A stretch of 64,000 nt of DNA, taken from NCBI GenBank assembly GCA_011364985.1, contig RDOC01000003.1:96001-160000 (forward strand), written 5' to 3'. Both the position numbers and the translations under genes were made by a program. Origin of the DNA: Candidatus Thorarchaeota archaeon. GTDB lineage: Archaea > Asgardarchaeota > Thorarchaeia > Thorarchaeales > Thorarchaeaceae. The number at the start of each line of letters is the position of its first letter. The first letter of the stretch is position 1. The notes under the pieces were generated by a model. The model saw only the letters and a list, made by a program, of their open reading frames with translations. It searched no databases and was not told where the DNA came from. Shown piece after piece: positions 1 through 64,000 of the stretch.

Positions 1-2
1 TC

Positions 3-239
3 AGCAATTCGATTCATAACGGCTGTGCAGGATTGATCCAAAATCTGGTCGATAGAGGCGTTCAAATACTGATAACTCAGGGTATGGGAAGGCGTCCATA
101 TATCATGGCTAAGGAGGCAGGAATTCCCATCATTCGTGCAGTAGGATCCACAGTGAATGAAGCAATTGAGAATTACATGAGAGGTACGACGACGCAAGTG
201 GACGATAATGACCTCTGCAGTCGTGGAAAAGCGCCCTGA
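3..239 (+). CDS. NifB/NifX-family (dinitrogenase FeMo-cofactor biosynthesis-like) protein, 5'-truncated by the window edge
   Basis: GVQILITQGMGRRP...AGIPI...TVNEAI signature; frame is open back to base 3. Confidence 0.8.
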   Translation, partial: SNSIHNGCAGLIQNLVDRGVQILITQGMGRRPYIMAKEAGIPIIRAVGSTVNEAIENYMRGTTTQVDDNDLCSRGKAP

Positions 240-244
240 GAAAG

Positions 245-547
245 TCACAGCTTGACCCATTGAGCGTGCGGATGACCTGCAATGTAACCAACAGCCTGTT
301 CATGAACAAACCCTGCGTTTATGGCAGCGTTAACACTGATCGGGCCCACCATATTTGCTATTGTTGCACGATTGAGATGACTAATGCATGACTTAACGTC
401 AACGAGGTCTTCCCCATAGAACTCCTTGGAAACCGTGAATTCCACCTTGCCCTCTACGAAAGTCTTGCCTAGTAAATCCTCATCACATATTGCCACAATG
501 TAGTGACCATCGTGTGTTTCCCGTACACGCATATACACCAAATTCAT
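245..547 (-). CDS. DUF424 family protein
   Basis: IVAICDEDLLGKTF.EG...V..EFYG and ANMVG motifs; likely start ATG 547; follows aIF-2beta as in other archaea. Confidence 0.85.
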   Translation of the reverse strand: MNLVYMRVRETHDGHYIVAICDEDLLGKTFVEGKVEFTVSKEFYGEDLVDVKSCISHLNRATIANMVGPISVNAAINAGFVHEQAVGYIAGHPHAQWVKL

Positions 548-560
548 GGCCAGTTCACCA

Positions 561-974
561 CTAGACCGGTCTAATAGATGTTCGGGCACCGCAGGCGCTG
601 CATAGAAGGTAGTACGCGCCGCTTTCCTTTGAGGTATCGGTATCTGGACGACCGCAGACAGGGCAGATAACGTAGGAATCAATGTAACGCTCTAGAACAT
701 CCTCAATCTGGTTTGATGTGAACTTACCGTTGAAAATGGCATTGCTGCCCTCGATAGTTCCAGCTGTTGCCAATTGGCCTGATACGTATTTGAGGACTTC
801 TTTTCCAGATCGATTTAGAATCATGATGATTTCCTGAAAGTTCTGCCACATGCTCCTGTTTCCTTGTACCATTAGCTGGATTTTCGGGACTTGAAACCTC
901 TCGCCTGATCTCTTGAATGCGTCCTCAGGTACTTGTGAACGTGCTCTATCAAGTATTTTCTCGTAATCGTCCAT
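561..974 (-). CDS. eif2b: Translation initiation factor 2 subunit beta
   Basis: DYEKILDRA...ERFQVP; C-terminal CPVCGRPDT...CSACGA zinc ribbon. Confidence 0.95.
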   Translation of the reverse strand: MDDYEKILDRARSQVPEDAFKRSGERFQVPKIQLMVQGNRSMWQNFQEIIMILNRSGKEVLKYVSGQLATAGTIEGSNAIFNGKFTSNQIEDVLERYIDSYVICPVCGRPDTDTSKESGAYYLLCSACGARTSIRPV

Positions 975-1034
975 GGTTCAATTCTCTCCGGCTGTTGCTA
1001 TTAAGATGTCGTTCTCTGCGAAACAACTGGTGCA

Positions 1035-1736
1035 TTAACCATTCATCAGAAGATATCTGCCGGTTTCCACCTCTCTTAGCAGATCTCGGTCACAAAGCGC
1101 GATTACTCGTAGATTGATTTCTACTTTGTCATAATCTCGTTCAGCGAAGAATTCTGCGATATCATTTATCGAGACTCCTTGTGGAGTAGTATGTAGCTCA
1201 ACATATTGTAGTATTTGCTTGTCGATTTTCCTCAAACCAGAGCCACTTGTAACTCTGGTAGTCTGGGCCATATCCGTTGGAGATGATGTTGCATCTAAGA
1301 GCGTCTCCTCCAAATCGGATGTGATTGGAGATGTAATTCCGCTTCGAGTAAGCAGAGCATGATATCGTTCCATAAGATGGAGCGACATATAGTTGGGATC
1401 ATCCAGTTCTCGAATAATTTCGGGAACAAGATAGATTTCGCTCTCATATTCTCGGATTTTTCCAACGAACAATGCCAGTTTGTTTGCTTCGATCTTTTCG
1501 AGGGCGCTGGCTTCCGTACCCCAAGCCTTTGCCTTAATTGTTTCAGTTCCATCATCGATTGTGATGCTGGCGAAATTTCCCTGTCCGACATATCGATCAA
1601 TTATGAAACCAACAAGTGCAACACGTCTCAATTCGACACCATAGGGCGAAATCACATGTGGTCCATTCTCGCTTCCAAACGTGCCGTTTACAATATCAGC
1701 TACATTGGATCGTACAGCTGTCATTCTCTCTCTCAT
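1035..1736 (-). CDS. RPA32/RPA2-like OB-fold ssDNA-binding protein with C-terminal winged helix
   Basis: RVALVG...IDDGTETI.AKAW...GKIREY OB fold, low-complexity linker, C-terminal wH-like segment. Confidence 0.8.
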   Translation of the reverse strand: MRERMTAVRSNVADIVNGTFGSENGPHVISPYGVELRRVALVGFIIDRYVGQGNFASITIDDGTETIKAKAWGTEASALEKIEANKLALFVGKIREYESEIYLVPEIIRELDDPNYMSLHLMERYHALLTRSGITSPITSDLEETLLDATSSPTDMAQTTRVTSGSGLRKIDKQILQYVELHTTPQGVSINDIAEFFAERDYDKVEINLRVIALCDRDLLREVETGRYLLMNG

Positions 1737-1799
1737 TGACCAAGGTCACCTATCTGCAACAATTCTCTTACATTTTGCTATTTATCGTTCACGGACAAG

Positions 1800-2834
1800 C
1801 TAGAAAAAGTCCGTCAGGGAACTCTGCTCTGTGGAATCACGCAGCTCCTCAAGAGCTTTTTGAAGACGCTGGAGAGAGGACTCCACCCTGCTCAGACTGA
1901 AGTCATGTTCGTTGCACAGGATTCGCATCAAGTTGTCCTTGTCAAAATCATGCCATTTTGGTTTTGATATATCCGCCTTTGGGGGATTCAAGAAGATATT
2001 ACGAATCTCATCATAGGGAAAATTGTATTGAATATCTTCTGCCGCTTCAATCCCTTCAATATCCAAATGTTTCTTGATAAGCTTCAAAGCAGTCTTAGGT
2101 CCTATTCCTTTGACTCCGTCGTTGTAGTCTGTTCCCACCAGAATAGCGATGTCAATGAGTTGCTCCCTTGTAATTCCTAACAGCCTGAGATTCATATCCA
2201 AATCAACAAGTTCAGGATGAACTGCCTTATAGGATCCAGACCTAGATGCACGTCTCCTGCCAGATATTGTGAGATTTCGTACCAACCGAGGGCAATTGTA
2301 AAGAAAAGAGTCGTTGTCCTGACTCGCTGACGCCCATGCTATATTGGCGCGTGTCATTTGGGCAGCTAGAGCCTCCCCTTCGGAGGGCGCCTGAATAACC
2401 GGGATGCCAAGGGCTGCCAAGAGATTCTTGCTCTCTTCGATCATGGATGTGGTAAGACGCGAACTGGCTTGGGCAGCCTTTCGAGCATCCTCTATCCGTC
2501 CCTCTTCTTTTGCGACCAGCCATTCTTCATAGGCTGCGTCTCTGATTTCCTTTCTCCTGTCCACCTCTGCAGCTTTCAGTTCAGGAGGTTTTCCATCGAA
2601 TACATAGACAGGACGAACACCAGCCTCGAGCAAGTTGAGGTTTCTATAGAAGAGACCTGATAGATGGCTAGTGACACGGCCTTTGCGGTCCATAAGGGGG
2701 GTTCCATCCGGCTGCCGAATGCTAGAAAGAAAGGCGTAGACTGTGTTAAAGGCATCAAATGCAATCACTCGGTCTTTCAGGTCATTCAGCGAGATGATTT
2801 CTGCCTTCATTATGTCGGCTAGCTTAGTGCCCAT
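1800..2834 (-). CDS. fen: Flap endonuclease 1
   Basis: DAFN..YAFL.SIRQPDGTPL, APSEGEA, ASQD.D, GTDYN.G..GIGPK; C-terminal PIP box QSSLTDFF. Confidence 0.97.
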   Translation of the reverse strand: MGTKLADIMKAEIISLNDLKDRVIAFDAFNTVYAFLSSIRQPDGTPLMDRKGRVTSHLSGLFYRNLNLLEAGVRPVYVFDGKPPELKAAEVDRRKEIRDAAYEEWLVAKEEGRIEDARKAAQASSRLTTSMIEESKNLLAALGIPVIQAPSEGEALAAQMTRANIAWASASQDNDSFLYNCPRLVRNLTISGRRRASRSGSYKAVHPELVDLDMNLRLLGITREQLIDIAILVGTDYNDGVKGIGPKTALKLIKKHLDIEGIEAAEDIQYNFPYDEIRNIFLNPPKADISKPKWHDFDKDNLMRILCNEHDFSLSRVESSLQRLQKALEELRDSTEQSSLTDFF

Positions 2835-2924
2835 TTTTGCTCGCCACCATCTGACGGAAGTAGATTATTAGAACAGAGCATATATGGATTGGCAAGAGGC
2901 TTCATCATATTTCGACACTTCGGC

Positions 2925-2938
2925 AAGTTTATAAAAAC
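2925..2938 (+). promoter_or_regulatory. Probable TATA box (TTTATAAA) in the divergent fen / zinc-finger intergenic region
   Basis: AAGTTTATAAAAAC about 65 nt upstream of ATG 3000. Confidence 0.4.
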
Positions 2939-2999
2939 CTCAAAGATGGCGACATGAGACCCATAGGGGATAACTCACTCTGGTGATAATTTGTCTAGC

Positions 3000-3167
3000 A
3001 TGAGAGCTATACGATGTACTTCGTGCCACCGGTCGATTTCTCCGCAGGAGAATAGTGTGAAATTTCAGTGCCCTTCTTGCGGCGAATTTGTCATTTGGCG
3101 TTGTGAAGTATGCAGACGTTTCTCGGTCAAGTATACCTGCCCCAATTGTGCTTTTGAGGGACCATAA
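3000..3167 (+). CDS. Small double zinc-ribbon protein (DUF1610/HVO_2753 family), 55 aa, absent from the ORF track
   Basis: Own translation: MRAIRCTSCHRSISPQENSVKFQCPSCGEFVIWRCEVCRRFSVKYTCPNCAFEGP; four CxxC; conserved position upstream of aEF-1beta. Confidence 0.92.
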   Translation: MRAIRCTSCHRSISPQENSVKFQCPSCGEFVIWRCEVCRRFSVKYTCPNCAFEGP

Positions 3168-3190
3168 ATCAAACAAGGAGTACACTGCTA

Positions 3191-3457
3191 ATGGCAAGAG
3201 TAGTAATCACATTGAAAATCATGCCCGAGGATGTTGATGTTGACCTAAATGGCCTTCTCGAGAAAATCAAAGCGGTTGTGCCAAAAGGAACTGATGTTGG
3301 CGCGACTGAGATCACCCCGGTGGCCTTTGGCTTAAACGCTCTTAGAATGAACGTGTCCAGAGAAGAGTCAATGGGTGGAACAGATGATATTGAAGCAGCA
3401 ATCAGCGAACTTGATGGTGTATCGCAAGTGGAAGTTGAACGTGTTTCCAGAATGTGA
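3191..3457 (+). CDS. ef1b: Elongation factor 1-beta
   Basis: MARVVITLKIMPEDVDVDL...PVAFGL.AL...GGTD.IE. Confidence 0.95.
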   Translation: MARVVITLKIMPEDVDVDLNGLLEKIKAVVPKGTDVGATEITPVAFGLNALRMNVSREESMGGTDDIEAAISELDGVSQVEVERVSRM

Positions 3458-3697
3458 GTTTCGCGCCACATGCTTCACTGTGATCATTCCTGCTTTGGTT
3501 GCTTGCTCAGGTTTATATCATTTCCAGAGTGATATTCATCAGTAACTTGGGAATTGGGTCCGTACCAGATGATATTCCCAGAGAAACACTAATCAACGGA
3601 TATTTGATTGAGGGAAGTGAAACGGAGCTACAGATGCCAAGAAACCCGTCCTGTTTCTGGATTATCAGGCATATAATCTGGAGGTTGTATTTAGACA

Positions 3698-5893
3698 TTG
3701 GTCGAAATCGTACTCAAAGTAACGGAAGCGGAACATCGAGACATTGGTAGGTTCATTGTACGTATAGATGCTATGTCCATGGAAAAACTAGGAGTCAGGA
3801 CAGGTGATATAATCCAGATCAAGGGAAAGAAGATCACGGCAGCTATTGCTTGGCCTGCCTATCAGGGTGACAAGGGAAGAGAGATAATCCGAATGGACGG
3901 CCGTATTCGAAGAAATGCGGGAGTTTCTCTTAGCGAAAAAGTCGCTGTTGCACGTGCAAATGAAGAACCAGCACGTAATGTGACCTTAGCGCCCACGTCA
4001 GTACCAATTCGTCCGGAGCCCAGATTTGAGGAGTTTGTTAAGCGAAAGCTGTTAAACTGCCCTGTTACTCTGAATGATACAGTATTCATTCCGATTCTTG
4101 GTAGAGCGATACCATTCAAAGTCACTTCAATAAAGCCAGCTGGAACTGTCGTTGTACAGCATTCTACAATGCTAACGATTGCTGAGAAGCCAACCGGAGA
4201 TATAATCAGTACTTCACAAGTGACATACGAAGAAATTGGAGGGCTCTCTGATGCAATTCAACGCATTAGAGAGATGGTAGAGCTTCCGATGAAACATCCA
4301 GAGATCTTCAAGAGATTAGGAATTGACCCGCCCCGAGGCCTCATCTTGCATGGGCCTCCTGGGACTGGCAAGACATTACTGGCAAAAGCCGTGGCGACGG
4401 AATCAGAGGCGAATTTTGTCCATATTAACGGGCCAGAGATTATGTCCAAGTTCTACGGTGAATCAGAACAGAAACTCAGGAAGATATTCGAAGAGGCAGA
4501 AGAAAACGCTCCCAGTATTATTTTCATTGACGAGTTGGACGCCATTGCACCAAAGCGTGAAGACGTTCAAGGAGAAGTCGAACGAAGGGTTGTTGCACAG
4601 CTTTTGGCCACCATGGATGGGCTGAAGACTCGTGGTCAGGTCATTGTAATCGGTGCGACGAATCGTGTAAATGCTCTCGACCCAGCCCTTAGACGTCCTG
4701 GAAGATTCGATAGAGAAATCGAGATTGGTGTTCCTGATGAGATTGGTCGCCTTCAGATACTACAAATTCATTCAAGAGGAATGCCACTCACATCCGAGGG
4801 GGACAAGGCGGTAAACCTCCAGAACCTCGCGAACACAACTCATGGTTTTGTAGGGGCGGATCTTCATGCCCTCTGCAGAGAAGCGGCTATGAAAGCCCTG
4901 AGAAGATATCTTCCCCAAATCAACCTAGAAGAGGAAGAGATTCCTGAAGAAGTGCTGGAGGAACTTGAGGTAAACAACGATGATTTCGTTGGAGCCCTGC
5001 GGGAAATCCAACCATCCGCGGTTAGGGAAGTATTCATCGAGATTCCTAATGTGAAGTGGGAAGATATTGGTGGACTAGAGGACATCAAACAGAAGTTGAT
5101 TGAAGTTGTTGAATGGCCCCTAAAGAAACCAGAATCATTCAGACGAGTAGGAATCACACCACCAAAAGGAGTATTGATTTGGGGTCCTCCGGGATGTGGA
5201 AAGACACTACTTGCCAAGGCAGTAGCAACCGAGTCGGAAGCAAATTTCATCAGCGTGAAAGGACCCGAATTGCTTTCAAAATGGGTTGGCGAGAGTGAGA
5301 AAGCAATTCGAGAGGTGTTCAGAAAGGCAAGAACAGCTGCGCCAGCAATAATATTCTTCGATGAGATTGACGCGCTAGCACCAATTCGAGGCAGAATCTC
5401 TGGAGATAGCGGTGTATCTGAGCGAGTCATGAGCCAATTGCTTACCGAGATGGATGGTCTTGAATCCATGAAAGATATTGTGGTACTTGCTGCAACAAAC
5501 CGCCCAAGACTCATTGACAGGGCTTTGCTTAGAAAGGGTCGTTTTGATCGCCACGTGAGAGTACGCCCTCCAAATGCTGATGGGCGAAGAGAGATATTCG
5601 AGATATATACGAGGGAAATGCCACTTGATGCAGACATCTCAATTAATAAGCTTGTACAGCTGACAGAGGGCTATACTGGAGGCGATATCGAATCCCTCTG
5701 CAAAGAAGCGGGGATGCATGCCCTAAGAGAGGACCTCCAAATCGAAATCGTATCATGGAGGCATTTTGACGCAGCCCTAAAGGAAACACCCCCATCTGTC
5801 ACTCCTGCAGACTTGGCAGAATATGACAAGATCGAGGAGGAATTCCAAAGAGCAGCTGCACAACCCATTGAGGCGCCGCCTGGATACATCTAA
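3698..5893 (+). CDS. cdc48: CDC48/VCP-family AAA+ ATPase
   Basis: N-domain plus two AAA modules ([24 protein letters not shown]); C-terminal GYI resembling HbYX. Confidence 0.97.
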
Positions 5894-5906
5894 GGAAGTG
5901 ATTGTG

Positions 5907-6167
5907 ATGACAACGTGGAGTATCATGCCTCTCAGAAATATCATCATCGAGATTCTAAAGAAACGTCGAGGCGTAATCCTTGATGATGAGCTACAAAGGG
6001 CATTGAAGAAAGAACTCGGCGATGAACCAAGTGAAGCGGAGCTAAACTCTGCACTCATGCAGCTTGAGATTAACGGGCTTGTTCATGTAAGTCAAATCAC
6101 AAAGACAAAGAGACGAATCGAAGTCATTACAGATGCCCATGAGTTCCTCGCTGTTGATGAAGACTAG
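5907..6167 (+). CDS. Small winged-helix protein encoded downstream of cdc48
   Basis: PLRNIIIEILKKR.G...D.EL...ELNSALMQLEINGLVHV wH pattern; start ATG 5907. Confidence 0.75.
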   Translation: MTTWSIMPLRNIIIEILKKRRGVILDDELQRALKKELGDEPSEAELNSALMQLEINGLVHVSQITKTKRRIEVITDAHEFLAVDED

Positions 6168-6193
6168 AAGTAGGTTCAAGAGGAGACAATTAC

Positions 6194-6655
6194 ATGGCCG
6201 GCAAACGAGTACTGGCTGCTGGCAAATTCGACATCCTTCATTTGGGTCACTTAGCCTATTTAGAGCAGGCCAGACAGCTTGCTGGTGATGATGGAGAACT
6301 CATCGTTGTGATAGCGCTAGATAAGATCATAGAAAGTGAACGAGGAGCACCTCCAGTCTTCCCTGCAGAGCAAAGACGCCGCTTAGTAGAAAGCTTGGGT
6401 ATTGTCGATAAGGCGATTATTGGTTATGACACCACAGACCACACCCGAATCGTAGTAGATACAAATCCGGATATCGTTGCCCTTGGTTATGATCAATACA
6501 CGGATATTGATGCCTTGGAAGCTGCCTTTAGAACAGAGAGAATGAATACGAGAGTCATTCGGCTTGAGAAGAAGGAAGCAAATGGACTATGCTCTTCAAC
6601 ACTCATTCGAAAGAGGATAATTGACTACTACAGAGAGAATGGGCGGCCAAGATAG
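6194..6655 (+). CDS. ribL: FAD synthase (archaeal RibL, cytidylyltransferase family)
   Basis: GKFDILHLGH (HxGH), PDIVALGYDQ, CSST..RKRI. Confidence 0.85.
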   Translation: MAGKRVLAAGKFDILHLGHLAYLEQARQLAGDDGELIVVIALDKIIESERGAPPVFPAEQRRRLVESLGIVDKAIIGYDTTDHTRIVVDTNPDIVALGYDQYTDIDALEAAFRTERMNTRVIRLEKKEANGLCSSTLIRKRIIDYYRENGRPR

Positions 6656-6659
6656 ATTC

Positions 6660-8048
6660 CTAGAGTACTAGTTCTCCACGGTCTCTCGCTGCTTGAATCA
6701 TCAGTTGTTTTCGTTCTCTGCGATCAAAGGTCTTCTTCCAGATGAAATATGCAACTCCAGCGAGAAGCACCAGAAAAAGCATTCCAAGCAGAGTCCACCA
6801 TCCATAGGGAAAATGTGAAAAGAAGTCCGGCAGAGGACCGTTTATGAAGTAAGGCCAGTTACAGATTGCACCAAATGCATAGAGTAGACCAACTAGGGTT
6901 ATCAACTTGAGATAGCCGATCATATGCTCGTCCTTTTCAAAGAGAAATACAACCAAGGCGAGCCACATCAGATACCAAGGCATGACCCATCTAAATAGGA
7001 ACAGGATTCCTGGCAATATATAGATATAGAACGGCCTTAGCAACTTGATTTTATCCCACCAACCTGCATCCAGGAATTCCCGCTTGGATGGCAAGTACGG
7101 TTTTATGGTGAACAGAATAAAGACTGCGAAGATGATGAAAGGTATCAGTGCTGGAGGCCACATGTAGTAGTTGTCAAGATTGCCCATTGCGAAGTCCTGA
7201 GTCGCGAAGAAGAGGCCCGGATAGAGAGGATTGACTATGAATGAGCTATACGAGGACGTGTTTAGAAAATGCGAAACTAGGGAATCGAAATTCGCTCCAA
7301 GAAAGGCGAATGGGATTATTGTGAGAAGTGTAGATGCAAAGAACCAAATAATGGATATCGGCGAAGTCAGGAATAAAATGGGCAGGGCAACAATGGAATA
7401 GATCTTGGTCTGTACCGAGAGCCCGAGAGTAAACATGGCTTTTCCATATTGTTTCTCTTCACGTAACACCAAAGCCATCAGTAACAGGCAATCAACAATT
7501 GGCTCTAGCTTGCCGCCTCCGGCGGAGAGCATTAGTCCGTAGATGTAGTACCCACCGACAAACAGTCTGGCCCATTTCTTAGTATAAATACGTTCTTTCA
7601 GCAGTATCGCAATTAGTACAAGATTAAGATTGAAGACCAGCACGAGTAGGAAGTTCAACCATAAGGGTTGCAGTCCTCCCTGACCAGGGTAGAGAAACGT
7701 CGCTATCGCGAAAAAGATCAGACCGAAGACCGGATATTCATAGGTGATGTTGCCTAGGTAATCTGGTAGCGTATGCAGACCATCATTGTAGTCCCATTCA
7801 GGGGGCAAAGCTGCTGCAAGCTCGTGATCATTGTAGTTGTAGACCGTAAAGCCATAAATCCAGAAGGCCTCCCCATACATCTCATTACGATTCCGGTCTC
7901 TCTGAATGACTATCGTGTGTGCAATAGGTATTGCTATCATTGAGATGATGAGACTCAGGACGAGATACTTCCGATACTGGTAAATCGTAAGAGATATCGC
8001 ACTGAGCATTGAAACACCGCCAAACCATGCTTGGACTGAGAGGCGCAT
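6660..8048 (-). CDS. Polytopic membrane protein, GT-C/GT87-like glycosyltransferase candidate
   Basis: About 11 hydrophobic segments; YEYP, K.Y and PWY..W motifs typical of GT87/PIG-M-like proteins. Confidence 0.55.
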   Translation of the reverse strand: MRLSVQAWFGGVSMLSAISLTIYQYRKYLVLSLIISMIAIPIAHTIVIQRDRNRNEMYGEAFWIYGFTVYNYNDHELAAALPPEWDYNDGLHTLPDYLGNITYEYPVFGLIFFAIATFLYPGQGGLQPLWLNFLLVLVFNLNLVLIAILLKERIYTKKWARLFVGGYYIYGLMLSAGGGKLEPIVDCLLLMALVLREEKQYGKAMFTLGLSVQTKIYSIVALPILFLTSPISIIWFFASTLLTIIPFAFLGANFDSLVSHFLNTSSYSSFIVNPLYPGLFFATQDFAMGNLDNYYMWPPALIPFIIFAVFILFTIKPYLPSKREFLDAGWWDKIKLLRPFYIYILPGILFLFRWVMPWYLMWLALVVFLFEKDEHMIGYLKLITLVGLLYAFGAICNWPYFINGPLPDFFSHFPYGWWTLLGMLFLVLLAGVAYFIWKKTFDRRERKQLMIQAARDRGELVL

Positions 8049-8109
8049 TTAGAACATAATTAACCTTGTGGCACGAAAGCACATCCAGTATATAATCACT
8101 CGTAATAGG

Positions 8110-10062
8110 TTAGGAAAGATAGGTGGGACAGGGCCATGAATTGCATTCAAGACAGTTCACACATTTGTTTTGGTTGACAGAAATCTTTCCCAGTTCCAGA
8201 GAGAGAGCGTTTTGAGGACACTGAGGGACACAAGAACCACAGGCTTGGCACAACATGGCACGTCTGATGGTGCGTTCAACTTGTTCAGCAAGAGATTCAA
8301 CCTCTTTTTCGTCATCACCCCTCACGACGAGAGACCCTGATGAGAAGATAAGAATGCTGCTGGATCCTGATGTGCTGCGTAGGGCACCTAGTTCTTCGGA
8401 ACACCTAGTCTTCCCGAAGATAGGTAGAAGCTCAGCGATTCTCTCAAGATCCAATCCACTTGGAAATTGACCCTCAATAGAATATCCTGCTGATGTACAT
8501 GGGGCTACTCCTTTTGTGATGGTCAGTTTCAGCTCATCAGCGGGTCCGGGACGGTCAGGAGCAATGTCAATGCCAAGCTTCTGTGCAAGCTTCATTTGAC
8601 CTTGGGGTATTCGTTTCCATCTCCAAAAACCGAAATCGACCCACTCCTTTGGAAAACCAAAACGGTCAGCCCAAGAATACATAGAACTGGCCCACCGTTC
8701 ATACAACTCAGGATGAGTGGATTTCAAACTCTCAAACTCGGAGAGAGGCGAAGAGGGGCATAGATAACAGCCCATCCGATGATAGCCTTTATTGTATGAG
8801 GGGTTGAATGAAGATTTCTCTCGAAATATGTAGAGCCATACTTCCAATGCATTCCAGTTTCTAATTGGATTGGCTGAGGTCTGACCTGGAACCCAAGGAT
8901 TGGAGGTTACTCGAGGCTCTATAGACCGCTGGAAAGACTCTAGGCGTCGCTGACCCATGAAGCTAAGAGAAGACCCACCCATTTGCTCACTTATGGAAGT
9001 TGCTGCAGGACCAAGTTTGAGAATCTTGCAGCACCAGCGGAAGTCTCGTGCAGGAGGCCCAAAGCTAGCGATAGATTCCCAATATTGATTGCCGCTCTCT
9101 TGGCCTAGAATGCGTGCAGCTCTTTCCTCTGCAAAGGAATGGATGTAGTCAATGGTTTCAGGAAGCTCCAGTCCTGTATCCACAAAGAATAGAGGAGGAC
9201 TGAACCCGAGCGCCTTTTCCACAAGGAGGTATGTGGCAAGAGAGTCTTTGCCACCGCTAAACCCAACGACCACCGGGAAATCTCCCTTTTCGGCAGTTCG
9301 CTTGATGAAAGAAACTGCTTCATGTTCTATCTCTTGGAGGCCGTCTTCATTTGCTATGACCGCTTTGTCCCAAGAGGAGGGTGTTTGGATTACTAGCGAT
9401 TTAGAGGGCTCCGCCACTTCTCGGATTTTTACGGCAAACCCCTTTGTCGCCTTGGCCATTTTCCTTCCGTTCATTCGAGCAATTCCAACGGCAACGACAT
9501 CACCATCTGAGTTGATGACCCAAACTTCGTCGTTCTCTTCTATGCCTGAATCACAGCCTGCAATCCCCGGGAGCATCAGGTTTGCTCCATCTAGGAGATA
9601 CTTGAGGACGCCCTCTTTCATGGAAACCCATTTCTGCTTAGACAAGTGACCAATTCTCTTCGCTCCTTCCAGAGTGAGAAGAAAGACGTATTGATGAGTT
9701 GGAATTTCGAATCGCAATCGACCAATGATTTGGCCTCCTGCAATGACCTCGAACATGGTATCTAGAGAAGGGATCTTGTTCAGAACTATTGTAGTGTCGA
9801 TAGGGAGAAGGGCAGGACCAACACCATCGCCAAATTGCGCATCAATAGCAGTCCTCGCCTGTGCAAGATGACCATCCATCGCAGGGAAAGGGTCGCCAGG
9901 AGGAGAGATATCAACTTCGCGAGAGGGAGTCCCGCATATGTTGCATTTAGTGGGAGAGATTCGGGGAACATTGCATGTATCACACCAGTAGAACCTAATC
10001 TTCGTGAGGTATGGAGCATGCCCTCTCCTGAATCTTCTGTGAGGCTTTTTCCGTTTTGTCAG
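8110..10062 (-). CDS. PAPS-reductase-family protein with N-terminal Zn finger, PUA domain and C-terminal 4Fe-4S
   Basis: SGGKDS, RWCC, R.GC.LCP, CQACGSC...C. Frame continues upstream of 9879 with WCDTCNVP...CNICG; probable CTG start at 10062. Confidence 0.85.
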   Translation of the reverse strand: MTKRKKPHRRFRRGHAPYLTKIRFYWCDTCNVPRISPTKCNICGTPSREVDISPPGDPFPAMDGHLAQARTAIDAQFGDGVGPALLPIDTTIVLNKIPSLDTMFEVIAGGQIIGRLRFEIPTHQYVFLLTLEGAKRIGHLSKQKWVSMKEGVLKYLLDGANLMLPGIAGCDSGIEENDEVWVINSDGDVVAVGIARMNGRKMAKATKGFAVKIREVAEPSKSLVIQTPSSWDKAVIANEDGLQEIEHEAVSFIKRTAEKGDFPVVVGFSGGKDSLATYLLVEKALGFSPPLFFVDTGLELPETIDYIHSFAEERAARILGQESGNQYWESIASFGPPARDFRWCCKILKLGPAATSISEQMGGSSLSFMGQRRLESFQRSIEPRVTSNPWVPGQTSANPIRNWNALEVWLYIFREKSSFNPSYNKGYHRMGCYLCPSSPLSEFESLKSTHPELYERWASSMYSWADRFGFPKEWVDFGFWRWKRIPQGQMKLAQKLGIDIAPDRPGPADELKLTITKGVAPCTSAGYSIEGQFPSGLDLERIAELLPIFGKTRCSEELGALRSTSGSSSILIFSSGSLVVRGDDEKEVESLAEQVERTIRRAMLCQACGSCVPQCPQNALSLELGKISVNQNKCVNCLECNSWPCPTYLS

Positions 10063-10169
10063 TTTGGTACATCTCCAGTAATAGCGGGCATGGTTGTTTT
10101 GGCATTACTTGTAATTTGGCCAATAAAAGCGTCGATGTGGCTGCAATAGCGAGAAATCATGCAGCGCTG

Positions 10170-11960
10170 TCAGTATAGTTCGAGTTTCTCAAGTTGCTCC
10201 TTGGAAGGCTGTCCATCCGAGTCCCAACCACGCAAACGATAGTATTCGGGAAGCATTGTCTCGAGATGCACAACACGATTTCTTGATCCGCCCTCTGGAA
10301 GTGGTTTGAAGAATCTTGGTGGTAGTGTATCATCCTTTGAGCTGAATCCTTCCCTCTGATTAAAGAGACGCTCTACATTCCAGATACGTTCTCCTATTGT
10401 CAGAAGGGCGTTACCATCTATGGGTAATCCGGTTGCCGATGCGGCCATTTCCGCGTAATCATCAACCGACCAAGCAAAGTTGGTGAAGCGACACAGCACC
10501 AATGAGTCCATTGCTGCTGAGAGGTTTTGGTAGAGAATGACTAAGCCAGCCTTCCCTTGGGTCCGGTCTCGGTCAACAATGACAGGCGATCCAAGAATCT
10601 CAGGACCAATCATGTAGGAGCGGAGATGACATCCACCTCGATTTGAGGTTGCATAGCCTAATGCATGCCCTTGGGCCCCTCTGGGGTCATATGCGGGGAT
10701 TTCAAGGCCTTTCACTTGCATCGCCAGTTCTGACATTCCATATCTAGCCGCGAATCGTTTGGATCCTTCAGCCATTTCTGCACCAAGACCGCGTCCATGA
10801 CCAATGTCATCTATGAGGTCTAGTAGACCAGTGGTATCTCCAAAGTGCAGTGATGTATCCAGTGCGCCGCGTTGCACAAGCTCCATAGCGCATCCAATTG
10901 TGCTACCCACAGAAATGGTATCAATACCTAAGAGATTGCAGCGATGGTTTGCAGCAGCAATCCATTCTAAGTCATTAATTCCACACTGGGGCCCAAGTGC
11001 CCAGATTGTCTCGTACTCAGGGCCTCCAACCTCCTCTCCATAGGCTTTGCTAATTCGCCCACACCCAATCGGGCATACATGGCAATTGTATGTGCGGACA
11101 TGTAGCCGCTCCAATAGCTTTTCTCCGGACACGCCTTCGGCGTCATTGAAGGTTCCTTCTTGGAAATTAAAGGTGGGCAACATTCCAAGTTCATTTACTA
11201 CATTGACAAGTACTGCAGTTCCATAGACGGGAAGAGACTTGTCAGTAATGCTGTTCTTTTTGAGCAACAGTCGCACACGTTTCACTCTTTCTGCAAGTTC
11301 TTCAGGATTGGCAACCTCTGTCTTTCCGGTCCCTCGTGCAACAACCGCTTTTAGGTTCTTAGATCCCATTACTGCACCAACGCCGCCACGTCCTGCTGCA
11401 CGATGTTTGTCTGTCATGATAGTCGCCACGAGAGACATGTTTTCGCCTCCAGGTCCAATACAAGAAACCTGAGCATGTGGATCAGTTTCAGCAATCAATA
11501 GATCAGTTGACTCGTAGGTATCTTTCCCCCAAATCTTTGACGCATCTTTGATTTCAGCCACATCATCATTTATCCATAGATAGACGGGATTAGGAGACCT
11601 GCCGGTAATGACTACAGCTGCAATGCCAGAACGTCGAATCTCAGGCCCAAAGTGTCCGCCTGCATGCGAGTCAAGGATGGTCCCTGTAGCTGGAGACTTT
11701 GTTATCACTACGAAACGACCACTTGTGGGTACAGGACTAGCAGTCACAGGTCCAATGGCAAAAATAATCCAGTTGTCAACTGAAAGTGGGTCTAATCCTT
11801 TTGGTAGGTTATCGTACAGAAGCTTCACACCAAGTCCTCGGCCGCCAAGGTACTGTTCATACAGATTCCGAGGCAATGGCTCTCGTCGTATTTTCCCATC
11901 GCTAAGAGAAACATAGAGTAACGAGGTGTCCTCATAATGCAGTGATGAAGTATCAGTCAT
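10170..11960 (-). CDS. aor: Aldehyde:ferredoxin oxidoreductase (tungsten AOR family)
   Basis: GGRGLG, KSPATG, GRGG.GAVMGSKNLKA, C..CPIGC, GPEYET, D..G.DTIS-like motif, YY.LRGWD. Confidence 0.95.
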   Translation of the reverse strand: MTDTSSLHYEDTSLLYVSLSDGKIRREPLPRNLYEQYLGGRGLGVKLLYDNLPKGLDPLSVDNWIIFAIGPVTASPVPTSGRFVVITKSPATGTILDSHAGGHFGPEIRRSGIAAVVITGRSPNPVYLWINDDVAEIKDASKIWGKDTYESTDLLIAETDPHAQVSCIGPGGENMSLVATIMTDKHRAAGRGGVGAVMGSKNLKAVVARGTGKTEVANPEELAERVKRVRLLLKKNSITDKSLPVYGTAVLVNVVNELGMLPTFNFQEGTFNDAEGVSGEKLLERLHVRTYNCHVCPIGCGRISKAYGEEVGGPEYETIWALGPQCGINDLEWIAAANHRCNLLGIDTISVGSTIGCAMELVQRGALDTSLHFGDTTGLLDLIDDIGHGRGLGAEMAEGSKRFAARYGMSELAMQVKGLEIPAYDPRGAQGHALGYATSNRGGCHLRSYMIGPEILGSPVIVDRDRTQGKAGLVILYQNLSAAMDSLVLCRFTNFAWSVDDYAEMAASATGLPIDGNALLTIGERIWNVERLFNQREGFSSKDDTLPPRFFKPLPEGGSRNRVVHLETMLPEYYRLRGWDSDGQPSKEQLEKLELY

Positions 11961-11972
11961 TGTTTTAGCCTC

Positions 11973-12794
11973 CTAATCATTGAATACATTCTCATCTCGA
12001 TGGGGACAAATCAAGCAACGTTCCTTATACCAAAGGAACACATCCTTGGGCTGAGTAGCCATATTTGCTTGTCTACTAGGACATGTCCAGCAGGGCTTAT
12101 CCGGTTCCATCCAAGCATCGCTGTACTGAGCCCATCTGTAATCTTCCACTATAGCTACTCCGGAACTCGTTCCCAGACGACTAGCCCCAGCCTCAATCAT
12201 TTGTAATGCATCCTTGAAGGAACGGATTCCACCTGCAGCCTTTACACCCATGTCTTTGCCAACGGTTTCACGCATGAGACGCACAACATGAGGTGTTGCA
12301 CCCATTGGACCAAACCCAGTTGATGTCTTTACGAAGTCAGCGCCAGCTTCTTTTACTATTAGACAAGCCTTGCGCGTTTCGTCATCTTTCAATAGACCAG
12401 TCTCAAGAATCACTTTAACGTGTGCATCGCCGGAAGCAGCCACGACTGCCTCGATATCTGACTGCACCAGCTCGAAATTCTCTTCTCTCATGGCGCCAAC
12501 ATTCATCACCATGTCAATCTCATGGGCGCCCTGCTTCAATGCTTCCTTTGTTTCGAATGCCTTGGTCTGCGAGAGATTGGCACCGAGTGGAAAGCCCACG
12601 ACACAACATACCTTTACTGACGAATCTCTGAGAAAATCAGCAGCATATTGAACATGTACAGGATTGATGCAGACTGCCCCAAAATTGTAGAGAAGAGCCT
12701 CTTCGCACAGCTGCTTTATCTTGCTGCGCTTCTCAGCAGGTTTCAGCGCAGTATGATCTATCATGCCAGCCAATTCTTCAACCGTGAGGACCAT
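11973..12794 (-). CDS. deoC: Deoxyribose-phosphate aldolase with C-terminal Cys-rich extension
   Basis: IDHTALKP, VVGFPLG, KVILETG, FVKTSTGF, VKAAGGIR, RLGTS. Confidence 0.95.
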   Translation of the reverse strand: MVLTVEELAGMIDHTALKPAEKRSKIKQLCEEALLYNFGAVCINPVHVQYAADFLRDSSVKVCCVVGFPLGANLSQTKAFETKEALKQGAHEIDMVMNVGAMREENFELVQSDIEAVVAASGDAHVKVILETGLLKDDETRKACLIVKEAGADFVKTSTGFGPMGATPHVVRLMRETVGKDMGVKAAGGIRSFKDALQMIEAGASRLGTSSGVAIVEDYRWAQYSDAWMEPDKPCWTCPSRQANMATQPKDVFLWYKERCLICPHRDENVFND

Positions 12795-12864
12795 TGATGT
12801 GCCTCCAAACGGAACGTTGCGCTATGAGGCACTATTAAGCCTTCGTAAGGGCTTTTAGTGATAA

Positions 12865-13200
12865 CTAACGGGCACCAAGGTAAGATTTGATATCGTCTAG
12901 TACTTCTTTCTGAAGCCGAATTACATCATGGACTTCTATTTCTTCAGCCTCCTTTACAACAGAACTCAATTGCACAACAGTCCCAACTGTTTCCACCTTG
13001 GAGAAGTCAACAGGGAACTCTACTTCAGCACCTTTTACGATAAGCTCTGAACGTGTAGGATTCAAAGCGATTCGGATACTCCTCACGATCCCTATTCTCC
13101 TAGCTCTGCTGTCAAGAACCTCTTTGCCTAGTAATCGCCCAGGCATATTCAGTTCGTAGAGCTCTGCTTCAATACTTGGCATGGCCTCACTAGTCGTCAT
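12865..13200 (-). CDS. PRC-barrel domain protein
   Basis: LLGKEVLDS.ARRIG.V..I ... VDFSKV..VG.VV PRC pattern. Confidence 0.7.
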   Translation of the reverse strand: MTTSEAMPSIEAELYELNMPGRLLGKEVLDSRARRIGIVRSIRIALNPTRSELIVKGAEVEFPVDFSKVETVGTVVQLSSVVKEAEEIEVHDVIRLQKEVLDDIKSYLGAR

Positions 13201-13283
13201 TTATCTTTGGCTCCTTATAACGGAAGGAAGTAGGAGGCTTTTTACAGTGAGTATTATCAAGGAACAGAGCAACTATAGCTGAT

Positions 13284-15590
13284 GTGGATGCCAAAGTGAC
13301 GAAAACCTATGTCGATATGCCACTTATCAAGAAACGAAGCATAGATTATAGGAAGTACCAGGTCAATCTTGCCGAAAAAGCATCAACAAAGAGCACATTG
13401 ATTGTATTGAGCACTGGTCTTGGTAAGACTGTCATAGCAGCTCTTTTGGCCGCAAAGCGATTGGAAGGGCAAGCAGAATCGAAGGTCGTCGTTCTGGCCC
13501 CATCCCGTCCACTCGTTGATCAACAAGCTCGGTTCTTTAGAACAGTCTTGGATTTGAATCCGAATCAGATTGTGTGTTTGACAGGGCAGGACCCACCTGA
13601 AAAGAGACGTGAGATTTGGAATAATTCACGTGTCATAGTCATGACACCTCAAGCGCTCCAGAATGATCTCATTCAGAGAAGCTATCACTTAAAGGAGGTA
13701 TCCCTTCTAGTATATGACGAAGCTCATAGAGGTGTTGGAGGTTATGCATATACCTTCATAGCTGAATTATATGAGAAACAGAGTATCAATCAGCTTTCCT
13801 TGGGACTGACTGCATCACCTGGACATGAAACAGAGCATATCAAGACAATCTGTGAGAATCTAAGACTTGGAAATGTGGAAGTTCGGACAGAAGAGAGTGA
13901 TGACGTAAAGGAGTACATAGTGTCAGTTGAGATGGATGTTCACTATGTCCATTTGCCTTCGGAAGTAGAGGTCCTAAGAGACATACTATATAGTCTCTTG
14001 GACCACTACCGAGAACCTGTAGTAGACCATGGGTTTTCTCTGCCGGATAGTAGACGGTTGAGCCGACGAGAGATACTTAGGGTTCAGCAAGAAGTGCGAA
14101 GAGAGATTGGGTCCTATACCAAGCCACCACGAGGGCTCTATCTTGTAATCAGAAATTTGACTGCTGCACTACGGATAGTCCATCTGATTGAATTTGTAGG
14201 AACCCAAGGACTGGGTCCTACATATCGGTACATTCAGGGGATCTACGAAGAAGTCCGCAACAAAAGGAGCTCCAAGGGTGTCAAAGACCTTATTTCCAGA
14301 TCCGAATTCAGGCAGTTCCAAAGCTTGCTTCAGGCGTTGCTCTCTAATGGTTATCGACACCCAAAGTCTGACGCCATACTTGAACTGGTAAGCGAACAGC
14401 TATCAGTAGACCTAGATTCCAGAGTCCTAGTATTCACGCGATTTCGCGACACAGCAGCTGAGGTGGTTGAAACCCTTGAACAGCTAGAAGATGCGAGGGT
14501 CAGTCGTTTTGTTGGACAGAGCTCTAGAGGGTCTGATAAGGGATTCACACAGAAGAAACAGGTAAAGATTCTGGAAGGATTTCGTAACAACGAATACAAT
14601 GTTCTTGTTGCAACCCAAGTGGGCGAAGAGGGACTCGACATTCCCGAGTGCAATCTTGTCGTCTTTTACGATTGCGTACCATCAGTTGTGCCATATATCC
14701 AGAGAAGAGGCCGGACGGGAAGAAAGTTTCCTGGTCGTGTTGTGATTTTTGTTGCCAAAGGAACACATGATGAGTTCTATCACTGGAGCGTGCTTAGCAA
14801 AATGAAGAAAATGCCGTCAGCCTTGAGAGATGCGGAACAAGAATCGGATGATGAAAAGCAGACAAGTCTCGATGAGTTTGCTGATGAAGAAGTGGAGAAT
14901 GCAGAATCATACCGCCCAACATTCCCTAGAAAGAACGATGACAGAATTCGTCTGATTGTAGATTCGAGAGAACTTCCCACCGCAGTCGCTCGTGAACTCG
15001 CAAGAATAGATGTTGAAATATCAGGAGAAAGCTTGCAAATAGGGGACTACATTGCTTCCGAAGATGTGGCGATAGAGAGAAAGGAATCAGGTGACTTTAT
15101 TCAATCTTTGATTGACGGACGACTTTTTGTACAATTGGGCGCACTACGTTCAGCATACCGGAGACCAGTTCTGATTATAGAAGGAGAACAGCTTATTGGA
15201 CAGCGAGCAGTAAATCCAGCTTCTATATACGGTGCTCTCGCTTCAATTGCAATTCGTATTCAAGTGCCAATGATATGGACTCGAAATCCTGAAGAAACCG
15301 CTCAAGTTCTTCATCGAATTGCATACCTCGAACAAATCGGAGCAAAGAAACCCCTCAGAACAAGGACAGGAGAGCTTCGTGGTTCTGATGCTGAAACGCT
15401 TGAGTATATACTATCGGGCTTTCCCGGTGTTGACACAGTGATTTCCAGAGCGATGCTATCCGAGTTCAAGACACTTGAGAAGCTGTTCTCAGCAGAGGAA
15501 AAGGAATTGCGAAAAGTAAAGGGTGTTGGCGCCAAGATAGCTGGGAGAATTCGACGGTTGTTAACAGCAGAATACCCATCTAGTCAATGA
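13284..15590 (+). CDS. hef: Hef (FANCM/XPF-type) DEAH helicase-nuclease
   Basis: TGLGKT, DEAH, TASPG, QRRGRTGR; PIP-like QTSLDEF; ERCC4 nuclease VDSRE/GDY/ERK...D; HhH2. Confidence 0.95.
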   Translation: MDAKVTKTYVDMPLIKKRSIDYRKYQVNLAEKASTKSTLIVLSTGLGKTVIAALLAAKRLEGQAESKVVVLAPSRPLVDQQARFFRTVLDLNPNQIVCLTGQDPPEKRREIWNNSRVIVMTPQALQNDLIQRSYHLKEVSLLVYDEAHRGVGGYAYTFIAELYEKQSINQLSLGLTASPGHETEHIKTICENLRLGNVEVRTEESDDVKEYIVSVEMDVHYVHLPSEVEVLRDILYSLLDHYREPVVDHGFSLPDSRRLSRREILRVQQEVRREIGSYTKPPRGLYLVIRNLTAALRIVHLIEFVGTQGLGPTYRYIQGIYEEVRNKRSSKGVKDLISRSEFRQFQSLLQALLSNGYRHPKSDAILELVSEQLSVDLDSRVLVFTRFRDTAAEVVETLEQLEDARVSRFVGQSSRGSDKGFTQKKQVKILEGFRNNEYNVLVATQVGEEGLDIPECNLVVFYDCVPSVVPYIQRRGRTGRKFPGRVVIFVAKGTHDEFYHWSVLSKMKKMPSALRDAEQESDDEKQTSLDEFADEEVENAESYRPTFPRKNDDRIRLIVDSRELPTAVARELARIDVEISGESLQIGDYIASEDVAIERKESGDFIQSLIDGRLFVQLGALRSAYRRPVLIIEGEQLIGQRAVNPASIYGALASIAIRIQVPMIWTRNPEETAQVLHRIAYLEQIGAKKPLRTRTGELRGSDAETLEYILSGFPGVDTVISRAMLSEFKTLEKLFSAEEKELRKVKGVGAKIAGRIRRLLTAEYPSSQ

Positions 15591-15599
15591 AACCAGTAA

Positions 15600-16265
15600 T
15601 TAGTAGACTTCAGGGTTCTTCCCTGCTCCGGCACGATATGCCTCTCGAAAGATATCGGTCACATTTCGACTCACTTCCCAGTACCTTTCATAGTCCTTAT
15701 CATTTAGTTGTAAGACACTCAGAATCCGTCTCAATGTTATGTACACTGTGGGGTCAAGCTCAGGAACTTCCTCAAGAACTTCTCTTGCGGCGTCACGCCC
15801 TTTCCTCCAGAGTTTGTCCCACTCAAGAAACTTGTCTATGGTAACTTTGACCTCTCCATTTTCAGGAATGGCAAACCCGAGGTTTCGCATGACACTCACA
15901 ATATCGACGATTTGCTTCAGTTCGAGGGGATCCTTATCGGGAAAGTCTGACATCTTGCTAGTCGCTATGAGCACAGTTTCTGCCGAGGCGGTATACATTT
16001 TCTTCATTATGTGTGTACCACCATTTCCAGCAGGTTCATACCCATTTTGTATAATAAGACCACTCTTCTCAAGCTCCTTCAAGTGGTATCTGATTGTCTG
16101 AGGCTTCAGCTCTGTCCCATACTCACGTTCAAAGAATTGTACAAGTTCTGTTGCTGACATGGTCCGTGCCTTGAGTGCATTCAGAATTCGCCTACGATTT
16201 TCATCATACAGCGCTCGTACAGCATCTACAGCTTGATCGCCAGTTAGTATTCTTACTGCTTCCAA
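15600..16265 (-). CDS. ArsR-type winged-helix transcription regulator with helical C-terminal domain
   Basis: ALYDENRRRILNAL....MSATEL...TIRYHLKELEKSGLI...KMY. Confidence 0.8.
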   Translation of the reverse strand: MEAVRILTGDQAVDAVRALYDENRRRILNALKARTMSATELVQFFEREYGTELKPQTIRYHLKELEKSGLIIQNGYEPAGNGGTHIMKKMYTASAETVLIATSKMSDFPDKDPLELKQIVDIVSVMRNLGFAIPENGEVKVTIDKFLEWDKLWRKGRDAAREVLEEVPELDPTVYITLRRILSVLQLNDKDYERYWEVSRNVTDIFREAYRAGAGKNPEVY

Positions 16266-16386
16266 CTCAGACTACTCCTGTTACTAGTTGAAATGGGACC
16301 ATAGTGGTTTCTTTGCTCTGAATCTATAAGTGAAGTCCTGCAGAACTGTGTGTAACAGCCATAGACCCACTTAAGTATGTACTGCA

Positions 16387-16644
16387 TTATGCTGGAACGT
16401 AGATCCATTGTCTCATATCCTGAAGACATGGAACTCGCTTGATCAGCTTCTTCTTTAGCAGCTTTCTTAGAGCATATCTTACTGTCCTAGGGGCAAATGA
16501 CACCTTGTCAAGGAGCTGCTTCGGAGTCACGCCTCTTTTACCGCTAGTCCGCAGGATGTCAAGCACAATCATCTGGCTCTTAGTGAGCTTGAGATCCTTT
16601 AGCTCTTCCCGCAATTGTTCGTCTGACATCATTTTTGTCTTCAC
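16387..16644 (-). CDS. Small MarR-like winged-helix regulator
   Basis: LTKSQ..VL..L....VTPKQL.....APRTVRYALRKL...LI...P.LQDMRQ.IY. Confidence 0.85.
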   Translation of the reverse strand: MKTKMMSDEQLREELKDLKLTKSQMIVLDILRTSGKRGVTPKQLLDKVSFAPRTVRYALRKLLKKKLIKRVPCLQDMRQWIYVPA

Positions 16645-16889
16645 CTACTTCCGTGAATTATATGATTACGCGATGGTAGTGATGCCCAACCATGCAGAAA
16701 TCAACAAGTTACTTGAGAAGAATAAGCTATATTAATCTATCGCCGTTTCTGATTACCTATCGCGGTGTACTACCGCGCAATGATTTGTGGAGGGAGCCGT
16801 CTGGCATGATTCTTGGCATGATAGGTATATCTCCTACAATAGCGGGAAACTCTTTAACACTATATGCCTACCGCCGATGATGAATTATC

Positions 16890-18167
16890 ATGAAGAAAGC
16901 TGCTCTACTTGCCGCTGGAGAATCCACACGGATGCTGCCACTATCAGCATATAGACCAAAACATCTTCTCCCAGTTGCAGGAAAACCCATGATTTTTCAT
17001 ATTCTTGAGGCTCTAAGAAACGCCGGGATAACAGAAGTTCTAATCATTCATGGATACCATGCCGAAGACCTGCAGCAAGCAGTTGATGTGGAGGAGTGGG
17101 GTACACTTACTGTGCATTATGCCTTGCAAAAAGAACGCAAGGGTACTGCACATGCCGCAGGTCATGCCAAGGAGTTTGCCGGAGATGATGATATACTCCT
17201 GATGAATGGCGATATATTGGTTGGTCCGGATGCATTCTCTGGTCTGATTCGGAGACACAGGAGTTCCAATGCTGAAGTCACCTTGTCGGTCTATCCAATA
17301 GAAAACCCTTCTGCATATGGTATCGTTGCTGTTAAAGACGGAATGGCAGTAGAGCTCATTGAAAAACCAAGCTCGGATCAACTTGTAAGCAACCTTGTCA
17401 ATGCAGGAATATACGCCGTAGGAAGAGGGCTTTTTGATGCAATCGAAGAGACAGGCCTATCGAAAAGAGGCGAGTACGAAATAACCGACTCGCTCAGGAT
17501 GCTAATTGAACAAGGAAAAGTCGCATCCTATACGATTTCATCATGGTGGACCGATATCGGAAAGCCCTGGGACCTGCTTGATGCCAACAAGATGCTGCTG
17601 GAGGGAGAAGAGAAGAGAATCTCAGGCACCGTAGAAGAAGGCGCCGTTGTCAAGGGAAATGTAGTCATTGAAGCAGGGGCAATTGTCAGAAGTGGAGCTT
17701 ATATTGAAGGCCCAGTCTTTATAGGTCATAATGCCACTATAGGGCCGAATTGCTATCTACGTCCATATAGTTGCTTGCTAGAAGGAGTAAAAGTGGGAAA
17801 TGCATGTGAAGTGAAGAACTCTATCATCATGGAGAGATCAAGTATAGGTCATCTCTCCTACGTTGGTGACTCGATTATTGGACAGGATGTGAACTTCGGA
17901 GCTGGAACCATAACGGCGAATCTGAGACATGACAATAAGGCAGTTAACGTGACTGTAAAGGGTCAAAGGGTCAGCTCCGGACACAGAAAACTTGGTGCCA
18001 TTATTGGGGACAACGTGAAGACTGGAATTGGCACTTTATTGTCCACAGGTGTGATCTTACACCAAGGAGCCAAAACGGGACCAGGCGTGATTGTAACAAA
18101 GAACATTGGCCCCAACAAACTTGTCCTTGCCAAACAGTCTCAAGAAGAGATCGATTATTCGGTCTGA
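16890..18167 (+). CDS. glmU: Bifunctional sugar-1-phosphate nucleotidyltransferase/acetyltransferase (archaeal GlmU)
   Basis: LAAGESTRM.PL...RPK.L, EKP, RGEYEITD, hexapeptide repeats, HLSYVGDS, NLRHD. Confidence 0.92.
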   Translation: MKKAALLAAGESTRMLPLSAYRPKHLLPVAGKPMIFHILEALRNAGITEVLIIHGYHAEDLQQAVDVEEWGTLTVHYALQKERKGTAHAAGHAKEFAGDDDILLMNGDILVGPDAFSGLIRRHRSSNAEVTLSVYPIENPSAYGIVAVKDGMAVELIEKPSSDQLVSNLVNAGIYAVGRGLFDAIEETGLSKRGEYEITDSLRMLIEQGKVASYTISSWWTDIGKPWDLLDANKMLLEGEEKRISGTVEEGAVVKGNVVIEAGAIVRSGAYIEGPVFIGHNATIGPNCYLRPYSCLLEGVKVGNACEVKNSIIMERSSIGHLSYVGDSIIGQDVNFGAGTITANLRHDNKAVNVTVKGQRVSSGHRKLGAIIGDNVKTGIGTLLSTGVILHQGAKTGPGVIVTKNIGPNKLVLAKQSQEEIDYSV

Positions 18168-18225
18168 TAGGAGGATCTATTCTCTTTATAATGATGGAAA
18201 GTATATCAGGAAAGAGGAGCCAGCT

Positions 18226-19752
18226 TTGTCCCAGTCCTTTCTGAGGGAATACAATACCATTGTCAAGGATCCAAGGTTAGTTGACATTCTGGTTGGATAC
18301 TGCTATCCATCCACTTATAGGGCTGGCATGACCAGTTTAGCAACTCATCTTTTTTATCGGATTCTGAATTCGAGAGAAGATGTATCCTGTGAAAGATACT
18401 TCAGATTTGACACGAAATCCCCAATTCATTCTATTGAAACCTCTAGACACCTGAAAGAAAATCATCTTGTTACATTCTCATTAACATGGGAAGAGGATAT
18501 CGTGCATCTTATTCAAATGCTTGAGAAAAGTGCCATTGATCCATCTGCAAATAAGAGGAGAGACCAAGACCCAATAGTCGTAGTGGGTGGACCAGTCCCA
18601 AGTGCAAATCCCGAACCCTTCGTAGACTTTGTGGATGCTTTTGTTATAGGTGAAGGAGACCTTGTCATCAATCATATCATTGACGTGATGAAAGAGTCTT
18701 CAACTCGGGCTCATGCTCTTGAATTGCTTTCAGGTATACCAGGAGTTTATGTCCCCTCAGCAAATCCAACCTCCATAAAACACCTAATCATAGACAGAAT
18801 CGACGATCTGCTGTATCCGGTAGCGCAGATTATTCCAGATGTTCCCGAAGGCTCTAAGCTGGAACCTGTCTTTGGAAAATCATTCTTGCTGGAAGTGACA
18901 AGGGGATGTGGCCATTCGTGCCGATTCTGTTTGGTAGGGCACATTTGCAGACCAAGAAGAGCAAGGACATTCTCCCGACTGATGCAAATAGTGGAAGAGG
19001 GGATTGAGAATACGCCTGTCGACAAAGTGTCTTTGATAGGGTCGTCTCTAGGAGATATAGATCAGATTGCAGAGCTATCATCATGGATTGTGAATAAGAA
19101 TCTAGAACTTTCGGCTCCATCCCTAAGGGCTGACACTGTGACCTTCGAGCTTCTTAGCACACTCGTTAAGGGTGGACAGAGAACACTGACTATTGCTCCT
19201 GAAACGGGCTCTGAACGACTTCGGAAGATTGTAGGAAAAGGACTCTCGGATGCGGAAATTGAGCATGCAGTCATGCTGGCATCGGAAACAGGGTATAAAT
19301 CGGTCAAGCTCTATTTCATTATTGGGCTTCCAGAGGAGAGTCAGGACGATATCATTGCAATAGCTGACATGACCAAACGTTTGGCAAGGAAGTCCGGTTT
19401 GAGAATAACCGCGAGTATTAGTCCCTTTGTCCCCAAAGCGCGGACAAGATGGGAACGTGAAGTGCAACAATCAGTAGAAGTGCTGCGCAAGAAAGCTGGA
19501 ATCATTGAGAAGGAGCTTCGAAATCATCCTAATGCAGTAATGGAAAGCTCGGATCCAAGAAATGCAAGGATTCAGGCTGCCCTTTCAATTGGGGCTAGAG
19601 ATCTAGGTCGTGTTATTGTTTTAGCCGCCAAATATGGAGGACTCGGTGGCTGGCGACGAGCAGAAAAGGAGACAAAGGTAGCATTCTTTTCAATTGCAAA
19701 TGATCCAAATCGAAAAGATGATGCCCTGCCTTGGTCATTTATTACTCACTAG
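18226..19752 (+). CDS. Radical SAM protein (B12-binding-like N-domain, YgiQ/TIGR03960-like)
   Basis: EVTRGCGHSCRFC (CxxxCxxC), PSLRAD, APETGSERLR, KLYFIIGLP, PFVPK; TTG start after GAGGAG. Confidence 0.85.
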   Translation: MSQSFLREYNTIVKDPRLVDILVGYCYPSTYRAGMTSLATHLFYRILNSREDVSCERYFRFDTKSPIHSIETSRHLKENHLVTFSLTWEEDIVHLIQMLEKSAIDPSANKRRDQDPIVVVGGPVPSANPEPFVDFVDAFVIGEGDLVINHIIDVMKESSTRAHALELLSGIPGVYVPSANPTSIKHLIIDRIDDLLYPVAQIIPDVPEGSKLEPVFGKSFLLEVTRGCGHSCRFCLVGHICRPRRARTFSRLMQIVEEGIENTPVDKVSLIGSSLGDIDQIAELSSWIVNKNLELSAPSLRADTVTFELLSTLVKGGQRTLTIAPETGSERLRKIVGKGLSDAEIEHAVMLASETGYKSVKLYFIIGLPEESQDDIIAIADMTKRLARKSGLRITASISPFVPKARTRWEREVQQSVEVLRKKAGIIEKELRNHPNAVMESSDPRNARIQAALSIGARDLGRVIVLAAKYGGLGGWRRAEKETKVAFFSIANDPNRKDDALPWSFITH

Positions 19753-19854
19753 CCAGAAAAGGTCATCTTGACTAAGGTTATAAGAGAGATAAACGAGAAT
19801 AGCATGCAAATTGCCCCCAGACTGGTCATGGTGTAATTGAACTGGTGGTATCTC

Positions 19855-20196
19855 ATGACTGATGATGATTTCGAAAAAGAATTCCCAGCACTCGCAGAAG
19901 AAATGGCAAGGGGAACCACCAGAACCCACAGAATCGATGGTGTTCGCACAATGTCCGATGAAGCAGATCAGCCTGACGACAAAGAAACTTTCATGCCAAA
20001 TATTATAGATTACATTCGACGTTGTGATACAGTCAACCAAGCACTTGAGATTGTGGAATATATGCTGAAACGAGAAGAAATCAGCAGCATGAAGGCCAAA
20101 GAGATTAAGGCGCAGCTGAAGCGGGACGGTTTGAGAAGCTTTGGAACCAAGAAGGAGAAAGGGCATTACCTCCATCATGGGTTAGAAGAAGAATAG
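19855..20196 (+). CDS. DUF2095 family protein
   Basis: F.KEFPALAEE, P.IIDYIRRCDT..QALEI..Y..KR.EI, GLRSFG.KK..G.Y. Confidence 0.85.
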   Translation: MTDDDFEKEFPALAEEMARGTTRTHRIDGVRTMSDEADQPDDKETFMPNIIDYIRRCDTVNQALEIVEYMLKREEISSMKAKEIKAQLKRDGLRSFGTKKEKGHYLHHGLEEE

Positions 20197-20440
20197 GTTG
20201 ACCCCAAGACAACCTGCAGCACTTCAACCAGTGCTCAGTTCTTTTGATACATCTTCAATCCACTTCTTACGATGAAAGGCCTTTGCTAAATCTTCGGACT
20301 GGGAGGCGAAATGAAGTCTTTACAACAGGAAGTATCCGTTCTGGCTGTGCGCTTCTTTTTTCCACAGCTAGTAAGAACTGATATCTTCATCAACAATCAT
20401 AGAGAAAAACAGCTAATCTCAGTGTTCTCTCATTCAAGAC

Positions 20441-21841
20441 CTACATGAACATGTATATTCCGCGTTCCTTCGCCCAAGAAATGGTTGAGGGGTCACATCT
20501 TTTCAGTTCACGCTCTGGAAACTCGCTAAGTAGATTCCATCCAAGGTCAAGGGTCTGCTCAAAGGAGCGATCTTCGTGTTCACCTTGACCGATAAATTCC
20601 TGTTCGAATCTATCAGCAAACTTCAGATATTTCTGATCGCGGTCCGTCAGAGCTTCGGATCCTACAACAGCAACTAGGTCCCTAAGATCAATACCTTCGG
20701 AATAGGCATAGTAGAGCTGGGCCTGAACTTCTTTGTGATCAAAGCGGGTCATTCCCTCACCGATTCCTTCTTTCATGAGCCTGCTTAGCGATGGACCAGG
20801 ATCAATAGGAGGAAAAATTCCTCGTCTATGAAGTCCTCTACTTAATGGTAGCTGACCTTCGGTTATGTACCCTGTTAGATCCGGGATTGGATGAGTCATA
20901 TCATCTTGGGGCATAGATAGGATGGGCATCTGGGTAATTGTGCCTTTACGGCCGTTGATTCGTCCAGCCCGTTCGTAGATGAGGCTGAGATCAGTGTAGA
21001 GATAGCCGGGGTAACCACGTCGACCAGGCACTTCCGACCTGGCTGCGCTAATCTCTCTTAATGCCTCTGCGTAGTTGGTCATATCAGTCAAGACAACCAA
21101 GACATGCATATCAGCTTGGTAGGCAAGATACTCCGCGGTTGTGAGAGCCGCCCGGGGGGTAATTATTCGCTCTATGGCAGGGTCATTGGCAAGATTAAGG
21201 AAAAGGGTGGTATGTTCCAAAGCCCCAGTTTCCTCAAATGACTTCATGAAATACTGTGCTTCGGTGGCAGTTATTCCCATGGCAGCGAATACAATAGCAA
21301 ATTCACCCTCTTCCCCGGGAATCTTTGCTTGCCTAACAATCTGTGCAGCTATCCTATTGTGAGGCAAGCCGGATCCAGAGAAAATGGGCAACTTCTGTCC
21401 TCGGACAAGAGTGTTGAGTCCATCAATAACGGAAAGACCTGTTTGAATAGGTTGCCTTGGATATTGGCGAGCGTATGGGTTTATTGGTGACCCGTAGATG
21501 TCCCAATGGTCTTCAGCGGTGAGTTTTGGGCCCTTATCCAATGGATCGCCCGATCCATCCAGAACCCGTCCGAGAATCTCAGTAGAAACTGGAAGCTTAA
21601 GAGTTTCACCAGTGAATCTTACCGCGGTGACATCAGTATCAAGACCGCTTGTGCCCTCAAAGACTTGAATCACTGCGCGTCCGTGCCCTGTTTCAAGAAC
21701 GGTACCAGTAAGCAGTTCGCCATTTGGAGCACGGATTTTAACAACTTCATTGAACGTCACGTTGTGTGTGTTCTCTACCACAAGCAGTGGTCCACTGACG
21801 TCTGAAACAGTTCTATAAGAGATTGAAGACTCGCTGGACAT
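20441..21841 (-). CDS. atpB: A/V-type ATP synthase subunit B
   Basis: [53 protein letters not shown]; ATG 21841 after GAGGTG. Confidence 0.97.
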
Positions 21842-21928
21842 ATCAGAATCCACCTCAGACGCTCTAATCAGTGGTATTCGGCTCGTATTGGTCCTTTTGT
21901 TTTAAGAGTTGTCGTGTGTATCCATGAA

Positions 21929-22447
21929 TCATATCCATGGGGCGATATGGAAAAAGGCTAGCACTGGCGCAAACATCAGAGCTCGTATGATAAGTGAATG
22001 ACCCCTAGACTTAAGGTCGTTGGACAAGGGTGTGAAATATAGAATTGCTCCAGCAAGGAAACATATAGCAGCGATCATATCCCCAATTAGCACAGTAATT
22101 CCAATGACTTCAGTATCAGTCATGCCGATGAAAGACAGCCAAGTACTTGTTGCACTTTCAATAGTGACCGTTTCCAGTCCAACTATCGATGCGAATAAAT
22201 CAAGTATGATTGGTCCGATAATATAGATCACCACGCCCATTGCTATCAGAGTTTTGCCTAATCCATCGCTTGCCCCAGTCACATAAACTATGAAACCTAC
22301 TAGGACAATAATCAAGTATCCACGTATGATGAACGCAAGCATGATATTGAGAGCCATTTCTAACAGATCAACAAATGGAGCAGGAAATGTCGGATCGAAG
22401 ACGATCTGCAAAACGGTTAGTAAAAGAACAGGATTGAACGGCTTCAC
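21929..22447 (-). CDS. Membrane protein with two VirB2/TrbC-pilin-like hairpin repeats
   Basis: Four TM helices; repeated G.I.Y.T-loop-G(K/H).LI pattern. Confidence 0.5.
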   Translation of the reverse strand: MKPFNPVLLLTVLQIVFDPTFPAPFVDLLEMALNIMLAFIIRGYLIIVLVGFIVYVTGASDGLGKTLIAMGVVIYIIGPIILDLFASIVGLETVTIESATSTWLSFIGMTDTEVIGITVLIGDMIAAICFLAGAILYFTPLSNDLKSRGHSLIIRALMFAPVLAFFHIAPWI

Positions 22448-22482
22448 ATTAAGCTGTCATAGCAAGGGCATTTAATCTCCAC

Positions 22483-23034
22483 TCAACTCAATTCTGCTCG
22501 TAGTTTCTCAAAGTCCGCTAGAATAACTTCCCTAGTTGAAGGAAATCTGAGAGCTGCAGCAGGGTGATATGTGATAAAGAACGTTCTTTCGTTTCCGTCA
22601 TAGAAGCGGCCATGAGCATCAGCCATTTTCCAAGGTCCAATCAGAGAAGAGACTGCAACTCCACCCAATAGCACAACCAGTTCAGGATCGATTATCTCCA
22701 ATTGTCTATCCAAATAGGGGAGACAAGCATCTATTTCGCTCTTTTTGGGAGTCCGATTGTTGGGAGGCCTTGATTTCAGAACGGATGTTATGAAGACCTC
22801 TTTTCTCGTAAGGCCAATTCCTTCTATCAGCTCGGTGAGAAGCTCACCTGAACGACCCACAAAAGGACGACCTAGCTTGTCTTCTTGTGCACCAGGGGCC
22901 TCTCCAACGAACATGATTTTTGCATCGACAGCCCCTTCGCCCGGTACTGCATTTGTACGAGTGGCATGAAGAGGGCATTCAGTGCAGTGAGCAATCATGG
23001 CATGCAGGTTTTCGAGTTCTTCAGTTGGTGTCAT
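22483..23034 (-). CDS. udg: Uracil-DNA glycosylase family 4
   Basis: C..C.L...R...VPGEG, VGEAPG..ED..GRPFVG, RPPNNR.P, YHPAA.L. Confidence 0.95.
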
Positions 23035-23084
23035 TTCCAGAATATGTATGCATTCAGCATCAATAAACTCAGCTGTTCGACAGG

Positions 23085-24893
23085 TTATTGTAATGCATCT
23101 GGTCGAATAATACCAGACTCTGACAATTCTTGGAAAAGCGATTGGAACTCTAGTTCCATCTTTCGCTCAATAGCATCCATGGTCTTCTCATACCCATCCC
23201 ACGGTGCGATTTTCATTCGTGCAATGTTATCGAGGACACTGAACTCAAGAATTCGTCTAACCTGAGCGCCAATACTTACTGCCTCAGCCATCTTTTGGGC
23301 AAACCTGATTATGATACGCAGCATTCTGTAGGTTTTCTCTATGGGGCTGTATGTGTCAATTTCATGGATAGCACTTTGAGTAAGAAAATCCTCTTTGATC
23401 ATTCGAGCTGCTTCTAGCGTAGCACGTTCGGATTCCGGCAGAGCATCAGGACCGACAAGTTGCACAATCTCTCTAAGTTCCTGATCCTTCTGAAGGAGAG
23501 CCATGGCTTCGCGCACCAAGTCCGGCCAATCCGGTCCAAGATGTTTCTTATGCCACTCTTCCAGAGTTTCATGATAGAGAGAATAACTTGTCAGCGTATT
23601 AATGGCAGGAAAGAATCTTCTCGCTGCCAAGTCCTTGTCCAGAGCCCAGAACACCTTGACAATACGTAGAGTGGCTTGTGTTACTGGTTCGGAAAAGTCA
23701 CCACCTGGTGGTGAAACGGCACCGCAAATAGTTACTGAGCCCAACAGATCATTTGAGCCAAGTGTCTTTACGCGCCCTCCTCTCTCGTAGAACTGTGCGA
23801 GTCGAGAGCCCAGATATGCGGGATACCCCTCTTCCGAAGGAAGTTGTCCCAATCGACCAGAAATCTCTCTCAGAGCCTCCGCCCATCTTGAGGTAGAGTC
23901 CGCCATTAGTGCGACATCAAGGCCTTGGTCTCGAAAATACTCGGCGATAGTGACTGCGACATAAATGGATGCTTCTCTGGCAGCAACAGGCATATTTGAT
24001 GTATTCGCAATTAGTACTGTCCGTTCCATAAGAGGCCTACCTGTCTTAGGGTCCTTGAGATGTGGCCATTCCTCAAGAGCTTCAGTCATCTCATTACCTC
24101 TTTCTCCACAACCAACATAGATCACTACTTGAGCATCAGCCCACTTGGCAAATTGATGCAATGTGACTGTCTTGCCGGTTCCAAAGCCCCCCGGTATGGC
24201 ACCAGTGCCACCTTTTGCTTGAGGCATAAAGGTGTCGATGACACGTTGTCCAGTGAGTAGGGGCGTATCCATTGGTGCGCGTTCCTTGAAGGACCGCCCT
24301 ATCCGCACAGGAGTCTTTTGTAGCATTCTCACATCGTGAATGTCCCCAAGACTATCTTTCACCCTGCAGATGGTTTCGACTATCGTATATTCTCCAGATG
24401 GGACAATCTCTACAATCTCACCTTCCACACCATGAGGAATGAGAATACGAGAAGTGATTATGCTAGTTTCAGGAACCTCACCAATGATATCACCTGGTTT
24501 GACCTTTGTGCCAGCTTTCACGATAGGATTCAATTTCCATTTTTTCTCTTTGTCAAGACCCTCTACTGCTAGACCTCTTGATATGAAATCACCTGAAATG
24601 TTTCTTAGTTCAGGAAGAGGTCTTTGAATGCCATCATAAATAGAGCCCAGGAGACCAGGGCCTAGCTCAACTGACAAAGAATCACCTGTAGCAGCTACTG
24701 GCTCCCCAGGAGCCAGACCAGATGTCTCTTCGTAGCATTGAACTGTGCAGGTATCTTCAGCGACTTCAATGACTTCTCCAATAAGCTGCTGCCGACCAAC
24801 GCGGACTACTTCATACATACGTACGGATGGAAGTCCTTCACATCTTACAACAGGTCCAGCAATGCTCTGAATTCTACCTGTGTCCTTATTCAT
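23085..24893 (-). CDS. atpA: A/V-type ATP synthase subunit A
   Basis: P-loop GGFGTGKT, GCGERGNEM, NTSNMPVAAREAS, DSTSRWAEALRE, SPPGGDFSEPVTQ; no intein evident. Confidence 0.97.
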   Translation of the reverse strand: MNKDTGRIQSIAGPVVRCEGLPSVRMYEVVRVGRQQLIGEVIEVAEDTCTVQCYEETSGLAPGEPVAATGDSLSVELGPGLLGSIYDGIQRPLPELRNISGDFISRGLAVEGLDKEKKWKLNPIVKAGTKVKPGDIIGEVPETSIITSRILIPHGVEGEIVEIVPSGEYTIVETICRVKDSLGDIHDVRMLQKTPVRIGRSFKERAPMDTPLLTGQRVIDTFMPQAKGGTGAIPGGFGTGKTVTLHQFAKWADAQVVIYVGCGERGNEMTEALEEWPHLKDPKTGRPLMERTVLIANTSNMPVAAREASIYVAVTIAEYFRDQGLDVALMADSTSRWAEALREISGRLGQLPSEEGYPAYLGSRLAQFYERGGRVKTLGSNDLLGSVTICGAVSPPGGDFSEPVTQATLRIVKVFWALDKDLAARRFFPAINTLTSYSLYHETLEEWHKKHLGPDWPDLVREAMALLQKDQELREIVQLVGPDALPESERATLEAARMIKEDFLTQSAIHEIDTYSPIEKTYRMLRIIIRFAQKMAEAVSIGAQVRRILEFSVLDNIARMKIAPWDGYEKTMDAIERKMELEFQSLFQELSESGIIRPDALQ

Positions 24894-24920
24894 GATTGTC
24901 TTGCTCCACGATTGGATGAA

Positions 24921-25244
24921 TTAGATATTGATTTCTATGCCTACGGCCCTTCGAATCAATTCTTTCAATACAGTCTCGTAAGTCCCTCTCGAACCGGTCC
25001 TGTCCGGGATTAGCAAAATAACGGGGACCGGAGCTGCGGATAGCTCAATTATGGTATCCTCAACAGGTTTTGCCAAGAATTCTGTTATGATTATGAGCCC
25101 GGTTGTTGGGTCGCGAAAATGTCTAACAAGCATTTCACGAGTTTCGTCGGGGGATTTGCAGATATATGCGTCCTTTGCACCTGCCATCTGAAAGCCAGTT
25201 ACTGTGTCGTTGTCCCCAATTACAACAATTTTGTTACTGACCAT
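24921..25244 (-). CDS. atpF: A/V-type ATP synthase subunit F
   Basis: KIVVIGD.DTVTGF..AG, IPD..G, LIRRAVGI.I. Confidence 0.93.
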   Translation of the reverse strand: MVSNKIVVIGDNDTVTGFQMAGAKDAYICKSPDETREMLVRHFRDPTTGLIIITEFLAKPVEDTIIELSAAPVPVILLIPDRTGSRGTYETVLKELIRRAVGIEINI

Positions 25245-25351
25245 ATTAGCATCTCCTTGGGTCGACACCCCGTCCGATTCATCTCGTTGCGGTGGTGCTT
25301 AAGATGTGTGCTAAATAAGGTTTGCATCCAGTCTTGAATCATACTGGACTG

Positions 25352-25843
25352 TCAACGCGATTCAGTGAATTGAGCAATGATTTCATCATCTCCGATTATT
25401 GTCCAGCAGTAGTGGCATTTCAGTGAAACTGGTTCCTTTGTAGTCACCTTATACTTGGGGGTAATGGGCTCGCGCTCCTTGTTTGTGACGCATCGCTGGT
25501 TGGGGCATGTTATAACATCAACGATAGTTTCCGGAAGCTGCACATGATTCTTTTTCGTAACCTTGCCATCCTCGATTAGATTGATGGTTGCTTCAGGAGC
25601 AACAAGCGCAATTCTGGCAACTTCTCGCTCCTCAAGAAGACGCTTCTCAAGCTTGACAATGTCCTTCCGCCCAATCTTTGAACTAGTGATATTCATTGCA
25701 ATTGTGATTACGCTTCCTTCTCTACCAGTAATGCCAAGTATCTTGAGAACATCAAGCGCATGGCCAGCCCTTATGTGGTCAATAACTGTTCCTGCATCGA
25801 TCTTGACGACTCTGATTCCTTCAACCTTCTGTCGCTCATCCAT
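25352..25843 (-). CDS. pyrI: Aspartate carbamoyltransferase regulatory chain
   Basis: GTVIDHI.AG, GRKDIVK.E, AP.ATIN.I, CPN..CVTN.E, C.YC. Confidence 0.95.
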   Translation of the reverse strand: MDERQKVEGIRVVKIDAGTVIDHIRAGHALDVLKILGITGREGSVITIAMNITSSKIGRKDIVKLEKRLLEEREVARIALVAPEATINLIEDGKVTKKNHVQLPETIVDVITCPNQRCVTNKEREPITPKYKVTTKEPVSLKCHYCWTIIGDDEIIAQFTESR

Positions 25844-25969
25844 TGATATCATCTGGGTGACAGGCAAGATGAAAATCAGTTTTATCCCTTGTGTCAAGTA
25901 TCTTGGAACTCCTTCGAAGCGAAGCTTGATATGGAGAACCATCCTGAAGCTTCCAAGTCAACATGGTGA

Positions 25970-27319
25970 TTGCCATTGGTTCTAGAAGGTCTAGGAAAAT
26001 CACTCAACTCTGCTCTAAAAAGACTCTTTGGAGCTGCTGTTATCGACGAAGATCTTGTCAAGGAATTGGCTAAAGACATCCAGCGCGCCCTGCTAGTGGC
26101 GGATGTCGATGTCAATCTTGTCATGGCAATCACAAAAAGAGTGGAGGAACAAGCTCTAGATGAGTCTCTACCAAGGGGTGTTTCACGAAGAGAGCATATC
26201 GTCAAGGTGGTTTGGGACACGCTCGCATGTTTTCTGGGCGAAAAAGCTGTTCCTCTCGTCATTGACCCAGGAAAACCAAATCTTGTAATGATGGTTGGGA
26301 TTCAAGGGTCGGGAAAGACAACGACTATCGGCAAACTTGCTCGTTACTACCAGAAACGTGGTATCAAGACCGGCGTGATATGTGCGGACAATTTCAGACC
26401 AGGAGCCTACAACCAGCTCAAACAGCTGGCCGAGAAGTCGAGTATTCCATTTTATGGAGATGAGGAACAAAAGGATGCCGTCAATCTAGCCAAGAAAGGG
26501 TTCGATGAGATGCGCAAGAAAGGCATCGAACTCATTCTGCTTGATACTTCTGGAAGACATCGAGAAGAAAAGGGTCTGATTAAGGAGATGAGAGATATCT
26601 CCAGATCAGTAAAACCCAAGGAGATCGTGATGGTTATTGATGGAACTCTTGGACAACAAGCAGGTGTCCAAGCAGCCGCCTTTAAGGAAGCGACGGATAT
26701 TGGGTCAATTATCGTAACAAAGCTAGATGGAAGTGCGAAGGGTGGTGGAGCTCTCTCTGCTGTTGCTGCAACTGGTGCACCTATCAAATTCATTGGCACT
26801 GGAGAATCGATGGATGCGATTGAACCATTCAATCCGACGAAATTCGCCGGGCGCCTTTTGGGTATGTCAGATATCCGTGGCCTCATTGACAAAGTGAGAG
26901 AAGCCCAAATCGATGTAGACGAAGATGTTACAATGCGTTTTATGAAAGGGCAGTTCTCACTAAACGACATGATGGTACAGCTGAAACAACTCAAGAAGAT
27001 GGGACCCATTGGGAAAGTAATGGAAATGCTTGGCCTGCAATACAAACTTCCGGATAATATGGCAGAAGTTCAGGAGGAGAATATGAAACGATGGGAAGTC
27101 ATCATGAACTCGATGACCAAGGAAGAGCGTGACAATCCAAAGATTATCAAATCTTCTCGTATTTCAAGAATTGCACAAGGCTCTGGAACAAGTTCAAGGG
27201 ATGTCCGTGACATGCTGAAGCAACATCAACAGATGCAGAAGATGATGAAACACATCGGAAAGCAACGCCGCGGAAGAAGAGGCGGTATTCCGGGTATTCC
27301 AGGACTGCCAGGGATGTAG
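25970..27319 (+). CDS. srp54: Signal recognition particle 54 kDa protein
   Basis: GIQGSGKTT, DTSGRH, TKLDGSAKGGG, Met-rich M domain. Confidence 0.97.
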   Translation: MPLVLEGLGKSLNSALKRLFGAAVIDEDLVKELAKDIQRALLVADVDVNLVMAITKRVEEQALDESLPRGVSRREHIVKVVWDTLACFLGEKAVPLVIDPGKPNLVMMVGIQGSGKTTTIGKLARYYQKRGIKTGVICADNFRPGAYNQLKQLAEKSSIPFYGDEEQKDAVNLAKKGFDEMRKKGIELILLDTSGRHREEKGLIKEMRDISRSVKPKEIVMVIDGTLGQQAGVQAAAFKEATDIGSIIVTKLDGSAKGGGALSAVAATGAPIKFIGTGESMDAIEPFNPTKFAGRLLGMSDIRGLIDKVREAQIDVDEDVTMRFMKGQFSLNDMMVQLKQLKKMGPIGKVMEMLGLQYKLPDNMAEVQEENMKRWEVIMNSMTKEERDNPKIIKSSRISRIAQGSGTSSRDVRDMLKQHQQMQKMMKHIGKQRRGRRGGIPGIPGLPGM

Positions 27320-27352
27320 ACTCTCTAAATATAGAGGAGTTCCTGAGCTGCC

Positions 27353-27937
27353 ATGCGCCGGTTCCTAATCGGCTTTGAGAAGTTTCCGATCAAACTGGAG
27401 GATGTAAGGAGCGGAACAAACTCACCGCAGGTGATAACGGCCAGTAGATGTGTCAATGTTGGACTTTTTCTATCAGGCAATATGCGGAGAAACGTAGAGA
27501 TTGTCATATCGATCGGAAAGGGAAGTGATCTTGAAGTGATATCATTTCCAGGATGGCAGCTCAGACGTGTTTCCCCAGACGAACGATCAATCGCCTATTT
27601 TCTTTTGAAAGCATTATACGAGCTACAGAACATGAATGAAGAGGAAATGGTGGAAATGCCTAACGGCATCATTTTAATGAAGACCAATGTTGATTCATTG
27701 ATTGAAAGCTGGGATAGTCTGGAGGTGTTCCTAGCTACAACGAATGCCGAGTGGAAAACGATGGAAGAAGCAATGGAACATGCTGTATACATCTTCCCTA
27801 CAAGTGATAGGCTGTACTTTGACCAGTGCAATATCAATATGCAGCCGATTTGGAAACCAGCCTATCCGGAGAGATTTATTCTAGACATAAACATGGTCCA
27901 AGATAGAAGACTTGGATGCATTGGGAAATCTTCATAA
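27353..27937 (+). CDS. TrmY-like (tRNA m1Psi54 SPOUT) protein, divergent
   Basis: MRRF...RCVNVGLFLSG.MRRNV, G..LRRVSPDERS.A; C-terminal knot motif is atypical. Confidence 0.6.
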   Translation: MRRFLIGFEKFPIKLEDVRSGTNSPQVITASRCVNVGLFLSGNMRRNVEIVISIGKGSDLEVISFPGWQLRRVSPDERSIAYFLLKALYELQNMNEEEMVEMPNGIILMKTNVDSLIESWDSLEVFLATTNAEWKTMEEAMEHAVYIFPTSDRLYFDQCNINMQPIWKPAYPERFILDINMVQDRRLGCIGKSS

Positions 27938-27987
27938 TATCATCTTCCAAATCCCTTCTGGTAGACATGAATTGGAAGTGAATTCCC

Positions 27988-29166
27988 GTGCCTACGAACG
28001 TTTCCCCAGAATTCGATAAACAGAGGCAAATCTACGAGGACACTGAAGACCTCACCCAGAGGATAGCAGAACTAGAGAAGCTTCTTGCTCTTGCGCCCAA
28101 TCACAAGGGCGCAGAACGAATGAGAGGCGACTATAGAAAGAAGTTGGCCCAACTAAAGGCGAAACTTGAGAAGCAACGAGAACAAGATCGGATTCGAAAG
28201 AGTGGAGGCGCCCAAGAGGAGGGAGTTGTAAGGAAGGAGGGTGCAGGGCAAGTATGTCTGATTGGGATCACAAACAGTGGAAAATCGTCTCTAATCAACG
28301 CAGTAACTACTGCAGAACTAGAGGTAGGCGATTATCCCTTTACTACACCAATCCCAACGCCTGCAATGTTAGCTCTACAAGACATCAATATTCAGCTTGT
28401 TGAATTGCCGGGTGTCTTTGAAGGAAGCCATGAGGCGGGAATAGGAAGACAGGCCCTATCGGTCTCCAGAAACACAGACTGCATTGCTCTTGTGATTGAC
28501 CTCTCACAGGACATAGATAGTCAAATGGAGATCATACTAAGTGAATTGAACAAGGCAAGAATTAGATTAAACAAAGAGAAATCTGCAGTTAGAATCGAGC
28601 GGGTAGGACTCGGTGGGCATATGATCTATGGTGCACAGAACTACCAAGGTAATATCGATGAGGTGAAGGAATATCTAAGCGCAAGAAGAATAGCAAACAT
28701 CATTGTGCGCTTCCAAAGAGAGACGACCTTCCAGCAGTTTGTCGATGCAATGGACGCAAGTGTCGCCTATGTTCGTGCATTAATCGTTGCAACAAAGGGA
28801 GATGTTCCGGGTTCGGAAAGCCGTTTTAAGGAACTGGAAGAAAAGTACGGAAATAGGTTTGATATTGTTCCCACTTCAGTCAGGCAGAATGAGAATCTTG
28901 ATGGTATGAGTTGGGCGCTCTACGATCATCTAGATATCCTGAGAGTCTATACAAAGATACCCGGCAAGAAGCGGGAAGATAGACCAATAGTCCTGCCTGA
29001 AGGGTCCGTTGTTGAGGATGCTGCAAGCAAAGTTCACAAGGAGCTATTTGTGGAAAGATTTCGAAGTGCGACCATCATCAGAGAGAACGACAAGATAAAA
29101 CGTAGGCAGGTGGGACTCAATTACCCACTTCAAGATGGAGATATAATTCAGCTAGCTCATCGCTAG
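27988..29166 (+). CDS. DRG/OBG-family GTPase with TGS domain
   Basis: P.HKG.E, GITNSGKSS, YPFTT, ELPG, TKGD, RVYTK.PG, VG..Y.LQDGDII. Confidence 0.92.
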   Translation: MPTNVSPEFDKQRQIYEDTEDLTQRIAELEKLLALAPNHKGAERMRGDYRKKLAQLKAKLEKQREQDRIRKSGGAQEEGVVRKEGAGQVCLIGITNSGKSSLINAVTTAELEVGDYPFTTPIPTPAMLALQDINIQLVELPGVFEGSHEAGIGRQALSVSRNTDCIALVIDLSQDIDSQMEIILSELNKARIRLNKEKSAVRIERVGLGGHMIYGAQNYQGNIDEVKEYLSARRIANIIVRFQRETTFQQFVDAMDASVAYVRALIVATKGDVPGSESRFKELEEKYGNRFDIVPTSVRQNENLDGMSWALYDHLDILRVYTKIPGKKREDRPIVLPEGSVVEDAASKVHKELFVERFRSATIIRENDKIKRRQVGLNYPLQDGDIIQLAHR

Positions 29167-29193
29167 TCAATCCCCTCCATGAGGTGAAATTCA

Positions 29194-29931
29194 TTGACTA
29201 AATTGGACAATGTCACTGTGATTCTTGTCGAACCCAAATCCCCGGGAAATGCGGGCTTTGCTGCAAGAGTGATTTCCAATTTTGGAGTCAATAGGCTGAG
29301 AATCGTGGGAGAAGACCCCAGACATGAAAGCCAGGCACAAATCTTCTCGGTTCACGCTCATGACCTTCTTGAGTCTGCTGGCATTTTTCCGGACCTGAGC
29401 AGTGCAATACAGGACATGCATGCAGCATGGGCAGCAACCGCCAGATCGGGCCGAAACCATAGCGTCACTAGGGCACTGGTTCCACTTGAGAAGTTGCCAA
29501 ATCCATTAACAATGGAGGGGAATGTGGCTATTGTATTTGGAAGAGAGGATATTGGACTTACCAATGAAGAGATTCTGCTCTGTGATTTGGCCTTTACTAT
29601 TCCAGTGGCTCCAAGCTATCCCAGCATGAATCTCAGTCACGCAGTAGCCGTTGTGCTATACCATCTTTATTCGGCATATGCACCTGAGGAGAGGAAGGAA
29701 CCTACTGAAGCAAAGCCAGCTACTAGAAAAGAACGAGAGATTGTTTACAAGTTCTTTGATGAAATCGTAGACAGACTCACAATCAAGGACTTCAGGAAGC
29801 CCATTGCAAAGCAGGTATTTCGGAACCTCTTGGGCAGATCCTATATGACAGGAAGAGAAGTGATGACGCTGACCGGAGTGGTTCGAAAGGTCATGGAGCA
29901 AATTGATGAGAATCCTGAGAAAGAAGAATGA
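29194..29931 (+). CDS. trmJ: TrmJ/LasT-family tRNA 2'-O-methyltransferase
   Basis: VILVEP..PGN.G..ARV..NFG, VFGRED.GLTNEE, YPSMNLSHAV. Confidence 0.9.
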   Translation: MTKLDNVTVILVEPKSPGNAGFAARVISNFGVNRLRIVGEDPRHESQAQIFSVHAHDLLESAGIFPDLSSAIQDMHAAWAATARSGRNHSVTRALVPLEKLPNPLTMEGNVAIVFGREDIGLTNEEILLCDLAFTIPVAPSYPSMNLSHAVAVVLYHLYSAYAPEERKEPTEAKPATRKEREIVYKFFDEIVDRLTIKDFRKPIAKQVFRNLLGRSYMTGREVMTLTGVVRKVMEQIDENPEKEE

Positions 29932-29993
29932 GATTCCTAATATGCACTAATGTATAGGATTAGTTGATGGCGAAGTGGCTCGGTTGAAGGCAA

Positions 29994-30695
29994 ATGCACT
30001 GTGATGGGATTGTAGGTAGGTTCACTCCAAACGGCTTCCTTTTCCAAGGAGCATATTGGGTAGTAGAAGTAGTAATTCTCATCCTGATTTTCATGCTTCT
30101 TTGGATTTGCTGCTGTGTTAGGTCAATTCGGTATTCTTGGAAGTTTCCAATACCTGCGTTTATGGGAAATGCAATTGCAGCAGGACCGTATCGCAGGAGA
30201 GTACAGCCTCCATCAATGGTAGTAGATGCAATAGATGCCAAGCCTGGAATGACCGTCATTGACATCGGCTGTGGTTCTGGACTCTATACAGTTGCTGTTG
30301 CGGAAGCGGTACAGCCTGATGGAGTAGTATATGCAGTGGATATACAGGAAGGAATGTTGGAAAAACTGAGAAGCCGGATGAAACGTGAAGGCATAGAGAA
30401 CATCATTCCTGTCTTAGCTGATGCCGAGGGGCGAATCCCGCTTGACGATGGAATTGCTGACGCGATTTTCTCAACAGCAGTCATACCCGAAATCCCTGAT
30501 CCTGTAAAGGCGCTGCTTCAAATAAAGCGTCTATTGAAAACAGGCGGCCTTTTTGCGGAGGCAGAATTCCTCTTGGATCCCGACTTCCCCTTGGCAGGTA
30601 CAGTAAAGAAATGGGCGAGAAAGGCAGGACTTGTGTTTGAAAGGCAGGTGGGTCATGCCATGCGTTACGTACTCGTGTTTAGGAAGGACTCATAG
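29994..30695 (+). CDS. Class I SAM-dependent methyltransferase with N-terminal TM helix
   Basis: VIDIGCGSG, VYAVDIQ..ML, LK.GG. Confidence 0.85.
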   Translation: MHCDGIVGRFTPNGFLFQGAYWVVEVVILILIFMLLWICCCVRSIRYSWKFPIPAFMGNAIAAGPYRRRVQPPSMVVDAIDAKPGMTVIDIGCGSGLYTVAVAEAVQPDGVVYAVDIQEGMLEKLRSRMKREGIENIIPVLADAEGRIPLDDGIADAIFSTAVIPEIPDPVKALLQIKRLLKTGGLFAEAEFLLDPDFPLAGTVKKWARKAGLVFERQVGHAMRYVLVFRKDS

Positions 30696-31688
30696 CTTCA
30701 GGTTAGCAAAACTCGTAGCGAGTACTGATGAGTAATTGTCCCAATTCGTTATCATTTCCTTCAAGAATCTGTACCCATACGAAACCATCTGTTCTAGGTT
30801 GAAGTCAATTCCAGATAGGATGTAAACGAAAGGGCATCGTCCCAATCTGAACTTCATCCTTTGAGGAAGGGTCGAATCGATTCTTCCAGTGTAGGACCTA
30901 AGCATCGATGACAGGAATGCAGTACCTTTATCCTGAAATAGAAAGTCAGCAGCTGGATCGTACACACGTGTTTCTTCAAAATCAATAATGCCTGTCACCT
31001 CAAGATTAGAGGGATTGATGAGGATATTTGTCGTATCAAAATCACCATGGGCAAGGCAGGGAAGATAGTGGAAATTCTCGTCATCATCGAGAAAATCATG
31101 AAAGAGAGTATCGGTCCACTCTTCCTGAAACTCGGAGAGATTGGGATAGACTTCCTTCTGAATTCTCTTGAAGAATTGTCGATGTTTATTGCGGTCTATG
31201 TTCGGAGTAAAAGATGACACAAGTTGACTTTCTGCCAGCCCATTAAAGTCCAATCTATGAAGCTCCCCCAAGAAACGGCCTAAGGTTTCACTTATGTGTC
31301 GCCTCTTTTCAACTGGAGCACTATCGTAGAAATAGTATAGTGAAGCCCCCAGTATCTTTCGATAACCCATGTGTGGGTGTTCAGAACTAGAATCCATAAA
31401 TTCCGGATTGGGGATTTGAAATGAGAGGCGAGATTTCAATTCTCTCAGTACGAGGGTCTCTCTATGAATCAACTGTCTGCGTTCTTCAATGGGCAGGATT
31501 GTGCTTGGAAAACGGAAGATGTATTCCTGCCTAACGTCATAGACATTGTGTGTTCCATGGTAGAGAAAGTGCACATCAGACTCCTTGATACTAGGAATGT
31601 GCTCCTTTATCGTTGAAAATACGACATGGAAACCAATGTCAGGCGGATTATTTTCCTCGAACATCATGTCTAGAGGAGTTGCATTCAA
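30690..31688 (-). CDS. Aminoglycoside phosphotransferase (APH)/kinase-like protein
   Basis: YIFRFP, LG.FL.ELH, HGDF...NIL, GIIDFEE....DPA.D. Confidence 0.85.
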   Translation of the reverse strand: MNATPLDMMFEENNPPDIGFHVVFSTIKEHIPSIKESDVHFLYHGTHNVYDVRQEYIFRFPSTILPIEERRQLIHRETLVLRELKSRLSFQIPNPEFMDSSSEHPHMGYRKILGASLYYFYDSAPVEKRRHISETLGRFLGELHRLDFNGLAESQLVSSFTPNIDRNKHRQFFKRIQKEVYPNLSEFQEEWTDTLFHDFLDDDENFHYLPCLAHGDFDTTNILINPSNLEVTGIIDFEETRVYDPAADFLFQDKGTAFLSSMLRSYTGRIDSTLPQRMKFRLGRCPFVYILSGIDFNLEQMVSYGYRFLKEMITNWDNYSSVLATSFANLKL

Positions 31689-31723
31689 TGTAAAGTTGTT
31701 GAATCCCCTTATACAAAAAGGCT

Positions 31724-32263
31724 CTATGAGCCATAGCCAAGTCTTCTCTTCAAATCAGGATCAATCTTGTCGAATTGAATCTTGCAGGGGGTGGGCATCT
31801 TCGGTGCTGCCTTCTCAAGGGCACGCATTGCAGTCTTAAGATGCTGCTCAGTCGTGCGTATTGTGATGAGAGCCTGATTTGGCCTCACGCGCGCCGCTAC
31901 ACCAACGACCTTACCAAAGGCCTTTCGCATCCCGTCTTGGACACGGTCAGCTCCTGCTCCTGAGATCATCTTGTTCTCTCGCAGGTAATGATACGGTTTC
32001 ACGCGCATTCGCAGATGGTAGTTTCTCCTCCCTGCATACTTTGTCATGTGTCGGTTTGACGCAACACGCGCAGCCTCAAGAGCCTGATGTCTGATTTGAC
32101 ATCTTTCAAGACCGTATAGGGATACCTCAACTGGGAAGTCACCACCAGTCTCGCCCATGTCAAAGCTGACTATTCGGCTGGCTGGCTGGCGATGTATGAA
32201 CCGCTTACGGACGAATGGCTGCCGATCCGCCTCTCGATAACAGTGACCTGGACGCTTTCCCAT
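31724..32263 (-). CDS. rpl10e: 50S ribosomal protein L10e/uL16
   Basis: RPGHCYR, QIRHQALEAARV, LRENKM..GAGADR.QDGMR.AFGK. Confidence 0.97.
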   Translation of the reverse strand: MGKRPGHCYREADRQPFVRKRFIHRQPASRIVSFDMGETGGDFPVEVSLYGLERCQIRHQALEAARVASNRHMTKYAGRRNYHLRMRVKPYHYLRENKMISGAGADRVQDGMRKAFGKVVGVAARVRPNQALITIRTTEQHLKTAMRALEKAAPKMPTPCKIQFDKIDPDLKRRLGYGS

Positions 32264-32444
32264 TTTCTTCACCTAGACAAGATTTATAGTCTTGAGTAAC
32301 TAGACTCATCGCTTCGCCTTGTAGAACCAATAAAAGGATTATGGCATGGGAACGTTCTCTTTGGAGAGGAACCTTGCCGGAAATTGGAGAATACAGCTCA
32401 GATTTTCGGTGAGTCCGCATTTGCTCGAGTCTACAATAGTATAG

Positions 32445-33575
32445 TTACGTATTCCTGTCCCGATATAATCGCATTCGTGTGAGCAGGTCGTTCCATTCAG
32501 GTCTGCTATGCAATTGAATGAAGTCCAGGCACACACGAGTTTCAGCAGCATTTGTCCAACCATTATCAACAGCAAGTAGAAGAAGTTCCATGGCTCGGTC
32601 AAGTTCTCCCAGTATGGCATTGGACCGAGCGCACATGAAGTAAAACCAAGGATCAACCTCGCCCATTGCGAATGAAGTTTCGAAGGACTTGATTGCTGCG
32701 TCATGTGTCCCTTGGAGAAATTGGCGCACACCTCCTTCCGCAACATGCATGGCTGCATTTACCATGCATGCATATTGTTCATACTCACGTTCACGTTCAA
32801 ACCCGACACGTTCAGCTGTTCGTTGAGAGCCAAGATTGTAGTCATGGGTATGCCACCCCACGGTACTATAGCCATGCGAGAGAGCATACTCAGCATTGGC
32901 TGCAGCAGTGACCGTAGCAAATCCTCTCTTACGGTACTCTGGAAGGGTCTGTATTCCAATCTCGCATTCATCTCCATGGCAACAGTCACAGAGGCTGTAT
33001 GACACAATCCGGTTTCTGTGGATGATGCAGGTACCAAATCCGTGTTTCGAGAAGTTCTCCAGTGACCCCCAGTTTGACGTTATCCAGTGGGGGTATAGAT
33101 GATGTGGACAGGAGATGTTCTTGTTCTCAAGGAGGGCTCTGTCAATCCTGTGGACAGTGTATCCTGTGGGGAGCATTTCCCTCCAGTCAATCTTGACTTC
33201 CGTACAGAGATAATGAATTCTGTTGTCCTGAAGTGGTGGTCGTAAGGGAATTATCTCAGGAAAGTGAAACTTCCACTCCTCAGAGTCTATGTCAAAATAG
33301 AGGCACGCTGTGAGCTCGCCCTTCTCGGACTCCTCGTGGATGTATCTCTCAGACCACTCCTTCAACCAGCTCTTGAACCCATGATTCGATGAGTTTCCTG
33401 CGAGAAAGAAACCCTCAGAGTTGAACATCCAACCACAAGTGGGGTTTCCAATATCATCCACAAATACATACCCAGAATTTGTCACATCCAGCATTGAGTC
33501 AACACTTAGCTGATAATGAAGCGGTCTGAATAGCTCCCTCACGTTCTCATACTGTCGTGGATCTAACCTGATTAT
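32445..33575 (-). CDS. GNAT acetyltransferase with C-terminal TPR-like domain
   Basis: CEIGI.T.PEYRKRGFA, W.T...N.GS.R.AE.VGF; C-terminal ...AR..A..GE.D.A..LL..A; start uncertain (ATA 33575 or GTG 33542). Confidence 0.8.
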   Translation of the reverse strand: MIRLDPRQYENVRELFRPLHYQLSVDSMLDVTNSGYVFVDDIGNPTCGWMFNSEGFFLAGNSSNHGFKSWLKEWSERYIHEESEKGELTACLYFDIDSEEWKFHFPEIIPLRPPLQDNRIHYLCTEVKIDWREMLPTGYTVHRIDRALLENKNISCPHHLYPHWITSNWGSLENFSKHGFGTCIIHRNRIVSYSLCDCCHGDECEIGIQTLPEYRKRGFATVTAAANAEYALSHGYSTVGWHTHDYNLGSQRTAERVGFEREREYEQYACMVNAAMHVAEGGVRQFLQGTHDAAIKSFETSFAMGEVDPWFYFMCARSNAILGELDRAMELLLLAVDNGWTNAAETRVCLDFIQLHSRPEWNDLLTRMRLYRDRNT

Positions 33576-33695
33576 CTATATCACCTTCGTGAGATGAAGG
33601 GGATTAGGCACCGAGTCTAACGCCCATGCCTCGTATTCAGAGTACAGAAACTTAGTCAGTTCCTTGCTATGTGGGATTGGATACTTGTCAGTCAT
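33576..33695 (-). CDS. 39-aa ORF in frame with, and abutting, the GNAT gene
   Basis: GGAGGG then ATG 33695; MTDKYPIPHSKELTKFLYSEYEAWALDSVPNPLHLTKVI-TAG. Confidence 0.35.
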   Translation of the reverse strand: MTDKYPIPHSKELTKFLYSEYEAWALDSVPNPLHLTKVI

Positions 33696-33807
33696 CTTAA
33701 GACCCTCCAAGTGGAACTTAACATTTGTTAAGCAAAGAGAGAGATAAATCTTCGTTATAATGCGAAGAAGTAACTTGCCTCAAATTCCTATTGAAGCGAG
33801 CTCTTGG

Positions 33808-35478
33808 CTATCGCTCTGGTCGAGCTAGAGCTTTGATGCCAATCCACACCATCAGAAGCCCCACAAAGGCAAGGGGTAAAACAGTCAGTACTATGATACC
33901 ACCGATCAAGCCGAGAGCACTTGCTAGGAACACATCCCCAAGATAGAAGATCCCTGCGAAAAGGGAAGCAAACGTTGTGCCAAAGACGATAATTGCGATT
34001 ATGAAAGCATTTACTGCGAAAGTCCGTGACCGAGTGTTCTCGTAGCTTGGATTGACTGACATCACTCCAACTGAAACCATCACTGTGCAGCAGATGAGAG
34101 AATAGCTATAAAGAAACAATGCAAGGATATAGAGAGGGTCAATTCCGAGAATCAAGACAACTATGATAGAAGGCACAAGCGCCATTGGAAGCCCTGAGAG
34201 GTAATAGCTGACAAGTCGCCCAATTATGAACTTCTTTGACCCAAGGGGAGCGTTTCTTATGACCCAGATGTGGTCCTTGCTCTCAATGAAACCTGTCCCG
34301 CCAAAGGTCATTGCAGCAATGATCATGAGCATATAGGACATCATGAACATTGGCATGAATACCTGAAAGAGTGGATCCGTATCGGGGTAGTCTGAGGTGC
34401 TTATGTTCATGATAGGCGGCATGAGAACAGCCATCATGACACCATAGGCAAGTCTTGAGAGATTCTCTGCCTTCCTAAAGAAGTCCTTTAGACTAGTAAC
34501 AACTAGAATTCCAAAGGGCCCAGGACTGACTCTTCGAATCCCTCTGAAGGCTATGTTCTCCTTGACTACTGTTGTAACAACTTCTGTTCGTGCTCCCAAT
34601 TGAAAGGTGAACACTGTATCTGCAGCTCTGAAAGCGAAAATTACCGTAACCAGTGTGAACAGCAGAAGTAATAGAGTATCGGTCAAAATATCAAAACCGA
34701 GGATTGGAACGAAAAGGTCTATCATCTCAGGGGTCACATTAGGACTAAACAGAATTGCACCCCATGATGTCATATCTGCACCCCATGTGAAGGGGAATAC
34801 GAGAAGGATGTTCATGCCTAATATCTCTGACATAGGACCTGCAAAAAGCATCAATGCATACAGGGGCAGCCCTGCGACAAGTCCGATAATCATTGATAGC
34901 GCTTTTGCTAGATCTGCTCCACGCTGGGACTCACCAATCTTCGCTTGAACTGCCAATGCTATGAGGTTGGACATCCACAGGGTTGACAGCACAACCAAAA
35001 GCACTGAGCCTAACATTATCAATTGCCCAAGAATGGTCACACTGTAAGCCAAGATGAATGGCGATAGAAGGATGGGTGCAAGGAACAGTACCATCAATCC
35101 ATAACTAGGAATCTTACCCACAAAAGTCCCAGTAAGCAATGATTTTGTGGATACATTACAACTGAGGATTATCTCCCATTGGCCAATCCGTATTTCCTGA
35201 AGGGCATAGAGAATGGGATAGATGAAGATTAGCATCCACAAGATCAGCATTACCGTCCGCATAAGTCCTGGAAGACTGACCATTAGCAGGGAGTATATCA
35301 ACGGATTCTGTCCAATAATAAGGCGCCATACCTCAGGAATCAGATAGAAACTCCAAAAGAAACCAAATACTGCAATTACGGAGAATACCAGAACTCTCCT
35401 GCTTCTAGCCTTCGAACTCCAAACAAGGAATTCAGCCTTTGCTATAGCGAACCAATGATGTGCCACGCGTCTATCCAC
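33808..35478 (-). CDS. Double ABC-2-type permease-like membrane protein (no ATPase gene adjacent)
   Basis: About 12 TMs; two halves starting IAKAEF / VTSLKDFFR; ILSCNV / IRNAP.....I.G signatures. Confidence 0.65.
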   Translation of the reverse strand: MDRRVAHHWFAIAKAEFLVWSSKARSRRVLVFSVIAVFGFFWSFYLIPEVWRLIIGQNPLIYSLLMVSLPGLMRTVMLILWMLIFIYPILYALQEIRIGQWEIILSCNVSTKSLLTGTFVGKIPSYGLMVLFLAPILLSPFILAYSVTILGQLIMLGSVLLVVLSTLWMSNLIALAVQAKIGESQRGADLAKALSMIIGLVAGLPLYALMLFAGPMSEILGMNILLVFPFTWGADMTSWGAILFSPNVTPEMIDLFVPILGFDILTDTLLLLLFTLVTVIFAFRAADTVFTFQLGARTEVVTTVVKENIAFRGIRRVSPGPFGILVVTSLKDFFRKAENLSRLAYGVMMAVLMPPIMNISTSDYPDTDPLFQVFMPMFMMSYMLMIIAAMTFGGTGFIESKDHIWVIRNAPLGSKKFIIGRLVSYYLSGLPMALVPSIIVVLILGIDPLYILALFLYSYSLICCTVMVSVGVMSVNPSYENTRSRTFAVNAFIIAIIVFGTTFASLFAGIFYLGDVFLASALGLIGGIIVLTVLPLAFVGLLMVWIGIKALARPER

Positions 35479-35654
35479 TTCTCGCGAGTTATTCTACAAC
35501 TACTCTCTCAATGTCGTTCAATACTTATCTATGCTTCTTCCCGAGGAAACCAAGAACTTAAGAGAAAGCAATTCAATTCTGGCTTCGGTCCTATTATGCC
35601 CGAGAGGGGAATTCCCTTCGATTGACTCTCTAACATCAGGAGGGAAGTAAGCTC

Positions 35655-36050
35655 ATGGAATCGATACATGATGAAATCATTCATAGATCAAGAAAATGGG
35701 GTTCACTGATAGACCTGTGTATCTTCATACTCTTTAGCCAGCCAAAATTTACAATCATGGTTTACCCGCCGCCCCCTCCAGTGTATGTCCCCCCTCAACT
35801 GCTTGTCATCTATATGTCGATTTGCTTGGGCCTTCTGTTCTTTCTTTTGTGGGCCTTCAGTCTTTCGGCATCAACAGAGTCATTCCTCGTGAGAACGGCA
35901 CTGCTGTATATTATTGCAGGACTTCCCATGGCAATTGGATACTTTGTGGACGAACCTGCTCTATCCTCGTTACTAGGAACTGTGTACTTGTTCGCAGGGT
36001 ACCTGATCACCGTGATAGCTAGTCCCGTTCTTATCGTTGACGAGTCCTAG
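35655..36050 (+). CDS. Small hypothetical membrane protein
   Basis: Three hydrophobic helices after a Pro-rich segment; true start may be ATG 35757. Confidence 0.5.
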   Translation: MESIHDEIIHRSRKWGSLIDLCIFILFSQPKFTIMVYPPPPPVYVPPQLLVIYMSICLGLLFFLLWAFSLSASTESFLVRTALLYIIAGLPMAIGYFVDEPALSSLLGTVYLFAGYLITVIASPVLIVDES

Positions 36051-36095
36051 ACCGGACCTTCATTTTCACACCAGACTACCACAAGAATAATGCAA

Positions 36096-36569
36096 CTACG
36101 TTCATTTCATTGACCCAAGATTCCACTCTCTCAGAGTTCAAGCAAGTTCCTTGATGTGATGAGCAGTGTGGTATAACAAGTATAGCAGTTTGTTATGGAC
36201 TGAAGTGAACCAGTAGAATCTATTTTGGGAACGCAGCTCGTCTTCTGTAAGCCCTCCCAATATATCATCAAGATGAGGCTGAATCTTTTACAGAAATGAA
36301 CTCACAAGCATCTTTGTGACTATGGGAAGAATTTCTGTCTTAATATCGATACTATTCATGCCATTCGTACCCAGCATGAGCATCCCATTTCATCTCACCT
36401 AGTTACTACACATGTAGAATTGAGCTGTTTCTATGATATGATAGCTTATGTAGGAGTAATGCCATTTCTTTTCATGTACTAGGTCAATTGCCATTCTCAA
36501 CATGTTCCAACCGGCAGTAAATTGATTTGCAATAGATGCCTTGGCCACATCAAGCAAGTTGACAGTCAT
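36096..36569 (-). pseudogene. DinB/YfiT-superfamily pseudogene
   Basis: Own translation: ...NQF.AGWNMLR.AI...YHIIETA.FY... and LLYLLYHTAHHIKELA*TLREW; several stops and frameshifts. Confidence 0.75.
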
Positions 36570-36666
36570 GAATTCCAATCATCTCCAGACTCTCTTTTCA
36601 ATGCCAACTATACCTACCTCTATGTGAAGTAGTCTGCTTATTGTGTGCCTGTTAGTCTTGGGTCCC

Positions 36667-37587
36667 TCATTCCGTTAAGGCTGCAATGACTAGCAAGGGA
36701 AATAGAATAGTGGCATCGCCAATTACGGTTTCAAAATTCGCATCCGCTTGAACCTTTTGCCATGAAACTCCTTCGACAAGCGGAGCTCCGCCAAGACTCC
36801 CACCTTCAGGACGGTCCAAGGTTATTTGGATTGCTAGGTCTAAGCCACCCCTTAAGATTGTGGATCCCATCGTGAAATGCTTAGTCAAGCCCCCGCCCAA
36901 GATGATTGCTCCCGTTCTCTCTGTTTTGGTGATGATGCTACCAAGGATACGTAGATCTTTCACAAAATCCAGGGAGAACTCCTTTGTAGTGCTATAAGTG
37001 AACATATGAAAACCAAGCATGGAGTCCATCAGACCAGGAGAGAAGATTGGAACTCCAGTTCTGGCTGCTTGGTAGATAATCGAGTGCTTATCGTCAATTG
37101 TGTTGCCAAGCTCTGCGATGAATTCGCTTGGTGAGAGCCCAGACCTCTTCTCCTTCGGCATGGAATCTAAGAACTCGTAGATTCTCTGCTCGAACACCTC
37201 AAAGTCCTTCTCAGACACCACAATATCAGCAATACGGCCCATCCCTGCCTCGCGCAGTTTGTAATCATCATCTTCTGGTGAAACCCTGTAATGACCTCCA
37301 CCATAGGCTTCAACAAGGTCATGCACAATATTGGCACCGCTGGTGACTATCGTATCAATATGGCCGTGCTCTACAAGATGACTAATCACATGACGAAGCC
37401 CTCCGGGGACCATGGGCCCCGACAGAGAGAGAAATTTGAAGCAACCATCATCCTTGAACATTCTCTCCATGATGGATTTCGCCCTTCCAAAACGCCCTGC
37501 TCCAAGGACTCCAACATCATGCATGGATTCGATGATGACCTTAATGTTACCTGACTGTGTGGGGTCGATATGCTGAACGCGCTGCAT
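36667..37587 (-). CDS. dys: Deoxyhypusine synthase
   Basis: SGPMVPGGLR, SGANIVHDL.EA, ILGGG..KH, GSLGGA...EGVSW.K, GDATI.FP. Confidence 0.93.
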   Translation of the reverse strand: MQRVQHIDPTQSGNIKVIIESMHDVGVLGAGRFGRAKSIMERMFKDDGCFKFLSLSGPMVPGGLRHVISHLVEHGHIDTIVTSGANIVHDLVEAYGGGHYRVSPEDDDYKLREAGMGRIADIVVSEKDFEVFEQRIYEFLDSMPKEKRSGLSPSEFIAELGNTIDDKHSIIYQAARTGVPIFSPGLMDSMLGFHMFTYSTTKEFSLDFVKDLRILGSIITKTERTGAIILGGGLTKHFTMGSTILRGGLDLAIQITLDRPEGGSLGGAPLVEGVSWQKVQADANFETVIGDATILFPLLVIAALTE

Positions 37588-37644
37588 AATAAGTCACTGA
37601 GAAAGCTGGTTTGTGAATTGGAGATAAGTCATTCGCAGGAAAAA

Positions 37645-37763
37645 TGGTGACACGGGTCTAGGCTATCCCGGGAGGGCAAGCCGTTCATTGCAAAGCGGAC
37701 AATTCTGGACATGAAACCCTCTGTCCTTCTAGGAACGGCACTGGAACCCAGACCCGTGAATCC
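37645..37763 (-). ncRNA. Putative structured ncRNA (~120 nt), family unrecognised
   Basis: 12-bp terminal stem CACGGGUCUGGG/CCUAGACCCGUG (G.U on minus strand, A.C on plus), inner GCCGUUC/GAACGGC and GGACA/UGUCC stems; ends UCACCA then T5. Confidence 0.6.
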
Positions 37764-37923
37764 AAAAGTGAATCAAGTAATAGAGAAGAGTGATGCGAGT
37801 TCACCTTTTCTAGAACCCGCAGTCTGTTTTCTTGAACAAGGCACTCGTGGAGAGAAGGGTGAAACTAATTAAGGAGTAGCCTTGTTCAATATCTTTAAAC
37901 ACGTAGGGGAGTGAACACAACTT

Positions 37924-38571
37924 ATGCAGGCCATTATTGAAATAGTCAGAGAGATGTTCGTGTACTTGATTCTCCTTGATGCTCTCTTCTTGCAAGGGGT
38001 ATGGATATATCTAGGGCGTAAGGGAGAAGAAGCCTATATTGATGATTTGATTAATTTCCGATCTCCAGACTCATCACTCTCACGTTTCTATGAATGGCGT
38101 GTATCAAACATTGCAAATGCAATCGCGGAGAGCATATTGTTCGTTGTTGTCCTGATTCTGACAATTATCGGACTGGCAGCACTTGCTGGAGATATTATGA
38201 TTCTTGAGCCTCTTGTGCCAGTTCTCATCTTCGTTGTATTCATGTCGTTGATTAGCGTTATACAAATGGTACGACGCATTGCATTCGCAATCGAAAAGGA
38301 GAAAGAAGTGTCAAAGCGTCTCAAAGCTGCGGAATTCAAGATCGAGACCGCTCAGAGCATTGTTGACGACCTTTCAAACCAAGGGCAGTTTGCGGATGGC
38401 AGGCTGTGGTTTGTATTATTCAGAATATCAAGGCGACAGGACCCAGTGGGATATGCTGTAAAAGATGTTCTGATAGAAAAGGGAAAGAGATTGCTCAGAC
38501 GTATTAAGGCAGAGGACGCGCGTAGAATGGCAGGGGCACCACCCTCCTCAGAGGGCCCAGGAATAGAATAG
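37924..38571 (+). CDS. Hypothetical membrane protein (3 TM plus soluble C-terminus)
   Basis: 215-aa ORF with hydrophobic helices; TTTAAA about 30 nt upstream. Confidence 0.7.
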   Translation: MQAIIEIVREMFVYLILLDALFLQGVWIYLGRKGEEAYIDDLINFRSPDSSLSRFYEWRVSNIANAIAESILFVVVLILTIIGLAALAGDIMILEPLVPVLIFVVFMSLISVIQMVRRIAFAIEKEKEVSKRLKAAEFKIETAQSIVDDLSNQGQFADGRLWFVLFRISRRQDPVGYAVKDVLIEKGKRLLRRIKAEDARRMAGAPPSSEGPGIE

Positions 38572-38684
38572 CATTCATCCGTTCCAGTCAAGTTGCTTTG
38601 CCTTTAAGACCAGATTGGACTCCTTTAGTAAGTCTTATATGAAATCCGAAAGGCGTCAACCAGAACTCTTAGGGAGAATGTCCA

Positions 38685-38969
38685 ATGTCTAAGAACATCA
38701 TCAAGAAGGGTCTCAAAGGCGTAGTGGCCAGTTACCGCAGAGGCAAGCATCTTCAACATCCAAACCAGGTCCTTCTTTTATTCAATGATATCAAGACGAA
38801 AACCGAGGCAGCATCATTGATAGGAAGACAAGTAAGTTGGACTTCTTCCACGGGAAGAGAAGTCCTTGGCAAGGTGCTGAGTGTTCATGGAAACAGTGGA
38901 GTAGTCCGTGCCAAGTTTCGTACTAATCTTCCAGGACAGGCAATAGGTACTCCTGTTGAGATTCTGTAG
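38685..38969 (+). CDS. rpl35ae: 50S ribosomal protein L35Ae/eL33
   Basis: G.V.SYRRG...Q.PNQ, HGNSGVVRAKF..NLPGQAIG. Confidence 0.96.
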   Translation: MSKNIIKKGLKGVVASYRRGKHLQHPNQVLLLFNDIKTKTEAASLIGRQVSWTSSTGREVLGKVLSVHGNSGVVRAKFRTNLPGQAIGTPVEIL

Positions 38970-39204
38970 TATTTCTCTTTTAGATTATCATTCTCGAATC
39001 TCAAATGCACTGATAAGGCCCATAAAGAGCTTGCAAGAATCTGAATCAGAACAAAATGAAAAAAAAAGAGAAAATACTTCCTACCGGCCCCGTTCTAAAA
39101 TTGGCGAGTGTGAATTCGGAAGGAAGAATTGGAGGCAGAATGATTGATGTATCGTTCATTTCGAAAATGTTGAAGATGAGAATGACATTCATGAAGTCAG
39201 AGTC

Positions 39205-39471
39205 TTGAGCACTTCTTCTGAGACCTCCAAGAGTCAGCCAATCGCCCACGAATGGATTGATAATGAAATTCGAAGATCAGTGATGAGTGGATCCATTGAA
39301 AAAGAGAACATGGAAAGACTAGCGGACGCCGTTGTTGATTACCTTGAAAGAAGGTATGATGATTGGGGAATACTAGAATGGGTATTAGTAGAAATGTATA
39401 AGATTGGACACCTTCTTGTTCAACATGTTCCGATGATGACATATGGCTATCACAGGACATTCGTCCAATGA
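39205..39471 (+). CDS. Hypothetical protein or gene remnant
   Basis: 88-aa ORF with plausible composition; frame extends about 19 codons upstream to a TGA without a clear start. Confidence 0.3.
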   Translation: MSTSSETSKSQPIAHEWIDNEIRRSVMSGSIEKENMERLADAVVDYLERRYDDWGILEWVLVEMYKIGHLLVQHVPMMTYGYHRTFVQ

Positions 39472-39574
39472 TGTTTCATAGTTAGTCTGAGGAACACTAT
39501 TGCTTTGAGAATCGAGGATAGAAGAGGAAGCCTCTTCCTAGATTCTTCACGTAAGTGCTAGTGGATGTGATAAT

Positions 39575-40120
39575 GTGCTTGAGTGGATGTTTCTCTTTGC
39601 TGCGTACTTATGTGCAGGCTTCACACTCAAGCTTGGCGATGACCTTCTGGATGAATTGAAAGAACCAAATATGGCAACTATGCCTCTTGGGCTCTCAGGG
39701 CTAATTTTCGGTCTGCTCATGTCCAACTCCGAATGGGACTTGGCTCTACTGACGGCCATAGTAATTGGTGTAATTCTCTCAGGAAAAGTGAACAAGCCTC
39801 AGTTCTTGATAGGATTTATTCTCATTGGTATAGTCCTTGTCTTGAACGGTCTGCCGGCTGTGTCTGATATCATAATCTGGTTCGTAGTTCTACTAGTGCT
39901 TCTATTCACTGCGATTCTTGACGAGATACAGAATGATAGAGCAGACAAGAACAGCGATACCATTCGCTCGAAGTTCTTTCTCTATCGATTCACAATGAAA
40001 TTGTCGGTCTTGATATTGGCAATTCTCATGCCTCAATTCCTTCCTACAGCAATCGGTCTTTGGATGTTTGACACGGGCTATGAAACAGCAAGAGTAATTG
40101 TGCGAAGAACTAGACCATAG
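39575..40120 (+). CDS. Conserved archaeal membrane protein
   Basis: GFTLKLGDD..DE, GVILSGKV, A.LDE..ND, FD.GYE. Confidence 0.75.
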   Translation: MLEWMFLFAAYLCAGFTLKLGDDLLDELKEPNMATMPLGLSGLIFGLLMSNSEWDLALLTAIVIGVILSGKVNKPQFLIGFILIGIVLVLNGLPAVSDIIIWFVVLLVLLFTAILDEIQNDRADKNSDTIRSKFFLYRFTMKLSVLILAILMPQFLPTAIGLWMFDTGYETARVIVRRTRP

Positions 40121-41114
40121 TGAATACAAGGCTGCAGCATTCATCGCTAAAGACTGGCTTCAAATTCATCGTCTTTGCGAAGTCCACTCCTTCTTGACTA
40201 ATGTAGGCCACGCCATTGGCTCCAGACATTATCGCATACTTGTCGCTCTCAATCTTATGTTGACCCAGAGGACGTGCGCACCCCAGTACAACCGGAACTT
40301 TGGGCATTCCCAAACGAGCCACTGTGAGGACTCTTCCAACGATTTCAGGGGAGGGGGCTTCTACCTTGGCCATGGGAGTCTGTCTTGCCGGAATTAGAGC
40401 TATGATAACTACGGCAGAGGGGTGATATTGAGAGATGATATTAAGCGCTGCAATCTCGCCAGCAATTTTGCCATAGTTGAGACCAACCAAGACATGAGGA
40501 GCTGTAGGAATTCCAGTTTCATGGAGAATTTCAAGAGATTCCTTCATTCTATCAGGGCCATTCTTCAAACGGTAGACTGTACTTGCTGTTTCTTCATCAC
40601 CAATGATATCCAGCATGGCAGCATCAATATGGGCTTCCTTTAAGATTGATGCCGTTTCTCGATCTACAAGACCAGTGTGAACGACAACGTTCAGCCCTAG
40701 TTCTTCCTTTACTATCCTTATGGCATTTCCAAACTCAAGCAGTGGAACATGACCCTCGATTGTGGCGCCTCCACTAATCAAGACACCTCTTGCGCCCAGT
40801 TCTTTGAGCCTCCTGCATTTCTCTAAGAGCCTCTCGGGAGTCTTGACATCCTGCATCCCCGCCAGCAGGCGACCTTTGCAGTGTTCACAACCCAAGGCGC
40901 ACGAAGTGCCTGTGACACTGAGTGATGTGAAAGCATGAGGGCTTTCCTGCTGATGGGCAGGGATGTTATGAGGATATCCTGTTGGACTATAACATAGGAG
41001 ACTCCTTCCAAAGATCTTTCTGCGTGTATTGAGGGCCATGTTCATCCATTGTTCAAGCTCCGACTTGTCGGCACTCAGCAAGGATAGACCATCACGGGTA
41101 ATATCAAAGTCCAC
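40110..41114 (-). CDS. Radical SAM protein, biotin-synthase-related archaeal family
   Basis: SVTG..CALGCEHC, G.LISGG, HTGL, PHV.VGL..G, LGCARP.G, CCS. Confidence 0.88.
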   Translation of the reverse strand: MDFDITRDGLSLLSADKSELEQWMNMALNTRRKIFGRSLLCYSPTGYPHNIPAHQQESPHAFTSLSVTGTSCALGCEHCKGRLLAGMQDVKTPERLLEKCRRLKELGARGVLISGGATIEGHVPLLEFGNAIRIVKEELGLNVVVHTGLVDRETASILKEAHIDAAMLDIIGDEETASTVYRLKNGPDRMKESLEILHETGIPTAPHVLVGLNYGKIAGEIAALNIISQYHPSAVVIIALIPARQTPMAKVEAPSPEIVGRVLTVARLGMPKVPVVLGCARPLGQHKIESDKYAIMSGANGVAYISQEGVDFAKTMNLKPVFSDECCSLVFTMV

Positions 41115-41232
41115 AGTCGTTCCTCAAAACAGCCTCTCTCGCCTATGCTATTAGATTTGCGATTAGCTGCAATATGACAAGAAACAAGTAGTCAAAGCCT
41201 TCATCAAGGTATTCAGCATTTGATAAGTAAAG

Positions 41233-42684
41233 GTGCATATGTTGGTATGTGATGAAATCAAAGGAATTGATGTGTTTTTCAATGCCCGAAATGTTGCGAT
41301 TTATGGTGCTTCTGCAAGTCAGAACAGTGTAGGACAAGCAATAGTTCAGAATTTCATCAAACCACAGTATACGGGGAAAGTTTATGCAGTGAACCCAAAG
41401 TACACCAATGTTCTGGGAGTCCCGTGTTACCCATCATTACAGGAGATTCCAGAGTCTGTAGACTTGGTCGTGGTAGCTATTCCTGCCAGACTTGCCCCCA
41501 GAGTGTTTGAAGACATAGGGAAAAAGGGTGCCAAGGCGGCCATAGTAATATCCGGAGGGTTCTCTGAAACAGGCCCCAAAGGTGCGGAACTGGAAAACGA
41601 AGTAGTTAAATTGGGCAAGAAGTATGGAACTAGAATCATCGGGCCAAATTGCGTTGGGGTCATTGATACGTCTACACATGTAGACACATTCTTCCTTCCG
41701 GAGTACAGATGTGCGAGACCAAAGGCAAGCAATGTTGCCAATATTGCTCTTGTATCTCAATCTGGAGCATTTGCCGCAGCCATCGCAGACTGGACATCAG
41801 AACTTGGCCTGGGAGTAAGTAAAATCATCAGTCTCGGCAATAAATGTGATGTTGATGACGACGATCTCTTATGCTATCTTGGCGATGACTCATCAACTCA
41901 AGTAATCTGCTACTATACGGAAGGCTATGATGGAAACAAAGGCCGTTCCTTTTTCGATACGGCAAGGGAAATCACACCCCATAAACCTGTGCTTGTAGTG
42001 AAGTCAGGAAGAGGAAGTCGTGCCAAGGCTGCTGCAAGCTCACACACGGGTTCCTTGGCAGGATTGGACAGTGTAGCAGATGCTGCGTACAAGCAGTCAG
42101 GCGTGATACGAGCAGACAATTTTGACCAGATGTTCGACATGGCCAAAGCTCTTGCCATGCAGCCTCCTGCTGAAGGCGATAGGGTACTAATGATCACGAA
42201 TGGGGGAGGGCTGGGCGTCATGACCACTGACGCATTGGAAGCGTTAGGCCTTACCATTCCAAATCCATCTTCTGACTTGGAGAGCAAGCTCCGTGAAGAC
42301 TTGCCCGCATATTGTGCCTTTGGCAATCCATTTGATGTGGTGGGTGATGCAGGCGCAGACAGATATGATGCGATATTCAGAGAAGCCATTCCAAGCGGTG
42401 AATACGACATCTTTGTTGTTGGAATGCTTCTTCAGACCCCAAGCTTGGGTATGGAAATAACCAATATTATTGCCAATTATCAGAAGCAGTCTGGAAAGCC
42501 ATTCGTAGTGATATCGATGGGAGGTGGTTTCACCACCAAGGCGGGAGAGATAATGGAGCTGATGGGTGTACCCACTTTTGCAACAGGAGAGAAAGGCGCA
42601 TTGGCAGCAAAAGCTCTGGCAAGATACGGAGAAATCAGACTAGGAGACAAGTTCAATAAGAGTGCAGGAGCAAAGAAATCATAA
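41233..42684 (+). CDS. acdA: ADP-forming acetyl/acyl-CoA synthetase alpha subunit
   Basis: GAS, IIGPNC.G, SQSGA, SLGNK.D, SHTGSLAG phospho-His, TNGGG.GV, NP.D..GDA. Confidence 0.93.
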   Translation: MHMLVCDEIKGIDVFFNARNVAIYGASASQNSVGQAIVQNFIKPQYTGKVYAVNPKYTNVLGVPCYPSLQEIPESVDLVVVAIPARLAPRVFEDIGKKGAKAAIVISGGFSETGPKGAELENEVVKLGKKYGTRIIGPNCVGVIDTSTHVDTFFLPEYRCARPKASNVANIALVSQSGAFAAAIADWTSELGLGVSKIISLGNKCDVDDDDLLCYLGDDSSTQVICYYTEGYDGNKGRSFFDTAREITPHKPVLVVKSGRGSRAKAAASSHTGSLAGLDSVADAAYKQSGVIRADNFDQMFDMAKALAMQPPAEGDRVLMITNGGGLGVMTTDALEALGLTIPNPSSDLESKLREDLPAYCAFGNPFDVVGDAGADRYDAIFREAIPSGEYDIFVVGMLLQTPSLGMEITNIIANYQKQSGKPFVVISMGGGFTTKAGEIMELMGVPTFATGEKGALAAKALARYGEIRLGDKFNKSAGAKKS

Positions 42685-42728
42685 ATAAGAGGAACCGCCA
42701 AGCAAACCAAGAAGGGGTCCATCAAGTC

Positions 42729-43475
42729 ATGAAGATTGCCAAACAGATTTTCAAGCAAGCTCTTGAAGAGGGAAGAACCTTTGTTCTTGAACATGAAGCG
42801 AAGGATATAATGAAGGCATATGGGTTACCAGTGCCAGCTTATGATACCGCAACAACAGCTGAAGCAGCAGCAGAGAAGGCCAAGAAGATTGGATTCCCAG
42901 TTGTACTGAAAATACTCTCGAAAGATATTCTTCACAAATCAGATGCCGGCGGCGTCAAAATCGACCTGAAGAGCGAGGAGGAGGTCAAGGAGGCCTTCTC
43001 AACCATAATGGATAACGCCAGAAAATATGGGAAGGAAAAGGGGATTGAGGTAGACCTTAGCAGAGGGGCATTCATCTCTGATTTTGCAGAAATGGGTACC
43101 GAAGTCATTGTTGGTGTTACAAAAGATCCTCAATTTGGACATGCATTGATGTTTGGACTTGGAGGGATATTTGTTGAGATCCTGAAGGATGTAACCTTCC
43201 GATTAATACCTCTCACCGAGATAGATGCTCGAGAGATGATTTCCGAAATAAAGGCTGCCAAGGTATTGGAGGGAGTGAGAGGACAACAGCCCCGCGACGT
43301 GGATGCCTTGGTTGAAATCATTATGGCTGTTTCAAAAATGGTATCGGAGAATCCTGAGATAAATGAGATTGACTGCAATCCCACGTTTCTTTACGAGAGA
43401 GGAAAAGGTGCCTTGGTGGTTGATGCCCGAATTCTAATCGAAAATCCGAATGAGAAGGCAGCATCTAGCCACTGA
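42729..43475 (+). CDS. acdB: ADP-forming acetyl/acyl-CoA synthetase beta subunit (ATP-grasp)
   Basis: LEHEAK, GFPVVLK..S.DI.HKSDAGGV, DPQFG, FGLGGIFVE, E.D.NP, VDARI. Confidence 0.93.
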   Translation: MKIAKQIFKQALEEGRTFVLEHEAKDIMKAYGLPVPAYDTATTAEAAAEKAKKIGFPVVLKILSKDILHKSDAGGVKIDLKSEEEVKEAFSTIMDNARKYGKEKGIEVDLSRGAFISDFAEMGTEVIVGVTKDPQFGHALMFGLGGIFVEILKDVTFRLIPLTEIDAREMISEIKAAKVLEGVRGQQPRDVDALVEIIMAVSKMVSENPEINEIDCNPTFLYERGKGALVVDARILIENPNEKAASSH

Positions 43476-44661
43476 TGAGATCGTGAAAGAGAACCAAGCT
43501 TCTCTTCAGATCCAAGTCTTGTAAACCTCTGTCACTTGATGCCTTTGTGACTCCAGCCAGTAAGAGCAATAATGCGACCATTCTGGGCACAAGCTTCGCA
43601 TTTTGTAGCAAGAACTCACGGTTCCTCGTAGAGTCCACGAGCAGACCCTCCAGCCGTCGCACAAGGAGAGAGAGCTTCTCATCCACACCAGCATCGAGCT
43701 GTATCTTTCGAAAGAGTGCATTTACTGTTGCTTCGTCCCGGAAATTCTCCTGTGATATGCCAATACTGTTCAATAGCCCCATGGACCCTAGAATAATCGA
43801 ATCGTAATCATCTTCCTCAATCCGTGAGAGTCCTTGCTCCAAGGCCTTGAGCTGAGCTAAAAACTTGAGAGAGTTCGTTAGGATATTTCTTGAAGCACTT
43901 GGCACGGAGAAGGCGATTTTCGCCAGACTTGCTTCATTCAGTCGCTCAAGCCGAGCAGCCACCGAAGACTCCAGTTTTCTCTCGAAGCCCGGGGAAAAGG
44001 CAATCTCTGCAAGCTTGGCAATCTTAGGGTCGGTGGAGATTCGACGGATGGCAGTCAGAGCCTTGAAATCATACAATGGAGTGTAGAAGAGAAGAATTCT
44101 AAGAATATCATAGGCTACCTCAAAATCGCTTTCAGTCGTCACACTACGACCTTGGCTCTTACAGGAAAATCCACTGATGAGAACCCAGCAGGACGCAAAC
44201 CGTTCGCATAATGCCTCGCACGATTTCGTATCGGTGAGTCCGTGATCCTCCAGAAATCGGGCCAGCTTCTCTGCAGCCCCAGCAATGCGTCCGGAAGTCT
44301 CACCCCCTATCTGAACTTGTGATAGAGATAGCATAAACTCTCTGGGGTCTCTTGAAGGAAGCCTAAGCCGAAATCCAGGATCCTCCCTGGTAATGGTCCA
44401 CCATTTGGAGGTAGATGTGAAGTGGTCTAGGATATCAACTGCACCTGTAAGATCGGATATACTAGAGGTGGTACGCCCGTCAAGTATGGTAATCGTTTTA
44501 CATATGGTTTCTAAGAAGTGTGAGAGGTGAATTATGAGCTTTTGACCTGCAAAGACTTGGTGCGAATACCGACCTATGACCGAATCGATATGTGATACAA
44601 TTTCAGTTGGAATTGATGCATCGATCAGTCCTCGATAAATCTCGATTGGGGTCCTTGTCAA
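43465..44661 (-). CDS. Hypothetical all-alpha protein with four ~100-aa AAA+-lid/histone-fold-like repeats
   Basis: Repeat ends GRTTSSISDLTGAVDIL, GRSVTTESDFEVAYDIL, GLSRIEEDDYDSII, DRGLQDLDLKRSLVLF; no P-loop. Confidence 0.6.
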   Translation of the reverse strand: MTRTPIEIYRGLIDASIPTEIVSHIDSVIGRYSHQVFAGQKLIIHLSHFLETICKTITILDGRTTSSISDLTGAVDILDHFTSTSKWWTITREDPGFRLRLPSRDPREFMLSLSQVQIGGETSGRIAGAAEKLARFLEDHGLTDTKSCEALCERFASCWVLISGFSCKSQGRSVTTESDFEVAYDILRILLFYTPLYDFKALTAIRRISTDPKIAKLAEIAFSPGFERKLESSVAARLERLNEASLAKIAFSVPSASRNILTNSLKFLAQLKALEQGLSRIEEDDYDSIILGSMGLLNSIGISQENFRDEATVNALFRKIQLDAGVDEKLSLLVRRLEGLLVDSTRNREFLLQNAKLVPRMVALLLLLAGVTKASSDRGLQDLDLKRSLVLFHDLISG

Positions 44662-44749
44662 GGCTTTATGGCCTCCTCCGCTTCTTCAAGGGGGAAGGTC
44701 ATGAATATCATATAAAATACTGTGTAACCTATTGAACTCCGCTTGGAAT

Positions 44750-45517
44750 TCATTGTCCGAAACGTCTTGACCGCTGCTGGTATGAACGCAGCGCTCTCCA
44801 AATATCGATTCTCCTCACAGCAGGCCAGTATATCTGTGCGAAATAGAGCTCGGAATAAGCTGATTGCCAAAGAAGAAATCCGGAAAGCCGCTCTTCACCT
44901 GAAGTACGTATTATAAGATCTGGGTCTGGAACTCCATTAGTATATAGATGACTCTCTATTACTTCTTCATTAATCTTATCAGGCTCAAGGTCTCCCGCTT
45001 GAATCTTCTGGCCAATAGCCCGGATTGCATCAACTAACTCAGCCCTACCAGAATAGCCAATGGCGACATTGAGAATGTGGTCCTTGTACCCCGTGGTTTC
45101 GTGCTGGGCCTGTACTATTGCGTCTTGGACTTCCTTAGGCAATAGGTCAACGCGGCCAATAGCTCTGATTCTTACTCTATGCCTATGAACATCTGGATTG
45201 CCAACGACCTCAGAGAATTTCTCCTTGGCTATGGCCATAATCTCCTCGACTTCATTCTTTTTCCGTTGGAAGTTCTCAATTGAGAAAGCATAGAGAGTGC
45301 ACACCTTAACGTTGGCCTCCCAGAGTATCTTCAAGACCTCCATGACTTTCTGGGCACCCTTATGATGACCAAACCAAGGAACATTCATGCCATGTTCTCT
45401 AGCGTAACGGCGGTTCCCATCAAGAATAATCCCAACATGACGCGGTGCGTGGTCCTTATCCAACTGACGGTGCAGAAAGTATTCGTACAGCCTATAGACG
45501 GGGCCAGCCAAGTTCAA
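44750..45517 (-). CDS. uppS: cis-prenyltransferase (polyprenyl diphosphate synthase)
   Basis: HVGIILDGNRR, YAFSIENF.R, DLIIRTSGE.RLSGFLLWQS.YSE, R.RRFG. Confidence 0.96.
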   Translation of the reverse strand: MNLAGPVYRLYEYFLHRQLDKDHAPRHVGIILDGNRRYAREHGMNVPWFGHHKGAQKVMEVLKILWEANVKVCTLYAFSIENFQRKKNEVEEIMAIAKEKFSEVVGNPDVHRHRVRIRAIGRVDLLPKEVQDAIVQAQHETTGYKDHILNVAIGYSGRAELVDAIRAIGQKIQAGDLEPDKINEEVIESHLYTNGVPDPDLIIRTSGEERLSGFLLWQSAYSELYFAQIYWPAVRRIDIWRALRSYQQRSRRFGQ

Positions 45518-45591
45518 TAAACAGCACTTCCCAGTTCATGATGAATCAGCGGATGTGTCTTAATAGCCTTGATGCTAGGTGAGCATGTGTA

Positions 45592-45963
45592 CTATATCAT
45601 CTGAGACACCTTATCGGCAGCTCTCTTCATCTCAAGAAAGACCATTCCGAGCTTGGCACTTGCAGTTGTTGAAACCGTTAGGCAGGCATTCATTCCAGCT
45701 TGAACAACAAGCAGCCACCCGTCAACGCCCTTGATATTCACTTGCTCAAGATTCCCCTTTCCAAGCTCTATTGCGGCCTTTTCACCAAGCGTAAGCATTG
45801 CTGCAGTCATCGCAGCAACCTTAGCCTCATCAACATCCGTTGGCAAGGCAGATACAATGGGGAGCCCTTCAACACTCACTATTGCGCATGCCTCAATCTC
45901 AGGTATGCTACCCTGCAGCTCATTCAGCACGCTTTCCAATGTATCTCCGCGGCTCTCTGCCAT
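45592..45963 (-). CDS. Roadblock/LC7 (MglB-like) protein
   Basis: AIVS.EGLPI.S.LP..VDE..VAAM.AA.L.LGE....ELGKG.L, AKLG.V. Confidence 0.93.
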   Translation of the reverse strand: MAESRGDTLESVLNELQGSIPEIEACAIVSVEGLPIVSALPTDVDEAKVAAMTAAMLTLGEKAAIELGKGNLEQVNIKGVDGWLLVVQAGMNACLTVSTTASAKLGMVFLEMKRAADKVSQMI

Positions 45964-45983
45964 TAATTTCACCTAATTGATTA

Positions 45984-46547
45984 TCATTTGTACATCCTTT
46001 TCAGGATGACCTCTCGCGCTATTGCCTGAAAGGCTCTTTTAACTCCTACACCCTGAACAGCAATAGTCTCGTATATCGGAACATTTCCCCCCAGACCCAG
46101 TAGGTCAAGCATCTCATCCCGGGACATCCTGTTGGGTAGATCACGCTTGTTAAGCATGACGACAATCGGAATCTCACGTCCTAGAGCATCACCCAAAAAG
46201 AGCTTTAGCTCTTCGAAACTCTCAGTGTTCTCATCTCGCTGATCTGGCGAAGAGTCGGCAACAAAGAGAATTCCGTCTGTGCCTTGTAACACCACCTTTC
46301 TCTGGTGCCTGTGTCTCTTCTGTCCAGCTACTGTGAATACATCGAAGAGTACACGACCTCCTGCACTCATGGGAACATAATCAAAGAATAATGTGCGGTT
46401 AGTTTCATCTTCGATTGCAGTGAACTCTCCCTTTTGCAGACCCTCCACTTTTCCATAGAGCCACCTGAGAGCTGTGGTCTTACCGCCAAGGGATGGTCCG
46501 TAGAAGACAAGCTTGAGATGTATGCGACCTTGGACGTCCTTCCGCAC
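45984..46547 (-). CDS. MglA-family small GTPase
   Basis: G1 GPSLGGKTT, G2 RTLFFDY, G3 TVAGQ, G4 NKRD, G5 TIA. Confidence 0.93.
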   Translation of the reverse strand: MRKDVQGRIHLKLVFYGPSLGGKTTALRWLYGKVEGLQKGEFTAIEDETNRTLFFDYVPMSAGGRVLFDVFTVAGQKRHRHQRKVVLQGTDGILFVADSSPDQRDENTESFEELKLFLGDALGREIPIVVMLNKRDLPNRMSRDEMLDLLGLGGNVPIYETIAVQGVGVKRAFQAIAREVILKRMYK

Positions 46548-46875
46548 TATCTAGTCACCTCTATCGAATTTTCGCCCGCGAATGTTGGGTTTCTCTTCGT
46601 CACCGTCCGTTCACCTGATTTCCCCGAAAGAGGATGCTAGCACTGCTTCTAAGATCCGAGTTTGAATTCTAGGAAATTGAAGTCCAATAAAAGCCTTTGT
46701 GGCACGAGGAGGTTTCACGGGAAATCTTCATCATGAGCTTGACCCTTCAACTCAATATGAACTGCACAGTGGTGTTGCCAAGCGCAATACAACTGTGTGT
46801 GTTATGTTCGAAGTAGCATGCGCTCAAGTTTAAGCAAGATTGGCTTTTCGTGCTACAATGAACTCATGACTGTTA

Positions 46876-47757
46876 TTATACACTCTCTTTCTTGATGTTT
46901 CTTCTATGATAGACAAGAATCACGATCACTCCGAGCAGCGATAGTCCAATTTCGACCAAGGGCAATCGCAAACCATAGACTGCAACCCACTCATTTAGAT
47001 AGTAGCATCTGAAGTAACCAGAAAGATCAAACCCGTCACCAGACTCACTTCCGCTTATTTGGAAATGCGCCAGCGATTCGTTTCCCTTGTATAAGAGGAC
47101 TGGGAGGCGTTCTGATAAGAACTGGTAGTGCCATTCTCCTTGAATTGTCAGGTTCAGTGAATTAAGGAATGGTATTGTGAATGATACAATTGTGTGAGTC
47201 ATATTTTGGGTATCAGAATCATTGACTATGGTCATTAGGAATAAGACTCTTAGCGTATTATTGTCATAAGCCAAGAGGTCCACGTCCTTAGATAGAGAAC
47301 GAACCTGAATTGTTGATTCGTTGATTAGCATATTCTGAAGGCCATCCAGAATGTACACTTCCTTTGATAAATCGGAAGACGCGATTATCCACGATGTAAA
47401 GTTGAATCTAAATTCGTAACGGGCACCCGGGATTGTAGTATATTCCCGAAAGCCCTGTTTTGTCCCATCTAATAGATTTCTACCGAATGCAACCTGATGC
47501 AAGATGGTGAAACTTCTCATTTCAGTTATTCCTGAAAATGATTGATTCCCTGGTGATGTAATATTGGAACAAAGTGGGAATCCAAATTCATCTAATGGAG
47601 GATCTTGAAGGCGGCCGCCATTTCTGACCAATGCATCGACGGTACCTAGAGCCATTCTTTCGTGACTATAGTCAAAATCAATAGTATACACGCCAAGCAA
47701 CAAAATACCCAGCAAAATAACTACGGTCATCATGAGGATAATCTTGCTATGTTTCAC
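46876..47757 (-). CDS. Hypothetical exported protein with N- and C-terminal membrane anchors
   Basis: N-terminal hydrophobic helix, several N-x-S/T sequons, C-terminal TM plus basic tail; AT-richer than flanks. Confidence 0.65.
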   Translation of the reverse strand: MKHSKIILMMTVVILLGILLLGVYTIDFDYSHERMALGTVDALVRNGGRLQDPPLDEFGFPLCSNITSPGNQSFSGITEMRSFTILHQVAFGRNLLDGTKQGFREYTTIPGARYEFRFNFTSWIIASSDLSKEVYILDGLQNMLINESTIQVRSLSKDVDLLAYDNNTLRVLFLMTIVNDSDTQNMTHTIVSFTIPFLNSLNLTIQGEWHYQFLSERLPVLLYKGNESLAHFQISGSESGDGFDLSGYFRCYYLNEWVAVYGLRLPLVEIGLSLLGVIVILVYHRRNIKKESV

Positions 47758-47825
47758 TTTGTTTCTCCATCAAGAAAAAAGAGAGAAAGGAGATGTAAAT
47801 ACATACCCTACTCAGAGTTTGTCAT

Positions 47826-48300
47826 CCATCTAGAGTGAAGTACTTCCCTTCTGAGACTAAGATAAAATCTATGTGTTTAGGATTATATTGGATTGTCTTG
47901 AAATGCAAGAACATGCTTTCTCTAAGAAGCAATTCAGCATAGGAATCGTCTGAGTGTTCTAGTAAGTTCAAAATATCTCCACTTAGACTGTGCTATGCAG
48001 ATGTTAGAACTAGATTCATGACATCAAATTCAGGTGATTTCTTGGTGTCAATGCCTATGTAATCCAGTTTATGATTGGCCGTCCATCTTAGACGAATATT
48101 CACATTATTTGTTCATCTGGAACTAAATCAATGAGATTATCCGGAGTTAGATTTCTACTAGCCCAACTGATTCTTGGAATAATCACACCAACCTCTTGAT
48201 ATCTGGAGTCAGTAAGAAGACCGACATATATCGAGAATTTCGTGCCTGCATCTGCCCTAAAAACCAGTTTAGCACCATCTGTAGGAGTTCGGGTTCTGAA
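47826..48300 (-). pseudogene. Remnant of an archaeal extracellular-protein C-terminal domain
   Basis: Own translation: AKLVFRAD..K.SI.V...IIPR..WA / frameshift near 48108 / IRLRWTANHKLDYIGIDT...SA*HS.SGD...D..YAEL...F.L..EG.Y. Confidence 0.65.
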
Positions 48301-48429
48301 AGAACAATATAGAACATCGCCAGCAACCCTCTCGAAACATAGACCATCCTCTCTCTGCAGGAGATGGATTACAGAGGCGCCAGATTCCGAAACAGCTGAT
48401 TCTGCAGCCTCTGTGTATTATGTTTGAAA

Positions 48430-48900
48430 TCACACTCGCTCAAGCTCTGCCAAAGCAGACTTGAGATCCTCTTCGTCAAGTTCCTTATCTTTTCCTCCAG
48501 GGGCAATTGGTTCGACTGCAAGGAACTTGTCGAGTTCATCAGCAAGTTGTACACCCTGCTTCTTCATAACAAGACGAATCAAGCCAATGTTGACTTCTGC
48601 CTCAGATACGACGCAGAGTACGCCTTTGCCACAGGCCGATGCGAAAATTTTGCCCTCGCTGAACTCCGATGTGACAATCTCCAATTCTCCAATTTGGAGG
48701 TTCACACCCTGTTCTTCGCTGGCGCAGAATACAGCACTAGCAATCGCACCAATTGAGTCTACGTCGACAGGGTAGTAAGAGAGCTTACTCACATTGGCAA
48801 TTGTTAGTCCTGTCTTGTCAACCAGAATTACTTTCTTGATCCCCTTGTCCTGCCTGATGATCTCAGTCAGGATCTTATCGAAAGCTTTTGGATCGCTCAT
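48430..48900 (-). CDS. Roadblock/LC7 protein with acidic C-terminal helical extension
   Basis: VILVDKTGL.IA, IGAIASAVF.ASE.QG..L..G.L, VNIGLIRL; tail ELDEEDLKSALAELE. Confidence 0.88.
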   Translation of the reverse strand: MSDPKAFDKILTEIIRQDKGIKKVILVDKTGLTIANVSKLSYYPVDVDSIGAIASAVFCASEEQGVNLQIGELEIVTSEFSEGKIFASACGKGVLCVVSEAEVNIGLIRLVMKKQGVQLADELDKFLAVEPIAPGGKDKELDEEDLKSALAELERV

Positions 48901-48917
48901 TCCACTATATCCCCATA

Positions 48918-49214
48918 CTAATTCTTCTTGAGGACCACTAATATCAGGCCCTCCTTTTCATCAGGTGCGATGTTTATTTGTCCGTGTGTTGTGTCCAACG
49001 TGAGGAAGGACAGCGACCCCTCGCGAAGAAGGCGCACCGCATCCAGTGCTTTTCCCACGAGAGAGGTGATGATTGCAGCGATGTTTTCGGTTGTGTCAGA
49101 GTCAAGATCACTGCTTAGCGGCAGTCCTTCCATGGTAGTAATCACTACTCCTCGGACGCCGTCCTGTGCCTTTAGCTTTGACAGGACTTTCTGTAGTTTT
49201 TCTTGACTTATCAA
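48918..49214 (-). CDS. Short Roadblock/LC7 protein (lacks the final helix)
   Basis: L.KL....GVRGVVI.T.EGLPL.S.L......IAA....L...A, L.FL.L.T, LILVVLK. Confidence 0.9.
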   Translation of the reverse strand: MISQEKLQKVLSKLKAQDGVRGVVITTMEGLPLSSDLDSDTTENIAAIITSLVGKALDAVRLLREGSLSFLTLDTTHGQINIAPDEKEGLILVVLKKN

Positions 49215-49314
49215 CCTACGGTGCTCCGCTGTATCATTTGGGCACTTGCCAAATTCCTACGCCGCAGTTGGGTATTTTAGGATTACCGTGATATTGGTTA
49301 GGCAGCTGAGCCCG

Positions 49315-49336
49315 TTTGCGCAAAAGATTGCGCAAT
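49315..49336. promoter_or_regulatory. Tandem palindromes, candidate operator upstream of the Roadblock pair
   Basis: TTTGCGCAAA-AG-ATTGCGCAAT: two perfect 10-bp palindromes sharing a TTGCGCAA core. Confidence 0.45.
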
Positions 49337-49381
49337 TTTGCCAACAACGGTGTTACCCTAGTAATATATCAATGATAAGCT

Positions 49382-49424
49382 AAAAGAAAGAGAGATGAGT
49401 GACGCATCTAAGCGTCACTGCATC
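49382..49424 (-). terminator. Hairpin plus pyrimidine tract after the Sec23/24-like gene
   Basis: AGTGACGC-6nt-GCGTCACT stem, followed on the minus strand by CTCTCTTTCTTTT. Confidence 0.55.
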
Positions 49425-49430
49425 ATTGGA

Positions 49431-51062
49431 TTACGCTTTGTCCTCGTCTTCAAATATCTTCTTTGAACTTCTCTTCATCTGAGCAAGGTTTTCCACGGCA
49501 GACATGTCAGCTGCTGCAGAGGGGGCTGCTCCACCTGCAGGAGCTTCTCTCATGCGTTCTTCTTGACGCACGAGCTCCTCCTCTTCCGCAGCCAATACGT
49601 TGTCTGCCTTTTCAAGCATCTGCTGAACAGGCGCTGGAGCTGCTCGGGCTCGAGCCTTCATAGCTGATCTAAAGGCAGAGAGACGCTTCTTGCCTTTTTC
49701 TCTGTCACCCCTAACGGCATCTTCACCAGCCTTCTGAGTAACAAAGGTAGCACCCACTGTGGGGTCAAGGGATTTCATAATCTCCTCTTCCTTGTCTGAA
49801 ACCCGAAGCCTTGTTGTGACCGCACGAACCCTTCGCGCACCATCGTTGTCGGTATAGGCAACTTGAACTTGGATGGGAATCTCCTGATCATTGATCTTGG
49901 CAGAGGGCTCTACCTCAAAGTAGAGCTCATGATCCTCTCCAACGACCCCGATTTTGCCCCCACTCTTTTTCTTGAGTTCATCAAGAACCACACGAGAGGC
50001 TCCAGATGCGTCCTTCACCTTAACGCCCGCAGGAGTTACGAGCTTGACTTCTACATCACGACCTAGCATTGCAGACCCCGCTAGTTCTGAAAGACTTCGA
50101 TCGAGCTCATTTGGTGTGACATAGTACATTGTCCCACCCGTTATCTCGGGCATGAGACCAAGGGTCTTCAATTCCATTCCACCACCGGAAGCGATACCAA
50201 CGACATCGACAGCTGTTCCAAGGTCCAAGAACCTCCTTCCAATATTCTCGTAGAATTTGGAACCAGGCGTGACCTGATAACCCTCAAGCGCACCGATGCC
50301 CTCGTTGGCAAGGCCGTCGGTAAGCAGAACCACACGTCCAACATTACGATGTTTCGATATAGTACTGGCCATTGCAACAGCAGGTCCGAGGGCTGTGCCG
50401 CCTTGGTCGCGTAGTGCACGAACATGGTTCTTTAGCTTGTCAGCATTCTTTCCAACGTGAACAAGCCGTATCTTGTCCAATAGATTCTTTGTTGCTTCAT
50501 CAATGTCCTTGAGACTCATGAATGAACTTGTCGGCAATTCAACTGGATGACCGGTTTCTAAATCTCGTGCAACAACTGTGCTCTCGAACTCGATCAGACC
50601 GAACATGGTATCGGGAGCATTTACTGCTAGGCTATCTATCGAAGTTGTAAGGCTTCTCTTAACAGCTGAAAGATTCTCCCCAGCCATCGAGCCGGAAACA
50701 TCGATTAGAGCCAAAAATGATCTACCACCAGCAGAAACTTCACCTATGGCAGTCTTCGTCGCTTCAGGTGGTAGCTCGATGACGAAGTCAGTTTCATCCC
50801 CCGCAGCAACGACTTCGCCTTCAATAACATTCAGAGTTCCACAAAATGGACAAAGAAAATGTCGTCCGACTTTCGGATCATCCCTGATCTGATCCGTGCT
50901 AATTAGAAAGCCATTGCATTTGTGGCAGGCAATAGGCTTCCCGACGATTTTGGTCGTTTCGCGTGCTAGCTCTCCAAACTCAATACGGAGAACATAAGGG
51001 ATGTCACTCATGACGCCTTTAGAGGCTGGAAAAGTCTTTGAGCTGGTTCTTAGTAAAGGCAT
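49431..51062 (-). CDS. Sec23/Sec24-like protein: Zn finger + vWA trunk + beta-sandwich + helical tail
   Basis: CHKC...CPFCGTLN Zn finger; vWA IDVSGSM, GGTALGPA, LLTDGLAN.G.G; Q.Q..YT..DG.RR.R..T beta-sandwich. Confidence 0.82.
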   Translation of the reverse strand: MPLLRTSSKTFPASKGVMSDIPYVLRIEFGELARETTKIVGKPIACHKCNGFLISTDQIRDDPKVGRHFLCPFCGTLNVIEGEVVAAGDETDFVIELPPEATKTAIGEVSAGGRSFLALIDVSGSMAGENLSAVKRSLTTSIDSLAVNAPDTMFGLIEFESTVVARDLETGHPVELPTSSFMSLKDIDEATKNLLDKIRLVHVGKNADKLKNHVRALRDQGGTALGPAVAMASTISKHRNVGRVVLLTDGLANEGIGALEGYQVTPGSKFYENIGRRFLDLGTAVDVVGIASGGGMELKTLGLMPEITGGTMYYVTPNELDRSLSELAGSAMLGRDVEVKLVTPAGVKVKDASGASRVVLDELKKKSGGKIGVVGEDHELYFEVEPSAKINDQEIPIQVQVAYTDNDGARRVRAVTTRLRVSDKEEEIMKSLDPTVGATFVTQKAGEDAVRGDREKGKKRLSAFRSAMKARARAAPAPVQQMLEKADNVLAAEEEELVRQEERMREAPAGGAAPSAAADMSAVENLAQMKRSSKKIFEDEDKA

Positions 51063-51256
51063 GTAAAATCGACCTCAGAAGTTGTTTCATAATCGACAAT
51101 TGTGGTTTTAAGGGTTCGTCGGAACTATCAGCATGAAATCGAATACAGGAGACTCTATTCTTGGCAGCTAATCAATGACCAACACAGAAAATATAAGCGC
51201 ATCATCTGCCAGAACAGAGTAGATGAAATACTCCCACCCACGGAGGAAATGTTGAG

Positions 51257-51622
51257 ATGGTGGATAAAGGCAAGATTGAACAAGTAGTAGCAGACACGAT
51301 GGCAGCAAACGAGAACCTTGAAGGAATTGTTGTATGTAATGCAAAGGGCGAGGTGCTATTTGGACACACCATAGCCGCAGGCGTTAAACACACTGACGTT
51401 GCATCACTGGCTGTCAAAATTGCTGCGAACTCATCTCAGCTGGCGGGTGGCTTGGATAAAGGAGGACTCAAGGAAGTATCAATCGCAGCGGACAACGGCT
51501 TTATCGTTGTATTGGGCGATGTCAGAATAGTCCTAGCAGGTATAGCAGGAGAAGGAGCGCGTGAGTCTATGGGGCTTATTCGAATGGCTCTGAAGCGCGC
51601 CTTATTGAAGATGCTTGAATGA
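51257..51622 (+). CDS. Roadblock/LC7-fold protein (divergent)
   Basis: LEGIVVCN..G.VL, L.KGGL.EV.I....GFIVV, MGLIRMALKR. Confidence 0.8.
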   Translation: MVDKGKIEQVVADTMAANENLEGIVVCNAKGEVLFGHTIAAGVKHTDVASLAVKIAANSSQLAGGLDKGGLKEVSIAADNGFIVVLGDVRIVLAGIAGEGARESMGLIRMALKRALLKMLE

Positions 51623-51815
51623 TGCATAGTGCTTCCAGCAACCGCAGAGCTACCTTTTTTTGGTGATATTTAGCTCAAGTAAATGCATACACTAATACCT
51701 GAATGATGTCTGGGTACTACCTAGGTAGTACCAACCGTATTAGGGATTGTGTATTATTTCCGAAATGGACAGGCCAGAGTATAGTATCGGAAGGAAAGTC
51801 GGAAGGGATTGCATC

Positions 51816-54800
51816 TTGGTCCATATTGACAAGCTCGTATGCAAGGGTTTCAAGTCATTTGGCCGAGAAACTGTTACTATCAATTTCAGTCCAGGATTTA
51901 CTTGCATTGTAGGCCCTAACGGATCAGGAAAGTCCAATGTCATCGATGCGATCCTTTTTGTTCTTGGGCAGCTAAGCGCCAAGACTCTTCGAGCAAATGT
52001 CTTCTCGGACCTTCTCTATTCTCCACCGAAACCAAATATGCCGCCGAAGGCAAGATCTGCACTAGTAGAGCTTCACTTTGATAATAGAGACCGAAAGCTG
52101 CAGATTGAAGCAGACCGAGTTGTAATTGAGAGAGAGCTTGATGATACTGGGAAATCTACCTGCAGAATAAACGGGAAGGTGGTTACGCGATCCTCAGTTC
52201 TTGAAGTACTAGGAGCCATAGGTGTCGATCCCAATGGATATAATCTTGTTCTTCAAGGAGAGATAGCACAGATTGTAAAGGTAAGCCCAATTGATCGTCG
52301 AAAGCTGATTGAAGAGATTGCAGGAATATCTGCCTACGATGAGCAAAAAGAGCGTGCTCTGAAGAAGCTTGCTGAGAGCGAATCAAATCTGGGCAAGGTA
52401 GAGATGCAACTTCAAGAAAGACGAAGGCAACTGGAAAAATTGGAAGAGGAACGTTCTGATGCCTTTCGTCACAAAAGCATCACAGAGAAGATCAAAGCTA
52501 TCTCAGCCGATAGCTATGCTTGGAGGATAGTAAAGTGCCGGAACCGAATCGAAACGATACATGAAACCCTTGCAGAAAGAGCCGAAGAAGCTGAGAAGCT
52601 GGAACGTGAACATGCAGAAGCTGAAAAGAAAGCAAAACAAACTGAAGAGCAAATCGATGCGATTGACACGGAGATTGATGGGATTACTGGTGGAGCATCA
52701 GCAAGAATTTCTGAACAATACGGAGTTGTTTCGGCGGCTGTTGACCATTTAAGAAGGGATTTGGAGAGAACAAGAATCGAGCTAGAGAATCTAACCGAAG
52801 AGAAGAGCTCTGTTCAGGTCGAAATGCAATCCATCAAGGACCAAGTTGAGGGCTCACTGGCGCTAACAGACGAAAAGGAACAAGAGCTTTCAAGGCTCAA
52901 TAATGAAATAGCCGAGTGCTCTAGAAAAGTAACTAGTTTAGAGGAGCATATTGAGAAAGAACAAGAGAGCATACTCGAAGCAACACAACGTTTGCAGGAC
53001 CTCAATAACCAGATGAGGATGCTTGACGAAGGTGTTTCTGAAGTGCGTTCGGCCATCAAAAGCGATAGCAAGGAGCTAGGAATGGCCTACGAGGAGCTTC
53101 AGGACTCCAAGAATCTCCTTGAAAGGACAGAAGATGAACTTGTGGAACTAAGAAGAATCATACCAGTCAAGCGCGAGGAACTGCAAAAATCGGAAGAGGA
53201 TGAGTCTGTTAAAAGAGTGAAAGTAGATGAACTTGAAAAGCGATTAAGGACCATTGATGAGGAGGAGCGAGAAGCAGGAAAGATTGTAAAAGCCACGCGG
53301 GAAGAGCTTATTCGAATTCAAGCAAGGCAAGATGCATTAAAGGATGCAGAAGAGGCATTTCTCAAGAAAAAACATGCCTTGGCACGTGTGCTTGAACTCC
53401 GTGATTCCAACACTATTTCCGGGATATATGGTACTGTTGCTGAACTTGGAGTGATCAATCCGGAATATGCCACCGCTATGGAGGTCGCAGGCGGCAACCG
53501 CCTTTCATATATCGTCGTGGAAAGCGATCATGCAGCCAGTGAATGCATTGATATTCTAAAGAGAGAGAGGGTGGGCCGTGCATCCTTCATTCCACTGAAT
53601 AAAATAAGAACAAAACAGTCAGGCAAGCTTCCTAGCGATAAGGGAGTGATTGGTTTTGCAATTGACTTAGTGAGTTTTGAACCGAAGATGAAGCCTGCTT
53701 TCGATTTCGTCTTTTCGGACACTATTGTCACTGAGAACTTCGAAACTGCGAAAAGGCTTGGTTTCAAAGGTATGAGAGCGGTTTCTCTGGAAGGAGACCT
53801 TGTTGAGAAATCAGGATTGATAACAGGGGGACATTATCATCGTACATCCGTAGGACTCTCTCTGCAGGAGAAGGACATTAGTCCACAGATTGCGGAGCGT
53901 TTGAAGGGTCTGGAAAAGGTACACAATGGGCTATTGGACCAACAAGAAGAACTGAGAAAGCAGAAGAGCATTTTTGATCATGAGATTCAAGATCTGTCAA
54001 AGACCAACTATAGAGCACAGCTGGAACTCGACGGGCTTGACGAACGCTTGAAAGAGAAGGAGAATCGGTCTGCAGTTCTGAAGGAGCGAATAGCAACAGC
54101 TGAAGTCACGATAGAGGCCTTGGAGAAGCAAATTGGTGAGCTAACAGAACGAGATAATGAACTATCGCAGCACCGGGAGATGGTGAGAGAACAAAGAGAT
54201 GATGTCAATGAGCAGCTGGCCAAGTCTGATACTGCCAAGCTTACTCAGTACATGAAAGACTTGAAGGAAGTAATGGAACGGCACAAACAGGAGCGCGAGG
54301 CCTTGATGAGCGAGATTACTTCCCTCAAGGTGGCCCTAGACGAAAGGCTGAAGCCGAAGCTGATGGAACTTGATTTGCGCCATCAATCCTTAGCCAAGGC
54401 AACTCCTGATCTAGAGATCAAAGTAAAGGAACTCAAAGATGAACTTGCCGAGAAAGAGGAAGAGTTCCTCAAGCTTAAGGCGGAACGTGATCAGATTGAT
54501 GAAGCCGTTAAGGACAAACGAGTTCTTCAGCTTGAACTGAAAGAGAAGCTTCGTAATTTCAGGCTGCGCCATGAGGAAATTCGAGAGGAACAGACAGCCA
54601 ATGAGAAAGCTGTATACCGGCTTCAGACTGAACAGTCACGCTTAGAAACGGATATCGTTGGTTTTGTGGCCGAACTCAATGAGATATCCCGCGCTGATGA
54701 GGAGGTTGCAAAGAGAACAACTCTAAGAGAGATTACATACAAGGAAATTGATGATTTTGAGGACAAAATCAAGGAACTGGAGAGGGAGCTGGAGGCATTA

Positions 54801-55406
54801 GGTCCTGTTAACCTAAAAGCCCTTACAGACTATGATCTTGAGAAAGACAAGTACGAAGAGATTGTTGATAAAAAGACCAAACTGGAGGAAGAGCATAAAG
54901 AAATCCTTGCCTTCATGGAAGAAATCGAAGCTGAGAAGACACGTAAGTTTCTGCAGGTCTATAATGAGATTGCAGACAATTTTGCGTCAGTGTTCTCCAA
55001 GCTCTCACCGGATGGAGAAGCCACGCTCATGCTTGAGAATCCAGAACATCCCTTAATGGGAGGGATTACTGTAAAATCAAAGCCTCGAGGAAAGGAACTC
55101 GTCACATTGGACGCAATGAGTGGTGGAGAGAAGACCATCACGGGACTTGCGCTGATTTTCGCCATCCAGATGTACAATCCTGCGAGCTTCTATATCTTTG
55201 ATGAGATAGACGCGGCTCTAGATGATGTAAATGCACATAATGTGGCGCTCTTAATAGCAGAGATGTCAAAGTCTTCCCAATTCGTGATTGTATCATTGAG
55301 AGACACAACTGTCAGCAAGGCTGACTTGTTGATAGGAGTATCAAATCAGGACGGCATCTCAAGAATCGTCAAAGTTGACCTTGAGGAGGTGGGCTCTGCA
55401 GCATGA
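51816..55406 (+). CDS. smc: Chromosome segregation protein SMC
   Basis: GFKSF, GPNGSGKSN, Q-loop, coiled coils, hinge GD....SG..TGG, MSGGEK, DEIDAALD; TTG start 51816. Confidence 0.97.
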   Translation: MVHIDKLVCKGFKSFGRETVTINFSPGFTCIVGPNGSGKSNVIDAILFVLGQLSAKTLRANVFSDLLYSPPKPNMPPKARSALVELHFDNRDRKLQIEADRVVIERELDDTGKSTCRINGKVVTRSSVLEVLGAIGVDPNGYNLVLQGEIAQIVKVSPIDRRKLIEEIAGISAYDEQKERALKKLAESESNLGKVEMQLQERRRQLEKLEEERSDAFRHKSITEKIKAISADSYAWRIVKCRNRIETIHETLAERAEEAEKLEREHAEAEKKAKQTEEQIDAIDTEIDGITGGASARISEQYGVVSAAVDHLRRDLERTRIELENLTEEKSSVQVEMQSIKDQVEGSLALTDEKEQELSRLNNEIAECSRKVTSLEEHIEKEQESILEATQRLQDLNNQMRMLDEGVSEVRSAIKSDSKELGMAYEELQDSKNLLERTEDELVELRRIIPVKREELQKSEEDESVKRVKVDELEKRLRTIDEEEREAGKIVKATREELIRIQARQDALKDAEEAFLKKKHALARVLELRDSNTISGIYGTVAELGVINPEYATAMEVAGGNRLSYIVVESDHAASECIDILKRERVGRASFIPLNKIRTKQSGKLPSDKGVIGFAIDLVSFEPKMKPAFDFVFSDTIVTENFETAKRLGFKGMRAVSLEGDLVEKSGLITGGHYHRTSVGLSLQEKDISPQIAERLKGLEKVHNGLLDQQEELRKQKSIFDHEIQDLSKTNYRAQLELDGLDERLKEKENRSAVLKERIATAEVTIEALEKQIGELTERDNELSQHREMVREQRDDVNEQLAKSDTAKLTQYMKDLKEVMERHKQEREALMSEITSLKVALDERLKPKLMELDLRHQSLAKATPDLEIKVKELKDELAEKEEEFLKLKAERDQIDEAVKDKRVLQLELKEKLRNFRLRHEEIREEQTANEKAVYRLQTEQSRLETDIVGFVAELNEISRADEEVAKRTTLREITYKEIDDFEDKIKELERELEALGPVNLKALTDYDLEKDKYEEIVDKKTKLEEEHKEILAFMEEIEAEKTRKFLQVYNEIADNFASVFSKLSPDGEATLMLENPEHPLMGGITVKSKPRGKELVTLDAMSGGEKTITGLALIFAIQMYNPASFYIFDEIDAALDDVNAHNVALLIAEMSKSSQFVIVSLRDTTVSKADLLIGVSNQDGISRIVKVDLEEVGSAA

Positions 55407-56110
55407 GTAATGATTTGCCATTCTGGGCCGCCCCACCGTATATACTCCTGACCGATGTCCTTCAGCTTGACAAAGTTAAACCATGGAACGTTGACGTGGG
55501 AAAGCTTGTTGCAGGCTTCCTCAGAGAGATGAGGAGAATTGGCGATATAGACTTCCGTGTATCAGGAAGTGCTCTTTATTCCGCGTCTGTGATCTTCATG
55601 AGAAAGACGCGTGAACTTGTGGAACTTGGTTTATTGTCTCCTGATGAGGATGATGAGGAAGAGGACCTTATCATTCCCTTAATACGACCTCCATTTAGGG
55701 TTTCTAATCAACGCGTCACATTAGAAGAGCTTCTTGTTGCTATGGACCGCGTTTTGAGCAAAGGTGTTCGTCAACGCTCAAGTCCTTCAAAGACTAGAAG
55801 ATATAGCACTAGGGCCGACCCCTTGGCCTTCAAAATGGAGAGCACGCGTGCAGATGTGGAGGAGAATATCGCAGAAGTCTATGATGACCTCTGCAAGGTG
55901 ATGAAGATAGGAGACGAATCCAGATTCGTAGATCTTCTTATGAACAACTCAAGAAGAGAGATTGTCAGAATGTTCTTTGCAATTCTACATCTCTTTGCCC
56001 GAACATTCATTGACATTTGGATGGATGACGAGGAAGTCATCTGGGTGAAGCTGTTGGAACCTCCTGTTGAGGAAGAGGAGGAAACAATACAGTCAGCTGT
56101 TGACGGGTAG
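55403..56110 (+). CDS. scpA: Kleisin ScpA
   Basis: PWNVDV..L...FL, DFRVSG.AL..AS.....K, VTLEEL..A, F.A.LHL; overlaps smc stop. Confidence 0.9.
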   Translation: MSNDLPFWAAPPYILLTDVLQLDKVKPWNVDVGKLVAGFLREMRRIGDIDFRVSGSALYSASVIFMRKTRELVELGLLSPDEDDEEEDLIIPLIRPPFRVSNQRVTLEELLVAMDRVLSKGVRQRSSPSKTRRYSTRADPLAFKMESTRADVEENIAEVYDDLCKVMKIGDESRFVDLLMNNSRREIVRMFFAILHLFARTFIDIWMDDEEVIWVKLLEPPVEEEEETIQSAVDG

Positions 56111-56680
56111 ATGGTTGAGGTGAATGAGGATCTGGTCAAACTGGAAGCGGCACTATATGTTGCAGGCCGTCCTGTCACTCTGGAAGAATTGTCGAACATA
56201 ATAGATAAGGCTGAATCCACCACGAGGAAGCTTCTTGAGAATCTTGGATTTGAGTATAGACAGCGAGAAGGCGCCTTGGAAGTGGTAGAACTTCCCAGAG
56301 AGAGATACGTACTACAGCTGAAGCCAGAACTGACACCAGGTGTTGCGAAGCTGATTCCAGGAGGCCTGCTTTCTTTTGCCACGCTCCAGACACTGGTATA
56401 CATTGCCCTAAAACAGCCAATCCTTCAGTCGGAACTCGTTGCTGAACGAGGAACGCATTGTTATGACCATATCAAAGAACTGATTGAGAAGAAGTTTGTT
56501 GATGCCGTTCCTGAGGGGCGAAGCAGGATTTTGACAACAACAGATCTCTTTGCAGACTACTTTGGACTAGACCCAGATAGAGTGCGGCTTAAGGCCCAAC
56601 TCAAATTCAAAATGAAACGTATACTCTCAGAACAACAGGAGCTTGAAGACCAAGCTGCTGCAGAGGAGTTTCTGAGATAA
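56111..56680 (+). CDS. scpB: SMC-Scp complex subunit ScpB (Kite)
   Basis: LEAALYVAG.PV....L, LQTL..IA..QPI.QS.L...RG...Y.HIKEL, TT..FADYFG. Confidence 0.95.
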   Translation: MVEVNEDLVKLEAALYVAGRPVTLEELSNIIDKAESTTRKLLENLGFEYRQREGALEVVELPRERYVLQLKPELTPGVAKLIPGGLLSFATLQTLVYIALKQPILQSELVAERGTHCYDHIKELIEKKFVDAVPEGRSRILTTTDLFADYFGLDPDRVRLKAQLKFKMKRILSEQQELEDQAAAEEFLR

Positions 56681-56705
56681 TCAAGGAGACTCTGCGTCTA
56701 CGCTT

Positions 56706-57725
56706 CTAACACACGCGTGGAACCGGTTCGCCATACGGCACCTGTATGATTTTCCTGCCTCCGACCTGAGTTCGCATTACGACTCGCCCTTCTCCTTCTC
56801 TGAAGGAACCAATCACCTTGGCATCCTTTGTAGTCTTGTGACGCCTTAGCGCTGTCAGAACATCCTGTGTCTTGAGCGGGTCCACAGACATCACTGCAGT
56901 ACCCTCGCAGCTCATATTCAAGGGGTTCAGTCCAAGGACTTCGCAAAGAGACTGTACCGCAGTGCGTAGCGGAATTAGCTCTTCTTCAATTTCTAGCTCT
57001 AGGTGCGATTTCAATGCAATTTCGTTCAAGGCAACGGCAGTCCCGCCTCTGGTTGGATCCTTCATTGCGTGAATACCTCCCACATCAAGACACTCTCGGA
57101 TTGGTGCCCACAAAGGCGCTACATCACTGATGAGGTCTGTATCGAATTTCAGGCCTTCACGATGAGCTAGCAGAGATGTCCCGTGGTCACCAATTGGGCC
57201 GGTTACAATGAGATCATCCTCTGCCAACGCCCCGCTGTCAGTTAGGGGAGCGTCGCCGTAGATAACGCCAATTCCAGTGGTAGACATAACGAGCTGGTCC
57301 AGAGTTCCTTTTGGCATCACCTTTGTATCGCCAGCAATCATCGCAACATCAAGTGGTTGAAGGATGTCATTCAGGGACTTCAAAATGGTTTTGAGCTGGT
57401 CAATCTCAAATCCCTCTTCAACTATGACTGTATTTGTCATTGCTACGGGTTGAGCTCCCATCACTGTGATATCATTGATGGTGCCACATGCAGTAAGAGA
57501 CCCTATGTTGCCTCCCGGAAAGAAGAGAGGCTGAACTGTATGGGCATCCGTGCAGACAATAAGACCAGTTCCATCAAGTTGGAGAGTTGCGCCGTCATCC
57601 ATCTCATCAAGACCAATTGGCCCAAGACGGCGTTTTGCAAAGGAGGGAATAATGATTTCTTCCAGCAGCTTTTGCATTATTTTTCCGCCGGCACCATGAG
57701 CGCTTTCAATCCTTGACATTGCCAA
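56706..57725 (-). CDS. hypE: Hydrogenase maturation protein HypE
   Basis: HGAGG, D.HTV.PLFFPGG.IG, GDTKV, MKDPTRGG, C-terminal PRVC. Confidence 0.96.
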   Translation of the reverse strand: MAMSRIESAHGAGGKIMQKLLEEIIIPSFAKRRLGPIGLDEMDDGATLQLDGTGLIVCTDAHTVQPLFFPGGNIGSLTACGTINDITVMGAQPVAMTNTVIVEEGFEIDQLKTILKSLNDILQPLDVAMIAGDTKVMPKGTLDQLVMSTTGIGVIYGDAPLTDSGALAEDDLIVTGPIGDHGTSLLAHREGLKFDTDLISDVAPLWAPIRECLDVGGIHAMKDPTRGGTAVALNEIALKSHLELEIEEELIPLRTAVQSLCEVLGLNPLNMSCEGTAVMSVDPLKTQDVLTALRRHKTTKDAKVIGSFREGEGRVVMRTQVGGRKIIQVPYGEPVPRVC

Positions 57726-57867
57726 TCAACCTCTATCAATTCTCCACTCATCAGGCAGTCTATTTGAAGTGGACGATTTGTACACGAATCAGAATGTTTT
57801 GTCAGTAAGCAAGATTTAAAACCACTCCCAGGAGAGCGACAGTGACCTAACTAAGAGGTGGTCAGAA

Positions 57868-58245
57868 ATGGGTGTCTGGCATAGAAAATCTGGTCGTACA
57901 TCAAGTGGAGCCCGTCTGAAGAAATTCAGAAGCAAGAGAAAGCATGAGATGGGGCGCACTCCAACTGAAACATTGATGGGAGAGGCAAAAAGGAAGAAGA
58001 TGGATAGTAGGAGTGCACAGAAGAAGATGCCAGCCCTTCGCTTAGGAATGGTCAATGTTATAGATCCAAAGACTGGGAAAACCATCCGAGCGGAGATTGA
58101 AGATGTCGAGAACAATCCTGCAAACATGGACTATCAACGTCGCAAGGTAATCACACGAGGGACTATCATTAAAACCTCCAAAGGTCGTGCCAGGGTAACA
58201 AGCAGACCCGGACAAAGCGGCATACTTAATGCTGTTCTGATTTAG
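57868..58245 (+). CDS. rps8e: 30S ribosomal protein S8e
   Basis: RKHEMGR.PT.T, NPAN..Y.RR.VIT.G.II.T..G.ARVTSRPGQ.G..NAVL. Confidence 0.97.
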   Translation: MGVWHRKSGRTSSGARLKKFRSKRKHEMGRTPTETLMGEAKRKKMDSRSAQKKMPALRLGMVNVIDPKTGKTIRAEIEDVENNPANMDYQRRKVITRGTIIKTSKGRARVTSRPGQSGILNAVLI

Positions 58246-58266
58246 CTGAATTATAGACTAGTAACA

Positions 58267-58653
58267 CTATGAGGCGTTGACCTCGGCCTCAATATTCGCT
58301 ATTATGAAGTCCTTGCCTCCTGTGAGAATTGTGTTACTACTATCACACTTCGGGCACCTCATTGGTGCAAAAACAGCTATTTGTGGCGGAAGATCAAGTG
58401 CTGCTTGACTCTCACCTTCATATCCACAATCATTGCATTTCAGTCGGCCTTTCACGAGGGTGATGTTAAGCTTGGCACCTTCCAAGAGAGTATTCTTACT
58501 GGCAATTTCGAAATTAAACTCAAGCTGTTCAGGAATAAGAAAAGTGAACTCGCCTACCTCAACATTCACAGCAGTGACTCTCTTCACATTATTGGCTTTT
58601 GCCGCGTGAACCGCTGCCTCAACTATTGACAGGGCCGCCGAATACTCGTGCAC
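58267..58653 (-). CDS. hypA: Hydrogenase nickel metallochaperone HypA
   Basis: (M)HEYS, GEFT....EQL.F.F, C..C...CPKC, GG.DF; GTG start 58653. Confidence 0.93.
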   Translation of the reverse strand: MHEYSAALSIVEAAVHAAKANNVKRVTAVNVEVGEFTFLIPEQLEFNFEIASKNTLLEGAKLNITLVKGRLKCNDCGYEGESQAALDLPPQIAVFAPMRCPKCDSSNTILTGGKDFIIANIEAEVNAS

Positions 58654-58790
58654 AAGAATCACTCACATCACAAGGTGCGGCTTCGGTAGTTAAGGCGTTT
58701 CGGTTGTGGTACAAATTCATACGAGGCGTCTTTATATGAGCAGAGGCCCATGGCTTGCATTGGATTTCGGAGTACCAAGGTGGGAAAGAG

Positions 58791-59333
58791 TTGTCCAAAG
58801 CACCTCGAAAATCTAGCAAAGCCAAAGGAACAAAGAAGACATCAGACAAAGGAACTACTAAGAGCACGACAAAGAAAAAGCAGCTCAAGACAAAGGCTGA
58901 AAGAAAAACAACAACGAAGAAACCTCCAGTGAAGAAGAAGACAGAGGCCAAGCCCAAGAAGACACACTCATTGGCAGATGAGCTTGCCAAAGAGATACAC
59001 AGTGAAGACGAGCAGGTTTCTTTGGGTGCAATCGATGCCCTTGGCAAGGTAAAAGATCCCTCTGCAACTCAATATCTTATAGGCTGTTTGAACGACTCTC
59101 GATATTTGGTCAGAATATATGCTGCAATACAGCTAGGTGAACGAAAGGACAAGAAGGCTGTTGATTCACTCATTAAGGCTCTGGACGATGAATCGCTCTT
59201 TGTGCGTCAGACGATCGCTGGAGCTCTTGAAAACATTGGAGGTGAAAAGGCAACAGCAGCAGTGAAAGCGGCCGAGGAGAGAGGCTTGCTTCTAGACGAG
59301 CTACCTGAGGGGAAGAAACTCGGTTTCGAATAG
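58791..59333 (+). CDS. HEAT (PBS-lyase-type) repeat protein with Lys-rich N-terminal tail
   Basis: About 55-aa K/T-rich tail, then three repeats of VR..AA..LG......AV..LI..L.D. Confidence 0.85.
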   Translation: MSKAPRKSSKAKGTKKTSDKGTTKSTTKKKQLKTKAERKTTTKKPPVKKKTEAKPKKTHSLADELAKEIHSEDEQVSLGAIDALGKVKDPSATQYLIGCLNDSRYLVRIYAAIQLGERKDKKAVDSLIKALDDESLFVRQTIAGALENIGGEKATAAVKAAEERGLLLDELPEGKKLGFE

Positions 59334-59334
59334 A

Positions 59335-60342
59335 CTATGAGTTCGTGTCTTCTACAATATGGATTATGTTTTCTCTTCCCTCTCGAAATCTACGAACTAG
59401 GCCACGCTCTTCTAAGCCCGCGAGAACTATGCTTATTTTAGACTGGGACGTATCCAAGTCGGTATATAGCTCCTTCTGTGAGCAGGACCCACCCTTAGAC
59501 TTGATTGTTTCAAGGATTTCCTTCTCTTCGTTTGTGACCCCTACAAATCGAACTGAACCTATTTGCCTCACTCGTCGAATAACTCGAGGGGTGACTAGGA
59601 CGATAACCGCGCCAAGAAACCCACCAAGGAGAAGAAAGAGAGAACTACACGGAAGGAAGGCTTGTGTGAGGGTTGCAGCTCCTGGTAGTTGGTACCTAAT
59701 TATGAAAGCTTGCTCCTGTCCAGCCTGAAGACTTCCTAAATTCCACAGGAAAATCAAGGAAGCCCCATCAGTGTAGTTTTCACTAGCCCTCGGGAATAGA
59801 GGCCCAGCGGTTTCCTGTGAAAGGGTAGCTCCCTCAGGAAGAATTACCCTAAAGATGAAGTTGCGAAATGTTGCTAGAGGACGAACATAGAATATGAAGT
59901 CACCTAAAAGATAGACACCGTCAAAGCTAGTGGCAGCGTCAGTCTGAAGATCAGTCATCTCAAGCTCCAGCTTCATTTCAGCAGATGAATTGGACGCCAA
60001 GCCGCCAAGAATTGGCAGTTGGATTAATGTGTAACGATCCTCAATACTTGCGGTGGCATCTGCATCTTGCCCCTCTATTTGCGAGGCTAGAATCTGTGTG
60101 GTTAGTGAGTCGACTCGAAGCATCACATTGGTTATTGCATCCGGTCCCAGATTGTGAATAGCTGCGGTGATCTCCATAGTGGTCGTTCCGCTCTCTGATA
60201 GTATGGCAGTGATATCAACGGAGTCAAACTCAACGATACTTGTCTGAGCTAAGGCAACAGGAATCTGAAAGGAAGCCGCAACCGGAAATAGCAGTAGAAA
60301 CGTCATCAGTATTAATCCAATTCGTTTCAAGTACACGACCAC
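59335..60342 (-). CDS. Membrane-anchored winged-helix protein (extracellular domain - TM - wHTH; COG2512-like)
   Basis: Signal peptide, beta-rich domain with V.LPEGA, TM, then EK.ILE.I...GG...QKEL......SQSK.S..L..LE.RGLV.R...GREN. Confidence 0.85.
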   Translation of the reverse strand: MVVYLKRIGLILMTFLLLFPVAASFQIPVALAQTSIVEFDSVDITAILSESGTTTMEITAAIHNLGPDAITNVMLRVDSLTTQILASQIEGQDADATASIEDRYTLIQLPILGGLASNSSAEMKLELEMTDLQTDAATSFDGVYLLGDFIFYVRPLATFRNFIFRVILPEGATLSQETAGPLFPRASENYTDGASLIFLWNLGSLQAGQEQAFIIRYQLPGAATLTQAFLPCSSLFLLLGGFLGAVIVLVTPRVIRRVRQIGSVRFVGVTNEEKEILETIKSKGGSCSQKELYTDLDTSQSKISIVLAGLEERGLVRRFREGRENIIHIVEDTNS

Positions 60343-60399
60343 CGTTAGTAGCCCACTTCACGCATTTGTGAATATGAAAGAACCGGATGTTGCATAATT

Positions 60400-60435
60400 T
60401 AAGAAAGAAAGAGGATAGTGGCGGCAGCCACTATC
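60400..60435 (-). terminator. Hairpin plus pyrimidine tract after the cell-surface protein gene
   Basis: Perfect 9-bp stem GATAGTGGC-4nt-GCCACTATC, then CTCTTTCTTTCTT on the minus strand. Confidence 0.6.
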
Positions 60436-60446
60436 TGAGGTTTCAA

Positions 60447-61610
60447 CTATCTCCTACGAAGAACAATTGCTGCTAGAGCAACAATGGCAACTGCACCTAT
60501 TCCAAGAACAAGAACTTGTTCCGAGAGGAGGCCAATCAGAGGCGTGCCGTTCTCATCAACACCAATAGATGGATCATGCAGCAAGGTTCCATTATCGAAG
60601 TTGGGGTAAGCGAGGTAAACAGCCAAACCAGTACCATAAGGTACGTAGGATGCGGTTACGTTGACTGCCTCCTGCTCGCCGCCCAGCCAGGTGATAACTG
60701 CTGTATCAACCCAGCGAAAGAAACCTTGAGCAACATCTGTAATTGAATCGACCATATCAATCTGTTGAACATCACTTCCAGTCATAGTCTCAAATCGGGT
60801 TTCGTTACCGTCTTCAGTATTCCAGTTCATATCCGATGTCATGGTCACATTGCGATTTCGCTCTCTGGTTTCAAACCTATGACGAAGCAGATTGCCATCC
60901 TCTCTCGACAGGCCTTCATGTAGATGAGTCTGTATGGCCACCATTGAGGTCTCCGATGAGAATGGAAAGTTCCCAATCTCGATATCCATCTTCAGTTCGG
61001 TGCCACCCTCAACAAGGTAGTATGCACGGGTGCCATTGCTATCCACAACCTCACCAGAGTAGTCCTCAAGATAGACGTGAGCCCATATCTGAAGTGTAAC
61101 ATCCTCAAAGGTTTCGATTGCTCCGGTTCCAAGCATTGGTCGTTCGGGGTCATGGGGAGCCATGACTCGATATGTCTTAATCGCACCCTTGGTGTACTTT
61201 AGCCAGATTTCGGTGGTTAGGCCATTATCTTCAACGGTCCCCACTTGTAGAGTCCATTCGTATGCAGAAAGAGATGCAAACTGAATCACCTCGTCTTGCT
61301 GAAACGCTCCATCAGCGTTCTCGTCCTCAAACTCAATGAGCGTTGTATATCCTGCTTTGAACAAGGCAAAAGACCCGTTTTGATCATTCGTGTACCAGAA
61401 GTGGAACATTGGAAACTCGGCATTAGCCTTTATAGAGATGATATCTGTGAAGATAGTCACAGTACCGTCATTTCCTCTCTGGTAGCGCGGCATTCGTCGC
61501 ATATCAGGCTGATTAGGACCATTTGCCTGAGCGTTTACGGTGACCACCATCGGCTCTAGGACAAAGAGCGCGAGTAGCAGTCCAAGCATTAGTGTGGTTC
61601 GTTTGTTCAT
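60447..61610 (-). CDS. Acidic secreted/cell-surface glycoprotein with C-terminal TM anchor
   Basis: Signal peptide, L.EF.D...DG, K.DI.I..FP, YP.F....HDPSIG, C-terminal TM + RRR. Confidence 0.75.
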   Translation of the reverse strand: MNKRTTLMLGLLLALFVLEPMVVTVNAQANGPNQPDMRRMPRYQRGNDGTVTIFTDIISIKANAEFPMFHFWYTNDQNGSFALFKAGYTTLIEFEDENADGAFQQDEVIQFASLSAYEWTLQVGTVEDNGLTTEIWLKYTKGAIKTYRVMAPHDPERPMLGTGAIETFEDVTLQIWAHVYLEDYSGEVVDSNGTRAYYLVEGGTELKMDIEIGNFPFSSETSMVAIQTHLHEGLSREDGNLLRHRFETRERNRNVTMTSDMNWNTEDGNETRFETMTGSDVQQIDMVDSITDVAQGFFRWVDTAVITWLGGEQEAVNVTASYVPYGTGLAVYLAYPNFDNGTLLHDPSIGVDENGTPLIGLLSEQVLVLGIGAVAIVALAAIVLRRR

Positions 61611-61807
61611 TTGTCACACCTGACTCGCAACCCCTTATCTTGATATATAACGACTTTTTTACAGAATAAGTTGATCTGTCCTGAAAAGAAGGCTATTGTG
61701 CCGTTTACTGACAGTAAAGGCTTTATGAATCCTTCAAATGGTTGGAATAATGAGGCCGATACAAACAAAAGCGTGTTCGTAGTGAGTTGCGTCTTTGGAG
61801 AGATTCG

Positions 61808-63013
61808 ATGACTCGAGACCTCATTATAGTTGGAGGTGGGCCGGCAGGGGCTAGCTGTGCCAGACGTGCCTCAAAGCTTGGGCTTGATGTGCTTGTGTTC
61901 GAGAAGGCAGTTCACCCAAGACGTAAGGCATGTGGCGGGGGCCTGATTCTTCAAGTGAGAGAGTCGCTAGACTTCGATATCTCAAGTGTGATAGAGAGAG
62001 AACAGTGCGGTCTTCGATTGCATAGTCCCTCAGGCATTATAGCTGAAAGTCATAGGCAGGAGATTACTGGTTACACAGTACGAAGAGAAGATTTCGATTA
62101 TCTGCTATTGAAGAAGGCCGAAGAAGCAGGTGCGGAAGTAATCCAAAATACGAAGGTAACTGATGTCGTTGAAGAGGCGAACTGCATTTCAGTAATAACC
62201 AACGAAGAGAGAGAAAAAGCCAAGCTTGTAGTTGGAGCAGATGGGGTCAATAGCACCATAGCAAGAAAAAGCGGGCTTCACGAACGATGGAAGGATAATG
62301 AGATCGCCCTCACTTTCGAGGCTTCTATTCCGATGGATTCTGCTGACATCCTACGAATATCAGGAAGTCCTGAGCATCATGAGTGTGTATTCATAGACAT
62401 ATTCTTTGGAGCCACGCCTCTAGGATACGCTTGGGCGTTCCCAAAAAAGAATGAATATAGCCTTGGAATTGGAGCGATGGTCAGTGTCATGTCGAACTTC
62501 AAGGAATCGTGGGTGAAATTTGTTCATAACTTCATGGAGAGACACAATGTAGAATGCGATCTGTCTCAACAGACTGCAACTCGTATACCCTTAGGTGGCC
62601 TCATTCCGAATCTTTGCTCCAAGAGAATAATGCTGGCGGGGGATTCCGCAGGCTTTGTGTCTCCAGCCACAGGAGAGGGAATTCACTATGCTATTGAATC
62701 CGGCATGATGGCGGCTAAAGTCGCTCAAGGCATTGTTGAAGGTAGATCAGATGTGACCACAGCATCCTACGCAAAAACCTGCAGAGAAACAATTGGTAAT
62801 GACCTTAGGATTGGACGAGTCCTCCAGAAACTACTGTTCAAGTCAACTGAAAACATGGAACGATTCATTCGGATGTGCGAGAAGGACGAAGTCATGAAAG
62901 AGTATTCGTTGGAGCTTGTGATGGGGTATGTGCCCTTCAAAACAAGCAGGTCGCGAATGACCAAGAGGATGCTCAGGAAGCATCTGGGCCAAGCTATACG
63001 TCTACTGATTTAG
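61808..63013 (+). CDS. Geranylgeranyl reductase family flavoprotein
   Basis: GGGPAG, EK...PR.KACGG, GADG, GYAW.FPK, GDSAG.V.P.TGEGI.YA. Confidence 0.93.
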   Translation: MTRDLIIVGGGPAGASCARRASKLGLDVLVFEKAVHPRRKACGGGLILQVRESLDFDISSVIEREQCGLRLHSPSGIIAESHRQEITGYTVRREDFDYLLLKKAEEAGAEVIQNTKVTDVVEEANCISVITNEEREKAKLVVGADGVNSTIARKSGLHERWKDNEIALTFEASIPMDSADILRISGSPEHHECVFIDIFFGATPLGYAWAFPKKNEYSLGIGAMVSVMSNFKESWVKFVHNFMERHNVECDLSQQTATRIPLGGLIPNLCSKRIMLAGDSAGFVSPATGEGIHYAIESGMMAAKVAQGIVEGRSDVTTASYAKTCRETIGNDLRIGRVLQKLLFKSTENMERFIRMCEKDEVMKEYSLELVMGYVPFKTSRSRMTKRMLRKHLGQAIRLLI

Positions 63014-63170
63014 ACTCACTGTGAGCAGAGTCTTTCATTGTTTAGCAAGAATATATTGAAAAATAGTTCCCAACTTAGTTCATGTATTCATGGAGAACAA
63101 GTCTGATATGATTGACCCTCAAGAAGTTAAATGTCTCTAAGCTGCCATCAAGAATCTAAACCTTGACTAT

Positions 63171-63629
63171 ATGCGAGGGCTGATTTCTGAATCAGATTAT
63201 AATAGGCAATCAGAGCAACTCAAAGAGCGTCTTGATCAGCTTGGGGAAATCCCAACAGGGCTGTCGGAAGCACGGAAATCACTCCAGACTTCTCCACAGG
63301 TGCAAAACAAGCAGGTCTTGACTGATCCCGTGACTGCCGTGAAGAAAGCAGTTCAATCAATGCGAAGAATTCCTATAGAACGCATTGCTCAAGAATCAGG
63401 TGTTGATGCTATTCAAGTGACTCGTATCCTTACAGATTTGCTCGACGGACGTGAACTCTCAGGCCGGATTGACCATGATGCAGGCGATTTCATTCTGGGA
63501 ACTGGGAGTAGGCCGCCGCCAAAGACCATAGCGGTATGTCCTTATTGTCGAAGTGATTTGCAGCGAATCGCGGTTAGAGGAGAAACCATGACTTGTGATG
63601 TATGCCGCGAGTCGTTTATTGTTTCATAG
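63171..63629 (+). CDS. SHOCT-like + PCI/winged-helix + Zn-ribbon protein
   Basis: RGLISE.DY...; RIPIERIA...GV....V..IL..L.....LSGRID; CPYC...CDVC; upstream in-frame segment broken by TAA 63138. Confidence 0.75.
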   Translation: MRGLISESDYNRQSEQLKERLDQLGEIPTGLSEARKSLQTSPQVQNKQVLTDPVTAVKKAVQSMRRIPIERIAQESGVDAIQVTRILTDLLDGRELSGRIDHDAGDFILGTGSRPPPKTIAVCPYCRSDLQRIAVRGETMTCDVCRESFIVS

Positions 63630-63748
63630 AAACCTTTGTCCAGAATTGACCTAGTGTTCTTAAGAAGGAGGTGGCATACTTCTGCCCGTTTGACTTGTAT
63701 TGGACGAGGCAATGTTGATGACACTGTTTCAAGCATGCCTTAACGGGA

Positions 63749-64000
63749 ATGAATCAGAAGCTGTTTCACAGTCAGCAGAAATGATTTCCATAGGTCAACC
63801 AGCTGCGCTATGGGCCATAATGATGCACGTTGCAAGTTGGCATGAACAGACAGAGTTTGACACGTCCCATTCAACAATCATGACCTATGCGACACACAGA
63901 CTAGTTGAAGACCTTGGCTTCAACGATGAGATACTGGTAGAAGGTTCCGCTACGACCCCTGTCAAGATTCACGATGATCTCAGGATTCCACTTCAGAGAT
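63749..64000 (+). CDS. Possible ORF running off the window end
   Basis: Open frame from ATG 63749 to the end; no family recognised. Confidence 0.3.

Follow-up and report, generated by a model that had tools for sequence, protein, structure and literature searches.

A family-wide hairpin RNA gene beside dys in Thorarchaeota, probably part of an Asgard Orc1-2-type damage regulon and scarred by an IS607 end in this genome

The structured segment at positions 37645-37763 of the window, a stretch of 64,000 nucleotides from a Candidatus Thorarchaeota genome (G000; other G-numbers denote genomes and L-numbers loci of the comparison set), is almost certainly composite: sequence comparison argues for a host hairpin RNA gene with the end of a transposon in its loop (Table 1), and the segment owes its odd architecture to a transposon scar. 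We consider it probable that the host gene is a family-wide small RNA within an Asgard version of the Orc1-2 damage regulon, with an IS607 scar in G000. Our best reading, which we hold with slightly more confidence than doubt, is that of a single-copy, damage-induced hairpin sRNA of about 70 nt that occurs throughout the Thorarchaeota, pairs via its C-rich loop, and here carries an IS607 right-end remnant.

The composite nature became apparent in a DNA search of relatives, which returned two kinds of match, one to the inner part and one to the flanks. The inner part has many dispersed copies in relatives (13 in G023 and 11 in G026), whereas the flanks match the dys-upstream site of G016, a genome of the same genus; that site lacks the inner part and shows compensatory changes in its outer stem. 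The site is also empty in most other orthologues. Synteny of the dys intergenic region extends across the family, with a usual length of about 260-280 nt; in G000 the region is 337 nt long, and excision in silico of 37746-37681 leaves a 70-nt hairpin with 14 contiguous pairs. DNA sequencing runs, possibly those of the source sample, carry the insert inside one contig, and pattern scans of metagenomes for close strains or further junctions yielded nothing useful. In source-like metagenomes the assembly graph branches at 37621-37654 (34 nt), with a depth of 42 vs 24-27, which suggests a second strain or locus.

The initial annotation had described a GC-rich island with nested stems of 12, 7 and 5 bp, a G-U asymmetry in favour of the minus strand, and a CCA plus T-tract end about 55 nt 5' of the dys start. 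These features were reproduced, the apical stem with 5-6 bp. The minus strand of 37640-37768 folds with an MFE of -50.6 kcal/mol (z -3.57; 1/200 shuffles as good; z -2.91 for the plus strand), and the rise in GC content is mild (0.56 vs ~0.45). What did not survive is the view of one entity of ~120 nt, given that the 7-bp and 5-bp stems belong to a 66-bp IS607 right-end insertion that is missing at orthologous loci; half of the structure called at first is the transposon end. The proposal of a novel sRNA is supported for the outer hairpin only, which is conserved, covarying and without Rfam match. The CCA is incidental, as it lies within 8 nt past the stem in only 8 of the 42 orthologues, and the predicted 5' end of the RNA is about 11 nt upstream of 37763.

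Table 1. Features of the dys-upstream locus, in coordinates of the window
Feature	Position	Strand	Remarks
Host sRNA gene	37640..37775	-	~70 nt without insert, ~136 nt with it; ends predicted
Stem 5' arm, conserved 12-bp stem	37747..37758	-	two-sided changes at 10/12 pairs, 92% of cells paired, 0/500 shuffles
IS607-family right end, 66 bp (putative TnpB omegaRNA scaffold: pseudoknot + hairpin), left end lost	37681..37746	-	multi-copy; empty site in G016
Loop motif GCCCUCCCGG, near-invariant	37668..37677	-	CUCCC 42/42, predicted unpaired
Stem 3' arm, conserved	37651..37662	-	covariation
Pyrimidine tract, probable terminator	37638..37647	-	83% pyrimidine across 42 orthologues; CCA 8/42
Deoxyhypusine synthase gene (dys)	36667..37587	-	PF01916, E 1.9e-93
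Separate BRE/TATA-like dys promoter (putative)	37623..37634	-	TTATC 39-40 nt before start
DDRE-like box, putative Orc1-2-type site	37850..37869	-	15/20 to consensus; matrix ranks in text
Second promoter element GT.C-N10-A(C/T), fixed spacing	37822..37837	-	T 41/42, C 37/42, A 42/42; also in nreA and dinB cassettes
BRE-like AA + weak TATA-like hexamer, sRNA promoter (putative)	37799..37810	-	AA 42/42, conserved hexamer
Divergent gene encoding 215 aa; no family match above cut-off	37894..38571	+	neighbour; TATA 37894-37899; not part of the RNA

The annotation had placed the RNA in no recognised family, and we agree: Rfam gave nothing credible for the window, for the region at E up to 10, or for 16 uninterrupted orthologues, and ARAGORN found no tRNA, whether introns were allowed or not. 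Nor is a tRNA-like nature supported, as there is neither a conserved CCA nor a T-loop. The archaeal SRP RNA was rejected, the genome's own SRP RNA being located at G000:C15:211334-211644. The suggestion of an H/ACA-like guide likewise gained no support, nor did that of a C/D guide, since neither an ACA box, a guide pocket, C/D boxes nor a K-turn or K-loop is conserved in the orthologue alignment, and duplexes between the loop and rRNA were no better than those of shuffles (23/40 and 17/40). Finally, the ~190-nt conserved stretch could not be taken as a single RNA, whether one resembling U3 (box A') or one resembling U1 (with an Sm site), because its first 100 nt are without consensus structure and recur alone before protein genes; a small 5' hairpin present in many copies was weakly supported (mean z -0.63).

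The homologue comparison that the initial annotation had proposed revealed both conservation and covariation in the outer 12-bp stem. Across 42 uninterrupted orthologues, two-sided changes occur at 10 of the 12 pairs, 92% of the cells are paired and 0/500 shuffles matched this result, a shuffle test that is inflated by relatedness and to which the pair-count measures are to be preferred as the robust ones; slid controls were all far lower. The changes include many G-C/G-U/A-U exchanges, and the frequent G-U pairs and one-sided exchanges point to a function at the RNA level. The loop reads CUCCC in all 42 orthologues with a mean unpaired probability of 0.89, and its motif GCCCUCCCGG is kept in all insert-bearing alleles. 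On this comparative evidence we are highly confident that the locus specifies an RNA whose stem covaries and whose C-rich loop is invariant. The locus model found it in 83 of 86 family genomes, including 23/23 high-quality ones, and most named records with a homologous locus bear the name 'Candidatus Thorarchaeota'. By the RNA-only model the RNA is essentially single-copy; in the 26 other families searched the model gave no convincing match, one weak hit of 22 bits being taken as chance. The outer hairpin would be a new RNA family, present in nearly all Thorarchaeota (Asgard archaea); neither this hairpin RNA nor an Asgard DDRE is described in the literature that we searched, the coverage of which was incomplete. 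Since the insert forms a fold of its own and disrupts neither stem nor loop, the RNA in G000 probably still works.

Right-end copies related to the insert are situated either directly after the end of tnpB (a TnpB of ~710-725 aa, PF07282) or at the close of miniature elements of ~190 bp, the left end of which matches the left end at IS607 transposase genes (NF033518 above cut-off). Left junctions read nGGG/TT (the slash marking the junction) in 12/12 intact copies and right junctions end in GG in 21 of 26; the window junctions, TGGG/TT and AACGG, obey the same rule, with insertion at GG after TGGG. IS607 elements have a GG core and a TGGG target and TAM (bioRxiv 2023.11.20.567912). In the window copy the right-end core begins just 2 nt after the target GGG, vs ~123-125 nt in intact copies. 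The insert has no intact left end and, by that criterion, is not a mobilisable element. The right end, to which the 7-bp and 5-bp stems belong, forms a pseudoknot and a hairpin. Of their 15 pairs, 7 have two-sided changes (0/500 shuffles), in a test that favours its own structure because the structure was drawn from the same sequences. An omegaRNA scaffold is expected at the right end of a TnpB element, and we infer that the right end is such a scaffold, ending at the element boundary with the guide next. In the G000 copy the first pseudoknot helix contains a mismatch and the flank is not duplicated; TnpB genes with this right end are present in G000.

The parent elements resemble IS607 elements such as CboIStron (bioRxiv 2023.11.20.567912) in their GG core, their TGGG target, a right end that closes in CGG and overlaps the tnpB stop, and a serine transposase TnpA with a matching left end. 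They differ from CboIStron-type IS607 in that only the 66-bp right end is left here, the parent TnpBs are of ~710-725 aa, no group I intron was seen and insertion into one host sRNA is repeated. One IS607 element of ~8.1 kb in the same genome (G000:C21:46736-54860, L156) comprises a left end, tnpA, cargo, a 720-aa TnpB and a right end, the cargo being a very large opposite-strand gene of ~1,700 codons. Oversized TnpBs (707-725 aa) are encoded at L143:2757-4883, L144, L145, G000:C17 and C21, and show weak matches to solved Cas12/TnpB structures. Elsewhere in the comparison set, the 16S rRNA gene of G034 (L087) has a repetitive insertion of ~100 nt just before its 3' end, possibly an intron or expansion.

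The ~100 nt upstream of the hairpin are conserved at fixed spacing and unstructured. They contain, ~95 nt upstream of the RNA, a 20-bp box that matches the Saccharolobus islandicus DDRE consensus at 15/20 positions in G000 and at a mean of 15.3/20 across the 42 orthologues, with the ANTTTC core present. In S. islandicus the DDRE is a 20-bp consensus that is bound by Orc1-2 and required for damage induction (PMC6061795). Several hairpin-less copies of the cassette occur in each genome, and such copies also exist in other families of the phylum; they stand before nreA (5 loci as well as G000), dinB (three loci by Pfam and two more by sequence), cdc6/orc1, a radA-like gene and several others, so that, on the evidence of these alignments, sRNA and DNA-repair genes have a promoter cassette in common. 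The box matrix was trained on dys-linked copies only, which makes the cdc6 genes an independent test: upstream of one cdc6 paralogue it gave 15-28 bits in 5/5 genomes, and upstream of the other its score was negative in 5/5. Genome-wide in G000 it ranked cdc6 1st, the sRNA locus 3rd and nreA 5th; a loose box pattern was enriched only about two-fold over control. The box-less cdc6 clade is of the Orc1-1 initiator type (340 bits vs 154 for the boxed clade), and the boxed, non-initiator paralogue is not of that type and is a candidate Orc1-2 counterpart. The box-to-ATG distance is 93-95 nt in all five cdc6 genes, and if these are leaderless, the sRNA start site would fall at ~37775, about 30 nt downstream of the BRE/TATA-like element.

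This arrangement is akin to the Orc1-2/DDRE regulon of S. islandicus (PMC6061795, PMC9738581), where a near-identical 20-bp box precedes repair genes and a non-initiator cdc6, a pattern of autoregulation. It differs in that the Thorarchaeota box stands 93-125 nt before start codons, vs 23-55 nt in Saccharolobus, and is accompanied by an extra conserved element; in that the putative targets include nreA and dinB, whereas S. islandicus shows no induction of the Y-family polymerase; and in that the cassette would drive a non-coding RNA, which is not described in PMC6061795 or PMC9738581. Across the phylum, DDRE-like boxes (for example in family f12, 19/19, and family f19, 6/6; G000:C15:98607 (L164), G000:C13:690 (L155), L121 and L135-L140) precede cdc6, nreA, dinB, radA-like, AAA ATPase and other genes, a candidate Asgard damage regulon. 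A second small RNA behind a DDRE cassette (L123:791-971, L124:824-1001, L126:822-1006) has two hairpins with CCCUU loops and no Rfam match, and is convergent with a neighbouring gene, which encodes a DUF3800 protein in L126. At L132:789-920 (G037, sister family) a DDRE cassette without ORF behind it is followed by a C-rich transcript with GCCUCCCG, possibly a diverged counterpart of the sRNA.

We propose that the non-initiator Orc1/Cdc6 paralogue would bind the DDRE-like box after DNA damage and thereby switch on the hairpin RNA along with nreA, dinB and the paralogue's own gene, and we consider this damage-triggered co-induction likely. The exposed CCCUCCC loop might then act as an anti-Shine-Dalgarno-like seed on G-rich ribosome-binding sites and damp the translation of several mRNAs. 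There is precedent in the actinobacterial 6C sRNA, which binds mRNAs via C-rich loops (PMC6486639) and which, as reported in PMC6789036, increases about two-fold in Corynebacterium exposed to mitomycin C. With 6C (PMC6486639, PMC5014011) the archaeal RNA has in common a small hairpin, an exposed C-rich loop and, presumably, a DNA-damage link; it is not a member of that family, having one CCCUCCC loop vs two poly-C loops, an archaeal host and no Rfam match. A target search at the start codons of G000 gave unremarkable best sites, and the exact complement of the 10-nt loop motif revealed no common second site or target in 26 genomes. With no conserved target and no rRNA complementarity above chance, loop pairing is the weakest step of the proposal, and we rate it, taken alone, at a little under an even chance.

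The main rival on mechanism keeps the damage-induced RNA and makes its loop a protein-binding or decoy motif, for instance for a poly(C)-binding KH protein, rather than an antisense seed. This would accord with an invariant loop for which no target was found, and with the two similar CCCUU loops of the second DDRE-driven RNA of some genomes, reminiscent of a multi-site sponge; however, no candidate protein emerged, a single site per RNA makes a poor sponge, and the motif is complementary to an SD-like sequence common before G000 genes. We regard a decoy as improbable. Another possibility is a role in cis, in which the hairpin, as leader or attenuator, would couple dys, and with it eIF5A hypusination, to DNA damage or polyamines via read-through from the upstream promoter. 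The hairpin RNA adjoins dys in every genome examined, on the same strand, and the linkage and the cassette are kept at L047 and L080, where the divergent gene was not found beside the locus; such strict linkage makes read-through possible, and the pyrimidine tract could be a regulated terminator. Yet the hairpin-to-dys distance varies from ~85 to ~570 nt, whereas the TTATC motif of dys stands 39-40 nt before the start in 29/31 genomes and stays with dys where ~470 nt part it from the hairpin. A promoter of its own at fixed distance makes a dys leader unlikely. Neither an antiterminator structure nor conservation of a ligand pocket was seen, and no conserved uORF is evident in the orthologue alignment, which has frame-breaking 1-2-nt indels. 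The polyamine-responsive leader of the initial annotation fares no better, the hairpin promoter being of the DNA-damage type. At L035, L038, L289 and L415 the dys promoter motif is interrupted by a different insertion, 40 to ~470 nt long, and at L035, L038 and L289 the motif is repeated after the insertion. Least probable is a palindrome acting at the DNA level or as a terminator only, without trans function: one helix alone is well supported, as such a palindrome would have it, but the frequent G-U pairs and one-sided exchanges imply RNA, and an invariant 7-nt loop and a dedicated promoter without ORF behind it would be unexpected for a bare terminator.

A further alternative concerns the insert. 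The IS607 right end lies inside the hairpin RNA gene in 8/86 genomes (G000; G013 and G014; G061; G194, G204 and G206; G209). These trace to about five independent events, with four or five insertion sites within ~45 nt, and a rough chance estimate, in which each genome has at most five copies and 10% of the DNA is permissive, gives <0.1 events expected. No inserted allele has lost the right end, the host stem or the loop motif, and the loop is predicted open in 6/7 folded alleles. In G204 and G206 a stem was rebuilt directly under the loop after insertion, which suggests continued selection. Left-truncated copies (L009, L258, L288, L411, L412) have 9-12-nt flank duplications that start at the GG core, possibly scars of aborted TnpB cut-and-copy repair or homing; none was found at ten intact miniature copies. 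The G000 locus could now be mainly a TnpB guide cassette, in which the damage promoter transcribes the right end and downstream host sequence as omegaRNA against the empty allele, so that a transposase-free remnant spreads by homing. The recurrent insertions, always with the right end kept, would agree with this, as would the self-contained covarying pseudoknot and hairpin, the site after TGGG (the published IS607 target and TAM; bioRxiv 2023.11.20.567912), the flank duplications confined to left-truncated copies, and the TnpB genes with the same right end in G000. Nevertheless, a full omegaRNA may require sequence within tnpB, the G000 copy has the helix mismatch and no flank duplication described above, pairing within the host stem would occupy the guide, and tolerance of a self-folding insert suffices to explain retention. 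We think this alternative unlikely, and we attach equally little weight to its extension, namely that the ~65-nt right end would be a complete compact omegaRNA scaffold, that its capture in a damage-induced sRNA would yield damage-inducible TnpB guides against the empty allele and transposase-free, right-end-only homing elements that spare the host RNA, and that the flank duplications would be archaeal homing footprints.

Sun et al. 2018 (PMC6061795) left open whether the Orc1-2 damage response extends beyond the Sulfolobales. With this box upstream of repair genes and of a non-initiator cdc6 in Asgard archaea, an Orc1-2-type response becomes directly testable in the closest prokaryotic relatives of eukaryotes. 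Moreover, the insertion hotspot provides natural alleles for the study of how TnpB/IS607 ends spread, and the hairpin would be, within the literature searched, the first sRNA to be placed in a damage regulon of archaea.

Follow-up and report, generated by a model that had tools for sequence, protein, structure and literature searches.

An old MglA-Roadblock gene block of Asgard archaea and a Sec23/24-like gene that shares its locus in one Thorarchaeota family

Two things probably share the locus described here, an old Asgard switch built around the small GTPase MglA and a Sec23/24-like gene that arrived later. The window, a stretch of 64,000 nt of Candidatus Thorarchaeota (GCA_011364985.1, contig RDOC01000003.1, positions 96,001 to 160,000, forward strand), comes from a 1.70-Mb assembly with a completeness of 74%. 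The six open reading frames singled out in an earlier note, encoding the GTPase, four Roadblock proteins (RB1 to RB4), and the Sec23/24-like protein, were confirmed in coordinates and strand, and their domains were recovered by Pfam or profile search (Table 1). Five of the six genes are co-oriented, with RB4 the divergent one, and the four Roadblocks are indeed distinct, being about 25-33% identical over their aligned parts. Their clustering goes beyond chance, as these 6 kb hold four of the eight Roadblock-domain genes of the assembly. The proposal that all six genes encode one system did not hold, the Sec23/24-like gene being set apart from the MglA-Roadblock block. No paper on the gene cluster was found in the literature searched, which excluded subscription papers.

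A co-oriented gene for a 293-aa protein, omitted from the first list, was rejected as a module member. It is missing at this locus in nearly all relatives, only one other genome having a partial relative at the same place, and its product had no family match in Pfam or a further family search; it is a lineage-specific insertion.

Table 1. Features of the locus (positions are those of the window)
Feature	Positions	Strand	Remarks
RB1, full-length Roadblock, MglB/CvnB-like	45592..45972	-	Pfam PF03259 Robl_LC7 E 2.6e-16
MglA-type small GTPase	45984..46547	-	best solved relatives MglA; R51, Q76
Promoter-like element of mglA, GCCACAAAGGCTTTTAT	46687..46703	-	kept upstream of mglA in several genera; putative function
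293-aa probable membrane-anchored protein	46876..47757	-	hydrophobic segments at both ends; between MglA and RB2
RB2, Roadblock with a flexible linker; its C-terminal helix is amphipathic, acidic, and conserved	48430..48900	-	Pfam E 4.3e-9
RB3, short LC7-type Roadblock without the last helix	48918..49214	-	Pfam E 5.8e-16; Odin RBLC7 (PDB 7F8F) family
RB3-RB2 promoter-like region	49271..49335	-	two TTGCGCAA palindromes, 49316-49323 and 49328-49335; TATA-like site 49271-49280
Terminator-like hairpin and U-rich tract	49398..49419	-	just past the Sec23/24-like stop codon; z -4.2
Sec23/24-like protein	49431..51062	-	Sec23_trunk E 1.1e-12; Sec23_BS and zf-Sec23_Sec24 under the cut-off
Divergent TATA-like sites	51104..51198	.	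51104-51112 (-), Sec23/24-like gene; 51183-51198 (+), RB4; putative function
RB4, divergent full-length Roadblock	51257..51622	+	Robl_LC7 E 0.0025 (below cut-off); PDB 9JQ8 E 6e-22

The GTPase and its four Roadblocks

Judged by its sequence, the GTPase is an MglA, which carries its own catalytic arginine, and not a Sar1 or Arf. Among solved structures, it matched Myxococcus and Thermus MglA at E values of 4e-38 to 1e-37, Arf at 5e-12, and Sar1 at 2e-7. It carries the P-loop, NKxD, and TxxGQ replacing DxxGQ, and R51, T52, and Q76 are invariant across 29 Asgard MglA proteins, with R51 and Q76 aligned to the known switch I arginine R53 and glutamine Q82 of MglA. A Sar1-type N-terminal amphipathic helix was not found (8 mostly polar residues precede the first strand, with a hydrophobic moment of 0.20), a C-terminal cysteine is not present, and the protein, of 187 aa, did not match a Rag GTPase with a C-terminal Roadblock domain (PF04670, E 0.042 only).

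RB1, with its probable start ATG at 45963, lies 11 bases downstream of mglA, and the two probably form one transcript. Its profile matched Thor and MK-D1 Roadblocks, CvnB5, and MglB (E 3e-6). The earlier note had taken RB1 for the cognate Roadblock of the GTPase; its adjacency to mglA and its MglB-like character stood, but it is not clearly the sole MglB, since RB2 is predicted to be at least as good a candidate. Both matched MglB at about 30 bits, and MglB is the nearest non-archaeal Atlas cluster of RB2, which was found in 297 of 400 Asgard genomes, in most of them as a single copy. The RB3 profile matched 7F8F (E 1.5e-39), the dynein light chain (E 1e-23), and LAMTOR5 (E 0.04), the dynein light chain roadblock being its nearest eukaryotic relative. 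RB4 was confirmed as a Roadblock by profile search despite its Pfam score. Among the solved Asgard Roadblocks (7F8F, 7F8M, 7YH1, 9JUE, and 9JQ8; PMC10933270), RB3 falls with 7F8F and RB4 has its best match in 9JQ8, while 7F8M fits a paralogue elsewhere in the genome better than RB1.

MglA and RB1 to RB4 occur in the same order, with no Sec23/24-like gene among them, in five other Asgard families. The block lacking that gene was seen in f2, which is the sister family, in Freyarchaeia and Baldrarchaeota, and in three more families. MglA and the four Roadblocks are thus a conserved unit, older and wider than the earlier note had it; the Sec23/24-like gene is part of the cluster in one family only. 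The ancestral arrangement has RB4 head-to-head with RB3, upstream of smc-scpA-scpB; in f2, 188 bp separate the RB3 and RB4 starts. Mean identity in the family is 96% for MglA, 87% for RB1, 90% for RB2, 81% for RB3, and 66% for RB4, while that of the Sec23/24-like protein is 64.5%, near the 64% of SMC. Since RB4 and the Sec23/24-like gene diverge at the same pace, rate alone cannot split members from non-members.

The Roadblocks could instead make up a hetero-oligomeric scaffold, like Ragulator or dynein light chain, with MglA as one client among several, a reading that we hold to be somewhat improbable. It would fit the matches of RB2 to MAPKK1_Int (LAMTOR3) and of RB3 to LAMTOR5, at or above the Pfam cut-offs, the fold of RB2, which fits LAMTOR2 as well as MglB, the closeness of RB3 to the dynein light chain, and three records (L254-L256) in which the run of RB4, RB3, RB2, and RB1 is kept without an intervening mglA. 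However, most lineages keep at least one Roadblock beside mglA, the cluster contains neither a LAMTOR1-type tether nor a Rag GTPase, and the solved Asgard Roadblocks are homodimers (PMC10933270). The likeness to Ragulator drawn in the earlier note is also loose, with three long Roadblocks and one short, nearest the dynein light chain, rather than two and two. Orthology of RB2 with LAMTOR3 and of RB3 with LAMTOR5 was not accepted, as the profile scores favour MglB and the dynein light chain, respectively.

The closest known parallel to the MglA switch is the MglA-MglB system of Myxococcus xanthus and Thermus thermophilus, with MglC and RomY (PMC13408092, PMC9481161). The two have in common the intrinsic arginine, TxxGQ, extra Roadblocks, and a directly upstream Roadblock gene (RB2) whose product has a basic last helix and a tethered C-terminal helix. 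They differ in that here four Roadblock families, one of them short and LC7-type, surround one GTPase, and in that the cluster lacks RomR/RomX and motility genes. By analogy with Myxococcus, a dimer of RB1 and/or RB2 would bind MglA-GTP via small-residue alpha2 helices and position R51 of MglA, acting as a GAP. Through its tethered C-terminal helix, RB2 may hold MglA-GDP and promote exchange, as MglB does through its Ct-helix, or the helix may alternatively fill the vacant groove of the short RB3, and RB3 and RB4 would serve as accessory MglC/RomY-like subunits. For one pair from Thorarchaeota, Ct-helix binding was not predicted by AlphaFold3 (PMC13408092). The switch is likely to mark a cell site (polarity or site selection) and not to build a coat.

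Pairing the small GTPases of Asgard archaea with their regulators has been described as difficult, the two kinds of gene being mostly unlinked, and MK-D1 GTPases generally lie outside operons with Roadblocks (PMC10933270). Unlike there, the GTPase-Roadblock pairing is visible here in gene order: for a single, highly conserved GTPase, the block puts forward four candidate regulators, ties an Asgard dynein light chain relative (RB3) and the MglB-like RB2 to one switch, and makes a six-protein reconstitution possible.

Domains and relatives of the Sec23/24-like protein

The protein is the already known Thorarchaeota "SEC24 family" protein; the SMTZ1-45 "SEC24 family transport protein" is 74% identical to it, and its gene lies in the same cluster (L202). 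A zinc finger, vWA domain, beta-sandwich, and helical part follow one another, and the MIDAS is intact (D121, S123, S125, T223, and D249), all five positions being invariant. The model has helices past residue 425, and an alignment to Sec24 extends to position 470, but PF04815 was not matched. Neither Pfam nor the model, which ends in helices at residue 543, gave a gelsolin domain, and no GTPase domain was found by Pfam. The gene is single copy in the assembly and in nearly all relatives.

The best profile scores were obtained with the eukaryotic cpRAS-VWA family (150-216 bits), followed by Sec24 (59) and Sec23 (21), where "closest" means the top score and not a proven sister group, the tree having been made without canonical Sec23/24. 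By similarity, this neglected family is thus the closest eukaryotic counterpart. cpRAS-VWA (CPRas1) and its cpRAS-less relatives (PMC2430557) share the zinc finger, the vWA with intact MIDAS, the beta-sandwich, the short helical end, and the lack of gelsolin; they differ in the fused circularly permuted Ras, the neighbour GTPase here being MglA and not Ras. One Atlas cluster joins Thorarchaeota and eukaryotic members; in the tree, the Asgard and eukaryotic proteins form separate clades. About a fifth of the eukaryotic-type matches carry an N-terminal Ras domain (PMC2430557), and since the cpRAS fusion forms one clade inside the eukaryotic family, it probably arose later, within eukaryotes. When longer fused forms (983-2805 aa) were sought, only two unrelated vWA proteins came up, which is weak evidence. 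The Asgard "Sec23-like" proteins (PMC11914678) share the four domains and the lack of gelsolin, with no difference in the protein. Sulfolobus ArnA-ArnB (PDB 8S05, PMC12852372) is much more distant and has the vWA-beta-sandwich-helical MIDAS core with a zinc finger, so the core exists in archaea outside any coat; there the zinc finger is on a separate FHA protein, and the pair is a phosphorylation-controlled motility regulator.

These data bear on the view that the six genes are a proto-COPII, in which the Sec23/24-like protein would be a subunit of the coat and serve the GTPase as GAP. We regard this view as highly improbable; the absence of a GAP domain and the patchiness of the linkage already largely refute it. 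The whole-chain fold does fit Sec23/24 (TM 0.63-0.71 by query), the fold of apparently four of the five Sec23/24 domains being shared with the COPII inner coat (Sar1-Sec23-Sec24), and the shared orientation of five genes would suit a common unit. However, the gelsolin domain, which carries the Sec23 GAP residue (PMC11914678), is absent, and the sole gelsolin gene of the assembly lies on another contig; the profile is nearer Sec24, the non-GAP subunit, than Sec23; a single paralogue was seen in the 74% complete assembly; and the GTPase, with its own arginine, lacks a membrane helix. In contrast to the incomplete MIDAS of the Sec23/Sec24 trunk, yeast Sec24 lacking the last aspartate in the alignment, the MIDAS here is complete. 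A search for outer-coat families gave no match anywhere, with the controls likewise silent. The role of GTPase effector or GAP in a proto-coat, put forward in the earlier note, was accordingly not upheld, given also the one-family linkage, the separate-unit signals, and the two losses described below.

Position and history of the Sec23/24-like gene

The gene lies between RB3 and RB4, directly upstream of RB3 and co-oriented with it, in 35 of 38 genomes of this Thorarchaeota family only. As it entered the block in one family only, a primitive vesicle coat cannot be read from where it lies, and its position gives by itself no ground for citing a proto-COPII. In two genomes that are 96-98% complete (G018 and G027), the gene is reduced to remnants while the rest of the cluster is kept, and these two losses left MglA unchanged at 91-96% identity; in G019 it is elsewhere in the genome. 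A complete Freyarchaeia chromosome has it 860 kb away from MglA. In further families, RB2 was present in every sampled genome while the Sec23/24-like profile was unmatched (f22, 0/22; f7, 0/5; f15, 0/4; f3, 0/4; f13, 0/3; f21, 0/3). The family's copies group in a single clade (100/100), whose sister (98/97) is the f2 copy, located outside its MglA block. The vertically inherited MIDAS adaptor would thus have entered the RB3-RB4 gap at or near the base of the family and then stayed put, as neighbouring housekeeping genes did; unrelated flanks (acetate-CoA ligase, UppS, and SMC-ScpAB) are about equally syntenic within the family.

The block appears to comprise three transcription units, mglA-RB1, RB3-RB2, and the divergent RB4, and the Sec23/24-like gene looks like a separate one. 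The hairpin and T tract at its end recur in many relatives; the TATA-like sites between it and RB4 have similar counterparts in relatives, at comparable distances. Of 39 family sequences, 38 have the palindrome upstream of RB3, among them some from genomes in which the Sec23/24-like gene is not at this place, so this promoter-like motif is independent of that gene. These promoter assignments rest on conservation, a sigma-70 scan, unsuited to archaea, having been at chance level; three metatranscriptomes of the same study yielded one short divergent contig only.

A weak link to GTPases persists beyond the family: in 3 of 24 contexts, the gene immediately preceding it, each time in the same orientation, encodes a Rab-like GTPase (in family f9), another small GTPase related to MglA, or a Roadblock (Fisher p 0.055). 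The protein could nevertheless be an optional but real effector, recruited to the membrane by MglA-GTP or a Roadblock dimer and binding an acidic target residue through its MIDAS, its move into the cluster having been favoured by selection; such a protein would parallel cpRAS-VWA in a prokaryote, and not Sar1-Sec23. The adjacency within the family, the three independent outside ones, and the Ras-bearing eukaryotic matches speak for such an effector, which we nonetheless deem unlikely, as the partner differs per lineage and is missing in 21 of the 24 outside contexts, the cpRAS fusion is probably late, the gene has its own promoter-like and terminator-like signals, and it was lost twice with MglA unchanged. 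Complex prediction for residues 15-535 with MglA, RB2, and RB3, leaving out RB1, RB4, and GTP, returned "no answer" (0.00), which is evidence neither way.

More doubtful still is a broader form, in which a GTPase-linked, gelsolin-less MIDAS adaptor repeatedly settled by GTPase or Roadblock genes and was recruited in Thorarchaeota by the MglA switch of a four-Roadblock hetero-oligomer. If true, this prokaryotic coupling of GTPase and adaptor would predate COPII and have its counterpart among eukaryotes in the cpRAS-VWA fusion. As it stands, the Sec23/24-like protein is not required by the switch and is without a Sec23-type GAP domain. In one genus (g6), its gene remained with RB3-RB2-MglA after RB4-SMC departed.

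MglA and four Roadblock proteins

The mglA gene, the four Roadblock genes (RB1 to RB4), and the gene for a Sec23/24-like protein were all confirmed in place; the earlier note had joined these six into one system in which a Roadblock-regulated GTPase recruits a Sec23-like effector. The source assembly (1.70 Mb, 74% complete) holds eight Roadblock-domain genes, four of which lie inside the 6 kb of this locus. The earlier note had omitted a gene between mglA and RB2, encoding a probable membrane protein of 293 amino acids, which is a local, lineage-specific insertion.

Features of the locus (window coordinates)
Feature	Coordinates	Strand	Remark
398-aa protein	43465-44661		follows UppS
UppS	44750-45517		cis-prenyltransferase; downstream of RB1
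RB1	45592-45972		Roadblock
mglA	45984-46547	-	GTPase
293-aa protein	46876-47757		probable membrane protein
RB2	48430-48900		Roadblock
RB3	48918-49214		Roadblock
WTGCGCAW site	49316-49335		upstream of RB3
Sec23/24-like	49431-51062	-
RB4	51257-51622	+	Roadblock
smc-scpA-scpB	51747-56680		downstream of RB4

Among solved structures, those of Myxococcus and Thermus MglA come closest to the GTPase (E about 4e-38), with Arf (5e-12) and Sar1 (2e-7) well behind. Its R51, T52, and Q76 correspond to the catalytic residues of MglA and do not vary among 29 Asgard sequences. Its mean identity across genera of the Thorarchaeota family of the window genome (hereafter, the family) is 96%, compared with 64% for SMC, and relatives at 55 to 67% identity occur through much of the phylum. 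Whereas Sar1 carries a membrane helix that starts COPII assembly (PMC7594496), the GTPase lacks such a helix, since only eight mostly polar residues (moment, 0.20) precede its first strand. In MglA the arginine is intrinsic, and activation comes from a Roadblock dimer (PMC13408092); by analogy, the protein encoded here would have no need of a Sec23-type GAP.

The four Roadblocks share about 25 to 33% pairwise identity in their aligned parts, and each forms its own orthologous family. RB1, close behind mglA, resembles Asgard and actinobacterial Roadblocks and matches MglB at an E value of 3e-6 in a profile search. In most genomes, RB2 is the gene immediately upstream of mglA; profile comparison gives Myxococcus xanthus MglB as its best solved relative, and MglB is also its nearest nonarchaeal Atlas cluster. 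The C terminus of RB2, a flexible linker followed by an amphipathic helix (residues 143 to 155), is conserved in the aligned lineages and is built like the Ct-helix of MglB, a helix that holds MglA-GDP and favors exchange (PMC13408092); the two helices are presumably equivalent. RB3 is of the short type and falls in one family with the solved Odin RBLC7 (E, 1.5e-39); the dynein light chain roadblock (E, 1e-23) is a much nearer relative than LAMTOR5 (E, 0.04). RB4 is divergent, with PDB 9JQ8 as its best match. MglA and the four Roadblocks probably constitute an MglA-MglB switch with several Roadblocks, a variant of which no description was found in the literature searched and which is directly testable.

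Short out-of-frame insertions interrupt the RB2 of three relatives (L246:6087-6113, L104:10642-10674, and L115:10618-10642). One Thorarchaeote has its insertion at codon 29, whereas in a Freyarchaeia genome and an f12 genome it is near codons 46 to 48. The insert of L104 is able to pair in a bulge-helix-bulge-like manner, and all three insertions may be archaeal introns within a protein-coding gene. For the crystallized Thorarchaeota Roadblock 7F8M, another Roadblock gene of the assembly (C17:72783-73145) is a far better match than RB1.

The Sec23/24-like protein

This protein is 74% identical to an annotated SEC24-family protein of SMTZ1-45, which occurs in the same cluster. Its predicted model (pLDDT, 83) matches Sec23/24 over the whole chain with a TM of about 0.7, and all five MIDAS positions are invariant. 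The model terminates in helices and contains no gelsolin domain, in agreement with a report that all Asgard copies lack this domain and the Sar1-contact residues; the same report saw no nucleotide-dependent binding to an Asgard Arf (PMC11914678). Its profile scores 59 bits against Sec24, 21 against Sec23, and about 150 to 216 against eukaryotic zinc finger-vWA proteins of the cpRAS-VWA type, whose own profile gives Sec24 59 bits. About a fifth of these eukaryotic matches bear an N-terminal circularly permuted Ras domain (PMC2430557), a fusion forming a single clade inside the eukaryotic family in a tree of Asgard and eukaryotic proteins of this type. The likeness may reflect shared ancestry or shared slow evolution. 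The same core serves non-coat regulators in archaea, as in Sulfolobus ArnAB (PMC12852372).

Among 24 independent contexts of the gene outside the cluster, a GTPase or Roadblock gene accounted for 3 of 45 adjacent genes versus 3 of 234 other nearby genes (P = 0.055). The Sec23/24-like gene directly follows, in the same orientation, a Rab-like GTPase (f9, genus g24), a different MglA-related GTPase (f9, genus g31), and a Roadblock (f31), the partner differing each time. Because of these three adjacencies and the cpRAS fusion, a role as a GTPase-linked adaptor keeps some probability, albeit a minor one. The two GTPase genes in f9, L153:8294-8965 and L149:7821-8348, are unrelated, with gaps of 126 bp and about 780 bp.

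Gene order across Asgard families

The usual order in the family is Sec23/24-like, RB3, RB2, MglA, RB1, and UppS, with RB4-SMC-ScpA-ScpB divergent. In 35 of 38 genomes, RB3 has the Sec23/24-like gene as its immediate upstream neighbor; this synteny supports a six-gene system only on its face, since unrelated flanking genes are about equally stable. Outside the family, the block is retained but lacks this gene: RB3 and RB4 stand head-to-head, with nothing between, in the sister family f2, Freyarchaeia, Baldrarchaeota, f4, f8, and f12. The block is reduced in f7, f13, f16, f22, f5, and f14, and in f9 and f24 its genes are scattered. Of 400 Asgard genomes, 297 gave a match to RB2 and 145 to the Sec23/24-like family, with no match to the latter in several families having RB2 in every sampled genome. 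Where both are present outside the family, they are unlinked (860 kb separates the Sec23/24-like gene from the block in a complete Freyarchaeia chromosome).

The copies of the family form one clade with an unlinked f2 copy as sister, which is consistent with entry of the gene between RB3 and RB4 at, or close to, the root of the family. Only residues 512 to 541 are left at the site in genome G018 (96% complete) and residues 1 to 39 in G027 (98% complete), and in G019 the gene is elsewhere; MglA of all three is still 91 to 96% identical. What stands of the proposed system is MglA with the four Roadblocks, a smaller and older unit than proposed. The suggestion of a precursor of GTPase-coat coupling is not supported: the GTPase is an MglA without the Sar1 helix, the Sec23/24-like protein lacks gelsolin, and the block elsewhere does without it.

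In complete f24 and f9 chromosomes (G288, G225, G293, and G323), the RB2, RB3, and MglA-like genes lie far apart, the MglA match is weaker, and the RB2 profile match ends at about position 133 to 136, short of the C-terminal helix. At L254 to L256, RB4, RB3, RB2, RB1, and UppS are together, with mglA missing between RB2 and RB1. In several distant Asgard families, too, the block is bordered by UppS and smc-scpA-scpB, an arrangement that may be regulatory or residual. The 398-aa protein is conserved after UppS throughout the family (mean identity, 46%) and weakly in f2; a Pfam search gave no match.

Transcription units and an upstream palindrome

Co-orientation, seen earlier for five of the six genes, probably does not imply one transcript, judging from sequence elements. 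A hairpin and U-rich tract (z, -4.2), recurring in many relatives, follow the Sec23/24-like stop codon. RB3 is preceded by a motif of its own, in which a TATA-like site comes after a TGCGCA palindrome; 38 of 39 sequences of the family have it, among them those without the Sec23/24-like gene. Another conserved element belongs to mglA, and the RB2-mglA gap has several times taken insertions of 1 to 4 kb. The 293-aa protein, for which family searches (including Pfam) found none, sits in this insertion-prone gap and has hydrophobic segments at both termini as well as a basic tail.

The palindrome WTGCGCAW occurs upstream of only 13 of 1,572 called genes, 4 of them Roadblock or small GTPase genes (about 0.2 expected): RB3, a divergent Roadblock/Rab pair, and another Roadblock, the sites outside the window being C17:17128 and C17:73236. 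It may mark a regulon of GTPase-Roadblock genes.

Follow-up and report, generated by a model that had tools for sequence, protein, structure and literature searches.

A Thorarchaeial Sec23/24-like protein with a complete MIDAS, no gelsolin-like domain and CPRas-type proteins as its nearest eukaryotic relatives

The 543-residue protein encoded on the minus strand at 49431..51062 of the window (the whole 64,000-nucleotide stretch of Candidatus Thorarchaeota DNA analysed here) is a true homologue of Sec23/24 with a homologous zinc finger, and its nearest eukaryotic relatives are the little-studied CPRas-type ZnF-vWA proteins rather than the COPII coat. The gene is the Thorarchaeial orthologue of a published Asgard 'Sec23/24-like' family, which was described as lacking gelsolin but having all other Sec23 domains, which returns Sec23 in Foldseek, and which has been called a precursor of the COPII inner coat (PMC11914678, Nat Commun 2025). 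Nothing structural separates the published Asgard Sec23-like proteins from the one in the window; for example, the 'SEC24 family transport protein' of Thorarchaeota SMTZ1-45 is an orthologue with 74% identity over the full length, equal in length, alike in its Pfam matches and located in the same gene cluster. The core of the observation, a gelsolin-less family, is already known, and a MIDAS-bearing archaeal relative of the Sec23/24 core, ArnB, is also in print; the first-pass annotation thus overestimated the novelty of the protein. What we add here is the invariance of the zinc-finger and MIDAS residues, the kinship with CPRas-type proteins, and the MglA/Roadblock setting of the gene; the word MIDAS has 0 occurrences in PMC11914678, and CPRas-type relatives are likewise unmentioned there.

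The open reading frame starts with ATG and carries the motifs first read from its translation: C46-H-K-C49 and C71-P-F-C74 in the zinc finger, and D121-V-S123-G-S125, T223 in GGTALG and D249 in LLTDG in the vWA domain, where all five MIDAS residues are present. These nine residues (four Cys and five of the MIDAS) show no substitution in 33 homologues, among which identity falls to 22%, and so are not there by chance; the alignment takes in one eukaryotic (Entamoeba) sequence, which leaves the invariant columns unaffected. Thus, the MIDAS is not only intact but under selection. The order of zinc finger, vWA, beta-sandwich and helical region initially proposed for the protein is borne out by Pfam, by a Sec24 profile alignment, and by the AF2 model with Foldseek and VIA-align. 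That domain list was right about the finger but began there, and so missed residues 1-40 (50943..51062), which form strands (E4-6, E10-12, E23-28 and E37-40 in the AF2 model) of a beta-barrel, as in Sec23/24. Then come, likewise on the minus strand, a C4 zinc finger of Sec23/24 type (residues 41-80; 50823..50942), the vWA 'trunk' domain (residues 113-331; 50070..50726), the beta-sandwich (residues 332-423; 49794..50069; model strands at 332-422) and an all-helical domain (residues 424-543; 49434..49793; model helices at 425-542).

Pfam recognizes these domains to different degrees. The trunk model PF04811 (Sec23_trunk) scores 48.6 bits against a cut-off of 27 over residues 116-316 and matches 31 of the 33 family members, while PF08033 (Sec23_BS) covers residues 336-422 at 33.1 bits, slightly below its cut-off of 33.5, and is matched by 31 of 33 members at E <= 0.01. 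The finger model PF04810 (zf-Sec23_Sec24) is matched by 14 of 33 members and, at E <= 0.01, not by the 543-residue protein itself; C46, C49, C71 and C74 nevertheless align with the zinc fingers of yeast Sec24 and human Sec24D/C. As no member (0/33) matches PF04815 (Sec23_helical), the all-helical domain is assigned by fold only. The Pfam Gelsolin model also matches none of the 33, and no such domain follows the helical domain; in the Thorarchaeial genome itself, gelsolin domains are confined to a separate frame of 218 residues. A GTPase domain, including an N-terminal circularly permuted Ras domain, is absent from the protein, in which only 40 residues precede the finger. A profile search for fused or longer prokaryotic forms among proteins above 1002 residues gave only 3 weak, generic vWA matches, which is weak evidence by the tool's own account.

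The predicted structure places the protein firmly with Sec23/24. The AF2 model (pLDDT 87.2, pTM 0.86) returned only Sec23/24 among its top ~46 Foldseek matches in the PDB, with E-values down to 2.4e-30. VIA-align superposed all four domains on Sec23A with Z 29.7 and 498 of 543 residues aligned, ahead of ArnB (8s05, Z 25.3) and the bacterial protein 4fx5 (Z 22.4). In this alignment residue 1 of the model lies opposite Sec23A residue 13 and the model ends opposite residue 623 of 765, in agreement with the missing gelsolin-like domain reported at the outset. The same end point means that helices 425-542 extend as far as the helical domain of Sec23A does, so the helical region is not 'short', as was first thought. 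Nor does the protein finish in an Ala/Pro-rich tail: that stretch (~507-515) is a low-confidence loop between the last helices, and the last residues of most Asgard members form a conserved, basic motif, [KR][KR]x[ST]xxx[LI]F. At the level of sequence, the family profile aligns with yeast Sec24 in the PDB without a break from zinc finger to helical domain (profile positions 41-473, E 2.5e-25), and Sec24 scores higher (92 bits) than Sec23 (45 bits).

The protein is 16-20% identical to the COPII proteins (e.g. PDB 1M2V, 1M2O, 3EFO). Its beta-barrel, zinc finger, trunk and helical domains are homologous to theirs, follow the same order along the chain and are arranged alike in space. It differs from the COPII proteins in having a complete MIDAS and no gelsolin-like domain. 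In Sec23A, VVDTCME stands in place of IDVSGSM, so that both MIDAS serines are lost, and in yeast Sec24 VSG stands in place of TDG, so that the last MIDAS Asp is lost. The arginine that Sec23 uses as a GAP sits in its C-terminal gelsolin-like domain, and the Asgard protein, which lacks this domain, therefore lacks a Sec23-type arginine finger. Moreover, Sec23 and Sec24 form a heterodimer of two paralogues, whereas the Asgard family mostly gives one match per genome: PF04811 finds one in the genome of the window (74% complete) and one in most of the 145 positive genomes, which argues against a Sec23/Sec24-type paralogue pair.

Beyond Asgard archaea, the closest sequences by far are CPRas-type proteins, among the best 150 matches listed, all of which are Asgard or CPRas-type. 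The first-pass annotation had drawn a link to CPRas proteins, and the searches bear it out. The CPRas family was described by Elias & Novotny 2008 as having an N-terminal circularly permuted Ras domain, and eukaryotic ZnF-vWA proteins without that domain also exist (PMC2430557). In a single-sequence search, CPRas-type proteins gave E-values of 1e-34 to 1e-21, against 3e-4 for Sec24 chains in the PDB, a far smaller database. They include CPRas1-like proteins of echinoderms and a nemertean, a choanoflagellate transcript, and VWFA proteins of Entamoeba and Stentor; in the latter two genera, members of 520-573 residues lack the permuted Ras domain. Profile comparison with hhalign aligned the Asgard and CPRas-type families from residue 22 over 445 columns (E 8.8e-85), and the CPRas-type relatives cover the full Asgard profile. 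The two groups are alike from end to end, with N-terminal strands, a four-Cys finger, a MIDAS-complete vWA domain, a beta-sandwich, a helical domain and no gelsolin, and every eukaryotic relative whose alignment spans the four Cys and five MIDAS residues keeps them (CCCC, DSSTD). The eukaryotic proteins differ in an insertion of ~37 residues after the DxSGSM loop and, in many cases, in an N-terminal cpRAS or other extension of 100-350 residues. A model of an Entamoeba CPRas-type protein has the same fold, ends at Sec23A ~624, and reaches Z 23.8 to Sec23/24. In a phylogenetic tree, a single branch with SH-aLRT 100 separates 35 Asgard sequences from 35 eukaryotic or long ones, and because this split is clean the Asgard family is a sister group, rather than a member, of the eukaryotic CPRas-type clade; the tree covers these two groups, and how both relate to canonical Sec23/24 is judged from profile scores and from the Z-scores of the folds instead. 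We found no paper in the literature that connects CPRas-type proteins with Asgard archaea.

A prokaryotic comparison is offered by ArnB (PDB 8S05), published as an archaeal relative of the Sec23/24 core with a MIDAS; in Sulfolobus acidocaldarius it takes part in a complex that is driven by phosphorylation and for which no GTPase is known (PMC12852372). ArnB and the bacterial ArnB-like vWA proteins (4FX5, YfbK type) share with the Asgard protein a MIDAS vWA together with a beta-sandwich and, C-terminally, a helical domain; VIA-align matched 364 residues of the model to 8s05_A, and 5a8j followed with Z 23.2. In ArnAB, too, a zinc finger packs against the beta-sandwich, but it is provided in trans by the FHA protein ArnA, whereas the Asgard protein carries its own finger in cis, at the place where Sec23/24 have theirs. 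ArnB and the Asgard family resemble each other in sequence only over the MIDAS segment.

The genes around the Sec24-like gene suggest candidate partners. On the same strand lie Roadblock/LC7 gene A (98 residues; 48918..49214; Robl_LC7 E 5.8e-16), which is 216 bp downstream and keeps its position in 6 genomes of the family; Roadblock/LC7 gene B (156 residues; 48430..48900; Pfam Robl_LC7 and MAPKK1_Int); an MglA-type GTPase (187 residues; 45984..46547) with the P-loop GPSLGGKT and the switch-I sequence NRTLFFD; and, 11 bp after it, Roadblock/LC7 gene C (126 residues; 45592..45972; 59.6 bits), the last three also in conserved positions. The Robl_LC7 match of gene C spans contig positions 141670-141921 (45670-45921 of the window), its SMTZ1-45 orthologue carries Robl_LC7 as well, and it is likely the MglB partner of the GTPase. 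A weak Roadblock-like gene D (121 residues; 51257..51622; Robl_LC7 E 0.0025, below the cut-off) is transcribed divergently on the plus strand, with an equally placed orthologue in 6 genomes. In phmmer searches of the PDB the GTPase matched MglA of M. xanthus and T. thermophilus at E ~4e-38, with the best Arf at 5e-12, and its switch-I arginine agrees with the earlier expectation of a partner GTPase that carries an arginine of its own. The arrangement resembles MglA-MglB of Myxococcus xanthus and Thermus thermophilus in the RTLFFD arginine and the Roadblock gene 11 bp downstream, but there are four Roadblock paralogues here and one MglB there. We know of no linkage of bacterial MglAB to a Sec23/24-like gene.

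This arrangement is conserved only locally. In the family to which the window belongs, 6 genomes have MglA and the four Roadblock genes next to the Sec24-like gene; this adjacency is confined to that family, and synteny within one family may simply be inherited. Co-transcription is uncertain because of the 216-bp gap before the first Roadblock gene and, in the genome of the window, an extra ORF of 293 residues between the Roadblock pair and MglA; no tRNA or other landmark was found at this insertion between Roadblock B and MglA. Elsewhere the neighbours are not orthologous: a Ras-family GTPase lies beside the gene in genus g70 of family f22 (5 genomes), an Arf/Ras-like GTPase lies 126 bp upstream in genus g64 of the same family, and a Roadblock gene lies 210 bp upstream in f19. 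Thus, there are at least four distinct settings in which a GTPase or Roadblock gene lies near the Sec24-like gene. A first neighbour sample contained a Ras-type domain in 2/70 and a Roadblock domain in 2/70, and neither kind of neighbour was found in f14, f16, f23, f30, f2, f20 and most f21 loci. Universal conservation of the neighbourhood was rejected, since three divergent orthologues and most families outside Thorarchaeia have no GTPase or Roadblock neighbour. In f22 a short ORF separates the Sec24-like gene from its Ras-like GTPase neighbour; considered as a possible Roadblock or longin protein, it proved to be a peroxiredoxin fragment.

From these observations we infer that the protein is most likely not a GAP but an adaptor or effector that depends on metal and serves small-GTPase modules; our confidence in this reading of the MIDAS-intact orthologue as a whole is evenly balanced. 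As a presumably cytosolic protein, it has a beta-barrel, a C4 zinc finger, a vWA trunk and an all-helical domain, and so four of the five domains that make up Sec23/24. Because its MIDAS is complete and strictly conserved, the predicted site would most likely contact a partner protein by binding one of its acidic residues through a divalent cation. In Thorarchaeia the candidate module would consist of the adjacent MglA, with its own arginine finger, and the Roadblock (MglB-like) regulators. Sec23/24 themselves work with Sar1, which is one strand of a GTPase link that is circumstantial. The other strands are the Ras-domain fusion in CPRas (PMC2430557), the adjacency of MglA and Roadblock genes, and the GTPase or Roadblock neighbours in other lineages. 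Counting against such a link are the gene neighbourhood, which varies across the family, the co-precipitation of three Asgard Sec23-like proteins with an Asgard Arf in yeast, which was weak and independent of nucleotide (PMC11914678), and the structural relative ArnB, which has no known GTPase. A bolder version, which we put forward tentatively and think unlikely as a whole, would have the Asgard and CPRas-type proteins be survivors of an ancestral, MIDAS-active form of Sec23/24 from which COPII arose by gain of gelsolin and loss of the metal site, with the Thorarchaeial protein a GTP-dependent effector of the adjacent MglA and the Roadblock dimers its GAP or GEF. If this were true, a three-part module of GTPase, Roadblock and adaptor would be older than the GTPase-coat logic of eukaryotic trafficking, and in eukaryotes the partnership of GTPase and adaptor would have turned into a covalent Ras-ZnF-vWA fusion.

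Other readings of the same data have to be weighed against the adaptor or effector role. The protein could be a signalling scaffold in phosphorylation-controlled complexes, as are ArnA/ArnB in the control of Sulfolobus motility, with its GTPase and Roadblock neighbours a coincidence. The close fold match to ArnB, which has a functional MIDAS, the ArnAB finger on the beta-sandwich (though from ArnA in trans), the C-terminal [KR][KR]x[ST]xxx[LI]F motif as a possible kinase site, and a neighbourhood that most lineages do not conserve are all consistent with such a role. Yet no FHA-domain or kinase gene stands beside the Sec24-like gene in the loci scanned, the sequence lies far nearer to those of Sec24 and the CPRas-type proteins than to that of ArnB, and the repeated GTPase/Roadblock neighbours and the Ras fusions of the eukaryotic relatives speak against it as well; we regard the scaffold as the most credible of the rivals, but doubtful.

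A role as a proto-COPII coat subunit, that is, a Sec24-like cargo adaptor or inner-coat element on membranes that drives or selects for vesicle budding, is in our judgement improbable. It draws on the published designation as inner-coat precursors (PMC11914678), on COPII inner-coat proteins being the best sequence and fold matches, with Sec24 ahead of Sec23, and on the Z-scores to Sec23/24, which are higher for the Asgard model (29.7) than for the CPRas-type one (23.8). Against this, Sar1-contact residues are missing from the Asgard proteins, three of them gave weak, nucleotide-independent co-precipitation with an Asgard Arf in yeast, and convincing outer-coat or Sec12 homologues were not found (PMC11914678); furthermore, there is neither a paralogue pair nor a gelsolin domain, the MIDAS that is strictly conserved here has decayed in the real coat proteins, and none of its closest relatives in eukaryotes is a coat protein. 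Finally, the protein might be an ordinary prokaryotic vWA protein (YfbK/ChlD-like) joined to an unrelated zinc ribbon and resembling Sec23/24 through the shared vWA fold only. It does match the VWA and VWA_2 Pfam models, some databases name its orthologues 'VWA domain-containing protein', 'YegL' or 'Mg-chelatase subunit ChlD', and a profile of the N-terminal part with the short MIDAS segment alone ranks inter-alpha-trypsin-inhibitor vWA domains at the top of the PDB, although a Sec23A alignment is also obtained. This reading, which the first-pass annotation had itself set against its own proposal, is contradicted by the continuous Sec24 profile alignment, the Foldseek matches and the VIA Z-scores: by sequence as well as by fold, Sec23/24 come ahead of ArnB and the bacterial vWA proteins, and the finger occupies the Sec24 position, aligns with the Sec24 finger, and in 14 of the 33 members matches zf-Sec23_Sec24. 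We consider it scarcely credible.

Asgard 'Sec23/24' proteins are widely cited as evidence that parts of the vesicle coat were present in the archaeal ancestor of eukaryotes. The present results make this reading more cautious and more testable. The Asgard protein keeps a candidate site for metal-dependent binding that is strictly conserved, whereas the real coat proteins have lost theirs, and eukaryotes retain a gelsolin-less CPRas-type family of the same architecture that is much closer to it than COPII and is often fused to Ras. Therefore, there is no need to see an 'unfinished Sec23' in the archaeal protein, which may instead have a conserved function of its own. Such a function would be open to study in eukaryotes that are amenable to experiment, among them Dictyostelium, Entamoeba and ciliates, and the MglA and Roadblock genes, together with the Ras-like neighbours elsewhere, provide concrete candidate partners.

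The reading frame at 49431-51062 (minus strand) encodes a protein of 543 residues, P0001, and it is real, with every motif named in the first-pass annotation present: a zinc finger (C46-H-K-C49 and C71-P-F-C74) and a MIDAS (D121-V-S123-G-S125, T223 in GGTALG, and D249 in LLTDG). Because these nine residues are invariant in 33 full-length homologues (alignment A1, with identities to P0001 down to 22%), the zinc finger and complete MIDAS are under strong purifying selection rather than being chance motifs. At the C-terminal end, most Asgard members of the alignment also carry a basic motif, [KR][KR]x[ST]xxx[LI]F (P0001 residues ~529-537, window positions 49434-49460), which could serve in phosphorylation or docking. 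Thorarchaeial members have an acidic tail after it (e.g., KRSSKKIFEDEDKA), and the eukaryotic CPRas-type proteins described below do not conserve the motif.

P0001 is recognized by the Pfam model Sec23_trunk (48.6 bits, cut-off 27), and scores 33.1 bits against Sec23_BS (cut-off 33.5). In the PDB, the family profile matches yeast Sec24 (E 2.5e-25) in one unbroken alignment that spans the zinc finger, trunk, and beta-sandwich and extends into the helical domain, followed by human Sec24A/B and then by Sec23A at 4.7e-11. The AlphaFold2 model of P0001 is confident (pLDDT 87.2, pTM 0.86), and its first ~46 PDB matches in Foldseek are without exception Sec23 or Sec24 chains (E to 2.4e-30, TM ~0.7 on the query). 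Profile and fold thus bear out the domain order first proposed: zinc finger, vWA, beta-sandwich, helical. In VIA-align, 498 of 543 residues align with Sec23A (Z 29.7), and model residues 1-543 correspond to residues 13-623 of the 765 in Sec23A. The gelsolin-like repeat of Sec23A begins around residue 630, so the helical domain of P0001 is whole and the protein stops where a gelsolin domain would start. None of the 33 family members matches Pfam Gelsolin, in agreement with the absence of this domain claimed at first pass. None matches Pfam Sec23_helical either, so that the helical domain is identified through its fold alone. The first-pass annotation needs correcting in two details: the supposedly "short" helical region is complete, and the Ala/Pro-rich "tail" is, in the model, a loop of low confidence that lies between the final helices. 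These data show that P0001 is a cytosolic four-domain protein of the Sec23/24 fold that lacks the gelsolin domain, the source of the arginine finger in Sec23. At another place in this genome, two gelsolin-domain matches in one 218-aa reading frame (G000:C11:415877-416404) indicate that the missing domain exists as a putative stand-alone two-domain gelsolin.

The MIDAS differs between this family and the coat proteins. Yeast Sec24 retains D-V-S-Q-S and the threonine but has VSG in place of the family's TDG, while human Sec23A has VVDTCME in place of IDVSGSM. Over the short MIDAS segment, the Asgard profile scores higher against vWA domains with a functional MIDAS, those of inter-alpha-trypsin-inhibitor heavy chains, than against Sec23/24. 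The word MIDAS is absent from the text of the paper on the Asgard Sec23-like family (PMC11914678).

The window is from a Thorarchaeote, and P0001 and its central interpretation are already known. More than 120 database clusters from Thorarchaeota/Promethearchaeota MAGs are 71-87% identical to it at ~540 aa, and its orthologue in Thorarchaeota SMTZ1-45 (P0039, 74% identity) bears the name 'SEC24 family transport protein'. Sec23/24 is listed among Asgard eukaryotic-signature proteins in reviews and preprints, and published work presents the crenarchaeal ArnA/ArnB complex as an archaeal equivalent of the Sec23/24 core. Could P0001 instead be an ordinary vWA protein, with an unrelated zinc finger, of a bacterial family? 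Generic VWA models in Pfam do match it, but the profile and fold matches to Sec23/24 contradict this reading, which we regard as close to negligible: in fold, both ArnB (Z 25.3) and the bacterial vWA protein 4fx5 (Z 22.4) score below Sec23/24.

We searched 1.8 billion representative proteins exhaustively with HMMER. Among the matches listed, ~40 full-length Asgard-type clusters come first, followed by many proteins of 520-1100 aa at E values of 1e-34 to 1e-21; the best PDB Sec24 chain matches P0001 at 3e-4 (23 bits), in a far smaller database. Those of the 520-1100-aa proteins that are named are eukaryotic. They include 'circularly permutated Ras protein 1-like' proteins of Diadema, Acanthaster, Lineus, and Tubulanus, a choanoflagellate transcript, and 'VWFA domain-containing' proteins lacking cpRAS from Entamoeba invadens (520 and 547 aa) and Stentor (573 aa). 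In the Diadema protein, Pfam matches a Ras domain in two stretches, then VWA, Sec23_trunk, and Sec23_BS; the CPRas link made at first pass is borne out among the nearest eukaryotic relatives. The eukaryotic proteins span ~20-525 of the 534 Asgard profile positions and show no substitution of C-C-C-C or D-S-S-T-D wherever the alignment covers those columns. In most, the C-terminus falls within 15-60 residues of the profile end, and the surplus length is N-terminal; four scanned relatives with long C-terminal extensions have Kelch or ankyrin repeats or nothing recognizable there, and no gelsolin domain. These relatives are the family of Elias and Novotny (2008), which combines cpRAS, a possible four-Cys finger, and a VWA/'Sec23 trunk' domain, and has cpRAS-less members in Dictyostelium, Entamoeba, ciliates, and some metazoans (PMC2430557). 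A literature search found no paper linking CPRas with Asgard archaea.

Compared profile to profile, the Asgard and eukaryotic sets match at E 8.8e-85 over 445 columns. In a maximum-likelihood tree of these two sets (70 sequences, 521 columns, LG+C20 PMSF, quick search), one branch separates all 35 Asgard from all 35 eukaryotic or long sequences (SH-aLRT 100), and the eukaryotic branch attaches to the Asgard part at its unresolved base. This topology speaks against a recent transfer. With PDB Sec24 as the target, the score is 92 bits for the Asgard profile and 74 for the CPRas-type one. The Entamoeba AlphaFold2 model (pLDDT 83) has Sec23A as its best match, ending at Sec23A ~602-624, with Z 23.8 against 29.7 for the Asgard model. 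Thus, by similarity of profile and fold rather than by a three-way tree, the Asgard family lies between the two eukaryotic families, far nearer the CPRas-type. The profile-Sec24 and Asgard-CPRas-type alignments show no indel that CPRas-type proteins and Sec24 share but the Asgard family lacks.

In the window, the Sec23/24-like gene is followed downstream on the minus strand by two Roadblock genes (48918-49214 and 48430-48900), a 293-aa ORF assigned to no Pfam family (46876-47757), an MglA GTPase (45984-46547), a third Roadblock gene (45592-45972), a UPP-synthase-type prenyltransferase, and a 398-aa ORF with no Pfam match (43465-44661). A weak Roadblock-like gene (51257-51622, plus strand) flanks the Sec23/24-like gene divergently, directly followed by a condensin operon (51747-56680, plus strand; SMC, 1219 aa; ScpA-like, 235 aa; ScpB, 189 aa). 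SMTZ1-45 shares the condensin arrangement and has an equal-length orthologue of the 398-aa ORF at the same position (L006:10761-11957). The GTPase is an MglA, as it matches Myxococcus and Thermus MglA at E ~4e-38 and the best Arf at 5e-12, and it conserves the switch-I RTLFFD arginine. MglA uses an intrinsic arginine, and its GAP is the Roadblock-fold MglB. Six genomes, spread over several genera within the window's family, keep the whole Roadblock/MglA/Sec23/24-like arrangement, and three of the only seven Pfam-level Roadblock matches in the window's genome lie in this cluster. The 293-aa ORF has hydrophobic helices at both termini and many N-x-S/T sequons; the Roadblock pair and MglA are 141 bp apart in a same-genus genome (L040), and L039, of another genus, carries a ~4-kb insertion there. 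This intergenic site seems to take up insertions repeatedly. Two further MglA paralogues (G000:C17:64857-65402 and G000:C15:93343-93858, 52% and 38% identical to the window MglA) each have a Roadblock match within ~2-8 kb (C17:72858-73121 and C15:91452-91682), giving at least three MglA/Roadblock modules in the genome, only one of which adjoins the Sec23/24-like gene.

The family profile (E <= 1e-20) matches 145 of 400 genomes and 39 of 85 genera of the phylum, usually once per genome. In the window's own family (75/85 genomes) and in some others (12/12, 6/6, and 13/19) it is near-universal, and in others it is rare or absent; a single copy is present in the window's genome, which is 74% complete. 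Of the orthologues examined outside the window's family, none has the MglA/Roadblock arrangement beside it. Other GTPase-related neighbors do occur. In one genus of family f22 (g70, five genomes; L030:6682-9650, L031, L032, L055, and L056), a Ras-family GTPase lies two genes upstream on the same strand, with a peroxiredoxin fragment between it and the Sec23/24-like gene. In one genome of another f22 genus (g64; L043:5195-7656), the gene 126 bp upstream encodes a different, Arf/Ras-like GTPase. One f19 genome has a Roadblock gene 210 bp upstream (L026:7276-9560), and in f13 a Ras GTPase is 4 kb away; loci examined in six other families have no GTPase or Roadblock neighbor. We read the association with small-GTPase systems as recurrent, not universal, and short of proof. 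Both the fusion to Ras in CPRas and the Sar1 partnership of Sec23/24 are consistent with it.

How might P0001 act? We propose that P0001 would work with small-GTPase modules as their adaptor or effector rather than as their GAP, binding an acidic residue of its partner via a MIDAS-held cation; in Thorarchaeia, the candidate module would be MglA with its Roadblock regulators. A scaffold like ArnB, under phosphorylation control and unrelated to GTPases, is a less probable role that we would still give some weight: ArnB has a MIDAS too, but the zinc finger of ArnA/ArnB comes in trans from ArnA. A proto-coat, in which the family has a true coat function, would fit the shared Sec23/24 fold, yet the MIDAS departs from that of the coat proteins, and we consider this still more doubtful. 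The first-pass observation is confirmed and its interpretation partly supported. What remains of interest is the apparently unpublished conservation of the MIDAS, the apparently unpublished relationship to CPRas-type proteins, and the candidate GTPase partners of this Asgard family.
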